A DNA stretch of 61,027 nucleotides, counting the filler, from Sluysia triapertura (taxonomy: Eukaryota): NCBI GenBank assembly GCA_046118255.1. It is 5 parts of 5 records of this genome, joined end to end, with 100 filler letters (N's around TTAATTAATTAA, not from the genome) between each part and the next. Parts side by side here need not be neighbours in the genome. Positions count along the whole stretch, not along the records: positions 36,407 to 48,941 come from JBJNIA010100880.1; 4 more parts are not named here. One strand, 5' to 3'. Of this stretch, positions 1 to 61,027 are shown piece by piece; the stretch's first letter is position 1, and each line of letters begins with the position of its first letter. Both the position numbers and the translations under genes were made by a program. Below the pieces are notes generated by a model. It searched no databases. It had not been told where the DNA came from and saw only the letters and a program-made list of their open reading frames with translations.

Positions 1-762
1 AGTTTGGTATAAAACGTATATACTAAGCGAACTGACCCTACAGATAATTTGTTAGGAATAAGGAAAAATCTAACAATCAAAAGAAATTATGTAGATTAAA
101 GGTCGATAGAAATTCAGTTAAGAACTGCGTACAGTTTAATAAATTATTTGGAAAAGTTAGTTAATTTAGTAGTTAAGGGATTTAAAAGTTTATATAATAT
201 ATAATTAAGATATAAGAGAGTTATTAATTGAACCTCGTTAAGAAATTATTTATCTTACATACACGGGGCGTTAAGCATAAACCGTGGGACATAAGTGGAC
301 CCACTCTTAATCTTAAGAAAAATACTCAGCAATATGCAGAATGATACATTCTCTAATTGTAGTTTTGAAGACAAATATTATGAAATATTTTCTTCAATAT
401 TTTATTATAATTTGTGCTGAATGGCACAATCCATCTAAATTAAGAGGCATAATGAATGTGATACAAATACAAAACATTTCAACAAGAAATGTTTTCGATC
501 TCATATAAAATTTTAAAACATATTTCTTTAATAAATAGTACGAAGTAGGTGTTCGTTAATTGTTTTAAAAATCATAAATGAAAAGAATCATTATTATTTT
601 TGATAGAAATTGATTACTAAAATCAATTTTACTTTATATTTTTATGGTTACATAAATGCGTTCACTAAAATATGTAAATCAACATATATGAATTCATGTA
701 AAAGTGATTGGTTATAAAAATATCACTAGTTTGTTATATTGTAGTTCAGTTACCATATAAAT

Positions 763-963
763 CAGCGTTTATCAACCTTTTTACCCCGCAACCCAATTTT
801 TTATTACATAAAGGAATGTTAAGAAATCGCGTTTTGATTGTATAAATTAATTTTTTTGTATGTAGTTTATATTTATATTATATTATTTATATATTATTTA
901 TACTAAGCCGCGAATCCGCGACCCATAATAAATTTAACGCGACCAAAGGGTTGAGAAACCGTG
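763..963. mobile_element. hAT-type MITE (~200 bp)
   Basis: Ends CAGCGTTTATCAACC and GGTTGAGAAACCGTG are imperfect TIRs of the hAT/Charlie CAG-type. GCGACCC-like subterminal motifs. Flanks atataaat/gactaaat are a partial 8-bp TSD. Confidence 0.7.
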
Positions 964-1026
964 GACTAAATCACTATAATTCTCATAATTTACTTGTATA
1001 TTAAGTAATCCATTATTGTTTCTGCC

Positions 1027-1130
1027 AGACTTCGTAAAATGGATTGACGGGGATCGTACCCAGGAACTCTCGCTGCACAGTTCGATGCTATACCACTTAT
1101 AGGTGGCACTTTAGGCCTTACCCGAACACT
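1027..1130 (-). repeat. Degenerate copy of the tRNA-derived repeat at 43914-44068
   Basis: Shares AGACTTCGTAAAATGGA.TGAC.GGGGATCG.ACCC.GGA and GGCACTTT..AGGCCTT..ACCC.AACA with the 43.9 kb copy. Confidence 0.75.
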
Positions 1131-1880
1131 TCTAACGTAACATCTTCACATATCGATTTATCATTATTTCCAAAAGTACCCTGATTTGTTGATAATTATA
1201 TTTTTGAAATATCATTAAATAGTAAAATAATAATCAAAATTAAATATATGAAACCATTTTTAATATTGTTGCCTATAAAAACGTAAAAACAAAGGAAATA
1301 AATGTTATAGAATATATAAAAGTGTTATAGAATACTTGATGTTATGAATATATGTTGAATTTGCGTTGTAGTGTCGCATGAAGATTGTTTCTGTTTTATG
1401 CAATGTATGACATTTAGTAATTTGATAAATATTTAAAATTGTGTTGGCGTTTGTTCATGATTTTGTGTTAGATTGTGTTGAGGTATGTCTATGATTATGT
1501 TTATAGTAAATGTGTTTTTGTCTTGTTATGAATATTTTTATAATTATATTATATATTCTTACTATTTAATTTTTAAAATCAATTATTAATATTACTATGT
1601 AAGATATAAATTTTATTATCAACATTATATTATTATTATTGATTTATTCCAAAGGGTACATTGATTATATTGGATAATAGGTGTTTTATAAAATAAATGC
1701 TTATTAGATTTCATAAATTGGTTTATATTTTTGTTTATTTAATATTTTGTATGACCTTGCATTAGTTTACAAAGAAATATATTGAAAAATTAAATTTTTA
1801 TATTAAATTATTAGATGAATTTTGTGATATAATTTATTGCGAATTTCTATTTATATATTGCCTTGTTTTATAAATTAGTT

Positions 1881-2802
1881 ATGCTGAAAGTTGCTTTGAT
1901 ACAAATGCTTGTTAGTAAACTCAAGCATGCCAATTTAACTAAAGCTGTTTCTCTTATTAGAAAAGCTTATCAACAAAATGAGTGCAACTTAATTTGCCTT
2001 CCTGAATGTTTTAATTCACCCTACGGAATAAAATATTTTGAAGAATACTCAGAACTAATTCCTGGCGGTGAAACTTGCAAAACTTTATCTGATATTGCAA
2101 AGTAATTTATAAAATTATTTTATTTTTAAAGAGAATTAAATATTTGGTTAGTTGGTGGTTCTATACCTGAGCAACGAAATGGGAAACTTTTTAATACCTG
2201 TGTCGTTTATGGACCGGATGGAGAATTAAAAGGAAAATATTCTAAACTTCATTTATTCGATATTGATATACCAGGTTAGTTTAAGATACAAGCACTATTA
2301 ATTATCGAGCTCAGTCAAAAGTGCTTGGATGAATGAATTATAAATTAAATTTTTGTTTTTAAAAAGAAAATGAATTATAAATTATTTTATTAAATTTGAT
2401 ATTTAATAATTTCACATTATAACTTATGAAACTATCAGAAAATGAAGCATAACATCTTTCGTAATTTTGTATAATGAATGTTTTCGGTGGTGTGAATTTT
2501 GTTTTTATGTAAAAGTTAAAAGTGGAAATGTGTGAATTATTAATGTTTCTTATTTTGAGCTTGTTTATGACACATTTTTAGTAATATTTTATTTTAAGGA
2601 AAAATAACATTTAAAGAATCCCGAGTTCTCCATAATGGATCGAATTTGCTGTCATTCTCCGTACCCATATCGGATAACCGAGCTGTCAACGTCGGAATTG
2701 GTATTTGTTACGACGTGCGATTTCCGGAGTTGGCACATATTTACACTAGACAGCGAAACTGCACACTTCTGTTATATCCTGGTGCCTTCAATATGACTAC
2801 AG
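1881..2802 (+). CDS. NIT2: Omega-amidase NIT2 (nitrilase family), exons 1-3 (1881-2101, 2132-2274, 2599-2802); 3' exons not found in this scaffold
   Basis: Spliced translation MLKVALIQM...[10 protein letters not shown]...[14 protein letters not shown]...[18 protein letters not shown]...[14 protein letters not shown]...[11 protein letters not shown]. The Glu-Lys-Cys triad motifs are present and PGAFNMTTG is NIT2-typical. GT-AG introns keep frame. Confidence 0.93.
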
Positions 2803-3289
2803 GTTAGATTTATTTTTGATTGAAATACCGTCCTCTGGAAAATGTTTCACAATTTATCTATGTTGTATGATTTCTACTAGAAGTATTTAGTGTGATAATT
2901 ACACACTTATGAAGCTTGATACTCTAGGTCTCTTCCAGCGTTGTACTACGTTGCTATTTGATCTAGTATATTGATGAATTGATCAGGCTAAGAGATCATG
3001 ACTGAAGTTGACTGATGGTAATGATTTCGAGATAAATTCAGATCTCTATGTGCCAGGCTTCGTTCATCTGTATATCTTTGATCGCGCAGTTTTCGATGAT
3101 TCATATCATTCTTAACTTGGACGGAAATGAAATTTGTTCCGTGTTGCACTTAGTCTTTCATATTTGTTGTCACTAATTTAAAGGCAGTAATTTGAAACAC
3201 ATAAAGAACGATAATAATATTTTAAAATATAACAACACAAAAATAAAAAGGGAACTCAGGTACATTTGTCGAAAGCCACAAATAATTCT

Positions 3290-3335
3290 TTAAAGAGCCA
3301 CATGTGGCTCGCGAGTCGCAGTTTGTCCACCCCTA
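3290..3335 (+). mobile_element. hAT MITE 3' terminus fragment
   Basis: AAAGAGCCACATGTGGCTCGCGAGTCGCAGTTTGTCCACCCCT resembles the typical hAT (MER30/Charlie-like) end. Confidence 0.6.
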
Positions 3336-6300
3336 CTATAAACTGTGTTTTGGTTATGAACTACGATTATTTTTCATCAATTTATCACACAACTTTGAAA
3401 CAACTGTATACAGTAATTTAATGTGCGATCTCTGTAACTTGTTCTATTTTCCACTTTAGATAATACGAAAGTGTGTGCACCTGTTTTTTAGTCTTAAATG
3501 ATATTAAAATTCGTATTTGATATTGAATAGCGTAATACGAAAATTAAACATCAATGAATATCAAATTGTATTGCGTTTTATTTATTCATATTTAATCTTA
3601 TCTCAGTTATAATTAGGATTATCATCATTACTTTTATTATTAATCATAAAAATTTGAAACGATTTATCCTTTACTTGTAAACGAACAAATTATTTTGAAA
3701 TATAACAAAATCACTTTGTCTGTACGACAGCAATTAATCATTGCAGCATTGAATAATTATTTTGTAAACCGAAAAAGTGAACTCAAACAAAATTTTTTCT
3801 TTTATTAATATAAAATTACGATGGTTCCTCACTCTATAATCGGTTTAAAATTAAATTGAGCAAGGTAAATATCAAATTTTGTAATATAGATTTGTTTCGA
3901 TCACCTTGAACTATGAATTTTAGCAAATACTAAAAATTTTGCTGGCGATTTTTGAAGGCTGGAATTATTAAATAGATAGAAATGTCCAAATAACCCCTTA
4001 GTATAATCAACAGCTAAAAGCTCATTTTCTTATAGTACTGTATCTTTAAGACCAACATTATTAAAAAAGTTAGACTCACGTAATACTGGAAGTAATGAAG
4101 ATAATGTAGATATTGATAATTTTCGTACTCCAAGAAAGTCGAACTTACCTAGCAAAATGATAAAATAATGGGTCCACTTATACTCTACATATTATGCTCA
4201 AAGAGGGCTTATGTGTAAGAATGCGAAAAAATAATTCAGATATAAATTAAATACTTTTATTATTCTGAGGGTCTCTTTCTATTATCTTAACTCACTATTA
4301 TTCTCTATCAAAATTATACAACACTACTTTAAACGTATAAAATAACTGATAGCCAATTAAATTAAAATATCAAAGTTTTCGCTTTATTATTGAGAATGAG
4401 ATGTTGAATGAAGTTTAAGATTGTATTATTAAATCTTCAAAAATTAAATGATTTTAAGTATATTTTAAGTTTCGTTTAATCGAACTAGAACTTATCAATA
4501 AAAGTTTACGTTCGTGGAAAAAATCGCCAAATAGTTTAGTCGAGTAGCCAAATCGTATTTCAATGTCCAAATTATTGATTTGTGTCAGCTAAATTGTATT
4601 AATTCACTTATTGCCACTGTGCTGAATCGTGTTGATTAGCTCGTGTCAACTAAATTTGTATCAACTAAATTATCTTAATTGTCTTGTCTCAGTTGTCTGG
4701 TGCCGCTTCAATCGTATTACTAACTTGTGTTTATGATGAATAACTTGAATATTTATACTAATCCAAGATGGTGATTTTTCTAGCTTTCTATTTTTTATAT
4801 AGTTTTGTGGAATAGTCATAATAATAGAGATTATAATAAAAATGAACATTTAATAGCAAAATACATTTTTAAACAATTTTTGAATTTTTATTTCATATAA
4901 TTATTAAATTTTTACCAATTTAATATAATTAATAAATTTTTAAATAATAAATAAATATTATTTAAAATACTTATTTACAATTTTTTGCACATTGTATTTA
5001 CAAAATTCATAAATCTATTTTCATTCGTACAGATATACTTATTACAGAATTGAACTTAGGTTCATTAAACTGAAATATATCACCATCATTAGTATCAAAT
5101 TATTTTAAAAATAGAAAACATGTTACATGTAAGACAATATCAGTATCACGAAAGCCACTACCTAAAAACCAGAAAACCATTAACACAAGAACAATGAGAT
5201 AAACGAAATGCAAGAAGACTAGAAAAGTATAGATTAAAAAAGCAAAACATGCACTGACAAGTACAAATGCGTATATGATTTAAATAAAATAGCAAAACGC
5301 ATGTTTTTATTTAAGTTAAATTATTTTTTTTAGATTCTTAACTAAACTATGGAAAATGGCCGTAATCAGAATGAGGACTATTTGTGTTTTTAACTTTTTG
5401 TAACGTTCAAAAGTTTCGGACGAACATGTATTGTAACATAATCATTTATTCTTCAAGTTTTTAAAATTTAATTTATTTGATTTAAATTTTTAAAATTATT
5501 TACCATATTTTAAAATAAAATTAAAATCATTATCATTAAGATTATAATATTTTTATATTAATTTAAAATAAGATTTAATAGAATTAATATAAATTTAAAA
5601 TTTAGTAACATATAATAACCGAAATCATTTTAAAGTGAGATTCTATAAAGACAATAAGAAATCAAACTTTAAGAACATAAAATCTAACTAAAATTATTTT
5701 AATACGTACGTTAAAATTATATTAAACTGAGATTGAATAAAAGTATTGCGTAATTAAAATTAACATAAATTGCAGATTAAGCAGAATAGAATGAATAATG
5801 TGATCAAAAATTAAAAGCATTGTAATTATCCGATGTTGATTTGTTATTATTGTTAAGTATAAAGACGCAACAATGTGATATCAAAAATTAAAAGCATCTT
5901 AAACAAAAAAACAAAAATCATCTTAAAATAAGAGTAAATAAAAATTATATGTAATCACAATTTAATAACAAATCAAAGATTTAAATGCTATTATTCAGGC
6001 AGACAACAATACTTATTACATTGTTTACAACATTATATTATTTATTATTCTACGTATTTATTACTGTACCTACTTCTATACTTACAATATTAATACATTT
6101 GTGTACAACAATAACATTTATTATTCCACGTATTTATTGTTGCGCATACATTATTTATTATTACTGTATCTACTACTTAATATTATTATCAGTCAAGAAA
6201 ACTATAAGTAAAAATTAACAAAAAATATAGTAAGGTAGAAAATTAAATTATTACAGTATAAATGCTACTGTTGCAGAAAAATAACACACTTTTTGACTAT

Positions 6301-7601
6301 GTACTATTAAGAAGAAGATCGATTTAATTTTGAATAGAATTTGGTCTATAAATTAGATACAATATTGTCAAGTTGATCAGAGCACTCTTGATAATTAATT
6401 GATTGTTGCCTGAAAAAAGTTGATTTACAACTATTAATCGAGATTTCTGAAGCAGTAAGTAATATTTATTTTTTTCTTGCTAAAGAATAAAAAGTATTTA
6501 AAAAATTCGGTATTATTATTGATATACAATAAACAATTTTTTTGTAATAAATAAATTTTATTGAGTCTTAATTCTTGTTTAATTCCAAAATTATAGAGCA
6601 AGTTAAAGAAAAAGTGTCGTTTCCTTATATGACACCTAATTTACTTATAAATAAATTCACTAAATTTGAATCCTTTTATTATTTTCTTTTAAATTTTAAG
6701 AAATTGAAAGTAGAGCCCCCAAGCGAGGGATAGATCTCTATATTTAACTATTATAACGTTTTGAATTAGTTAAAACCGAGTTCAGAGAGAAACAAGAAGA
6801 ATTTCGTTTTGAGTAGTATTAAATAAGATAAAACTTACGTATCGCACTTCCATTTCAGATCATCGAAACGAGAATCAAAACTCATGCTTTAGATAAAGTG
6901 AATGTAACAAAAGGTATAAATAATATTAAAAGACACTAAGAATTTATTTAAACACATTTAAGTTATACGTAACACTAACAACTTTATTACAAAATATTTT
7001 ACAGTATTTTTGATGTAGATTTGGAAAATATATTACTCATTATTAATATTCAGAGACAATTTTGATACTACTTTTACTGTGATTGATAAATAATGAAAAT
7101 GTAGAATAAAAAATAGAAAAGCGAAAAAATTTAAAATAGAAAAATTTAAAGAAAAATATAAATATAAATAATAAATATATTTAATATATAAAAATGTTAT
7201 AAGTTAAGTTTAAACATTGATTTAAATAATATGCAACATACCATATTGTAAGTCAAAGCGGTAATGGAAAAACACATTTTGCATGTAAATTAAAATACAT
7301 TGGGATCAAGAACGGCATGATTAACTCAAAGCAAATTTTGTAAATTAAACGATATTAAAGCAATTAATGGTTTTGAAGAAATTTGGTCAATGAAACTGCG
7401 AAAATATGATGTAATTCGTACTGATAACTTACACCAAGTAGCGAATAAACATGATGACTTTAATTTATTTCATAAGGCAGCTAGTCATAGAGAAGCGTGA
7501 CTGCAATTTTTATAACTTAAAGGTGGCATTCATTGCAATTGAAATTTAAATGTACTTTATTTAGTAATGTAATGATTTTTATTTATTTATTTAGATTTTG
7601 C

Positions 7602-7678
7602 GTGAATCCTTTACGATATTAGGCTTACTCACTTAAGGGCTAATACATAAGTGGCGTATAAAATAGTTATTTGGAGGT
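7602..7678 (-). ncRNA. Structured dispersed motif, copy B
   Basis: Minus strand: ACCTCCA...TTATG TATTAG [CCCTTAAGTGAGTAAGC] CTAATA T CGTAA AGG ATTCAC. Confidence 0.55.
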
Positions 7679-7829
7679 TATATCTGAGAATGTTGCTAAT
7701 CTAGCTTAAAGAGCTAATGCAATGGTGTCAAGATTTAGTTCCTGTCTTCTTGCAGTGACAGATTAAAACTATATAATTTTCGTCAGATCTTCGAAGAGTA
7801 ATATTCAATTTTTGATTTTATTATTATTA

Positions 7830-8110
7830 AAAAACTCTTAATTGTCGATGATTTTGGGTTTATTTTGTAGCTATGTAAGTTTTTGATCTTCGAAAACGAT
7901 AGAAGAGAATAATTTCTATATGTTAATAAATATATTATGACAAAAATCAAATATTCAACGAAGTTATAAAAATTTAATAAAAATGATATAAAATTTACTA
8001 TAATTGTACTGAAAGTATTAATTCTTATATTTGTATTTTAAAAATGTATTTTACTTCAAATCGATAAATGATTGAAAGGAAAGGTATTATAAAGATTTTA
8101 AGTGGATTTT
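7830..8110 (-). mobile_element. Highly decayed Penelope-like GIY-YIG region
   Basis: Minus-strand fragments FIIPFLS and YRF....KTYIAT resemble the PLE IPY ... YxFxCxxC..YIGxT signature. Confidence 0.4.
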
Positions 8111-9049
8111 GCGTCTATTAAATTTAGCTAATCTTATAATAAAATTGACTAACGTGGCTATTAAATGTATTGTTATCGTCGAAAAATGAAGTTTTAATTG
8201 GTTTGAGGAGTCTCGAAGTCTTGTAAGATAAAAGCTCGTGGAATAATTGTGGAGACAATATTTTAAGAAATTTCTCTGCTAAGTTTTGGTGTCGCGTTAT
8301 TTATACTGTTTTTTGACGTGTGCTGATTAAAGCAAAAATAAAATATTTGTAAATTTAAAAATTAAATTTTTATAATATTATGTTAGTCAATTTTATTATA
8401 ATTATAATTTTATTATTAAAATTTATAAAATTAAAATTTATAAAATATTTATATAAAATTATTAAAACAAAATAAAATTACACTTAAATCAAACTATTCC
8501 AAACATTAAGATAAAATATTCAAATTATGTATGTATAATACGCAAATAAAAATTATTGATTTATGTACAATAAAGAGCGCACAGATAGTTAACATTAATT
8601 GTGTACAATAAACACATACTATTTAAAATTCTAGAGACAAACATTTCCACACAACAAATTATTTCTAATAATGTTTTTCATGAAGCACAAAAATACTTAA
8701 CGATATTTGTTTTTAGATTTTATACAAGCATATCGTAATGATATGTGTATATCTATTGCTATTTTTAATCCCCAAGGAATCGCTAAATAAGATATTAAAT
8801 AATGACTAATTTTAAAAAAGATGTAGTTAAACATAATAAAGTCAAACACGTTAAAAAATTAATTTCGATTGTGTTTCAATAAAATAAAAATGTGAAATTT
8901 GAGCATAGTTTACCGTAATTTTAATGCATTATTCAAAACACAAAATATCATTTTAAAATAATTTTCATTTATAGTTGATGATATAAATAACTGTTGGTAA
9001 AATAAATGCAAATGAATCAAGAATGAACAAACATTATTAAAATATAAAA

Positions 9050-10040
9050 TCCACTTATTGAATTAAAAAAAGCAAAAAGTTTAAATTCTAAAGACAAGTA
9101 AATTACAAATAAAATGGTGGTTTTATTGGTGCAACACTACAAATTGTGACATCACTTGCTGAATTGGGATTAGCAAAATATTTAAGTATGAGTTCAGCAT
9201 TACTTAGTTTATCAAATACAAATTTCAGTTTAAAATGTGATTGTTGGAATGGAGGATCAAAAAAGAAGAAGATGGATGTTTGATTTGATCCAAAAGACCT
9301 AGCTGGTTACACACATTTAGAAGTGCTAGCAAAAAGTGGAGGAGACAAGAAATGGTTGAGAAATCAGTTAGCATACTCACTTAACAAACTAATTATGCGA
9401 AGATTTCCAACACGTAAATATAAAACTAAAGAAAAAAATGAATTATGGCAAAATTATTTAATGAAGATGATTCGATATTCAAAAATTAACAATAGTTACA
9501 AGTATGTTTGAAAATGTGTTGATGTGTTTTAAAGATTTGCAGGAGCGGTAAAAGTGTTAAAAGATGTATCGAAATTAATTAAAAACTACAAAGTTATCAA
9601 TTTTCGATAAGTTTTACAATAAAGATGTGAAAAGTATTGGAAAAACGTGGAATTAATCATGATTCAGTGTTTAGTCAGTACAAGACAGCATTAGTTGAAC
9701 GATTTAATTGTAATAAAAAATTATTTTACATAACAAGGTAATACTAATGGATTAATGTATTACCTAATATAATCACTGTAAATACAGGTGACTTGAACGT
9801 AAACATATATATATATTAATTCAACTAACTTTATGGAAATTTGGAAAAATATAATTTAAAACAAAAAATAAACCCAAACATAAAGTTGGTGACTGCAATA
9901 ATATCAACAATATCAACAATTCAATTCATAAAAAACTTTAATAATAATTGGAGTGATGAGGTATTTCAAATTCATGAAATTTGTATGCATTAAAAGATGA
10001 GGATTGTGAAATGTTGAATCAATTAGTCTACATCGAAATA
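9050..10040 (+). mobile_element. Maverick/Polinton-type retroviral-like integrase pseudogene plus small upstream ORF remnant
   Basis: FDPKDLAGY...KKWLRNQLAYSLNKLIMRRFPTRKY...ELWQ...NNSYKYV*KCVDVF, then ALVERFN, WINVLPNI, KPKHKVGD and NWSDEVFQI are the ordered c-integrase motifs, with stops and frameshifts. Upstream GGFIGATL resembles the GGFL motif of small Maverick proteins. Confidence 0.88.
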
Positions 10041-10053
10041 CAAATGAATACAA

Positions 10054-10398
10054 GTGAAGTGTAAAATGAATTTCGCCTTCAATGATATAGAAAGTTTTGT
10101 TAATAATGAAGATAAATTATTAAGTATTATGAATGTGGAAGACTGGTTTGATCCAATTCATGATACATACTTACCATCAATTAAAGGGAATGGATTGAAC
10201 GAGGAAGCTAAAACAAACACTTATTTAATGAAATATGTACATCAATTATTATGGTACGAAGAAAATAAAACTTCTTGTAGAATATGTAGTACTATAAATC
10301 AAATTCAAATTCAAACAGGCAGTATTTTATGCATTTGGTGTGAAAAAGTATATCCATGTGAAAAAGTTATTTCCAGAGTTGAAAATAGTTTTGTATAA
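10054..10398 (+). CDS. Intronless ORF with CxxC...CxxC zinc ribbon, probably a Maverick accessory gene
   Basis: 114-codon ORF with CRIC...CIWC, directly downstream of and co-oriented with the integrase. Confidence 0.45.
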   Translation: MKCKMNFAFNDIESFVNNEDKLLSIMNVEDWFDPIHDTYLPSIKGNGLNEEAKTNTYLMKYVHQLLWYEENKTSCRICSTINQIQIQTGSILCIWCEKVYPCEKVISRVENSFV

Positions 10399-12091
10399 TG
10401 TGACGTATAACTAACTTAAAGCAGTACCAAAAATATCACGTGTAAGAATGTTATTTGTAAGCAACCCATCTGAAATTATAAAATTATGTAAAAATTATAA
10501 AAGGTAAATGATAATAAATGAATAATTAATTAATTAAAAAAACAAATAAAGAGTTAAAACTTACTCTAAATTCTAAAAATGTAATATAAATATTAATTTA
10601 TAAAACAAATAAAAATTAACTTGATTTTAAATTTTAAATAAAATAATAATTGGCAACTAACTGATTTGATATAAAAGAGTAGATTTAACGTAATAGAACT
10701 CAGAAATAAAAGTTAGAAAAATTTTTTTAAAAGTTTTACATTGAGATATTGGTAACAGTTGATTTTTACAAATTTTGGAATGTTTCTACGAATTTGATTT
10801 TGTCTCTATTCCTTATTATTAATTGGTTTTTTACATTGGTTATTTGGAAGGATTTTTTTGAATTTAATATACTTATTGATTCATTTGTTATTGGTTTTAT
10901 TGATAATATTATTAAATGATTAATTAGTCGACATAAACAAATTGGTCACTACACATATTTGTTCGAATACTATTAATTACATTGGTTTTCATAAACGTCA
11001 AATTAATCGTGGTGCTCGAAAAAGAAGACTGGAATAAATATTATCAGATCAGTTTATTGCTAATAATTTTTATATTTTATATTTTTAAGGTTCCGTCTCT
11101 GTTAAAATCTTTTAAATCATCTCTAGATTTCTCTAGAAACAATTATTCATAAAATCAATTATTAATTTTGGAATTACCAATTCTAATAATAAATTATTTT
11201 ATGAATTATTATTTAGTGAATCCTTCCTTTAGTAACTCTGGCTTTTATCGTAGACTTTGTTTAAACAATATTTCAAACTTTGGTTTTTATTTTATAGGCT
11301 TTGTATAATAAATATTTTAGTTTTTTGGTAATAAATTTTGGGACGTGTAGATTTTGTGTTGTTGCTAAAATAAAGATAAAAGAAATTAAAAAAAGATTTT
11401 TGCAAGTTAATTGAAGGAGAAGATCTATAATTAATTAAGAAGAATATAAAAGCTTTATAAGAAAAAGTCAAAGTAAGGAAAGTTAATAAAATCATCGTGT
11501 TACATTAATAGAAATTGATTGATATTGAAAAATAAGGATAAATAGTGAAGTTAAGCTATAGAGGAAATCTTGCATTAACGAGATAGTAAATCAACAAGAT
11601 AAGAAATTTTTATAGATCCTCCTTAAAATTTAATAAAATCATACGGAAACTTCGCGCCAAACTTAAATCGTTAATCGTAGACAATTTGCATTACAGTTAA
11701 GTAAAAACACTAGCACTCGTATATATTTCGTCAACATAATAATCATTGTGTATATTTAAAATGTTTGACATTATGCCTATATTATTTTACAGGAAAATTG
11801 TTTATAAGTTTGTAAGTAAACTTCAATAATTTTAGTCATCAAAATTATTTTAAATAATTACTAAAATATAATTAATTTAAATTAATTAATTAGAAAAATT
11901 AAGAAAAGAATTCCAAATAATGACACTGGTTTATAATAGATTATCTTACAAAAGTACCAAATATGTGAAGTACCGAATATGAATATATAATTGATATATA
12001 TTTATCGTATCAAAAATGTAGTAATACATTAAAAATTATAATTTACACAGTCGAAATGATTTCGTTTGTTATAGTAATTTATAGATTAGAC

Positions 12092-12574
12092 CAAAGATGC
12101 CCAAACAAGGGCGCGAGCCCTCGGATGGGGCGCGTGATAATAATTTGGGCCGCTAAAAATTTTAAAATTGTTATATTTTACAAAGTTTTGTTTTTTACCA
12201 ATTCAAGTAATTCCATCACCTAATTCCATAAATTACGTTCTTGATGTAGAACAATCATCAAGAATAAAATTTCAAAGCAAATATATTTACAAATTCATAA
12301 AGCAATTATACATGTGCACTAGAGATGTTATGCTGTTTGGTATTCTGCTATTTTTAGCTGTTAATTAAAAATATCGTTAGTAGTCACTGCCATCATAATC
12401 GCAAAATAGCAGCTATTAAAAAATATTAATATTTCACAAAGTGAAATAAATAATTAAAAAATAATTTTGTTAATTTTTATTTATTTTTGCTAAACAATTA
12501 GAACTGTTGTTCATAATATTTAATTTATTTAATTTATAAGAAACAGAAAAACACATTTTGTTATTAAAAAGGTG
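12092..12574 (+). mobile_element. hAT-like non-autonomous element, copy 1 (truncated by spacer)
   Basis: Starts CAAAGATGCCCAAAC and aligns along its length with 16140-16665. Confidence 0.75.
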
Positions 12575-12674
12575 NNNNNNNNNNNNNNNNNNNNNNNNNN
12601 NNNNNNNNNNNNNNNNNNTTAATTAATTAANNNNNNNNNNNNNNNNNNNNNNNNNNNNNNNNNNNNNNNNNNNN
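12575..12674. other. Artificial scaffold spacer N44-TTAATTAATTAA-N44
   Basis: Exact 100-nt pattern. The 12-mer has stop codons in all six frames. Confidence 0.97.
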
Positions 12675-14307
12675 TGTTATTGTATCAGTGATTTATGAAA
12701 TTTGAGTTATGGTTCTGATTTATTTGACGAAGTGTTTGATGAATGGATGTTATGAATTGTTTGGAGTGCATGTAGTGGTTTATTGAGTTGCGAGTGTTTG
12801 AGATGTAGATTATTTCGTTGATAAATGTGAGTTGGAGAAGTGTTATAATTGTGTATTGTTGTTTTATGTGATGAATTGTGTGGTGATTGTAGTTACAGAG
12901 TATGGTTGTGATAGATTTTATGTTAATTAAATTGTTTTAAATCTTAATTTACAGAGTTGGCCACTACATATATTCTTTATGATCATTATGATTATGATTA
13001 TTATTATTATTATTGTTGTTGTTGTTAAAACACATGTAGAGGGATCGTGGTAACTTTGTGTACATGCTAATTCTATTTGTACCCTTATCTTTAAATACTT
13101 AGACACCTCACTGTAACCTTATTTGAGAATTCATTTATCATTTCAGAATTGAAACCTAAATCTTGCATATTTGATCCACCTATGTTTAAATTTTTCATGA
13201 TTTCTATGAAAATTTCTTTTAATTAATTATTGGTCTGTCCCTCTTAACCGTTCATGATTAATGGAATTAAATACCGGCTTAAGGCCTGGTAAACCAATTT
13301 TTATCACTATTTTTAAAACAATAAAAATAGAGAAATTGTTAAAATATTTGTAATGTTGGTCGCTAATTCTCATGATGGATAATGTCAATCGACCAAATGT
13401 ACGAACACAGACAGCTGTAATTTTTATCGAACTTATTCTATCCATTAATATTAAATCTGGACCTAGTTCGAACAAAGTATTCATTAAAACTTTCAACTTT
13501 TGAAAATTATGATTCATTTTTTTATGATTCATTCATTACATTTCCAAGAAAAACATTTTTTTACATTTTAAAAAACAATTCCTGAAAATGTCATTTGCTT
13601 TTAACAAATTTTTCTTAAATCTTTTAAAGTAAACAAAATACTCGATAGATTATCGATTATGTTGAACAATTTTATAAACACATTACTACATAAATTTGCT
13701 TCAAGTTTACTTGCGAGTGTTGCGCATGGCAACAGTGTTTCACTAGGACTTCTTGAACACACCTGAGTCGATTACATTGAGTCCGATTTGATCCTGCTAC
13801 ATTATCATTAATACAAAAAAATAAGAAAAGTAAATAGTAACGATATCGTCAAAGAAATCAACAGTTATATCCATTTTTTTAAACATTTTCCTAGTCATTA
13901 TTAAAAATTCAGCATACTTAAAATAACTCTTCAAACAATAAGACCAAAACAAATCGAGCCACTTAATTTTACCTCATAATCTTTTCTGAAATATGAAATC
14001 TTCACGCACTGAAGTTTTGAAAGCCTTTACTTTTCCTGTTTCAACATTAGCTTGATAGAAATGAATCTGATCAATTAAAACGACTGCTTTTTGTATAACG
14101 CTTTTCATTTTTCTTACTGAACGAAGTAAAAAATCTAAAAGTAAAAACAATACTTACTTAATGTTCGAAATCGTCAATATCTTTCTCTTATTAACACCTC
14201 TTTCGTGAAGGTTATTATCCACACATGTTTTCTACTACCAATTCCTTTATCTTTATTAGTGTACGTATAAAACCGTCCTTTAGGTACATAAATATAATGG
14301 TTGACAT

Positions 14308-14701
14308 AAGTTACGCAGCGGTTGATGCCTCGTTACTACTTGTAGTAGTTTTATGAACTAATAGATTTCTATTCGAAGTCTCAGATATAAATTCGGCAAC
14401 TGCAATTTTATATGCAGACTCAACCACTGGTCATTCTATAATTCGTAAAAATTCATTTAAGTCGACTTCTTTTATTACATAATCAATAGTTTCCTAAATG
14501 TTTTGCGGAAATTTTACAATACAAATGTAGGAAATTACGCATCTTTACATCAAAATCATCACTTCATCACATACGAATATTTCTTTCATAAACAAAACAC
14601 TAAATAATCTACTTGAGTCATTAAAAAAACAAACATAGTCATTGTACATAATTATCATTTATTATATTTATTCTTACGAGGCATCAACCGCTGCTTAACT
14701 T
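14308..14701. repeat. 28-bp inverted repeat pair enclosing ~340 bp
   Basis: AAGTTACGCAGCGGTTGATGCCTCGTTA (14308-14335) versus TTACGAGGCATCAACCGCTGCTTAACTT (14674-14701), 2 mismatches. Confidence 0.85.
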
Positions 14702-16139
14702 CTATCACAATAATGACTTTCATGGTAATCTCAAATCATCGTAACAATTATGTAACAATTCAATTTAAACTTCATTTTTTAATTGTTATCATTATAATTT
14801 TTATTATTATTAAAATTACTCTATCTTACTTTTCTACTTCCTTTTTGTTTGAATGCATGTCCATATGTTAATATGTACATATGTTTGCACTTTTGTATGT
14901 ATGTTTATTCATCTTCACATTTTATCACTTTTATTACTTATTATTATCGTGTATTTATTACTATTCGTGTAAAAAAATCTGTGCATGCTTTTATTGAACC
15001 ACCTAAAAGCTAGAAAATTAAAAAATCATAAGCAAACTTCACAGTCGATAAAGTTATACTTAAAGTAATGAATTGATCAATACCAAGTCTGATACTATTA
15101 TTTTTACTAGATCTTCCATCATGTGTTAGTAATATTTGTGTTGCACATTTTAAATTGATTTGATCTCAAAGCACGTATGTGTAATTATGATCAAATTATT
15201 TAACTAAAAAACATTTTTGTGATAAAATTCAACAATTTTCAAAGTTACTATGAAACTATTAATCAAAAGTGTATAAATACAAGAGTATAAAAACGTTGTT
15301 ATAAAATGTTGGAAAATAACTACTTTCTCCGAAAATTCTGGTGAAAGTAAATTAATAGATAAAAATACAGAAATTTTATTCATGTTGAATGATAACAAAA
15401 TTTACTACTACTACGATTACTACTACTACTACTACCACTAATACTGCTGTTGTTGTCAGTTCTCCATCGTATCTGAAATTATAAAATTAAATAAATACAA
15501 AAAATTAATAATAATTAATTGGCAGGGGAAAAGATTTTTAAAAAATCAATTTTTAAAATTATCTTAAAATGATTATTCAAGAATTTATATTAGTTATGAT
15601 TTTTATGTATTATTCAACAAAAATCCAATTTTGAATACAAAAAAATTCTTACCAATGGAACTGTTATCAAGTAGTCTAATTGTTGAACCAATAGAGACTG
15701 TTATGTATGTTTTTATTCTAATAATATTACTCTTGTTTCATGATGAAATTTTGTCAAATTTTGTTAATTTGTTGGTTTTAAAATGGTGTATTGTTTTTAA
15801 AGGCATTAAGCCTGATTTGTTTCTTAATTTGTTAGTGTTTAAAATTTTAATCGTTTCAAATAATTTAAAGTGTAATTTATATTTAAAACTTGATAAAATT
15901 ATAAATAAATTTAAGCCATCCAAAACAAACATTTATAATGAAATGATGATGAGTCTTTTTTGTTGCATATTTAAAAGCTCTAAATGATTCCTGAAGTCTG
16001 TTGTCTGACATTTCATATTTTGAAAGTTCTGTTTTCATTATTTTGTTTTGATCTGATCAATAATTTATTGAACCAGATCTAATAGCGATAAAAATTAATA
16101 ATAATAATAATTACGTTTTTATAAGATAATTTTATATAT

Positions 16140-16730
16140 CAAAGGTGCGCAAACTTGGGGACAAACCCGGGTGGGGGGCTCGTGATAATAATTTGGGGGG
16201 CGCTAAAAATTTTTAAAATTGTTAGATTTTACAAAGTTTTGTTTTTTCTTTGAATATTTTTTGTTGTTTTTGTACCAATTCAAGTAATTCAATCATCTAA
16301 TTCCATAATTTAGGTTCTTGATGCAGAACAATCATCAAGAATAAAATTTCAAAGCAAAATATTTACAAATTCATAAAGCAATTATACATGTGCGCTAGAG
16401 ATGTTATGCTATTTGGTATTCTGCTATTTTTAGCTATTACTTAAAAATAACGTTAGCAGCTATTAAATACGTGTTAAAAAATATTAATATTTCACAGAAG
16501 TGAAATATTAACAGACATAATATCGCATTTTTGATATAAAGAATTAAAATTTAATTTTGTTAATTTTTCCTTATTTTTGCTAAATAATTAGAACTGTTGT
16601 TTTCATAATATTTGATTTATTAAATTTATAAGAAACAGAAAAATACATTTTCTTATTAACAGGTGTTTATTTTATTTATGAAGTTTTTTTATAGTCACGT
16701 TATGATTTTTTATTAAGTTAGGGGGCAACT
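16140..16730 (+). mobile_element. hAT-like non-autonomous element, copy 2
   Basis: Starts CAAAGGTGCGCAAAC with GGGGGGC subterminal runs. Highly similar to 12092-12574. Confidence 0.75.
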
Positions 16731-18169
16731 TAAATAACCTACATTAACGAAAATGAAAAATTACATAAATAATAATACTCATTCTTTTATATCTTGCATC
16801 AATTTATACCTAAAAACATAATAATGTTTGCGGAATCATAGACTAACAATTAATGACATTAAAATATTAATTACAAAAATGTCGTCACCACTCCGTAAAT
16901 CAACTGTATACTGTAGATCTGTTTAACTTGATTCATTACTTATTTGTAACTTATTAGATCACTATCGATCCTGAGTGTAGACTCTCTGTATCCTAAGTTT
17001 GACAATTAACATCGAAACAACAAACTGTATAGAGTGCACATTTTGTTAAGATAATTTTACCTAAGGGTTTTAATTTAATCAATATTTCGTCATCACAATT
17101 AATATTTAAGTGTGTATCATCGTAGTACTTATTAAATAACAAACTGAATGATATTCAATATCACAAAGCTATATAATTTATACAGGAGTTTTTAAAGTTA
17201 TATTTCGATCGAAACAAAAACTGTGACAAATATAGTTAAAATTTTACCATTTAATAGGACAAGACGTAATTATATGAAACACTTCTCTGTACCAAACATC
17301 TGTCACACTTTGACCACTAACACTACCACAATTTACATCAACTAATACGGCCATATTCTCACTAAAGCAGTCATTATATGCATTGTATTCTGTTGCACCG
17401 TTTGCTGCCCAATGTTCAAACCATTGTTAATTTTATACGCAATGTTAACGGACATGAGCCGTGTCTATAATGGTAAAAAATATGTGACATAATTAGTTCT
17501 TCCATTAGACATTTTAATAAATCTGTATACGATTTAACAGATTTATTAATTTGTTAATCACTAAAAACGTTTAGTAAGTTTTAATAATTATTTAAAGTAC
17601 CAAGAAATATTTTTCAGATCGATAGCATTATATTATTAGTTTTGATATATATATTAATATAGTTTTACTTCTTATTTAATTTCAGGGATTCGATTACGAC
17701 TTGCTAACTCATCACAAAAATATCGAATTGATTATAATTTGAATTAGTATCTAATAAATCGATGTTAGTAGAATTAATGCACCATTTTCTTTATTTACGG
17801 AACAATAACGTAATAATTCATGTATTTGTATTAAGCAACAAGAACTTTCTATTGGATTAATAACATCTGTAACAAAATAATAGTATTCTTTTCCTGATAA
17901 CACGATGACCATATCGGCATTATATTCTATCCATTTATTAAATCCCTGTCTAAAACAGTTGGCTATAGTCCTTTTGCTAATTGAGTTCCAGCATATATTA
18001 CGAGCGAAAGGACATCAACTAAGTGAGTTCTTTCAATTGCTTCATCATATGCAATGGTGTCATCTTCAATCTCTATAGTCAAATTTCTCGTAAATGTTTT
18101 TGTGTGATGAGCTTTGAATTTTTCATAATTCATTGATCTAAGAGCTGGATTTTGGAAGTACAGTTTATG

Positions 18170-18930
18170 ATAAAATAGTAAAGCTTGATTTTCCTTTTTT
18201 ATTTTCTCATTAAGATTATGTAACCACCGGCCAAAAATTTCACAAATCATCCAAGAATATCTTAGAAAAGTCGATGTTTTTAAATCCTCTGTAGATTTAC
18301 ATTTCTCTAAAAATAGTAGAGCCTCATTTTAACCTGTTTCATTTGAGCAAAAAAGAAGTGTTAGAGAATTTTAGAGAATTTCCACTAGCCTTATCTTTGC
18401 TTAAAATAAATGTCTTTTTGTGAGGACACTTAAAGAATAACCCTGTTCCGTCACAATTAAATATGTCAAGTTTAGCATACTTATTATAAACCTTTTCGAA
18501 TTCTGTCCATGATTAACATAAAACCAAATGGTTTACCAAACCTTCTTAACCAGAAATAAATTATGCTTTTATTCCATATAATCTTTTGAATCTCGATATC
18601 CATATGATGGAGGCTTTAAAGTTATCAAGTTCTAATTTTTGGGCAATAATTAGTGTCATCTCTTCCAGTATTAAGTTTGTTATTGTGTTGTTCAACTTTC
18701 TCTTTCTTGATATCCAATAGGTGCAAATATATGTTTGAAATGATGATTTTATTTCACATTCTGATTTGTACTTCTCCAGGTTGTTGGCAATTGCGTTAAT
18801 CGTTCCACCGGCATCTTAAATTTATTGACAAGAGATGCTTGTGTTACAAATTTATTTTCTGGTTCATAATTTGCAACGGCTTTTTTCTGCAACTGAACAT
18901 CTTTTTTTTTCGTTTTCATTTAGTTACTAT
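18170..18930 (-). mobile_element. pogo/Tigger (CENP-B-like) transposase remnant
   Basis: Minus strand IAQKLELDNFKASIIWISRFKRLYGIK, DIFNCDGTGLFFK, TLLFCSNETG, EIFGRWLHNLNEKIKKEN. These are CENP-B HTH and DDE_1 motifs, with frameshifts. Confidence 0.88.
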
Positions 18931-19493
18931 GGGTATTTTTTGATCTACAATAACTTAAATATGATATACAATCGACAACACTTACAAACTGAGACTAACA
19001 AATCGATTTCTTCAAAAAATGTTCAAAAATTAACAATTAAAACAAAAATAATTGAAATGCAATGTAATATATAAACTGTTACTGTACGATCATTAAATAA
19101 TTTAAAAATAATTTGTAATGTCAAGCATTTTTCTAGTTCATTATTAAAAAATTCATTATTATAAATATTCATAATAAATATTCATGTATACAATTTACAG
19201 ATTTAATTTTAATTGTATAATTTATCCATAATTAAATTTAATATAAAATTATTTTTGACTTTTACTTCTATTAAGTTTGTTTTTTGTGTTTTAACTAAAG
19301 TTTAAAATATTTAAAATCATATTTAAATATTTTAATGACCTTCAAATAGTACATATTTGTTTATTTTGTCATAAATCATTTTATAAACATCAATTTACTG
19401 TTTCGTATACCGTACTTTCGAGTAATTCTATACCTCACCCAATAATCCGACATAAATTAAAATAATTCATTAATAATATATTATCGTCATTAG

Positions 19494-22394
19494 TACCACT
19501 ACAACAAAAAGTTTCCATTATCGGTGGTGAACTATTACACTGGACAACTTATGAATCTGATGCTACTGTAATATCCAGTGCTTGGCCAATAGCATGTGGC
19601 ATGGCAGAACTATTTTGGAATGTAAATTCAACATTAAATTTATGGCTAGGTAAGAAATTTCAAGAACAAGCTTGTAGAATGTATAGGTTGGTTGTGTTTT
19701 TTAAATATTTTAAAGACTTATCAATTTAATATTGCTTTTTTTTAGAAAATAAATTATCGAAAGATGAACATTTACATGAGATAATAAATAAATTTGATAT
19801 AAGGATACCGCTATATGAAAATTAATGTGTTTAAAAAGTATTTCTACTTATATAAGAATTATATATAAGAATTTGTATAAGTCCCTTTCATACAAGAATA
19901 TTCAAAATTACTGCGAATTAAAAAAATTGTAAAAAAGGCAAAAAAAATCAAAGTTACACAAAGAACTGTGTAACAAATTTATTTATTTAAAAAATAATAC
20001 AGTAGTTATTTACTTACAGCATATGGAATAATTTGAAGTTTTTGCGACGAAGGGGCGATAATTTTGAAAAGTAAATTATGCTATTCTTGTTGCAAACAAG
20101 ATTTTTTGAAATGTTATTTGTCAAAAATTCAATAACATAGTTAATTAAATTAATTTTGTGTAATCAACATTAAAATAATTAGCGTTTTGACCTTCATTTG
20201 GTATTATTAAAGAAAAAAATTTATTGATTACTAAAAAAATCGATGTCTCATGAAAAATGATTTATAAAATCTAAAAGAATAATGAATATAAAAAATATTT
20301 TATTTTTATATCGGCACCTCGGGCAGTCGCCCGGCTTGCCCGCCCTAAAGCAACTGAACCGAAAACTTAAATAAAAATTATATATCAAAAACGACAAATT
20401 TAATATGTATATTTAGTATTTACAAATGATGTTCAAAATGTCCACCTTGAACTTCAATACAAGCACGACATCTTTTGACAATTCCGCGACATACTTTCTG
20501 GCAAGTTTCCTCTGAAATTTGGTTCCATCCGTGCTGAATACTTTGTTTTAGTTGATCGATTGTCCTAGGCTTTTTAGCATCAAACTGCGTTCTTTAGAAC
20601 TCCCCATAGAAAAAAATCAGTCGGTATCAGATCCGGGGATCTGGCCGGTCATTCGATTGGCCCTCGGCGTCTAAGCAAATGTTTCATCAAGCCATTGTCT
20701 AACATCTTTGGTGTAGTCCATTTTATTGAAAATGAAGATCAACGAAATGGAGGAACTCATTAACAATATATCATCATTAAGAAGAATGGGTCTACCGATT
20801 CCAGCCCAGAGTGTGACTTCAGTAACATTGACTTCTGTTTCATTAATACGATGAGGATTCTCACTGTCCCAAAATATATATTAACATGCCCATTCAGTTT
20901 GAATCAAGCTTCATCACTCCATATTCCGGAAAATCTGGTGATTCTTCACAAAATTCTAATCGCAGAAGGAAATGAATAGTAGCGAAGATAATATAAAATG
21001 ACATAAAAGAAGTTACATTTGTCGATTTTGATATCTAATTTTTATTTAAGTTTGCGGTTCGGTTATTTTTTGGATACCTTATTATATACAATGTCTCTTT
21101 ATTATATAAAATGGGAACATTATTTGGATTTTATGAAAAATAAATTTAAGAAGTTGTATAAATTTATTCGTCTTCTATTTCAAGTTCATCTGATTCTTCG
21201 GAAACATAAATTGGTTCAATAGATCGATCAAATACTTTCATTTGTAAATATGTTTCATTAAGTAATGTTCCGTAGACATCATGCTTATAACAGGGGAGAA
21301 TCCGCCTGCATTAGTAGACTTTAGTATATTTCCAGATGATATAGCATTCCAAGAATTGACTTTTGGATTACCAGGTTGCTTACGATTTCTATTTTTGGTG
21401 AATTCTATTTCCGAGGAAACATTCCAAGGCTTAATTCGCGAAGATAAAAATATTTCATTAATTCGTTTCATAAGATTTAACTGGCTTTTCCCATTCTTTA
21501 AACATTGAATGGGAATATTCACAGTGATTTCTTTCTCCAAAGTGTTTCGCCGCTTTATACGAACTATTTTCAAGTTCCATTAGATTATTAATAACTTCCA
21601 TTGTAAAAATAGTTTTATCGTCATAATTATTATTTCTAAAATAAAAAAATACATTGTTATTTAACTCATATTTGAAATAAATTTGTTTAAACGTATTATT
21701 AAAACAATATTTATTTAAAAAATTGATGAAACTATTTGGAGTTATCCGTTATCTTTTCATATATTAAGATTTGAAAAATTTAATCAATGTTATTTTTTTC
21801 GACAGGAAACTTAAGTATCTTCAGGAAGTTCAGTAGGTATAGTTGTAAATTTTTCATTTTTGTACTGAATATTGCTACATATTTCAAAAATGTGTATTTA
21901 TTCTCTGATTATAGTTAATATCCAAGCAAATTACTATAATATCTCTTTTGCAATGGATAATTTAATAATTTAATAATATTAAATAAACAATTTGTTCACT
22001 AAAATGAATTCTTTTTGAAGTTAAAAATAAACATAATTCTTTTGTTTTTTCCATTTCTTCTTTATTTTCATTTTTAGATTTGAATCTTTTCTGAACCAAA
22101 GAAATATGTTCTCATCAAACAATCTTTCTAAATGTTTACAGTACTTAAAAATAAAATTAATATTAAAATGTATTTAAGCTTGATAAATGTCATAAAAAAC
22201 TATAACACGACAACCCGAAGATGGATTTCTTCAAGAATATTTCATTTTTTTGCATCTAATTTATGTAATAATGATATTTTGAATTATTTTATTGAAAACT
22301 CAGAAATAACCTTCAGATAGGTGTTGGTAATGGACCGCATAATTGTGATGCTGAACAGCAATATTATTTACCGGACGTGGAAGTTGATATGAAG
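19494..22394 (+). CDS. Beta-hexosaminidase (GH20), 3' exons 19494-19686 and 22304-22394
   Basis: PLQQKVSIIGGELLHWTTYESDATVISSAWPIACGMAELFWN...KKFQEQACRMYR|NNLQIGVGNGPHNCDAE matches the GH20 C-terminal pattern (IGGE..W.EY.D....R.WPR..AE.LW...CR...G...C). The phase-2 GT-AG junction fits. Both exons are absent from the ORF track. Confidence 0.82.
20313..20351 (-). mobile_element. hAT-like terminal fragment abutting the mariner TIR
   Basis: Minus strand CTTTAGGGCGGGCAAGCCGGGCGACTGCCCGAGG, a GC-rich hAT-type subterminal sequence. Confidence 0.45.
20352..21087 (-). mobile_element. Internally deleted Tc1/mariner element (Tc3/rosa-like) with TIRs, inside the hexosaminidase intron
   Basis: Minus strand IWSDEA*FKLNGHVN..WDSENPH, RRGPIE*PARSPDLIPTDFFLWGVLK, KRCRACIEVQGGHFEHHL*. 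Inverted repeats at ~20354-20402 and ~21014-21062. The outer end lies at a TA near 21087. Confidence 0.92.
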
Positions 22395-22875
22395 GTTAGT
22401 TATGGTATTTTTTATTATTAATGATAATATTAATAAAGTATTATTATGTATTGCACATCCACGCTATTTTGTCAAATTCGATTTGGAAATTATTCGTGGA
22501 TTAAATAATTAAATAATAAATAATTAAAATGTATCAAGAGATTTTCTATCTGTAAGTTACAATTGGTCTTTATATTATTGTATAATGTATATCGTGATTT
22601 CAATAATTTTTAGAGTTCACAGTTGAAGTTCATATTTATTCCAGTTTAAAAAGGAGTTCAATTTCAGAGTTATTTATATTACAATTTAAAATCTTTACTT
22701 TGTTCACCTTCTCTTTACAAAAGAAGTAAAATCATTTTATTGTATCTCATTTTAAACTATTACTCGTTTATAATTAATTGAGCGGATAGATTAATTGTCA
22801 ATATTATAATTGTTACATAGACATATCAGTAAGGATTCTTAGTGATCTCTATATTATTTAGTTACTTTTGCATTA

Positions 22876-22936
22876 GCCTGAAAATGCTTTGAATAAGCCC
22901 TTAAGTGCGTAAGCCTTAGATCACAGGCGAACACAC
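22876..22936 (+). ncRNA. Structured dispersed motif, copy A
   Basis: GCCTG...TGAATAAG [CCCTTAAGTGCGTAAGC] CTTAGATCA CAGGC GA ACACAC. Confidence 0.55.
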
Positions 22937-25147
22937 CTTCATTTATTAAACATTTTATGATTGTAGGTTTCAAACGAAACACTATCAGAATGAACGTATT
23001 AGTTTGGAGTTTTCGAGTGATTTGATTGGTTTACTTTAGTATTTTAAATTACAAATTATATTATTATTATTACGATAAATTATTATTAATAAATAAATAA
23101 AATATTAAATAATTTATCAATATATCCCAAATAACATAAAATTAATTGCTTCTCATATTCATAACCATCATATGAAAAGCAAATTGGAGTAAGTATGCAT
23201 TCTTTATCCTTAACTGTTAATTTATTTTCTGATATATTAAGTAGATTAGTTTCAAGGTTTGATATTATAAATGATGGTTTTAGTGCAACGTTGATTGCAG
23301 TTGATTCAACATTGTCAATATCAATTAACTTAGCAACATTTTTGCTAGATCCTGCCAAAAATAGTTTTTATAATATCTAAGGAAATTTTTTTACGAAAAA
23401 AAATGTTTTCTTGATTTATGATAAATATTCATGTTGTCCTCATTAAAAAAGCATTTAATAAATACTCGATTTCTTTGTCTAATATGTATAATGCCAATTT
23501 TGATATGACAGATTGTTTTAGTAAAATTATATTCTGCTTGAGTCATCGTGCATGAAAAATGTCAATTTAATAAGCACAGGATTAGAACAAATTGTTTACT
23601 GCAATTATGTGAAAACCTGAATAGAACAAAAAAAGTTTTATGGATATATAAAATATGTAAAGTAGCTAAAGATTTCATTGAAATTATCATGGAATTATCA
23701 TTTAAAAATAAAAGACTTTCTTTGCAATTTCCTGCAATTAAAAAAGATAATTAATCAAAAGTTAATTAAAAACAAATAATATTAATTAAAAATAAACAAA
23801 TGGTTAAAATAACTCTACATAAACAGGAAGTATCTAAAAAAATTAAACAAATTTTATAATAAATAAAGAAAATTAAAATTTGGACAGGAAGTACATTAAG
23901 TCAATTAAAATACATTAAATTGAATTTATTATTTATTTTATGAACAACGTATGTTAAGAAAAGAGCATATAAAGAGGATTCATTCATATAAAATCACACA
24001 AGAGAAAAATTCTACTAATTAGTTCAGTTCGTTTATTGAATACTTCGGACACAGAAGGCTAATTGTTATTAAAGGAATCATTCATCGGATTGATATATTT
24101 TATTGTACAAGAATTCGTAAGTTTTTAATTGTTAGGAATTTCTCTATTTTAAGGCAGAGACAATTTTATACTTAAACGACTAGTTTTCCACTAGCCATAA
24201 TTTCATATTTAAATCTTGTTAAATAAGCAGTAATAATATTTTATTGTTACAATTTTGTTTTATTATTACTATCTAGTTTATCAAAAGTTTTTGTATATCA
24301 TTTTAAACGTATTTGATTAATAAACTTTAGTGATTCAATTGTATTTTTTGATAAATATATACTGAATTTAGTAATAAAAGAATATTTAGTAATAAATATT
24401 CTTATAACAAGTCTTCGTCCAGATATAAATCGTGTAGTATAAGCGGACCTATAACTTGATATTTTGCTACAAAACAAATCATTAAGTCATTATCATTATA
24501 TTAGCAAATATTAATTGCAAAGGTTGCCATTGTTTAAAATAGTAAGTTTATAAAATAGAAAATATTAACATCCAATCGAAATTCGTATTGATTGTACATA
24601 ATCATGCGCAATCACAATTAAAATGGACGAATACAAATAATTAATTTATTTAAACTTAATTTATCCAAACATGAAAATTTCCCTGCCTTACGTTATTTAA
24701 AATGCAGTTTTTAGTGTGTCAATATTTTTGTTAGTGATAAAGTTGTGTTTGTAATTAAAAACGTGTAATTAAAGGTGGTAGAAAAATTAAAAATGACTTG
24801 GTACCTTATTTCTAATTGGATAATTTCAAGTTCTTTTGTAAATTTTATGTTCAGTATATATTTTGAAAATTATTTTTATTTATTTAAATGGTTTCAAGGT
24901 TAAACTTTTGGTATTAATCTGATACAACCAATTAATTACAGCTGTAAAATTTTGTAGGACTCAAAAATTCAAAATAATAGTTATGTTGGGGTTGTGATTG
25001 TGCTGTGGTTTTCTGAACTCTTAACCTACGGAAAAATAAAATTGAGTACGGTCCGGTTCCAGTAAAATAGCATCTCTGTAACTAAAACTAAATTAATTCT
25101 AATGCTAAAACTTAATGAAAATCTATTAATTAAATTAGAGGGTCTTT

Positions 25148-25247
25148 NNNNNNNNNNNNNNNNNNNNNNNNNNNNNNNNNNNNNNNNNNNNTTAATTAAT
25201 TAANNNNNNNNNNNNNNNNNNNNNNNNNNNNNNNNNNNNNNNNNNNN
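25148..25247. other. Artificial scaffold spacer
   Basis: N44-TTAATTAATTAA-N44. Confidence 0.97.
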
Positions 25248-25359
25248 ACTACACAACCATTGGGACGATCTGTTAGGCTGTTTAAAGCTACTTTTAACCC
25301 ACTGATGTAGAACATAGTTTCTGTCGGACCCATCGTCCCATTGGTAGTCAAAGGGTTAA
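25248..25359 (+). mobile_element. piggyBac-like right end
   Basis: Ends ...GTAGTCAAAGGG-TTAA (GGG terminus plus TTAA target). Internal inverted repeat TGGGACGAT/ATCGTCCCA. Confidence 0.6.
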
Positions 25360-25693
25360 ATTATATGAAAATTCAAAAAATTACTCTATCACGTTCATTT
25401 TGATTAAACGACAATTTCATTATTCGATTAAACTTGTAATAACTAAATTAATTTAAATTAATTAAATTTAACTTAAATAATGAACAAAAATGCTCTTGAA
25501 TAATATGTGCCTATTCAGTTTTTTACAACTCTAAAGCAAAATCCTGCTGCGAGATTTTTATGAATAAAATATAAAAATATATTTTTAAAATCTTGTCATG
25601 TATGTGATATTGCCTAAGTATTTTGAATACACATTTTTAGGGAATTGTTTGTAAATATTAATGAAATATAAAAAAAGTATTTTAATATTTTAG

Positions 25694-25951
25694 AATCAAA
25701 AAGTAATTGATAAGCGAAAACAGCGTCAATACGACAAAGAACTTCAAGAACAGAATCGACAAAAGCGTTTGAATAAAATAAAAGACCAAGTCGTAATACA
25801 AGTTGAACGAGATCCTAGTCGTTTACTTCGTCCTACTGAAGGATGGGTTCATCATTTAACTAATAATGAATATAAAAATTGTGAAATGAATTCTGTGATT
25901 ATTTCTAATGTTCAGCATAAGGCCTTACCATCTTGGCGGAAAAATTTATAA
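25694..25951 (+). CDS. CCDC112: Coiled-coil domain protein 112, terminal exon
   Basis: AG acceptor at 25692-3. RLNKIKDQVVIQVERDPSRLLRPTEGW...VQHKALPSWRKNL* matches the CCDC112 C-terminus (V.RDPSRL..PT.GW...H.A.P.WR). AATAAA near 25996. Confidence 0.82.
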   Translation, partial: NQKVIDKRKQRQYDKELQEQNRQKRLNKIKDQVVIQVERDPSRLLRPTEGWVHHLTNNEYKNCEMNSVIISNVQHKALPSWRKNL

Positions 25952-27060
25952 TTTTATTATAAGTTGTTTTAGTGATTTTTGTTTTATATGTACAAAATAA
26001 ATTTTTCGTCACTTTATTTGTTAAAGTTATATAATAATTATTAAATATTTACGAAATAAAATTGAAAAAATGAGAAATGTTTATATATAACTAATTTGAA
26101 ATATGTTTTGTCGCCAAAGAATGTTCGATTTTCCACCTAATTGAGACTTTATCGAAAATTATAAGTTAAATCAACTAATTCCATTTGTGATTTTCTGGTA
26201 ATTCTATTGAATTAATATAATCAATAATAAAATGATTCGATAATAAAATTATCTTGTTGAGTAAGTGGACAGCTATTACTTGGTAGAGTTAAGCAACGTT
26301 TTCAGTGTTTATTTTGTAATTATAAATAAAACTAAGATTCAAATGCAAAATTCCATTCAGGATTTTTGTCTCACAATCTTTGTCCTTTGTACCTGCATGA
26401 CAGGAATTTTCCTTGTACAAATTTATGAATTTGAAACGTTTAATCACTCGAATTATTCAACGTTTTTCATAGTGCAATTTTGAATTTCTTGATATTCGTA
26501 CCTGGTAGCCAACTTGGATTTGTATAGTTTCTGTTTGTTTCAAATTACTGCGTTCACATTTCATTTTTGTGCTTTGTTACAACAACATGGGAATTAGTTA
26601 AGTTACGTTATTTATTTAAATAAATTGAGCGAGGTGGAATACTTGGCTTAAAATGAAATTGTACTTTAAGTGAGATTTTAATGCTAAAATTATTAAAGCA
26701 AACTATTAACTTACAATGATTTGGAAATGAATATTCGAAATAGTTCCAAATTATATTCTAAAAATGTAAAAATGTCCACCAACATTTGTCGATCAATCAA
26801 TAAACCAAATCGCAGTTCCAAATACGATAAAATTTTACATGAATTCACCAAAAATTTTCCGATCGAAAAAAAGTTTTAAATTATTGGTAATACTTTAAAA
26901 CTAATCTTCAAATATTTTGTCATTTCATTATTAATCTGTTGCGTTGAATAACATTGCTACGTTTAACTATGTGATGCCCGTTTGGGTAATATAGGTTAAA
27001 ATGATTATATATTGTGTAAGAAATTGAGTTAGAGAATAAAACTAATTAATTAAAATTATT

Positions 27061-27178
27061 GTGAGTTCACCAACGTACTGGACTTACCAGTGAGGGCCAG
27101 CCGTTGGATTTTATCGTAAGAAAAAGATACTTAACTTTAAGTTATGAAGATTTTACTTAAATCCTTAATTCTGGAGGT
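27061..27178 (-). ncRNA. Structured dispersed motif, copy E
   Basis: Minus strand: ACCTCCAG...CCAACG GCTGG [CCCTCACTGGTAAGT] CCAGT A CGTTGG TGA ACTCAC. Confidence 0.55.
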
Positions 27179-28049
27179 AAACTCTTAAAATCTTAGTTAA
27201 GTGTCAAATTTAACAAATTGAATTGTAATGTTACGTCGATTTCGTTATATGGAATCGGGAGAATAGATTTTACTAACTAGAATTAACTTCTAGTATATGA
27301 AAACTACTAAATGATCGAGTTTAAGATTTTAAAACTATAATTACAATATTTGAACGAAATTAAAAATTTATTAATAGAATAAATTAACATGGATAATGTA
27401 CAGTATAATAATAAATACAAATTTTACGTACAACTAATTCAATTAGTTTTTACAAATATGTTGAAATTTTAAATAATATTTTACTTTAGATCTTTATAAG
27501 ATCCCAATTGATAATAAAGATTTTACATGTATTTTACCTACGATATTCTGTGAATATCTTACCTTATAAAAACTAAACTAACGTGATCCTAATATAAACG
27601 AATATAGTGATCTGTTCTGGAACTCGTAGGATGAAAAACAAAATCTTGTGTAATTGGATCTCGAACGAAATAATTAAAATTTGAAAAGATTCGTAAAAAT
27701 TTTGTAAATAAGAAATTTTTTGTTGTGATGTGTTACATTTTTATTGCGGTATTTATAGTTGTTTTAATTTTTGTTTTACTATTATATTTTATTTGGAAAA
27801 ATTCGCAATAATATGAATACTATTAAATACAAATGCTACAAGAGAGAAAATACACTAAGAATTAAACGTTATGTACAAGAATGCATGTCCATTATAAGCA
27901 TTTGTTAAATGATAGATTATGGAGTTTATAAATGGAAAATTTTCGGTTTTTAATCAAAACAAACTTGAATGATAAATGAAGTTTAGGATGAATAAAATTA
28001 TTGAAACTTATGGTCGAATAAAATGATTGATAAAGTTAATAATATTATT

Positions 28050-28570
28050 TGTGTCGGGCTGTAAGTTAATTTAGTCGATGGATTTCAGAATATTGTATTC
28101 TAGAATTGTATTGTATTCATGAAAAGAAAACTTTAATATTGAGCAAAGTCCAATTTTAACTAATCTTTAATTATAGAATGCTGAATTTTTTATACTTAGA
28201 GTGATGAAAAGATAATGAATGAATACTACATGATTGCTATGAAAGAGGAGAATTTGAAATGTCTCTAGAGTGGTTTGTTTGAGAATAAGAACTTTAAATA
28301 CTTTTCAATATAAAATTGGGTGTGAAAAACCAAATTTCAATAGAATTCTAAAAACTTATGTTAAATTCATTATTTTAGTGTGTGTTGACAAAATTAATGA
28401 TTATTATTTTAATGTGAGAAGTGATTTAACTAAAAATAGTTCGATTAGAAGAGACTATACTATGTAAGTGTTACAGTTATTATTGTCAGTTTAATTCTCA
28501 AAGATTGTTATGATGATTTATGTGAGAGTGTTTGTAAAATTTAGGAATGATTGGATGATGCGAAAGTTTA
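28050..28570 (-). mobile_element. Penelope-like element, GIY-YIG endonuclease remnant
   Basis: Homologous to 51470-52080. Minus strand NCNTYI... and SLSFHHSKYKKFSIL. Confidence 0.65.
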
Positions 28571-31551
28571 AAATTTAAAAATACTTAAAATTTTAAATCA
28601 CAAATAGAGTCAACAAAAATTATCAACGGCAATCGACTACAGCAACAACGCAAAAAAGAAAAAGAAAGAAATTTTAATTTTACAGTGATGCCCATATAAT
28701 GATAATTTTATTTATTATTTTATAAAATTTAATTTTAAAAATAAAGTAGTACTTCTATTAGATCATTTTCCTACCCAAGTTAATTTTTAATTTTATTCAG
28801 ATATTTATAAACTTACATTAATTCATTTTTGATTTAGGGAGCTCCCAATTATTAAATTGTAATTATTAAAAATGAATAATTGAATTTATTGAAACTATAT
28901 TTAATAAATATTATAATAATAAATATTATTATTATAAAAACGTGAAATTAGTATGAGTTAAAACAAGTAGCTCATAATCTTTTGATTTGTGCGTTGTTGC
29001 CCATCTGAAACTGGGCAATTACAAAAAGTTAATTGTATCTAACTAATCATCATAATGGCTGTTTTTCTAAATTCTTCTATGAGTATGTATCCAATTTTAA
29101 GTAAGCCATTACTTGATAAATAAATTATCGCTCTCATTTATGTATTCATTCCATTTTGTAAATATTTAAGTATATTTAATCTTGCCTAGTTTTATACAAA
29201 AATATAAATAATTGTCGATTTTCGTATAAACTAAGATTTCTCGGCTGAAAAATATAAAATAAATTTTGCTTTCATTCATGAAGAAAATTTTAATAGTAAT
29301 GTAAACCAAGGATTAAATAATTATGCATTAATATTAACGATTGGTTTGATATGCTAAGGTATAAAATTATAGAATATAAAATCAAGAAAATATAACGTGG
29401 TTTTAAAATAATAATATATTTATAATAATAATATAATATAATAATAATAACAATAATAATTATAGTAATTCAAATAATAATAATTTTAATAAAATCATAA
29501 AAATAATAACTATAATAACTGTAAAATAAAATTAAACAAATAAGTAATTAAACAAACAAGTAATAAAATTTCCGAAAATAAAAGTAATAATTATTTAAGC
29601 AATACAATAGTTAATATTAAATATTTTACAAAAGCCTTTAAGCCTTATTTATCACATATAAGTACAGAATGTATAGAAGTTTTAAAATATTTATTTTTAA
29701 CACAGAAATAATAATAAAGAATTAAAATTCCAATACACACATAAAGGCTATCATTCAAAGCTTTATATCAGTATCAAATAAATAATTTTGGGAAGTTTTT
29801 AAACAATTAAAAAAAACTACAAAGTTTTACTATATACAATTTGTTTTTACATAAAAATTACTTATGTTTCTGGATATAACCAAATTAACATAATTATTAA
29901 ATGTTCTTTGATTAAAGAATTTTATCGTTTTTAAAAATTCTATTGCTATTTCAAAACGTATAAATCGTTTGGAGATAATTTTACTATTTTCGATTACAGG
30001 TGAACTCACTAAATTTTAAATTACTTAATTTGTGAAATTAAGTTAATACTATCAGATACAATTAAATGGAATAAATTGAACGGAAAATTTAAAACAAACA
30101 AAAGTTCAATGTATATCAATTATTGTGATACGAAGGAAATAAAAATTTCTGTCAAGAGCGTACTACAAGAAATCAAATTCAAATATGACATTAAATAATG
30201 TTTTTGTAGTGAACTCCAGATCAACTCATGACAATCACAAACAAACACCAAGACAAATCAACATGTGACAAACTAATTATTAAACAAACTAAAACACACC
30301 AAACCACTACTCAAAACATACAAAACATAAACACAGTCCCAATAATGTTATAATTATAATCTTGTAAATTATAATCGCTGTTGCAAGATTTGGATTGTTG
30401 TTTCTTTTTTATGTCTGTATGTTTCCATGCATATATCCTATTATTGTTATTAGTATTTTTATCATTAATTTTATTGTCATTATTTCCACTATTACCATTT
30501 ATACTTGCTTCATTATATTAAGTTGCAATAGATATAATATTTCTGAAATTGAAAAGGCATTAGCTCTCTTTTGAATCCTATCCTTGTGTAAAAATTATAA
30601 GTTAGCGTATAAGTAGTTTCGTTAAAACTTATCTGCTCAAGAGCTAGAAAATAATAATGTATGATTTGAAGTTGTCAAGATTCAAAAGGCTAAATTAATA
30701 TTGATGTAAGCTTCTTGATAATATCTATGCTCATATGAATATATTAATTCTAATTTATCAGAAAGTACTATTTATTATTAATGTAAACTTCTATACTCTA
30801 AATATTGTTTTTATCTTATCTGGAAGTATGGATTCAAATACTCGTTCCAGTTCTTCGGGATAGAAGGATAAGTAATCGACTAATTATTCACTAAAACTCT
30901 TGTTTTGTCCGACTATGTCTTGATCGATTTCGTATAATTATGCTTTATTCTACTCTATTAAAAGGAAATCTGTATTTTATGATCATTAATTTCAACCCCT
31001 CAAAAAAGAAAATAAAAAAGGAATGAAACTACAATTATTTTATTAAAATCGAAAAAAATATAATTTAATCGTAATACAATATAATATGATTTTTCTGTTT
31101 TTATTTTTACAATAAAATTTTATATTAAATGTTCAGACTAAAATCAATCCTTACTTAATAATAACTTCAATTCAAACAGTTTGATTTCAAAGTTCATTTT
31201 TGCCAAAGAGTAGATGAATGCAGCTCGAACTAATTAGACTTTAGTCTGTTATTATTTTTTGTTTTTTATCGTTGAAATATAAACTAATTCAAAAATTATT
31301 TTATTTGATATAAATGTATATATTTATTCCAAATTTATTTTATATATTATTGTAATAATTATTTGCTAATAATTATTTTCAGTCTGATCATTATTATATA
31401 CAATTACATTAATTATTTGTAAGAGTTAATTTGATGCACAATAATTATATTAAATTATATACAATTATATCTGTAATAAATTAGTTTTGTCTTTGAGATA
31501 ATTAATAAGAATAAATCAGTATCAGTTTAATTGACTTAAAGTGAATATTAA

Positions 31552-31623
31552 CACATTATGAGCGGGGCGGGTATTATTACCCGTTTTATGTACTGTCACT
31601 TAAGAATACCCGCTCATAATGTG
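31552..31623. mobile_element. 72-bp piggyBac-type MITE
   Basis: Perfect 15-bp TIRs CACATTATGAGCGGG / CCCGCTCATAATGTG with TTAA on both sides. Confidence 0.9.
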
Positions 31624-31863
31624 TTAAAATAAATCAATTTATTTTAGGATAATAATACAAAAAACAAAAACCAAAATTAATAAGTAATTAATATTAACAC
31701 ATTTTCAATGAAATTATGTTATTTTTAAATAATTACAAAAGTATTTGTCGAAATATCGATTAATAATCATTTATTACTAAATCAATAATTTACTTTATAT
31801 ACTAATGAAAAAGTATATTTTTTAACTGCTTACTTTCAATTTTTGTATTTTAAATAATTTTAG

Positions 31864-34800
31864 ACGTAGTTGATCCATCCAATGAAAATGTACCAAGTCC
31901 AAACCCATTGGCTGTCTTAACTAATACTATTCCGGCTCACAATTCAACAAACACGTCTAAGTTGGAGCCATCGTTGACAACTGGAGCTGCCTCGACCTTG
32001 CCTTCAAATTTAATCGGAATTGGTGATGATCACCGCGACCTATTGTTTATTCATCCCGAGGAAAAGAAACAGTGCCCAGTTTGTTATCAAACAGTCGAAC
32101 TTGCTCATTTTAAAGTTCATTTGGACCGTCATAGATTCACTGAAAAGTGAGTTGCATGTTATCATTGCATTTGAAGACGATGTTGATTAAACATCTAAAG
32201 ACCATGTTGGAAACAAATTATTGAATGACATCTACAGAGTTGGTCTCAAAATATTTGAGTATAAAACAGTTTCCATTGAATCTTATAAAATAAAAATGTA
32301 AGAAACGATTCCAGCAACACTTAATCAAATTATATAATAATGTAAATGTCGCAAATATATTAAAATAAGTTGACGAAGAGGCAATTCAAAGAAGAAATAT
32401 ATAAAACACACCTGGATCATTGAATAATAATTTCAATAATGGAAGAATTAGAGTTTTATATGTAATAAAAGTAATTCTGTATATTTTATTGACAATCGTC
32501 GTTAGAACAAAAAATAAGGAAGTGGAAAATATAAAAAATATGTTTACATTATTATTCGTTATGAAACTTGTTAGATTAATAAATGATTTGCGAAAAACTT
32601 TATTGTGCAATTTATTTATAGTAGTAAAGAAAACCTTAATTATCTTATTGTTACATAGATTCCAAGATTCTACATTATTTTTCATAAAATGCAACTTTTA
32701 AATTGCTCTCAATGCTTCATGCATTCATGTTTTTCTCATTTTTTAAATTTTTTAAGTTTCAAATAATTTAGTTATTCTATTTACATTTAAAAGTAAGTAA
32801 ATATTTAATTATATTTAACTTCTAATTCCAGTGAATCTACTATTAATATAGCAACAATTGGTCATAATTCAACTTCTTTTGTTGCTGCAACTATGCAGAA
32901 TGTTAATTCGAATTCCAATGCTTCATTTCAAACACACAATTCCCATAATTATATTTCATCGGCTGATAAATATCGTTCTAATACTGGTGTTGTATTTAAT
33001 AGTAATAATAATATCAATAGTGGTATTAGTGGGGATGGTAGTAGTTGTCATAGTAACAACATTGTAATGCCTTCTAGTCGTCCACGGAAACACAAATGTT
33101 CCGTATGTGGTGTTGCTTTTCGGGTTAGTGGTCATTTACGGAAACATTATAATAGTAAAACTCATTTGCAAGGATTAACAAATTTCGGCTTGGTATCAAA
33201 ACAATTGTACACAGAACTAGAACAACAAAAGGTTGGTTTTCATTTACTTTTGCTGACAAAAAATACAAGAAGCTTTTGATATGATTACCTAAGATTATTT
33301 GTTAGTTTAATATTCATACTTTAAGACTTAAATTTTCTATAACTTTTGGTAACATGGAAGGTATAAATCGAAGTTTGTAAAAGATAAAATATGAATGTTT
33401 ATTTATTATTTTTATTAAAATAATTGTTTTGCTACTTTATTTATTTAATTATAATTAATTGGTGTCTCAAACGTTTTTAAAAATTTTTAACCTTACTAAA
33501 ATTTTCTTTTATTCTCTCTCTATTACGAATGTCCACTTCGAAAATCAAATCTCGTGCAGCTTAGTGGAGGTAATAGTTAATTTTATTTTAAATATATCTT
33601 TATAGTCAGAAAATTAATCGAAGATTTATTATGACTGAAAATTTAATGAAACAAAATAATAATTATTATTATCATAATCATAATAATGATAAGGATAATA
33701 TTATAATTTAACTTCTAAAAATTATTTATTGTATTTAATGAGTAAGTTGATAATAATAAATTAATAAGTTAATAATAAATTCCAAATTATAATAATTCCC
33801 AAATAATAATCTACACTACATTCTATCAATTATCTTTAACCAATTTTTGGTGTTGATTTTATTTTCTGTGTGCTCCTTACGTGCACATTATTGTTTTCTA
33901 ATAACGTATGGTGGATAATTAATTTTATCTCTAGTTCATTAACTGTACATAACCATTTATAACTGGTACAAACTGTTAGTGAATACTTCAAGTTGTGGAT
34001 GGCTTGTATCAACACTGCAACACTTTACTTCATTTAACATTATTGTTATTAAAGGAGCACTAAAATATTTACAAAATCTTAATTTACTGATTAAATTTCT
34101 CCTTACATTACTTTGAATATGGATAGTTACGTCTTAAATGCAAATTATAGTCGCTTTTTATTGAAAAATTTATAAAATACAATAACTTCAAAGCTAAGAT
34201 TTACCATAACTTCACTGCTATGTTGTTTCTGTGTTTGCTAGTTTATCTCATTATTTATAGTGATTTCACACTCTCTTTCAAACTTACTTATAATCTAGAT
34301 TAATTATCAATTCTGTCAATGTAATAATGTCAATATAAACAGATTATAATGTCTTAGTTCCATCGAATACAGATTCTGACATAAGTAATTACTCAAAATT
34401 TAGAATGGCAACTCTAGATTTAATTACTTCGTTTTTCTTTTCACAGTTATCATAGTTATCATCGAAAACATGTATGATTAAATGCAGATCTTGTATCGTT
34501 CGTTGAACTTCCTTTTTAAAAACATTCAGATTTAAAATTGTGTAATAATTTGATTTTCTATTATATTATTAATAAATTTATTCGATACACAATTTATCCT
34601 TCTTTCAAATCTTAAGTATTTAGCTTTTAATTCTTTAAATTTATATCAAGTTTAAATATGTCTGAATATTATTATACACTATAAAAATCCTCACTATATG
34701 TTATCGATTTAAGTCTCTAAGAAGTATAAGTACTTTAAATTTCACTTAGTGTTATATTAGACTTAGCTGGAGATCTGAGTTGAGATACTCGTCCTTATTA

Positions 34801-35301
34801 TTAGGATAGAAGTGCTTAGTGGTTTAATAATTGTAGTTTAACAATTACACAATAAATAATTTAATTACTTATTCGTTTTTGGTGTCTGTTCTATTTAATT
34901 TTAGGGTTCGACTCTTTAACAATTATTTTATTAAAGATAAATTAACAATAATAATTTTATTATATTTAAATTTCAAATATACTACAATTAAAAGAAGGCA
35001 ATAAACAATAAAACTTACACAATATATATACGCGGATATAATTTTCTATGGATAATGTCGATTGTTCAGATATAAAATATTGTCGATTGTTCAAAATGAT
35101 AATTTTCACTGTAATGGTAATGTTCATATAAAATATCCCAATATTAATAATTTTTTCTTTTACTTCACGCTTTTTATACTATTAGAATCACGATTTTTCA
35201 TATACAAAATTATTTCTAATAGTAAATTATTTCAATATACATGATATTCCATATAATTTTCAATGTAAATTTCGATGCATATATGAAGTACACACTAACC
35301 C

Positions 35302-35355
<54 letters not shown>

Positions 35356-35417
35356 TGAAATAGTACATGTAGTTTTCAATGTAAATTTCGATGCTTATAT
35401 GAAGTACACACTAATCC

Positions 35418-35463
<46 letters not shown>

Positions 35464-35949
35464 TAATTAATTATTACCGTTTATTGCATTTTAATATTTG
35501 AATATTTTATTATTTATCTAAACTATTAATTTAAATTTTATTAAACATTTATTCAATTTAATTATTTAAAATTTAATTATTTAAATGTATGTTATATAAC
35601 AATTGTTTTAATCTAATGCCAGAAATTTACTACAAAATTATTATTAAAACAATTAATACAGAATGTATTTAACACAAATAATTGTATAATAAAATTTAAT
35701 AATTCAGAATATTTATCAGAAAATATTAGTGTCAAATATTTTTCTCACCACTGTATGATATAATATACTGTATCTGTATTGTTCAGGTGCCTCTTCAAGA
35801 AATAGTTGATCAAAGTACCGGTAATATTAACCCTGAAGCTCTTCGACGGTATGTGACAACATGGCGAAATGTATTGACTAATGAAATTGGTGATGATGCA
35901 GAAGAAAATGAAAGTACAGGTTTAGACGAAGATGAAGATAATTTAACAG
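31864..35949 (+). CDS. shn: Schnurri/SMA-9-like C2H2 zinc-finger transcription factor, exons 31864-32146, 32832-33231 and 35787-35949 (or to the stop at 35978)
   Basis: In-phase GT-AG joins give CPVC...HLDRH and RPRKHKCSVCGVAFRVSGHLRKHYNSKTHLQGL...YTELEQQK|VPLQEI. This resembles the last invertebrate Schnurri finger as I recall it (RPFKC..C.IAFRIHGHLAKHLRSK.H..KL...Y.E.E....L.EI). Confidence 0.7.
35257..35462 (+). repeat. Two tandem ~115-bp units, each ending in an (AAT)n microsatellite
   Basis: TTTTCAATGTAAATTTCGATGC.TATATGAAGTACACACTAA.CCT(AAT)n occurs twice. Confidence 0.9.
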
Positions 35950-36306
35950 GTGATTTTAAATTGACGAATATTACTTGAATGTTACTGGATAAGTAAATAA
36001 CTCGATGCTTTTATAAGATGGCGTTGCTCTGCCTTTTTACAATCTATAATTTGTTTATTGCATATCGAAAGATATTTGTTTCTTTTAAGAAAAAGGAAAA
36101 CTGAAACATTTTGGATTATTTTTTCGGATTTTATTTATGCGCACAAGAGAGTAAAAGTGCCATGTATTACTCAAGTGCTATTTTCAAAATTTGAATTTCT
36201 CGATAGAAAAAATAGAACCACGAAATATTATGAAAAAATTAATTCGTTAAATTAAATTATATTAAATCATAATTGTAAATGAGTATAATTTTATTAAAAA
36301 TTTATA

Positions 36307-36406
36307 NNNNNNNNNNNNNNNNNNNNNNNNNNNNNNNNNNNNNNNNNNNNTTAATTAATTAANNNNNNNNNNNNNNNNNNNNNNNNNNNNNNNNNNNNNN
36401 NNNNNN
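36307..36406. other. Artificial scaffold spacer
   Basis: N44-TTAATTAATTAA-N44. Confidence 0.97.
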
Positions 36407-36501
36407 TACATGTGTTTGTAAACGTTAATTACTTCATGGGTCTTAAGAGTTGTAGTTTCCTTTTAGTTACCAAATTATTAAATTATGTTAATTATTTCTA
36501 G

Positions 36502-39500
36502 CACGTGGAATGGTAAAGGAAACTACCCATAAAGGATTGTCAGTAATTAATGGTCTTTTACAAATCCAGTGTTCTCGAACCGGATGTCAGAGTAATCCCG
36601 TACCAGCTGCCAATTTTATTGGTTTAAAAGTATCTGGTACACTTATAGGTCAATTTAAATCATGTCACCATTGTTTTACATATTATTGTAGTGCTAAGTG
36701 TCGACTTGATGATTGGCCATATCACAAAAATGCATCGTGTTTAGCAGGTAAAGCATCATCATGTGCTAAGGCAGTTATTAGAAAGTTTATTTCTGATGAA
36801 AGTTAGTAAATCGATGTTTAAAATTTAACTTACTTATGAACAATTAACAAATTATAATTATTTATTCAATTATAATATGTAAGGTAGTATAAAGTTTTTG
36901 CGTCTCAAAAACATTAATCTTAAAAATCATGCATTGCATTATACTTCTTCAAGTTTATATTTCCTAAGCTTATGATATAATTCATAAAACTTGAATTATG
37001 CGCTGACTTTATTGACTGGTTATCCTACCCACATTAATAATGTTGCACTATGCAACATTAAACTAAAAACAAAAATTATGTTTAAATTACTTGATAATTA
37101 TAGAATAACTTAATAAGAACACATTATTGATTATCGAGTTTCTTAATCATGATTTATGTAACATTCATGTAATTACTAAAATAAAATTGAGTCATATTAT
37201 TAGATACAAATTTGGAAGCTCTAAATTATTGTCATTTTATTTGTTTTTAGAAATTTTAAAATTTTTTTAATTCACAAGTTTAATACAAAATTAAATGCCA
37301 AATCGTTTTTTGCGCTTCAATATTTATTGCAATAAACCGTTTTCATTTATATTAAACTGAAAGGCTATTTTCAATAAAACTGTGGTTTTATAAATATTAT
37401 TGTTTAAATGTAGGTAAATATTTAGTATTAATTAAATGCGTTTAACATATTGTATTGCTAATTAGTTTTTGTCGAACTTAACGCTCAGTAGGTTCAGTTG
37501 CAGTAGGTGGCTTAAAACATGCAGTAGACGTGTATGTAACTACGAAAAGGTAACTTCTCAACATCTCTCTAGCTTTTTTAATATCTTGATCACAATCAGC
37601 AATTAACTTATATTTCCTTCCTAGTGTTGATGTGGAATGATTAGTATCATCTCGTAACTGTTGTCGATTCTGTTCCTGTTCTAAATCGTTTCTCAGGGAA
37701 CAAAATACGACTATTTGTTGTGATATAAATTTTCCTGGTATGGAGTTAGCCGTAACTTCTTAAGATTTAGATTTCTCATGTTTATTATTTTGTTGAAAGA
37801 GAAAGATGTGTGATAGAGAGTTAGGAAGAAGTGAGAGTGAGGAAAAAAGTCATAGTAAAGAATTAAGAAGAGTTGAAATTGTTTTTATAGAAATTTCATT
37901 GTTGGTTAAGTTTTGAATTTTTTAACTATGAAGATTTTAAATTATTAAGATTTAATATATTGGGTTATTTAGTTGCTTGCGGTTGTGAGTTGTTCGATGC
38001 TTTGTGTGGTGGAATGAATTGGATCACCAAAATTTCAAGAAATGGCTACTCAAAATCGTTTAAAATATATCATTCTTTATAATATTTCGGAAATAAAAAA
38101 CGTTATCTCTCTTCTAGATGTTATTACTTATCAATAAATGAATAATAAGAACAACTTTTCGAATGTTTGATATTTTCTTTAATTGATATTTATTTTATTA
38201 TTAAAAATATATATTACATTATTGATTATATATGGAATTAGCACAATTTCATAAATTTCGGAATCGTAATATTATAAAATGAGTTTTGTATGGTTAAGTT
38301 TATACATTTTGGTTTATTTAAACAGTAATGGAAATGGTGATTTATTACCTCTCAGTAAAATGTGCCTAAATAATTCTATAATTATAAGTAATCGACAAAC
38401 GTTTCCAAATTGAAGGTAAAATTTATCAATGCACCTTAATACACAGTAAAAATCGCAAAACTTTTTATTTCTATTTTGAAAGTTTCGTCAAACCTGATTT
38501 ACAAATTACTGATGTAGCTGGTTTATCTAAAGTCGATATAATTGCTTAAGTGAGTACAAATTTCATTATTTCTATAGTAAACGGATTTAACTCTTTAAAT
38601 TGTCTCAAAATTTTTCACTACTAAATATACAAACACTTTACAGGGTACTCAAGAGGCTCTATGTGTTTTCATCTTCGCCACTCTGATTCCTTTTCCTACT
38701 TTTGTATTTTAATTATTAATGTGTCAAATTTATCTTTAATATTATTAACCATGACTTTAATTCTTGAACACTTCAAAGGTTCCAAAAGATCAACAATGTC
38801 TCAAATAAGCACCAGGTTCAAAAGTTCAAAGGTATCTTCATACTTCAAGGCATATTTCTAAACCTTAAGTCTTAAAACTTCATACCTTACAAAAGTTTTT
38901 GGAACTCAAAGGTATTCTTCGGTTTCAAATTGATTATAAACCTTTTGTTCATTATTTTTCTAGGAATATTTAATTATGTTTATATTATCATATTTCAGAT
39001 ATTTTATAGGCAATCCCAACATAATAACATTCTTGTAATTCTTTCAAGCCACGAGACACTAGTTGCACATAGATCTTCAGAAAATAAAAAATTCACAATT
39101 TTCATCTGCCTTTGTTGTATTCTTCTATGTTGATATAGTTTATTAACGCTTAATTGGTCATGAGCATCCACCTAGTAAGTTCAGAATCTTCACCTACAGC
39201 ATCTGCTTTGTCGTTAGGTTTATCTCGATTCAAGTTATTTTCTGGTTCGTACTTATCATCTGTTTCATGAGCTGGCTCTTTGTACTTTATATTCGGTTCA
39301 GCGTTAACTTTTATATTCGTCAAGTTTGATCTAACGTTGAACTCCTCATACTTAATCTTTAATTTATCACTTAACTGATCAGATTTAGCATTAAATTCGT
39401 GACACTTCATGTTTAGATTTAGATTCTACTTAGCGTATTTTATGATTAATCTAACATTTAATTCATACTTTAGCATCACACTTTATGTTTCGATTAAAAT

Positions 39501-42500
39501 TAGACTCATCACACTTTATGTTTACACTTTGTGTTTAGATTAACATCCACTTTTTATATTCAGACACTCGATTCATCATATTTTGTATTTATTTGAGCAC
39601 TCGACTCATCGAAGTTTATAAATAGATAGGCATTCGCCTGATGATTTATTGTATTAAGATTGTCATTTAGTTCAGCATAATTTACATTTGAATTCATTAC
39701 TAAAATAATGTTAATTTCTTTCACAAAATTGCGTTGTGAATATATTTTGTGATTATTGGCAGCCACATTTTATTCAATAATTTTCAGTTATTTTTACCTT
39801 TGCCTAATGTTTATTTGATTTTTCTGTCTTTTCTTATTTGTCTTTGTTCAAAGTTTTTTTATACATGCGCCTATAGTAATATTGATACACATATATCCAA
39901 TGAAATGTGAATTGGCATTGAGGTATTATTCGGTTTTATTCTTTTTTCTTCATTAAATTGATTTTCTAATATTTCTTTTGCTAACGTTTTGTTGTAAATA
40001 CTGATTCTTCGTATTATTCTATGCTCAGAGATTTATAATATTCGAGGTGCCGAGATTTAATCGCTGATAATCTTAAAGTGTTTATCATAAATAGTCTGTT
40101 CTAATTTGTGATCTAAGAGATGTTCTGTTTCCTTGTTTATATTTTTACTATTTCATGACGTGCCTGAAAATAATCGAGCTTCCGTTCTTATTTCTTCAAG
40201 AAGTTTTATTCTTATTTTAAGTGTTCAATCTTACATCATTTGAATATATTGTCATAACATTTATATTTGTTTGATGTAATGTTTTGTTGTGATGTGTTTA
40301 GCGATTGTTTTTCTTTCATTTTCTCTACCTAATTCTTTAAGTGAATTACTGAAATTGAAATATGCTCCACATTAATACACGATTGACGTTAAAGGGTTCT
40401 TCTCATTTTGATAATGGTTTTCGTTGTTTAATTTCATGAGAATCGTATACACGCTATTTTATTGTTTACTTTTACATTCGAATTTTCTAATTTCTGATTA
40501 ACTTTCTGTTAACAATGTTTCTTTTTCGCTTTATTCTTTATTTATTTTTGATCATGTTACTTGTTTATTAGTCAAATCACATAATGCTAGAAATGTAGAT
40601 TTCCTAAATGTAAATTTTCAGCTGTATATACTATCAAATTTGTTAACTTTTGAACCTATTTGTAGTAGTAACTCTTTCAGAATGTAAGATGTCTTTGCAT
40701 GCGAGAATTTACTCGAATTCAACTTGAAGTGAATTTGGTGTTTAAGATCTTTCGTATTGAGATAGGAAGAAATTTTATTATCAAGTTATTTTATTGTTTT
40801 ATGATGTTACTTTAAAAACTGATGGTTTTTATGTACTGAACTGTTTAAAAGTTCGTGATCAAAAATGTTAGAATGTTTGAGATTAAGGTTGTAAGTTTGT
40901 TCTAATGAGTTATATTTTGTTATGTCAAGATGTTGAATAAAATTTTGGGTAAAAGGTTGGGTCATCATAAGATGTTACCATGATAGTTGATATAAAATTT
41001 AGAAATATTATTTTTAAATTATTTATCTGCAATTATAGCTGATACCAATTATTGTGGTTATGACAAATGTGGTAAGATTAAAAATGGATATTACATACTA
41101 CAACAGGAGCAGTTATTTGGTGTATATCAGGATAAGTCGTGCTCAACCGAAAAAGAAAATAATTTTGTAAAGTATTGTGTTCCCATTGATGTCAGTTTAT
41201 TAAGAGTAATGATATGACGTTCAATTTGTGATGCTTCAGAAATAGAGTATTAAGAGTCGCAAGTGTGAGTATATTTGCGATGAAATAAGTTTTCATTTAA
41301 CTTTGAATAATAATCGGACTCACTAGAATAGTTGCATATTATAGAAGTTTTCTAGTGTTTAGATGTACATCTACAATCATAGGAAGGTCTTCTTTTAATA
41401 TTAACGTATTTGAGATTGACATTTGCAAATCGCGTTAATGTTTATCTTCATTCAATTCTTTAGATCTTGAGCTTAAAATATGTTTTTATGATATTTTTAT
41501 TATAAAAATATCGTTTAACAAATCTCATGCGTGTATAATTATCGTAAAAAGCTTTTGAATATTTCATGTTCATAACTATAATTGGTGATTATTATATTTT
41601 TAAATAATTTATCATTAACTATTATAAATTTCGAAATACTAATCGCTGGTTCACTTAAATTCAAATTATTTTAGCACTTAAACATTAGTAGATATTATGA
41701 TAAAACTTTAATTAATAAATACAAACTTAAAACATGCTTATTAATACAGAAGAATAAAATTTAAACACATAGTTACTTAGATATTTGTCAATTACCTTGT
41801 TGAATTGAGGCACAGTCAAAAACTTGGGATTTTGAAATGATTCACTAAATGATGTATCTAAATTTGACCTTAAAATATTTAAATAAGGTCTCAGCTTTGA
41901 AATATAATCTTTAGTCGCACAATATTCACTTACCTAATGTAAATGAGTCAAACACTGAACTGTAACATTCATATAAGAGGAATCCATCTAAACCTAAAGT
42001 TATAGCTTGATTATCATGCGTACTTTTTTAATTTTTAAAATCTTCAAATTAAATCAGTACATAAATACTTCTAACAGTCTGAGTGTCCTGAATTACGTCT
42101 GTAAAATCAATACGCTGTGATGCTTGCATATGAATCCAGAATAACAAAACTTGAATCATTTCTGTTAAAATGTTTTAATTACATGAGGTGATAAATCAAT
42201 ATGTTTATAATAAAAACAAATACATGTTATTTAATTACTAACATAATCTTTTCTCCTTGACCAACAATGCTTGGAGAACAGTCTTATTTTTTGGTAATGT
42301 AAATGTTCGTACCACAAAAAAATTTAATTTTCAAATTTTCCATATTTTATGTATTTATTTATGAGGTGTTTGTGTTTGTTTCTTCATTTTTATTTTAACA
42401 AAACCATAGATATTTTATTTTGATGCTATCGACTTATTCGTAACCTTGGCGAGTTGTTAAGAAGGTATATATGCAGGTCTTCCGCACTTTTTTTGCTTTT

Positions 42501-44428
42501 TTGATTTAATTTGATATTAATTTTAAAATTACTAAGTTATTCTTTTTCAAATAATTTTATCTTAAGATGATTAAGATATGATATATTTTTATAAACTTAA
42601 TCTCAAAGCAAGCTAATGTCGCTTGATTACGTACATTTTTAATGTTTCTTTACAATGAATATAATTTTATAGTAATGTTATGATTTATTATTCAAAATAT
42701 AACTCCATTTTTTTATATTAATTCTTAAGACTTACAATCAATATTATCATTGTTAGCTCGAGAAGGATATTCACAGTTAGGTCGCGGTTGTCTAGTCATG
42801 TGGGTGTCAGATTCAGACAAAATAAACTCTTTTATACAATCACCAGATCCAGATTTAAAAATATTGAACCCTGCTTATGTTAGTTTAAAAACAGCACAAA
42901 TCCTTATCCAAACAGTATCACCAAAAGCACTTTCTACTGTTATTGAAGCTTGTACAAAGTAAATTCTTAATTATATTTAAATGCACAAATCATACAATTT
43001 AAAAATTCAAGTGTGAAATAAATAAAATAGTATTATGTATACAATATAATAAAATAAAATAGATATTTTAATAAAGGTATAATCCATCGAAACATGTTGT
43101 TATTACTGTGTCTGTTAGGTTGAATATACCAAACATAAGTCCTTTAATCAAGCAACATCCAGTAATGCGTTACAAACGCTTGAATGCAATAAAAAAGTGT
43201 GCTATATTACCCTTGAGTCAATTGAATTCTCAACCAAAACGTACTACTCCAATTTTAAAACCAGCTTCATTATTACTCACGAAACTTCCAAATATTAATA
43301 ATAATTGTCAATGTAAAAATGGCGCTCATTACAATTCTGAAGTAGAAGCTAAACTAGCGGTTGTAAATGCACTTAGATTACTAGAAGGGTATGGTGTAGA
43401 TTTTCGACGTGACTATCCTGAAGAGTATAAACGATTGATTGATTATGCTGATGGAAAATGTCACTTTTTACAGCCAAAGACTATTTATCCGGTTAGTAAA
43501 TAATTTGTTGGAATCAATTCAAATTTTATTTGACAATATAAATGTAATTTATGTTGATAATTTAAATAATTAATGAACAATTTAAATATTTTAATATTTT
43601 AAGCAAAAATGTTTGAATCTTTTCAGCGTTGAGTTTTATATTCTTTTATATTTTATATAAGGTTGTAAAGCAGTTTGGTTATGATATTGTTTAAATAATT
43701 GTGTTCATAGTAATTAAATAATTATTAATTTAAAAGACAAAATTAAATAGTCAGATTAATTAATAATATTAATGTAGTTAAATATTCAAGTATTTTGATT
43801 TTTACTAAAATTCTAATAATAAAAATAATAATCATAATCATAATAATGGTGATAGTTATTTAGAAATTTAGTTATTTTATTTTATTTAGTTATTTTATTT
43901 TCTATTATTTGTTAGACTTCGTAAAATGGACTGACCGGGGATCGAACCCGGGACCATCGCTGTGTAGTTCGAATGCTCTACCACTGAGCTATCAGCCCCG
44001 TCAAACAATTTCATTTTTAATATATTCAGTTACACTACTTGGCACTTTTTAGGCCTTTTACCCCAACATATTTACAATTATGTATCTAGTAATAGTAATC
44101 TTGGTGTAATTCATTTAATTAAATGTAGTGCAGTTTATAAAAATATAAATCTAAATAAATCAAAATTTTGAGTTCATTTGAGTATTTATTTGATTACCTA
44201 AGTAAAATTAATTACTTTTAATTGTAGATAAATAAAGAAACTGGTAAACAATTTATTGTGCTTATTGCACCAGAAGCATATAATACAAATGATGAATTCA
44301 GTTTACTCAAAGTCTCACCGAAAATTTCCATGAATATTGCATTTCCAACTAATAATATTGTATCACATTTTGATGCTTTAATATCATCATGGGATGAAAC
44401 ATCAAAAGCAGAAATAACTTGTGTCTAA
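36502..44428 (+). CDS. AJM1: Apical junction component 1 (AJM1)-like protein, last four exons (36502-36801, 42730-42958, 43077-43491, 44228-44428)
   Basis: MYND-like finger [25 protein letters not shown]..C, then LSLLAREGYSQLGRGC, KYNP, IKKCAIL, TIYP|INKETGKQF...PEA. All junctions are GT-AG and in phase. Stop at 44426-8, AATAAA at 44492. Confidence 0.85.
38630..39010 (+). repeat. Dispersed repeat R (inverted copies at 50190-50720 and 48380-48575), linked to Penelope-like remnants
   Basis: Shared TTTTCA.CTTC.CC.CTCTGATTC...TCAAATT.ATCTTTAATATTATTAACCATGACTTTAATTCTTGAA...TTCAAAGGTATCTTCAT.CTTCAAG. Confidence 0.85.
43927..43998 (-). pseudogene. tRNA-like sequence (tRNA pseudogene or SINE head) in an AJM1 intron
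   Basis: GGGCTGATAGCTCAGTGGTAGAGCA-TTCGAACTACACAGCGA-TGGTCCCGGGTTCGATCCCCGGTCAGTCCA. Acceptor, D and T arms and A/B boxes are intact but the anticodon arm is broken. A second copy with shared flanks is at ~1027. Confidence 0.8.
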
Positions 44429-44543
44429 CTATATTTGCTGTTGAAATTTTGTAATTATTCTTATAATGTATATAATTATTATATCAAGATAAATAAAATG
44501 TCTGTGAATATATAAGCTAACGATAATTGTATAAAAATATAAT

Positions 44544-44733
44544 NNNNNNNNNNNNNNNNNNNNNNNNNNNNNNNNNNNNNNNNNNNNNNNNNNNNNNNNN
44601 NNNNNNNNNNNNNNNNNNNNNNNNNNNNNNNNNNNNNNNNNNNNNNNNNNNNNNNNNNNNNNNNNNNNNNNNNNNNNNNNNNNNNNNNNNNNNNNNNNNN
44701 NNNNNNNNNNNNNNNNNNNNNNNNNNNNNNNNN
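44544..44733. other. Intra-scaffold assembly gap (190 N)
   Basis: N run without the linker 12-mer. Confidence 0.97.
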
Positions 44734-44986
44734 AATATTAAACAGACAATTTTAAAATATAATCAAAATAATATTCAAAAAATAAAATAATATTTTTAAA
44801 ATTAATATAATAAAAATATTATTTTACAAAGGCTTAAAAGCCCTGACGCAATTGTAATAAAAGTACATATGCGTAAAACTGTTAATAACTTTTAGGGTCA
44901 TAAAAATAATAATAAAGGAGCAGAGACGCATTGAAAACGCGAAAATTTACAAGTGAATAAAGACTAAATTTAACAACGATATTATT

Positions 44987-45432
44987 TAAATAATAACTTT
45001 ATTTTTGAGAAAAACAATAATTCTGTTTAATGCACAACACGAGATTTTAATCACTAGATCTATATTAGTTTGAGTCTTATTATTATTATCATATCTTGTT
45101 AGACTTTTACTCCTATTCCTATTAAAACTAGAACTTGGTGGCCATCTCGGTGCTGGTCTTTGTTCATAATTAGAAGCACCATAATTACTTACTCTATTTT
45201 GGAATCCTCTATTATTATTTCCTCTATAATTATTTGAGTTACCCCTGTAATTGTTTGAACTATTTCTTCTATAATTACTTGAATTTCTTCTAAAATTATC
45301 ATTACTTCTATAATTGTTATTGCCTCTGTAATTATTTGAATTATTATTGCCTCTGTGTGGGCTATTACGTCGTTCCCGACTATAATTATTATCATATTCT
45401 TCATAATTAGAAATGATTAAGAAAAATATGAT
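44987..45432 (-). other. Open frame (~145 codons, no start codon) rich in R/G/N/Y repeats
   Basis: EYDNNYSRERRNSPHRGNNNSNNYRGNNNYRSNDNFRRNSSNYRRNSSNNYRGNSNNYRGNNNRGFQNR...EQRPAPRWPPSS. The ORF track shows a different frame here. Confidence 0.55.
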
Positions 45433-46146
45433 TTAAATTGGGAATTTTAAGTATAATTCTTCTTACACGATATTTGCATAGATTTACATATTTTATATTT
45501 GCATATAAGATCTGGATGTCTGGTGTATGAATGTTTAAAGAAATAATGTTATAAATTGTGAATATTAAGCTTCACAATGTGTAAGACACTATTTAGTGAT
45601 TTTTAAAGGTGTAATACGAAGTGAGTTTACTGAATTATGTTGTAGTAACATCGTAATATTGAATAATATTGTATAATTTATATGAGTTATTGCTGATCTG
45701 CAGGATCAGTTCGTTAGGGTATCGTAAGGTATTGTGAGAATTATGATTATGAGAACTGTGAACCATTGATACTAACAGTTAATAACATAAAATATATTTA
45801 TTATTTTTATTATTTGTGAATTATTACATTTAATTATTACATTTATTATTTTATTAACTTATTAATTTTTATTATACCTAATAAATTTAATAAATTTTTA
45901 TACTTAATAAATTTAACAAATTAAATAAATCATTAAAATTTTTATATTTAGTAAATTAGATAAAATTAAAATTTTATTTTCATTTTTGTTTAAATGGATT
46001 AATTTTGAAAAATAGTAAAATTTTGTATACAAGAATTTGAAATTCTAACAAAATTTTCACAAGTCATGTACCGGAAATTAAATTCAATCGTCACGGAAAA
46101 TTTAAATTTTCATGTCTAAAGTAAGATTTTATTTCTTAAGGTGTGT

Positions 46147-46474
46147 ATTCTCACCGTAACTGGGAGAATTAAAATATTTAATTTCTTTCTAGTTAGACCG
46201 TAACTGGCTAAGTTAATATTTATCTAAAATCATCACGCGAAATCTTCTGACTTAAGTGTTAAATTGTGTATTATTATTATAATTTGCTTTCCATTGTAAT
46301 TGTACTAATATCTTGCATTCATCTTTGTAAAATTTCATAATACACCTTGAATACGTGTCTGTTTATTTATTAATAAATAAAATATCATTTTATCCACGCT
46401 AGACCGTAATAAGGCCAGCTAAATATCTTAAAATATATAAAAGAAGTTTTGTAATTAGACAGTAAAAGGGCTAA
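46147..46474 (-). other. Cluster of four hairpins with different stems and a shared loop
   Basis: Plus strand: ATTCTC-ACCGTAACTGG-GAGAAT, TTAG-ACCGTAACTGG-CTAA, GCTAG-ACCGTAATAAGG-CCAGC, TTAG-ACAGTAAAAGGG-CTAA. Confidence 0.6.
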
Positions 46475-47537
46475 CTTAAAATCTCATAAATTATAATTAT
46501 TATTAATTAAAGAATTATTACGTATTAATAACATAACAAATAAACGCTGCTACAAGACTATTTTCATAACATATGTGAGTAATCACAAAATACGTGACTT
46601 TTCTAAATTTGAATTGCACCACTTCCTGAAAGCCTAATAGACCGCCTTCGATAAGATATAAGACGTTTCTGTGAAGTGGACTCACCTCCAAAATTATATT
46701 TTGCACTTTATAAGTTTTATAAGATAAAACCATCGCAGTATGAATTTTCTTCTGTGACATATAATTATACGGTTTTTCAGTAAGTGTGAGTCTGACATGA
46801 ATTCAACGATCTGTGTGGTAATTATGCTTACTAAGTCTGCTTACATATATTTTTCTATAGTCGTAGACGTGATATCTTGCGATATTAAGCCACTGTCATT
46901 AATTTCATTTTTCAAATAATTATAGCGTTGGAAGTTTTAATTTTTAAATTATTATTATTGTTTGTTGATATTATGTATTATTATGTAAAAATAAAAAGTT
47001 TTAATATTGTAAAAATAAAAATTGTAAATTATTGTAAAGATAAAAATAAATGTATTTTATAGAATTACTATTAAATTAGATAAAAATAAATGTATTTTTA
47101 ATAAAAATTATTGAATTACATTGAAATTATTATTATAAAATAAAATTATTATTATTTATATTAAAAATAGAATTATTATTTAAAAATTATGTATTAATAT
47201 TAAAACAAATAAATATTATTATTATTTTAAATATTTAAAACTTAGCAACTAAATATTATTAATTCATTATTTGTTTGTAGATACGTAAATTCAAGTCATA
47301 AATTGGTAACATTTATATACAACATCAAATTATTTTATAACGTTTAATAACTAGATATTAATTATAGATTAATATTATTAAATATTTATTGTCATAATAT
47401 AACCGTAAGCGAACTTTAACTCCTGTATAATATTTTGTGTGTGACTTTTTATGATTTTTTACTATTAAAATTTAATGTTGTAATATATAATTCTGTTTGA
47501 CACTTTATAAGCACAATTGATTTTTAAAATTTTTAAA

Positions 47538-47620
47538 TTTGAATTAACATTTTATATCTAAAGATTGAATTAACATTTTGTATCTAAAGTTTGAATTAAT
47601 ATTCTATATCTAAAGTTTGT
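47538..47620 (+). repeat. Minisatellite, 3 x ~27 bp
   Basis: TTGAATTAA(C/T)ATT...TATCTAAAG repeated three times. Confidence 0.85.
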
Positions 47621-47892
47621 ATAATTGTTTTAAATTTTTTTTGTATTTGATTTAATATTTGGTGTTTTTAATAAATAATTATAATACTAAAGTTTGTGTT
47701 TTTGATAATCATTAACATTTTGAGTAAGATAAATTTTTGAATAAAATAATATTTGATTTAATACTTTATATTCTTTTAAATAGTGATTATACTGAGCTTA
47801 TTTTCTAAATTATAATAAATTATTCATCAAGAAAATTCAATAAGTATCTGGATCTAGGAAATAGGCAGAATCAAGAATAAATATAAACATAA

Positions 47893-47979
47893 ACCTCCAG
47901 TTCTTATCTTTCCTTTCTTAAGCTGCGAATCTATGTGCTGGCCCTTCAGTGAGTAAGTCCAGTGTCATAGAGAACTTAC
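47893..47979 (+). ncRNA. Structured dispersed motif, copy D
   Basis: ACCTCCAG...CTATG TGCTGG [CCCTTCAGTGAGTAAGT] CCAGTG T CATAG AGA ACTTAC. Confidence 0.6.
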
Positions 47980-48379
47980 GTTAAGAATAAGGCATCTAAT
48001 TTAAAGCGAATATCCATTCTTAATTATACAAAATCTCCACAATTATATTATTAATATTATCATTATCATTATCATTCTTATTATTATTAAGATTGAAAAA
48101 TGGATGAAAAATCAATACAAAGTGATGTGCAGAGCATAATAAAACACTTGGAGTGAAAATGAGAATGGAAGAATATCTTGGAATTTCAAACACTTTTATA
48201 AGTTTTTTGAGATCATTGAGGAAGCTTGAGAATGGTTTGGAAATACGTTTTGAAGCGTTAAATTACCTCTGAAATTGTGAATCTTGAGCTCATCGATGAC
48301 CTCAGCCATCTTTAAGAATGCCTGAAATTTTGATAAGCATTTCAGTCCTTTGTGTAACCTTTTAAAGTACTTGAAATCT

Positions 48380-48780
48380 TTAAAATATTTGAGAAATGTA
48401 ACTACTGTTACCAATATTTAAGATAAATTTGACACATTAACAATAATAGTAATGTATCAGATTGGCGAAGGTGAAAAAGTCTAGAACCGTTTGAGTGCCT
48501 TAGAAACCTTTAGGCATACAGCAAGACTAAGTTTAAAAATAACTTAATTAAGAAAAAAGTACATTTTTATGAATAACATTTGAATGTGGAATTCTGTCGA
48601 AGTTGCAACTGTATGTTTGTTTCTATGAAGATATGTTTGACTGAGTCTTAATAATGAACAAAGTCAGATTTTAATTAATTCTCAATTATAGAATGTTGAA
48701 TTTTTCATACTTATATGAAAAAAAGATAATGAATTGAGCATTAGATGATTTTTATAATAGAGAATAATCTAGAAATGAAT
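48380..48780 (-). mobile_element. Deleted derivative of the Penelope-like unit at 50190-52080
   Basis: 48400-48575 aligns to ~50490-50725, then jumps to align with ~51490-51700. Confidence 0.7.
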
Positions 48781-48941
48781 TGTTTCTCAATTAATTATCT
48801 TAAAAATAGTTTTTAACTAAAATTGCGAAGGGAGTTTTTTATCAACTCACCTTAAAAATAGCTTAAAAATTAACTAAAAATGACACAATATTAAAATTAT
48901 TCAAATTGAAATAACATTAATTACTTATATTATTTTAATAA

Positions 48942-49041
48942 NNNNNNNNNNNNNNNNNNNNNNNNNNNNNNNNNNNNNNNNNNNNTTAATTAATTAANNN
49001 NNNNNNNNNNNNNNNNNNNNNNNNNNNNNNNNNNNNNNNNN
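48942..49041. other. Artificial scaffold spacer
   Basis: N44-TTAATTAATTAA-N44. Confidence 0.97.
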
Positions 49042-49941
49042 TTGCCGATGCATTTTATTTCTGCGTGCATTTTTAAATTTGAAAAAAACGCTCATGAATT
49101 ATTCCTCAACCCAATATTACAGTGATTCAATAATTTTAGTTTTTGCGGTATCGGCCAATTTTTCAACTGTGATCAGTTAAAAACCTACACATTTTTTAAA
49201 AAAGAAAAGCTTCGCATTCATTTTAAAATTTGTGTATATATTTAATGTTGATAAAACAGTTCTCTGTTTTGCTAAATTTTCTTGTTGAATACTTATAAAT
49301 TTGTTTTTTGTATACACCATTTATTTACAGAAATTTACGTCTTATAATTTATGATTATTAATATAACGATTTAACTAAATTGTCCTTTTGGGATTCGAAA
49401 GACTTAGAAGTTTATAAAATTCTAACACTTCCATCCTTAAGAACTTAGACGTGTATTGAACTTACGTACTCTATGCTAGAGTTACATAGTTCATTTGAAC
49501 CAGAGTAAAAAACAAACTTAGTTATTAGATTAATAATTAAGATTTTAAAGTTTCATCATAGGAAGATAGCTTTAAAGTAAATGATAAATATAAGGTTGAC
49601 ATTTATAATAGCAGTAAACGGTTAAATAAATATAAATAAAATTAAATATAAATTTATAAATATAAAATTATAAATTTACTCCTTTATGGTTGTAAGTTAA
49701 TCTGTTTGTCTCATTGTACCTTTTTTGAGCTTTATTGTAATATTTTTCTTTAGGAATTAAAGTTTAAACATATATCTGGGTCTATATGATAAAAAGGTTA
49801 TTGTTTGCATTTAGTATCATCAAATTAATGAAATAAAGAAAATTTCACATTTTGGAATAATTTTAAAAATTGAAACTTACATTATTTTGATAGAGTTTCT
49901 ATGTTAGGAAGGCCACTATCAAAAATATAGTTACGCTTTTC

Positions 49942-49992
49942 GTAAGTTCGCCTGTGATCCAAGCTTAGGCTCGCCCAATGGCTTTAATGCAG
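49942..49992 (-). ncRNA. Structured dispersed motif, divergent copy C
   Basis: Minus strand: CTGCATTAAAG [CCATTGGGCGAGCCTAAG] CTTGGATCACAGGCGAACTTAC. Shares GATCACAGGCGAAC with copy A. Confidence 0.4.
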
Positions 49993-50757
49993 TCAATTAT
50001 TCTAAACAGTTAGGAATTCGAAGCTTTTATAAATATATTTCTGCTCACTGTGTCAATCCTAAAATTAATATAAAACTAATGTCTAGTAATAATTATGAAA
50101 ATAATAATCTTGATTATAATTGCATTGGGATTGTCCAGTTAGTGTATAGAAAATAAATTAAAAGGTAAGAAAATTTAAAATATATAAGAAAAAGTGATAC
50201 AACTTGCTGAAATATGATAATATAAACATAATTAAATATTTCTAGATCAAGAATAATGAACAGTAAAATGTTTATAATCATTTTGAAACTTTCGAGTTTC
50301 AAAGACCTTTGTAGGGTATTGAGACCCTTATGAAGACTCAAGTAAGGTCTGGAAGGATGTCTTGAAGGATGAAGATACCTTTGAACTCTGAGACCTTGTT
50401 GATCTTTTGGAATCTTTGAAGACTTTTGAGACCTTAGAGTAACTTTGTAAAATGTTTGGAACTTTTAAAATATTCAAGAATTAAAGTCATGGTTAATAAT
50501 ATTAAAGATGAATTTGATACATTAATAATTAAAATGCAAAAGTAGATAAAAGAATCAGAGCGGTGAAGGTGAAAACATCGAGAGCCTCCTATACCTTATA
50601 AAGTATTTAACAATTTTATAACTATAATAAAACCTTTAAATTTAGAATAAAGTCAGTTAAAATAATTAATTAATTAAAATCTTAATTAACTTAATTAAGA
50701 AAAATTGCGTTTGTATTGAAGAATTTTGTGTTATTTGTTGATTTTTTTATTTATATT

Positions 50758-50831
50758 GTGAGTTCATTACAATCTTAGTCTTACACACATAAGGGCTAAG
50801 TTGTAAGCAGTGAGGAATAAGAAGTGGATGT
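50758..50831 (-). ncRNA. Structured dispersed motif, copy F
   Basis: Minus strand: ACATCCAC...TTACAA CTTAG [CCCTTATGTGTGTAAGA] CTAAG A TTGTAA TGA ACTCAC. Confidence 0.6.
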
Positions 50832-51469
50832 AAAACGGCACCTTAAAATTAAACTTTCTGTAATGATTTTTAGTTTGTTACAACCTTATCCGAAAAGCGG
50901 CATATCCTATAATGATATAATATACCAAAGTAACAAATTTAATTTATATTACAAAAGCAAAATAAAACGAAATAGGATCATAAATTATAATTATAAATAT
51001 CGAATATTATTAGATTAGTTTATAATATTTTTAAAGTTTACTTTACAAAAATTTTTCTACTCTCAATTAAAAAGAGCGAATAAGATTATAATGGATTTTG
51101 AGTAAAGATTACAATCTTAATTAAAACAGAATTATCTTATAAAAATTGAACTAACGAATAATGTAAAGCAATTAAATGTGATTAAACAAAATTCTTTTGT
51201 GGAGAAACCGAAAAATCCTTGGGAACAATCCGTAAAATATGTAAAAATAGCGCAGCTTCATATAGTTACTTGAATGACCTTGAAGAACTTTAAAACAAAT
51301 TTATTAATTTTACTAAGAATTAATTTTATTTTAATTTATTAATTTTCCTTAATTTATTTTTATATTAATTTTTTATAACAATAATATTAAATAATAATAA
51401 TAATAATTATTATTATTGATTTTAACATTGAAATTTTAAAACATTTTAAATACATTGAAATACATTGTA

Positions 51470-52080
51470 CTTTGACCTTTGACATTGTGAATAACTTTTG
51501 AATGGGGAATTCTCTGTTAAAATTGTAACTGTGTATGTATATGTTTTAAAGAGATATTCCGATTAAGATAAAGTTTGACCGAGGTTATGCGAGGAAAGCT
51601 TCTATATTGAACAAAGTCGAATTTTAATTAATTTTTAGTTAAAAAATGCTGAAATTTTCATATTTAGAATGATGAAAAGATAATGAATTGAATATGAAAT
51701 GATTGTGAAATGGTTTGTTTGTGAATGACAGCCTTAAACATTTTCCATTAGAAAATTGAGTCTGAGGAATTACAAATTAATTAAACTGTAAAAACTAAAG
51801 TTAAATTCATCATTTTCAAGTATGTCAATAATAATAATAATTGTTATTTTAATGTAAGAAGTGATTCATGAAAAAATAGATTCAGTACAGTAGAAGAAAA
51901 ATAAGAGTTGATTGTTAATCGACTTTTTATGTTTTGCTTGACAGGTCGTACCATGTAAATGTCAAAATCGTTTTAGTTGGTTTAATCTTTAAAAGAGGTT
52001 TTGATGATTTGGTTAAGAGTAATTACTGACTGCGAGTTTGAGAGTGATTGGACGATACAGAGGTATAAAAGCGAATACTT
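51470..52080 (-). mobile_element. Penelope-like element, GIY-YIG endonuclease remnant
   Basis: With frameshifts: FT(C)TTCQAK, FMNHFLH, SLSFHHSKYENFSI, LFNIEAFLA, ILNRN. This is the ordered PLE endonuclease pattern (CxxC, H, H...F.IL...E...LN). Confidence 0.7.
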
Positions 52081-52380
52081 AAAATATTAACAACACAAGC
52101 GTACAGTTTTCTAAGAAATAATCATTGAAAGTAAGATCCATGGTAAATTTTTTATTATTAAACTTTTATTAAAAATAATATTTTTTTTGGGGAAATTTTT
52201 ATTAAGCTATTGTTAAATTAACGTTTCTTGATTTTTGGAAAACTTCCTGCTCAAGTGATTTTGAAGAATTTTTAAATATTTATTTTCCAACCAAGCTAGT
52301 GTTACATTGAGTTTAATTGAATTATTAAAATTCAAATTATTTAACAGCTTTTGGTTATTAGAGTTAATCGACAAGGTATA

Positions 52381-52381
52381 A

Positions 52382-52443
<62 letters not shown>
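52381..52443. repeat. (AAT)n/(TAT)n head-to-head microsatellite palindrome
   Basis: About 9 AAT units directly followed by about 10 ATT/TAT units. Confidence 0.9.
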
Positions 52444-52936
52444 GATTTCAATTTCTTTAGATACTGGTATTTTAATTTTTGTTTGTTGCGTCACCTCCGG
52501 TTCCTTTGGATAGATTATTGTGGTTTTAGTATTGTCATATATATTATTGTTAATTTTGGAATTTAGTTATTTTCATTTAGTTTTCTTTCATTATTGTTAA
52601 AGCAGAAACTTATAATAAGGACTTGTGTGGTATTATATCATTTGGTTTGATGTTTCATATAATAATTTGTATATTGAAACTTTTTATTAGTAAAATTAAT
52701 TTACTTTCGTTAAAAAATGTTATCGGAAAATGAAAATTACTATTGCAATTATGTTTTATTAAAGACTTAATTACGAAATTTAATTTAAATTTCTTAAAAT
52801 CTAAAAAAAACTTGAAAATAACAACTAAAACCATCTATTTTGATTATCCATTTGATTTTCCATATGCTTTTCTAAAAAAATATAAGTATAAAAATTTATT
52901 TAAATCAAAATAAATTGAAACAAAATGTAAAATCAC

Positions 52937-53272
52937 CTCTGTCTCATCTTGCATGACTGGATCAGATGGCACGTTAATAGAGTTATCATTGGTAATATTA
53001 GCAGCACTAATAGATAAGTTCTCTGCCAGGTACGATTCCCAAGTTGATAAAAGAGATTTGATTCTATCATAGTGGTCGTTGAAATTTGCTGGATAACCAA
53101 GAACATCTTTGAATTCATAAAATCTGTGGCAATATCTACAATTCTTCACATATCTGGAACATTCGCCATTTTGGGTTGTTTTATATAAACAAAGACCCAT
53201 ATTGTAATTTTTATCTTCATTAATATCATTCTGCAGATTTATATGTAAAGGTTTGTTACTGTTCAACTTTTT
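52937..53272 (-). CDS. Exon-like segment with a CCCH-type zinc finger; gene unidentified
   Basis: AG acceptor at 53274-3, GT donor at 52936-5, 112 open codons, CLYKTTQNGECSRYVKNCRYCH (C-x9-C-x6-C-x3-H). Confidence 0.45.
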
Positions 53273-54819
53273 CTAAGTTTAAAACAATTATAATATTAAT
53301 GCGTTATGGGTCTGCCTGCGTAATACGATTTATCTTACGAAAAGGATGTATGCACAGGAAATGTCAAGTCTTAGAAAGAGTAGATTAATCTTTGGAGTAA
53401 TGAAACGAGGATCAATATATTAACTATTCGCTTTAATTAAATCCCCTTAAAAAACGAATCAATTGCAAAAAACTATTCTTTTATTGAGTTGTTTAACAGT
53501 CTGAATTATCTCTTTAAATATTTAACCTTAAGGGTATGACAATTGTAAGCAACTTTATATGTTCAACAATTAAAACTATTTACTTAAGAGCGTAACGATT
53601 ATAACTTTAAAAATTTAAATCAAATCTGTCAATTCCTTTAAATTTATCCAGAAGAACGCTGATTTTCCTTTTATCTTATATTTAATTTAATCTTTCAACG
53701 AGAAAATCACTTTAACAACAAAAATACTTATTCGACAATAAATTTTTAATGAGTTAATTTAAATAAAAAGAAATAACAATATAATAATATAATGATATTC
53801 TGCAAATTATTACAAATTTAAAAAATAGATTTTTGTATAGATTTTAATCCAGGAGTAATTCTTGGATTTTAAATTGCAAATTATTTTAAGTAATATTTTA
53901 ATGCAAATTTATCAATGCAATATTTTTACTCGGAATAAACTTACTTATGGTTTTCATTCATCATCATAAAAAGTTCCAGTAAATAAATGATCCAAAGTTT
54001 TATTCAAATAAAAGTTTGATTTCGTGAATTTCACTTCGAAGCTACTTGAAATGTCGAACAAAGTTAGGTGTGATGAGTAAATCCTTAAAATTGGTTCCCA
54101 CGGTAAATTTCAGAATTATCTTTTAAACAAATTCGCTAAGGAATACCAAATTTATAAACACTCTTGTTATTTTTTATGTTTTTTGTTTCTTATTTTTTGA
54201 TATTTATATGCATCTCTAATGACTGACAGCTCGCGTAGATTTTTATAAATTTACATTAACCATAAATAATACTTATTCTGTATAAATGTTTATAATTCAA
54301 ATAAATATTTATGATGTCGTGTGAATAATTATTATTTTCGAAAAATACACAAATTCATTTACTAATTTTTTACAGATTACAAATTTAATAATTTCACAAT
54401 GTATTTACAGTATTTACATTACCATTGTAGAAAAACTTAAAACGGCCAATTTTTTGATCTTTCATTCGACAAGTCTGTCATTAATAATGTTACTTTATTT
54501 GTCATGACAACTGAATCAACATATACTATATTTGTAATAACTAATTTGTGAGCCGTTATAAATATATTAATAGGTATTTCTATAACTTTACCATCAACTG
54601 TTACAATTAATCTATCTATACTTTTATCTTTACTTTTATATTTCAAAGATGAGACATGATTTAAACCTGATAATGTGACTTTTATGTTACTTTTACTAAT
54701 CAGTAAATTCTTTCGACTGAGGTGGATAAAATCGTATAATTGAGCTTCTTGTACAAATATTTTGTACTAGCACTAATCTGACATAGATTTCATTAATTTC
54801 ACAATTCAAAAAGTTTATA

Positions 54820-55180
54820 ACTTTCGGTAATACTCCGTGTAATCCATGAAACATACTAGCTAAAACTAATTTATCATTTGCAGTTAACTTTGGCTTAACA
54901 AATTTTATATTTACTGGATAATTATTCTGGTCTTTAAAATATTGCAATACATCACATCCATCTTCAAATCTACTATATTTTATTTGCTTGCCGCTAACGA
55001 CATAACCAATTTTAAATTATCTTTTTCACCAAAGTCGAGAATAATATTTCTATCAACATATTTGAATAACATATACAATGGAAAACTAAATGTTTTATCT
55101 ATATCTATTGTTGGAATGCAATGATCATAATAATATTGTAAACCATCCGATTCACTAATAATTATACTATGAATGGACAT
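54820..55180 (-). pseudogene. TRAPPC4: TRAPPC4 (synbindin/Trs23) N-terminal fragment, frameshifted
   Basis: MSIHSIII...GLQY...DKTFSFPL...LDFGEKDNLK / (I)GYVV...EDGCDVLQYFKDQNNYPVNIKFVKPKLTANDKLVLASMFHGL. There is a 1-nt frameshift near 55008 and the C-terminal half is not seen. Confidence 0.85.
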
Positions 55181-55560
55181 TATAAAGTAAACATTAACAT
55201 AAGCATCAAAAAATTGCTGTCAATAAATTTTTAACATAAAATTGTTCTTTTTTACTCTTAATAATTGTCTACTGTAAAATTATGACAATGATCATTTCAA
55301 TTCAATGCTGTCAAAGTTGATTGGAGGCCAATCAATTGCTGTAGAAAAATAATCAAAGTTGCAAACATGTGTACTCAACAATGTATGCATCATAGATTAA
55401 AAGCATTTATAGTCTCATACATTGATTGCCTGTATATATAACTAACAGCACTTGACAGTAAATAGGATAGAGACAGTTTTATTTAAATTAAAACTATCAA
55501 TTGCTGGCAGTTGCTAATATAAATTACTTATAATTCAAAATATTGATAATAAAATAGTCA

Positions 55561-55576
55561 AATAATAATAATAAAA

Positions 55577-55615
<39 letters not shown>

Positions 55616-55635
55616 TATAATTATAATTATAATAA
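55561..55635 (+). repeat. (AAT)n microsatellite
   Basis: Directly visible. Confidence 0.9.
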
Positions 55636-56431
55636 AATTAGGTAAAATATATGAATTTTTAAATCAAAATGCATAAATCTTTAAAACTTTGAAACACAAT
55701 CTTTCTTTTATTTTATTCTTTTTCTAAACATAATATTTACTTAATTAAAATTACTGTTTTTAAAAGTCCTAGAGACTGAATGGTGAAAGATTGTAAACCT
55801 ATGATGTTTTAAATTAATATTTCGCGTTTTCAATAATAACTTAAGATGTAACTGTGATTCTAATGTTATAAGATAATGAATAAAATGTTTTAAAAGGGTG
55901 TTTAAATGTACATTGGTGGTTTTGAATGTAATTATGGTTTGGATGTTGAAAGATTGTGACTTTAAAGTGTTTTGAGGTATGAAAAGTGGTTTTAGTGGAT
56001 CTGAAAGAAAAAAATATGAAAATGTTTTTATAGAAAATAGGTAAAATGTTATGGAATGCGGTTTTATGTGCGATATGTTGAACTAAAATTAAAATTTTTT
56101 AAATTAATTTTAAGGAACATCTTTGATGATTTTCGATGTTGAATATGATTTTGATCTTATGGAATTTTATATTTAGAATGTTTGAAAGTATTAACAATTG
56201 TGAAATGTTCTGAAGAGTGATTGTTTATATATTGTTATAAAATTTTAAAATATTGGGTTGGCCACCACAGTTATACGACAAATGTGTATACGATTTGTGC
56301 ACTGTTAAGATAAAGAATAATTTTTATGTATTTCAATTTTTGTCTTTTCAAATTTTGTGTTAATACGTCTATAGTAGTTTGATTTAATTTTAAAGTGGTT
56401 GTATTAGATTCTATTCGTACGACGTTTTTAT

Positions 56432-57753
56432 TTACGTGTAGAACATTTTTTTTAACTGAAAAAACTTGTATTCTTTATAAAGTTCCGCATAATTATTTCG
56501 AAAACTGTGCTTAAGGCACATTAAAATATTTATGTTAAGTTGACGAGGGCTAATAAAATAACATGTCGACATGATTTTATTAAAACATAATTTCAGTACA
56601 TCCACAGTCGTTTTTAAAAGACAAAACGGTATATTACTAAAAGGAAAGATCTTACATATACAACGTTTCCTCGCGTGCAAGTTAACACCACGATAATATT
56701 CTCTGTTTCTTTCACTACGATCTGAGTCACCGCTTTCGCTTTCGTCACACTTTGAATTGATAAGATCGGAAGTGTCTTTTTTAACTGCTATGTCAAATTA
56801 AAATAATGATATGGCTCCACTAATACAACTTGCAAGAATATGTGGACTGGTGTAACTAATGACTAATCTCAAGGAATACGTTAATGTAGCTAAATTCAAA
56901 AGGTCTAGTAATATAATAAGCTAAACAATACGGAGCAACATTAATGAATGAACAAGGATAACCAGCTAAAATGTTACAAGACATGGCGGTATCCTTTAAA
57001 AGCATTGGCACATCATAAATTTGTTTAAAATTATTCGGTTTATCTGACAATAAAAAATAGCATAAATATTGATCAGGTGTTGGTAATATCATAATACAAT
57101 AGAGTGCTTTCACTACATCTTTTGCAACATCACGTAGTTCCTTACTTTCGTATCTATTTCCAACTGTTTGTTGGATTGAATCAACAGTAATACTTTCTTT
57201 TTGAATTAATTTAGCATCAATAAACAAACACCTGACAGTGATCTTGTTACAGGTTTTCATGTTCTTTATATAAGTGTTGATCTAACAGTCACTATCGACT
57301 CCTAAAACTAATGAACTAATAATAAACCACAAACCCATCTTTTTTTGAAATGACAATTCAAATGGATAAATTTAAAATACAAAATTTAAATTCAGTATGT
57401 TCCAAAAAATCAATCTTTTCTCTAACATAAATCAAATCTGATGATTGCTTCAAATAGCTTTTATTTATTCTCTGTATCACATCGTTGTCTGTAAAGCATG
57501 ATAAGTCTACTTTTAAAAGATCTTCTTTCGGAAATGATAAACCGCTTAAAAAATAGTCTTCCAACTTTGTATTGTCAACTATATCGTTCCTATTGTTAAT
57601 TGTTACATCATCATTGAAAAGAATCGAAGGACTGTAAGGAGCTCGTCGATGCCGGTCTTCATCATCGGAAAATTTTATAGCTTCCACACTTGAAATCAAT
57701 GATAGTTGTATGAAATTGGATTTCATATCTAGATTATCAATTTCTTTATTCAT
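56432..57753 (-). pseudogene. Intronless, disrupted coding-like region of unknown family (~430 codons in three ORF pieces)
   Basis: Three consecutive co-oriented ORFs with protein-like composition, joined by short frameshifted or stop-containing stretches. No motif recognised. Confidence 0.4.
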
Positions 57754-58339
57754 TTTTTATTTATCTTTTGAAATCAATGAAAGAAAAAAAAGTGAAACTA
57801 AGTGCTTACAATTTAATTATTTTAATCATTAAAACAAAAATTTAATAATAATAATAAATCGATAATTTAGAATAGTGTTTCTAAAAGTTTCAGTGCTTGT
57901 ATACCTTTAATAATTTTCGCATTACAGTTTACTCACATTCAGAATAATGTAACATGACCATATATTCATAATTATAAAAATATATTTATTGTACAAAATA
58001 TAAGGTTAATGATAGTAAATGATACATAAATAATATAAGTACATATGTTGAGATTAATATTAATTACATTTCTGAAGTAGTGGTTTTTAGTCGGTAACAT
58101 TGATTTTAAATTTGTTTTGCACCATGGTTAAATTATAAGTATGAAAAAGCACACATCGAAATATTCGTATGGTAAATTATCGACATTATTATTTATTGCA
58201 ACATTAATATTTATGTAATTATAATCTCGTAGCATGTCAAACCTACTCAAGCGGTAAATTCAAATTAGTTCACAGAACTATGTTTACTATACTCTGAGAA
58301 ACACTATTGTAGGATAATTATAAATCACGATTAAAAAAA

Positions 58340-59455
58340 TCAATCAAATCCTCCAAACGATAAACATCCAGCAATTCTATTACGTGAATCTATACCTTTG
58401 AATTTATACTTATCGATATACAAATCAGTTATGATACCATATAATCTTTCGAGATGACACGCTTGTTTTTCATATCGTTCTCGCAACTTTTCTGAATTAT
58501 TAAGAATGTCACAATAAACTGATGACAGAAAAGATTCCGGTTCTTGATGTTCATTGTTAATAAGTTCTTTTAAAGGTTCAATCAATTGAACTTTCTTAGC
58601 CAATAAAATCAGAGAATCTATTTTTGGATGAATTAAATGCAATGCATATTCCACGCTAGCATCATTAGTTTCAAAACTTATATCCAAAGAACTGCCCTTT
58701 TTTGTTGCTTCTTTACGGAGTACATCTTTCAGAATGGAAATTGTACTGAGATTATCTGAATGGAAAGTAATTTCACCTTTTCGATATGCACACTCAAGCT
58801 GCGTGTTCAAGAAGGTTGAATCATAATAGAGTCTCTTGATTGCACTACTTCCACCAGTACTATCACCTGAACCTCCAGGTATTGCTGTCGCTACACGATC
58901 CGGCGTTTCAGGAAGACAGAATACAAGCCAACTGTGTATCTCAGCTACCGGAAAATTACCTCGTGGAGTCAACGAATTCAGAGGTCGGTTTTCATCCGTA
59001 CTATGGATACGTTTATGTAATGATAAAGGTTTCACTTGAAATTGAAGCATTTGACATGTTTTAATTGTTGATCTCGGAGTAATATAAACTCGTACATTTC
59101 CGTATTGTCCTTCAATAAAACGAATTTTCAATTCAATTCGAGTAGTGTTGGCTTGACAACGAAACGTAGCCAATAAACAGTTTTCATCCTATTGATTAAC
59201 TTGACTGTAACTAGCTACTGGTGGAAATTTTTCAGTTTCAAATAAATCAATAGCTGAATAAGAAAAAAGTCAATGGTATACTGACTTTCAATACTTAATA
59301 TATAAGCTGCTTCTTGTGGTGATAATACAAATTTGTGATGATAATTAATATCAGACGATATCGATAAACTAATAGCATTTTTACCTTGTGATGTTGATTC
59401 TAATAATTTTTTTTCTTTAGCAATTATTTCATCGTTAAGTCCACCGACTTCTTTT
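58340..59455 (-). pseudogene. BBS7: BBS7 C-terminal region, disabled copy
   Basis: LLATFRCQANTTRIELKIR.IEGQYG...KPLSLH.R.H...RP.N.L...AEIHSWLVFCLPE...SDNLSTISILKDVL.KEATK...HLERLYGIITDLYIDKYKFKG is clearly BBS7. There is a frameshift after IDFFLIQ (~59253), an in-frame TAG at 59189-59191 and an aberrant short C-terminus. Confidence 0.88.
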
Positions 59456-60928
59456 CTGAAAAATTAATAATTTATAATTTAAAAAGTTATTGAACTTTAG
59501 AATACAAGAATTTTAGGACATAAAATGTAATTGATGTTGCTGTTATTGTGCATTGTTCATAAATTTTAATGAATCATGTTTATTTCTTAAAAAATTCATT
59601 CAATTCGGATAACATAGTAATTTTGATGTTTCTGGAAATTTAAATCATCATTTTCTTATTCTTTACTCATCATTATGTACCACTTTTTACTACATTTTCA
59701 ATTATTTATTTCTTAATCTACAGTTATGGTAAAATAAAATTATAAAATTTGCATGAACTTATATTCTAAAATTTTTTAACCGTTTGATTGCTGGCTCTCT
59801 ATTGAGGAAATTTGTAAAAATATTACAGAAAAAAATTATATGAAAATACGACTAACATTGATACCTTTATGTATATGAAAACTTATCAAAATGTAGCTTA
59901 AATTCAGTAAGTGTAAGTAAAACTAAAAGTGCTTTTCTTTTTGGAAACCAAATGAATAACGTAAACCTTGCAAACAGTTGACACGTTGAAGCATTCATTA
60001 AAAACAAAAATTGGCGGTTGTAGCCGCACTTTGCGGCAGCGTGTTAAGTAATACAAATATTTGAAAAATAAAAATATTGAATTAATTCAAAAAATTTAAA
60101 AAATGAAAATCAAAAATAGAAACTTACTTTTTATTAGAGGATTATTTCTCTGTTTACAGCTCTATTTAAATTTGAAAGCATTTTCCTAAAAAACACTGTT
60201 CTAGAGTTATTTCTCCAAATTTAGCGAAAATTATTTTTATTTTTTGTGCCACTTTGAATAATTAAATTTTTCCAAACCGATTTAGGGGTAGGTTCCACTG
60301 ATATAATGTTTTTAGTATTATATTTTTAGAGATATGATATAAAATGTTTTTATAAAGGAAGTTATGAGACGGTGACTTTGATAATGTAGTGTTTGATCTT
60401 TAGAGTTACTTAAGTCTCCTTGAAAGTTTAGAATTATTGGCGAATCTTGAACTGAGTCAGTGTTACGTAGATTGATGTAAGATGATGCAGTTGGAACTCT
60501 TAAAGATATCAAGTTAAAATATGAAGATGCATAAAGTACGTGTATTATTATTGAGGATGTTAAATAATTTTTGTGAGAAAAACATAAATCACTCAGCAGT
60601 TTAATACCATAACGTATTAAAAAATGAAATATCTTTGTTAAAAAAGTCATGTTTTAGTGCTTTAAAAGTCGGTATGACAGACGCTTGGGTTTGATTATTT
60701 CTCACAATTAGTCTTAGACTTTTCTTTACTTTGCAATAATAAATTAGATCTAAGGTATTATAATTTATATCAAACTCAGGTTCTGAATTATCATAACTTA
60801 CACATTTATCGGTTTTGATGCTTATATTAATTATGAGCTTTATTGCTTTACTAAAACTATATTTAGAACGACAATGATAAAAAAATCCAGTACATTAATT
60901 ACAATTTTATTTATATTACAAATTTTAG

Positions 60929-61007
60929 GAATATGATTCATCCTGACCATCCGACGCTTCGAGGAATTCAAAATGGTACCAGACCTAACAAAAATATAAT
61001 TGTATAA
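60929..61007 (+). CDS. Possible short terminal exon (NMIHPDHPTLRGIQNGTRPNKNIIV*)
   Basis: TTTTAG acceptor, locally raised GC and protein-like translation. Not identified. Confidence 0.25.
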
Positions 61008-61027
61008 TTTATCAAACTTATAACCAA

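Follow-up and report, generated by a model that had tools for sequence, protein, structure and literature searches.

The closest described systems to the locus considered here are the 3' tails of stringent-type LINEs and SINEs. In these retroposons, a conserved 3' tail of ~60 nt contains a stem-loop with a functionally required bulge; recognition by the ORF2 protein is loop-specific and stem-generic, and related elements keep the stem structure (PMC1636434; PMC4176376). A second point of reference is provided by spliced-leader (SL) RNAs. There, a GU donor follows a short 5' exon in stem-loop I and is embedded in a hairpin made of exon and intron sequence, an Sm site (AU4-6G or close variants) lies between stem-loops, and the genes form multi-copy families that include variant families (PMC7986045). 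The locus compared with these systems lies in a 61,027-nt window of joined Sluysia triapertura sequence, within the 12.5-kb piece at positions 36407-48941. An initial annotation of the window had described six copies of a hairpin motif, with a conserved loop and tail and with stems that differ yet remain paired, and had proposed a new ribozyme or an RNA recognized by a reverse transcriptase (RT).

The copy at 47930-47979 (+) is present as described there. It consists of a 5' arm UCUAUGUGCUGG (47930-47941), a 17-nt loop CCCUUCAGUGAGUAAGU (47942-47958), a 3' arm CCAGUG-U-CAUAGA (47959-47971), and a tail GAACUUAC (47972-47979), with the arms taken from the minimum free energy (MFE) fold and the loop and tail read directly. 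The stem comprises 12 pairs, with a single bulged U at 47965 and two adjacent G-U pairs, G47937-U47963 and U47936-G47964. Both wobbles exist on the + strand only, and on the minus strand they turn into C-A/A-C mismatches. Folding of both strands returned an MFE of -12.9 kcal/mol for the + strand hairpin and a minus-strand version interrupted by an internal loop. Hence, the two G-U pairs of the folding model favor the + strand as the probable RNA strand, and the proposed confinement of wobbles to one strand holds for this copy.

The heptamer ACCUCCA at 47893-47899 (+) lies 30 nt 5' of the stem, within the 20-70 nt upstream range previously given for AC(C/A)UCCA. The degenerate form AC[CA]TCCA occurs five times on the two strands of piece 36407-48941, so the heptamer by itself says little. 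A pyrimidine-rich tract ending in AG, GUUCUUAUCUUUCCUUUCUUAAG (47900-47922, +), resembles a 3' splice site and is located just 5' of the hairpin. Directly 3' of the tail, the sequence continues as GUUAAGAAUAAGG, free of any repeat. A possible second, weak and AU-rich hairpin, UUAAGAAUAAGG / CCAUUCUUAA (47981-48023, +), appears in the MFE structure of a 171-nt stretch and is missing from the centroid structure of the same stretch, and it is regarded as a low-confidence feature.

The genomic setting is very AT-rich, with 11-32% G+C in 500-nt windows across piece 36407-48941. On a finer scale, the composition profile reveals an island of 30-53% G+C, ~100-190 nt long, at 47840-48030, between flanks of 7-20% G+C. 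An inserted or functional unit of that length would fit such an island. Around the hairpin, each of the six frames contains stop codons, no Pfam-bearing ORF is found near it, and no RT or endonuclease domain is encoded in the 12.5-kb piece. No long ORFs were recovered in piece 36407-48941 under any genetic code tried; those that the ciliate code produces in every frame look like AT-rich noise, and that code was rejected. Reading of the sequence found no Pol III features, whether A/B boxes or a T-run terminator. Both strands carry splice-like signals, and no exon is detectable to either side. A candidate 8-bp direct repeat, AAGAATAA, at 47873-47880 and 47983-47990 is at chance level, and the short flanking repeat TTAAG at 47918-47922 and 47981-47985 (+) is likewise expected by chance in this composition.

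Comparison with curated RNA families yielded no assignment. An Rfam 15 cmscan of the 12.5-kb piece at E<=10 left the motif unmatched, and a scan of the 211 nt from 47850 to 48060 came back empty; the families unmatched at the motif include ribozymes, SL RNAs, snRNAs, and SmY. Elsewhere in the piece, the matches at E<=10 are the tRNA at 43927-43998 and two snoRNA matches at chance level. The initial annotation had called for such a comparison, and the lack of any ribozyme or other family match at this threshold goes against its ribozyme proposal. Because no curated family matches, the hairpin does not belong to a known gene class.

Further copies were sought by sequence and by structure. With up to two mismatches allowed, the loop 16-mer occurs once in piece 36407-48941, at its own site, and a search with up to four mismatches plus sub-motifs added one unrelated, AT-rich site at 38543. 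A covariance model seeded with the single structure at 47930-47979, and run on the piece with filters off, scored 83.7 bits on its own locus, and no other site in the piece exceeded 8 bits. Metagenome and viral contigs contained the loop 17-mer at 64 loci, where the model reached at most 26.5 bits; none of these loci has the stem or the tail, and they are regarded as chance matches. Across the piece and 65 fetched loci, the model identified no further copy. The loop-plus-tail pattern gave 0 matches in 596 Gb of prokaryote genomes. None of these metagenome, viral, and prokaryote scans returned the hairpin's own copy, so the collections do not hold this genome. Full-text literature searches for the loop and stem strings returned nothing relevant. 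The hairpin, if real, is thus an undescribed element that nothing known matches by sequence or by structure model. One stem listed in the initial annotation may resemble the bdelloid rotifer leader. A decayed second copy considered at 39065-39110, beside a ~330-nt inverted repeat, aligned with a background score, and partial look-alikes therefore arise easily in this AT-rich DNA. Selection on structure is argued from the compensatory stem changes claimed for the six copies reported earlier, one of which lies in piece 36407-48941.

Within this frame, we tentatively interpret the hairpin as a cis-module conserved within a retroposon-type short interspersed repeat, which could be a SINE or a non-LTR element truncated at its 5' end. 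Even so worded, it is one possibility among several. Among kinds of element, a structured interspersed-repeat module is the most probable here, and it is a known kind. The module would act as + strand RNA, in which a 12-bp hairpin with a hinge-like single bulge displays a fixed 17-nt loop and is followed by a fixed 8-nt tail. By analogy with stringent-type LINE/SINE 3' tails, the ORF2/RT protein of a partner element would make specific contacts with the loop and generic ones with the stem, and reverse transcription would start near the tail. This proposal would account for a loop and tail that are conserved next to a stem that needs only to remain paired. We infer that the element is a repeat, that it was retroposed, and that an RT recognizes it. 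Observations counted in favor are the hairpin itself, the + strand bias, the G+C island, the non-coding setting, the lack of a match to known families, and the further dispersed or tandem repeats that adjoin the hairpin in the piece. A retroposon tail would also be in keeping with the reported distribution, in which many copies occur per 50 kb in both orientations, reach to different points on the 5' side, and include a 3' fragment. The "RT-recognition RNA" half of the initial proposal, which is close to this reading, appears plausible.

Eel UnaL2 and UnaSINE1-2 and zebrafish ZfL2-1/-2 likewise present a module of roughly 50-60 nt, with a single-bulge hairpin, a protein-readable loop, and a short fixed 3' sequence, and the bulged U47965 and tandem G-U pairs supply the bulge or hinge expected of a stringent-type tail (PMC1636434). 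UnaL2 has a 5-nt loop, whereas the loop here is three times longer at 17 nt. UnaL2-type elements end in [UGUAA]n, whereas no terminal tandem repeat follows the tail here; neither a terminal A-run nor a target-site duplication was found, the best repeat being the chance-level AAGAATAA. Stringent-type tails are served by a partner LINE, whereas no RT or LINE is seen in the piece. In zebrafish L2-clade tails, it is the stems that resemble one another and the loops that differ, which is the reverse of the pattern reported for the present motif. The missing RT or endonuclease remnant and the chance-level candidate duplication count against a retroposon origin. The hairpin may therefore work like a stringent-type LINE/SINE tail, an analogy in mode of action that does not class it as a member.

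The loop itself has a property that a retroposon module does not predict and leaves unexplained. It contains two consensus 5' splice-donor hexamers that overlap, GUGAGU (47949-47954) and GUAAGU (47953-47958), and its duplex with the textbook 5' end of U1 is predicted at -7.3 kcal/mol. The tail ACUUAC (47974-47979) is the exact complement of the loop GUAAGU, with 6/6 Watson-Crick pairs, and it also pairs 6/6 with the loop GUGAGU through one G-U. The previously noted 6/6 complementarity between GUGAGU and the tail is thus upheld for this copy. For a single copy, a complementarity of 6/6 between tail and loop is estimated to arise by chance with a probability of roughly 1-10%. The consensus donor and its complementary tail open readings absent from the initial annotation.

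The loop-tail complementarity had been interpreted as an H-type pseudoknot, and this part of the proposal does not hold up well. In classical H-type geometry (Pleij-type rules), the loop that crosses the shallow groove must be long enough for stem 1. Here, stem 1 has 12 pairs, and the linker from the 3' arm to ACUUAC measures 2-3 nt (47972-47973, or from 47971). The pseudoknot is sterically doubtful because this linker would need to cross the shallow groove of the entire 12-bp stem. The loop-tail helix by itself contributes about -4 kcal/mol, and a nested structure that includes it reaches -6.9 kcal/mol against -12.9 kcal/mol for the hairpin, i.e., 6 kcal/mol weaker. At best, pairing between loop and tail would yield a weaker, alternative conformer. 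If the complementarity matters, it acts as a switch or between molecules.

The same evidence bears on several competing explanations. The hairpin might be incidental, that is, part of an ordinary repeat fragment or of unique non-coding DNA whose stem is under no selection, and apparent co-variation could then arise from subfamily structure, from an alignment made without tools, or from one arm having been copied from the other. Fold statistics lend this view some weight. The hairpin ranks 4th by stability among 8172 sliding 45-nt windows (both strands, 12.5-kb piece), and about eight further loci, the tRNA included, reach -12 to -13 kcal/mol in 45-nt windows and fold equally well. The z-scores against shuffles are near 0 for stretches of 93 and 171 nt. 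Taken as a single hairpin, the structure is only mildly beyond chance; it is notable and unexceptional. The exact loop 16-mer had 0 occurrences in 100 shuffles, which shows just that the sequence is not low-complexity. The background-level look-alike at 39065-39110 and the lack of a homologue in metagenome, viral, and prokaryote collections, which do not contain this genome, point the same way. An incidental origin nevertheless sits poorly with a G+C-rich stem in a 7-20% G+C setting, with stem mismatches that are both G-U on one strand, and with the exact 6/6 complementarity of tail and loop. Neutrality would also be unlikely if the four different yet paired stems reported earlier are real. 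On balance, an incidental hairpin is a somewhat unlikely explanation, though the next most probable after the retroposon module. A new self-cleaving ribozyme, formed by the hairpin and a loop-tail pseudoknot, is by comparison highly improbable. The 6/6 complementarity of loop and tail would suit such an RNA, and with no known family matching, it would be a new one. Against this, even a permissive Rfam scan gave no ribozyme family, and the covariance models of hammerhead, HDV-like, twister, twister-sister, pistol, hatchet, hairpin, VS, and hovlinc ribozymes found nothing at the motif. The 2-3 nt linker cannot span the 12-bp stem in classical H-type geometry, the nested alternative lies 6 kcal/mol above the hairpin, and the motif has none of the conserved internal loops or junctions that characterize catalytic cores. 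The conserved letters are, moreover, fully accounted for as a splice donor and its complement. The ribozyme half of the initial proposal thus finds support in the loop-tail complementarity and nowhere else.

Three further explanations take the splice-like signals at face value. The locus could be a + strand gene for a spliced-leader-like or other small nuclear RNA, whose short 5' exon would form the 5' arm with its 3' part and whose donor (A|GUGAGU or GA|GUAAGU) would be displayed in the loop as in SL RNA stem-loop I. Differing stems would then be leader variants with compensating intron changes, and the donor would be hidden or exposed through the ACUUAC tail. The consensus donor does lie in the loop of a hairpin built from upstream and downstream sequence; the favored strand is the expected one, TATAAA is found at 47879-47884, about 65 nt 5' of the donor, and multi-copy families with variants are known for SL RNA genes (PMC7986045). 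Yet no canonical Sm site (AT{4,6}G or listed variants) occurs 20-60 nt 3' of the donor, where the nearest Sm-like string, AAUUUAAAG (47998-48006), is non-canonical and falls within the loop of the weak hairpin. SL, snRNA, and SmY families are unmatched at E<=10, the 3'-splice-site-like tract directly upstream is unexpected for an SL gene, TATA-like strings are ubiquitous in this DNA, and conservation was reported to stop at the tail. We consider an SL-like gene unlikely. The donor motif in a hairpin loop also recalls, by analogy only, the major splice-donor hairpin of retroviral leaders such as HIV-1 SL2, a hairpin of a retroelement RNA that displays a GGUGAGUA-type donor in its loop; here the stem is much longer, and no primer-binding site, LTR, or gag/pol is found nearby. 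Less probable than an SL-like gene is an undescribed family of small RNAs or retroelement-borne modules that combine a loop-displayed 5' splice donor with a U1-like anti-donor (ACUUAC) in cis. If such a family existed, the donor could switch between exposed and masked states, for example, in an Sm-site-less spliced-leader system with many leaders or in a mobile element serving as a "portable splice donor" for the capture of exons downstream. Finally, the motif may be read on the minus strand as an introner, whose copies would be transposon-borne introns. From 47979 to 47923, the minus strand reads GUAAGUUC...ACUUACUCAC...UUCGCAG over 57 nt; the consensus donor starts at the first nucleotide, a box resembling UACUAAC follows, and CAG closes the unit. 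The conserved tail described earlier ends exactly at the bases that read GU on this strand, and CUUAA(C/G) stands on both sides (CTTAAC / CTTAAG on the minus strand). Transposon-derived intron families are reportedly documented, and the GU...AG borders, branch-site-like box, short flanking direct repeat, and reported multiple copies all resemble them. Still, no open frame flanks the unit on the minus strand in any phase, with stops in all three frames on both sides; no gene is detectable there, and no Pfam-bearing ORF lies nearby that it could interrupt in sense orientation with exons continuing on either side. The G-U pairs favor the other strand, the 5-nt flanking repeat is expected by chance, and at 57 nt the unit looks shorter than known introner families. 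This explanation is accordingly very unlikely. Under the retroposon interpretation, which we continue to prefer, the resemblance of the loop to a splice donor may be a coincidence or may be of use to the element.

The significance of the locus depends on the stem changes reported among its copies. If the co-variation holds genome-wide, the motif would represent a clean natural example of an RNA hairpin that selection maintains within an element that is mobile or multi-copy, in a eukaryote whose genome is AT-rich and poorly assembled, and it would offer a handle on which reverse transcriptase or splicing machinery reads the hairpin. A functional donor in the loop would allow the element to create or regulate splice sites at its places of insertion. 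If the co-variation fails, an ordinary repeat fragment is left.

Other features of piece 36407-48941 are recorded here in their own right. Repeats are found at several places. A ~330-nt dispersed inverted repeat occurs at 38644-38920 (+) and 48499-48168 (-), ~9.5 kb apart; its copies share 69-72% identity (E 2e-12 and 2e-7), look non-coding, and have no classification, and about 190 nt separate the end of the right-hand copy from the hairpin. A 26-nt tandem repeat of 3-4 units, AAAGWTTGAATTAAYATTYTRTATCT, lies at 47535-47631 (+), ~300 nt 5' of the hairpin, and a 40-nt tandem duplication is located farther upstream at 47038-47117 (+). A tRNA-like gene at 43927-43998 (-) scores 49.9 bits with the Rfam tRNA model. 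Its acceptor, D, and T arms are good, its anticodon arm is unpaired, ARAGORN names no anticodon, and TTTT follows; it looks like a tRNA pseudogene or the head of a tRNA-derived repeat, Cys-like by eye.

A protein gene lies ~4.4 kb upstream of the hairpin and encodes an AJM-1-like protein with a MYND zinc finger in three + strand exons (36492-36803, 42729-42959, and 43075-43500). In an exhaustive search, these ORFs were colinear with residues 136-208, 210-282, and 285-414 of transcriptome protein P0001, which carries precomputed Pfam matches to Ajm-1 and AJM1_C. One intron measures about 5.9 kb and the other, which reads GTAAAT...AAAG, about 115 nt. The gene thus points to an intron-rich eukaryote, probably an animal. 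Another stable hairpin, at 41255-41282 (+) and within the 5.9-kb intron, reaches -12.9 kcal/mol in its 45-nt window. Its loop also carries a splice-donor-like string, GUGAGUAU; it has no ACUYAC tail and no loop sequence in common with 47930-47979. The large intron further contains a perfect 10-bp palindromic hairpin at 37017-37041 (-/+), TAATGTTGCA-(3 nt)-TGCAACATTA. At 44989-45432 (-), a 148-codon open frame without a Pfam match is rich in N, R, G, S, and Y and contains NNYRGNN repeats; by its composition, it resembles an RGG-type low-complexity exon.
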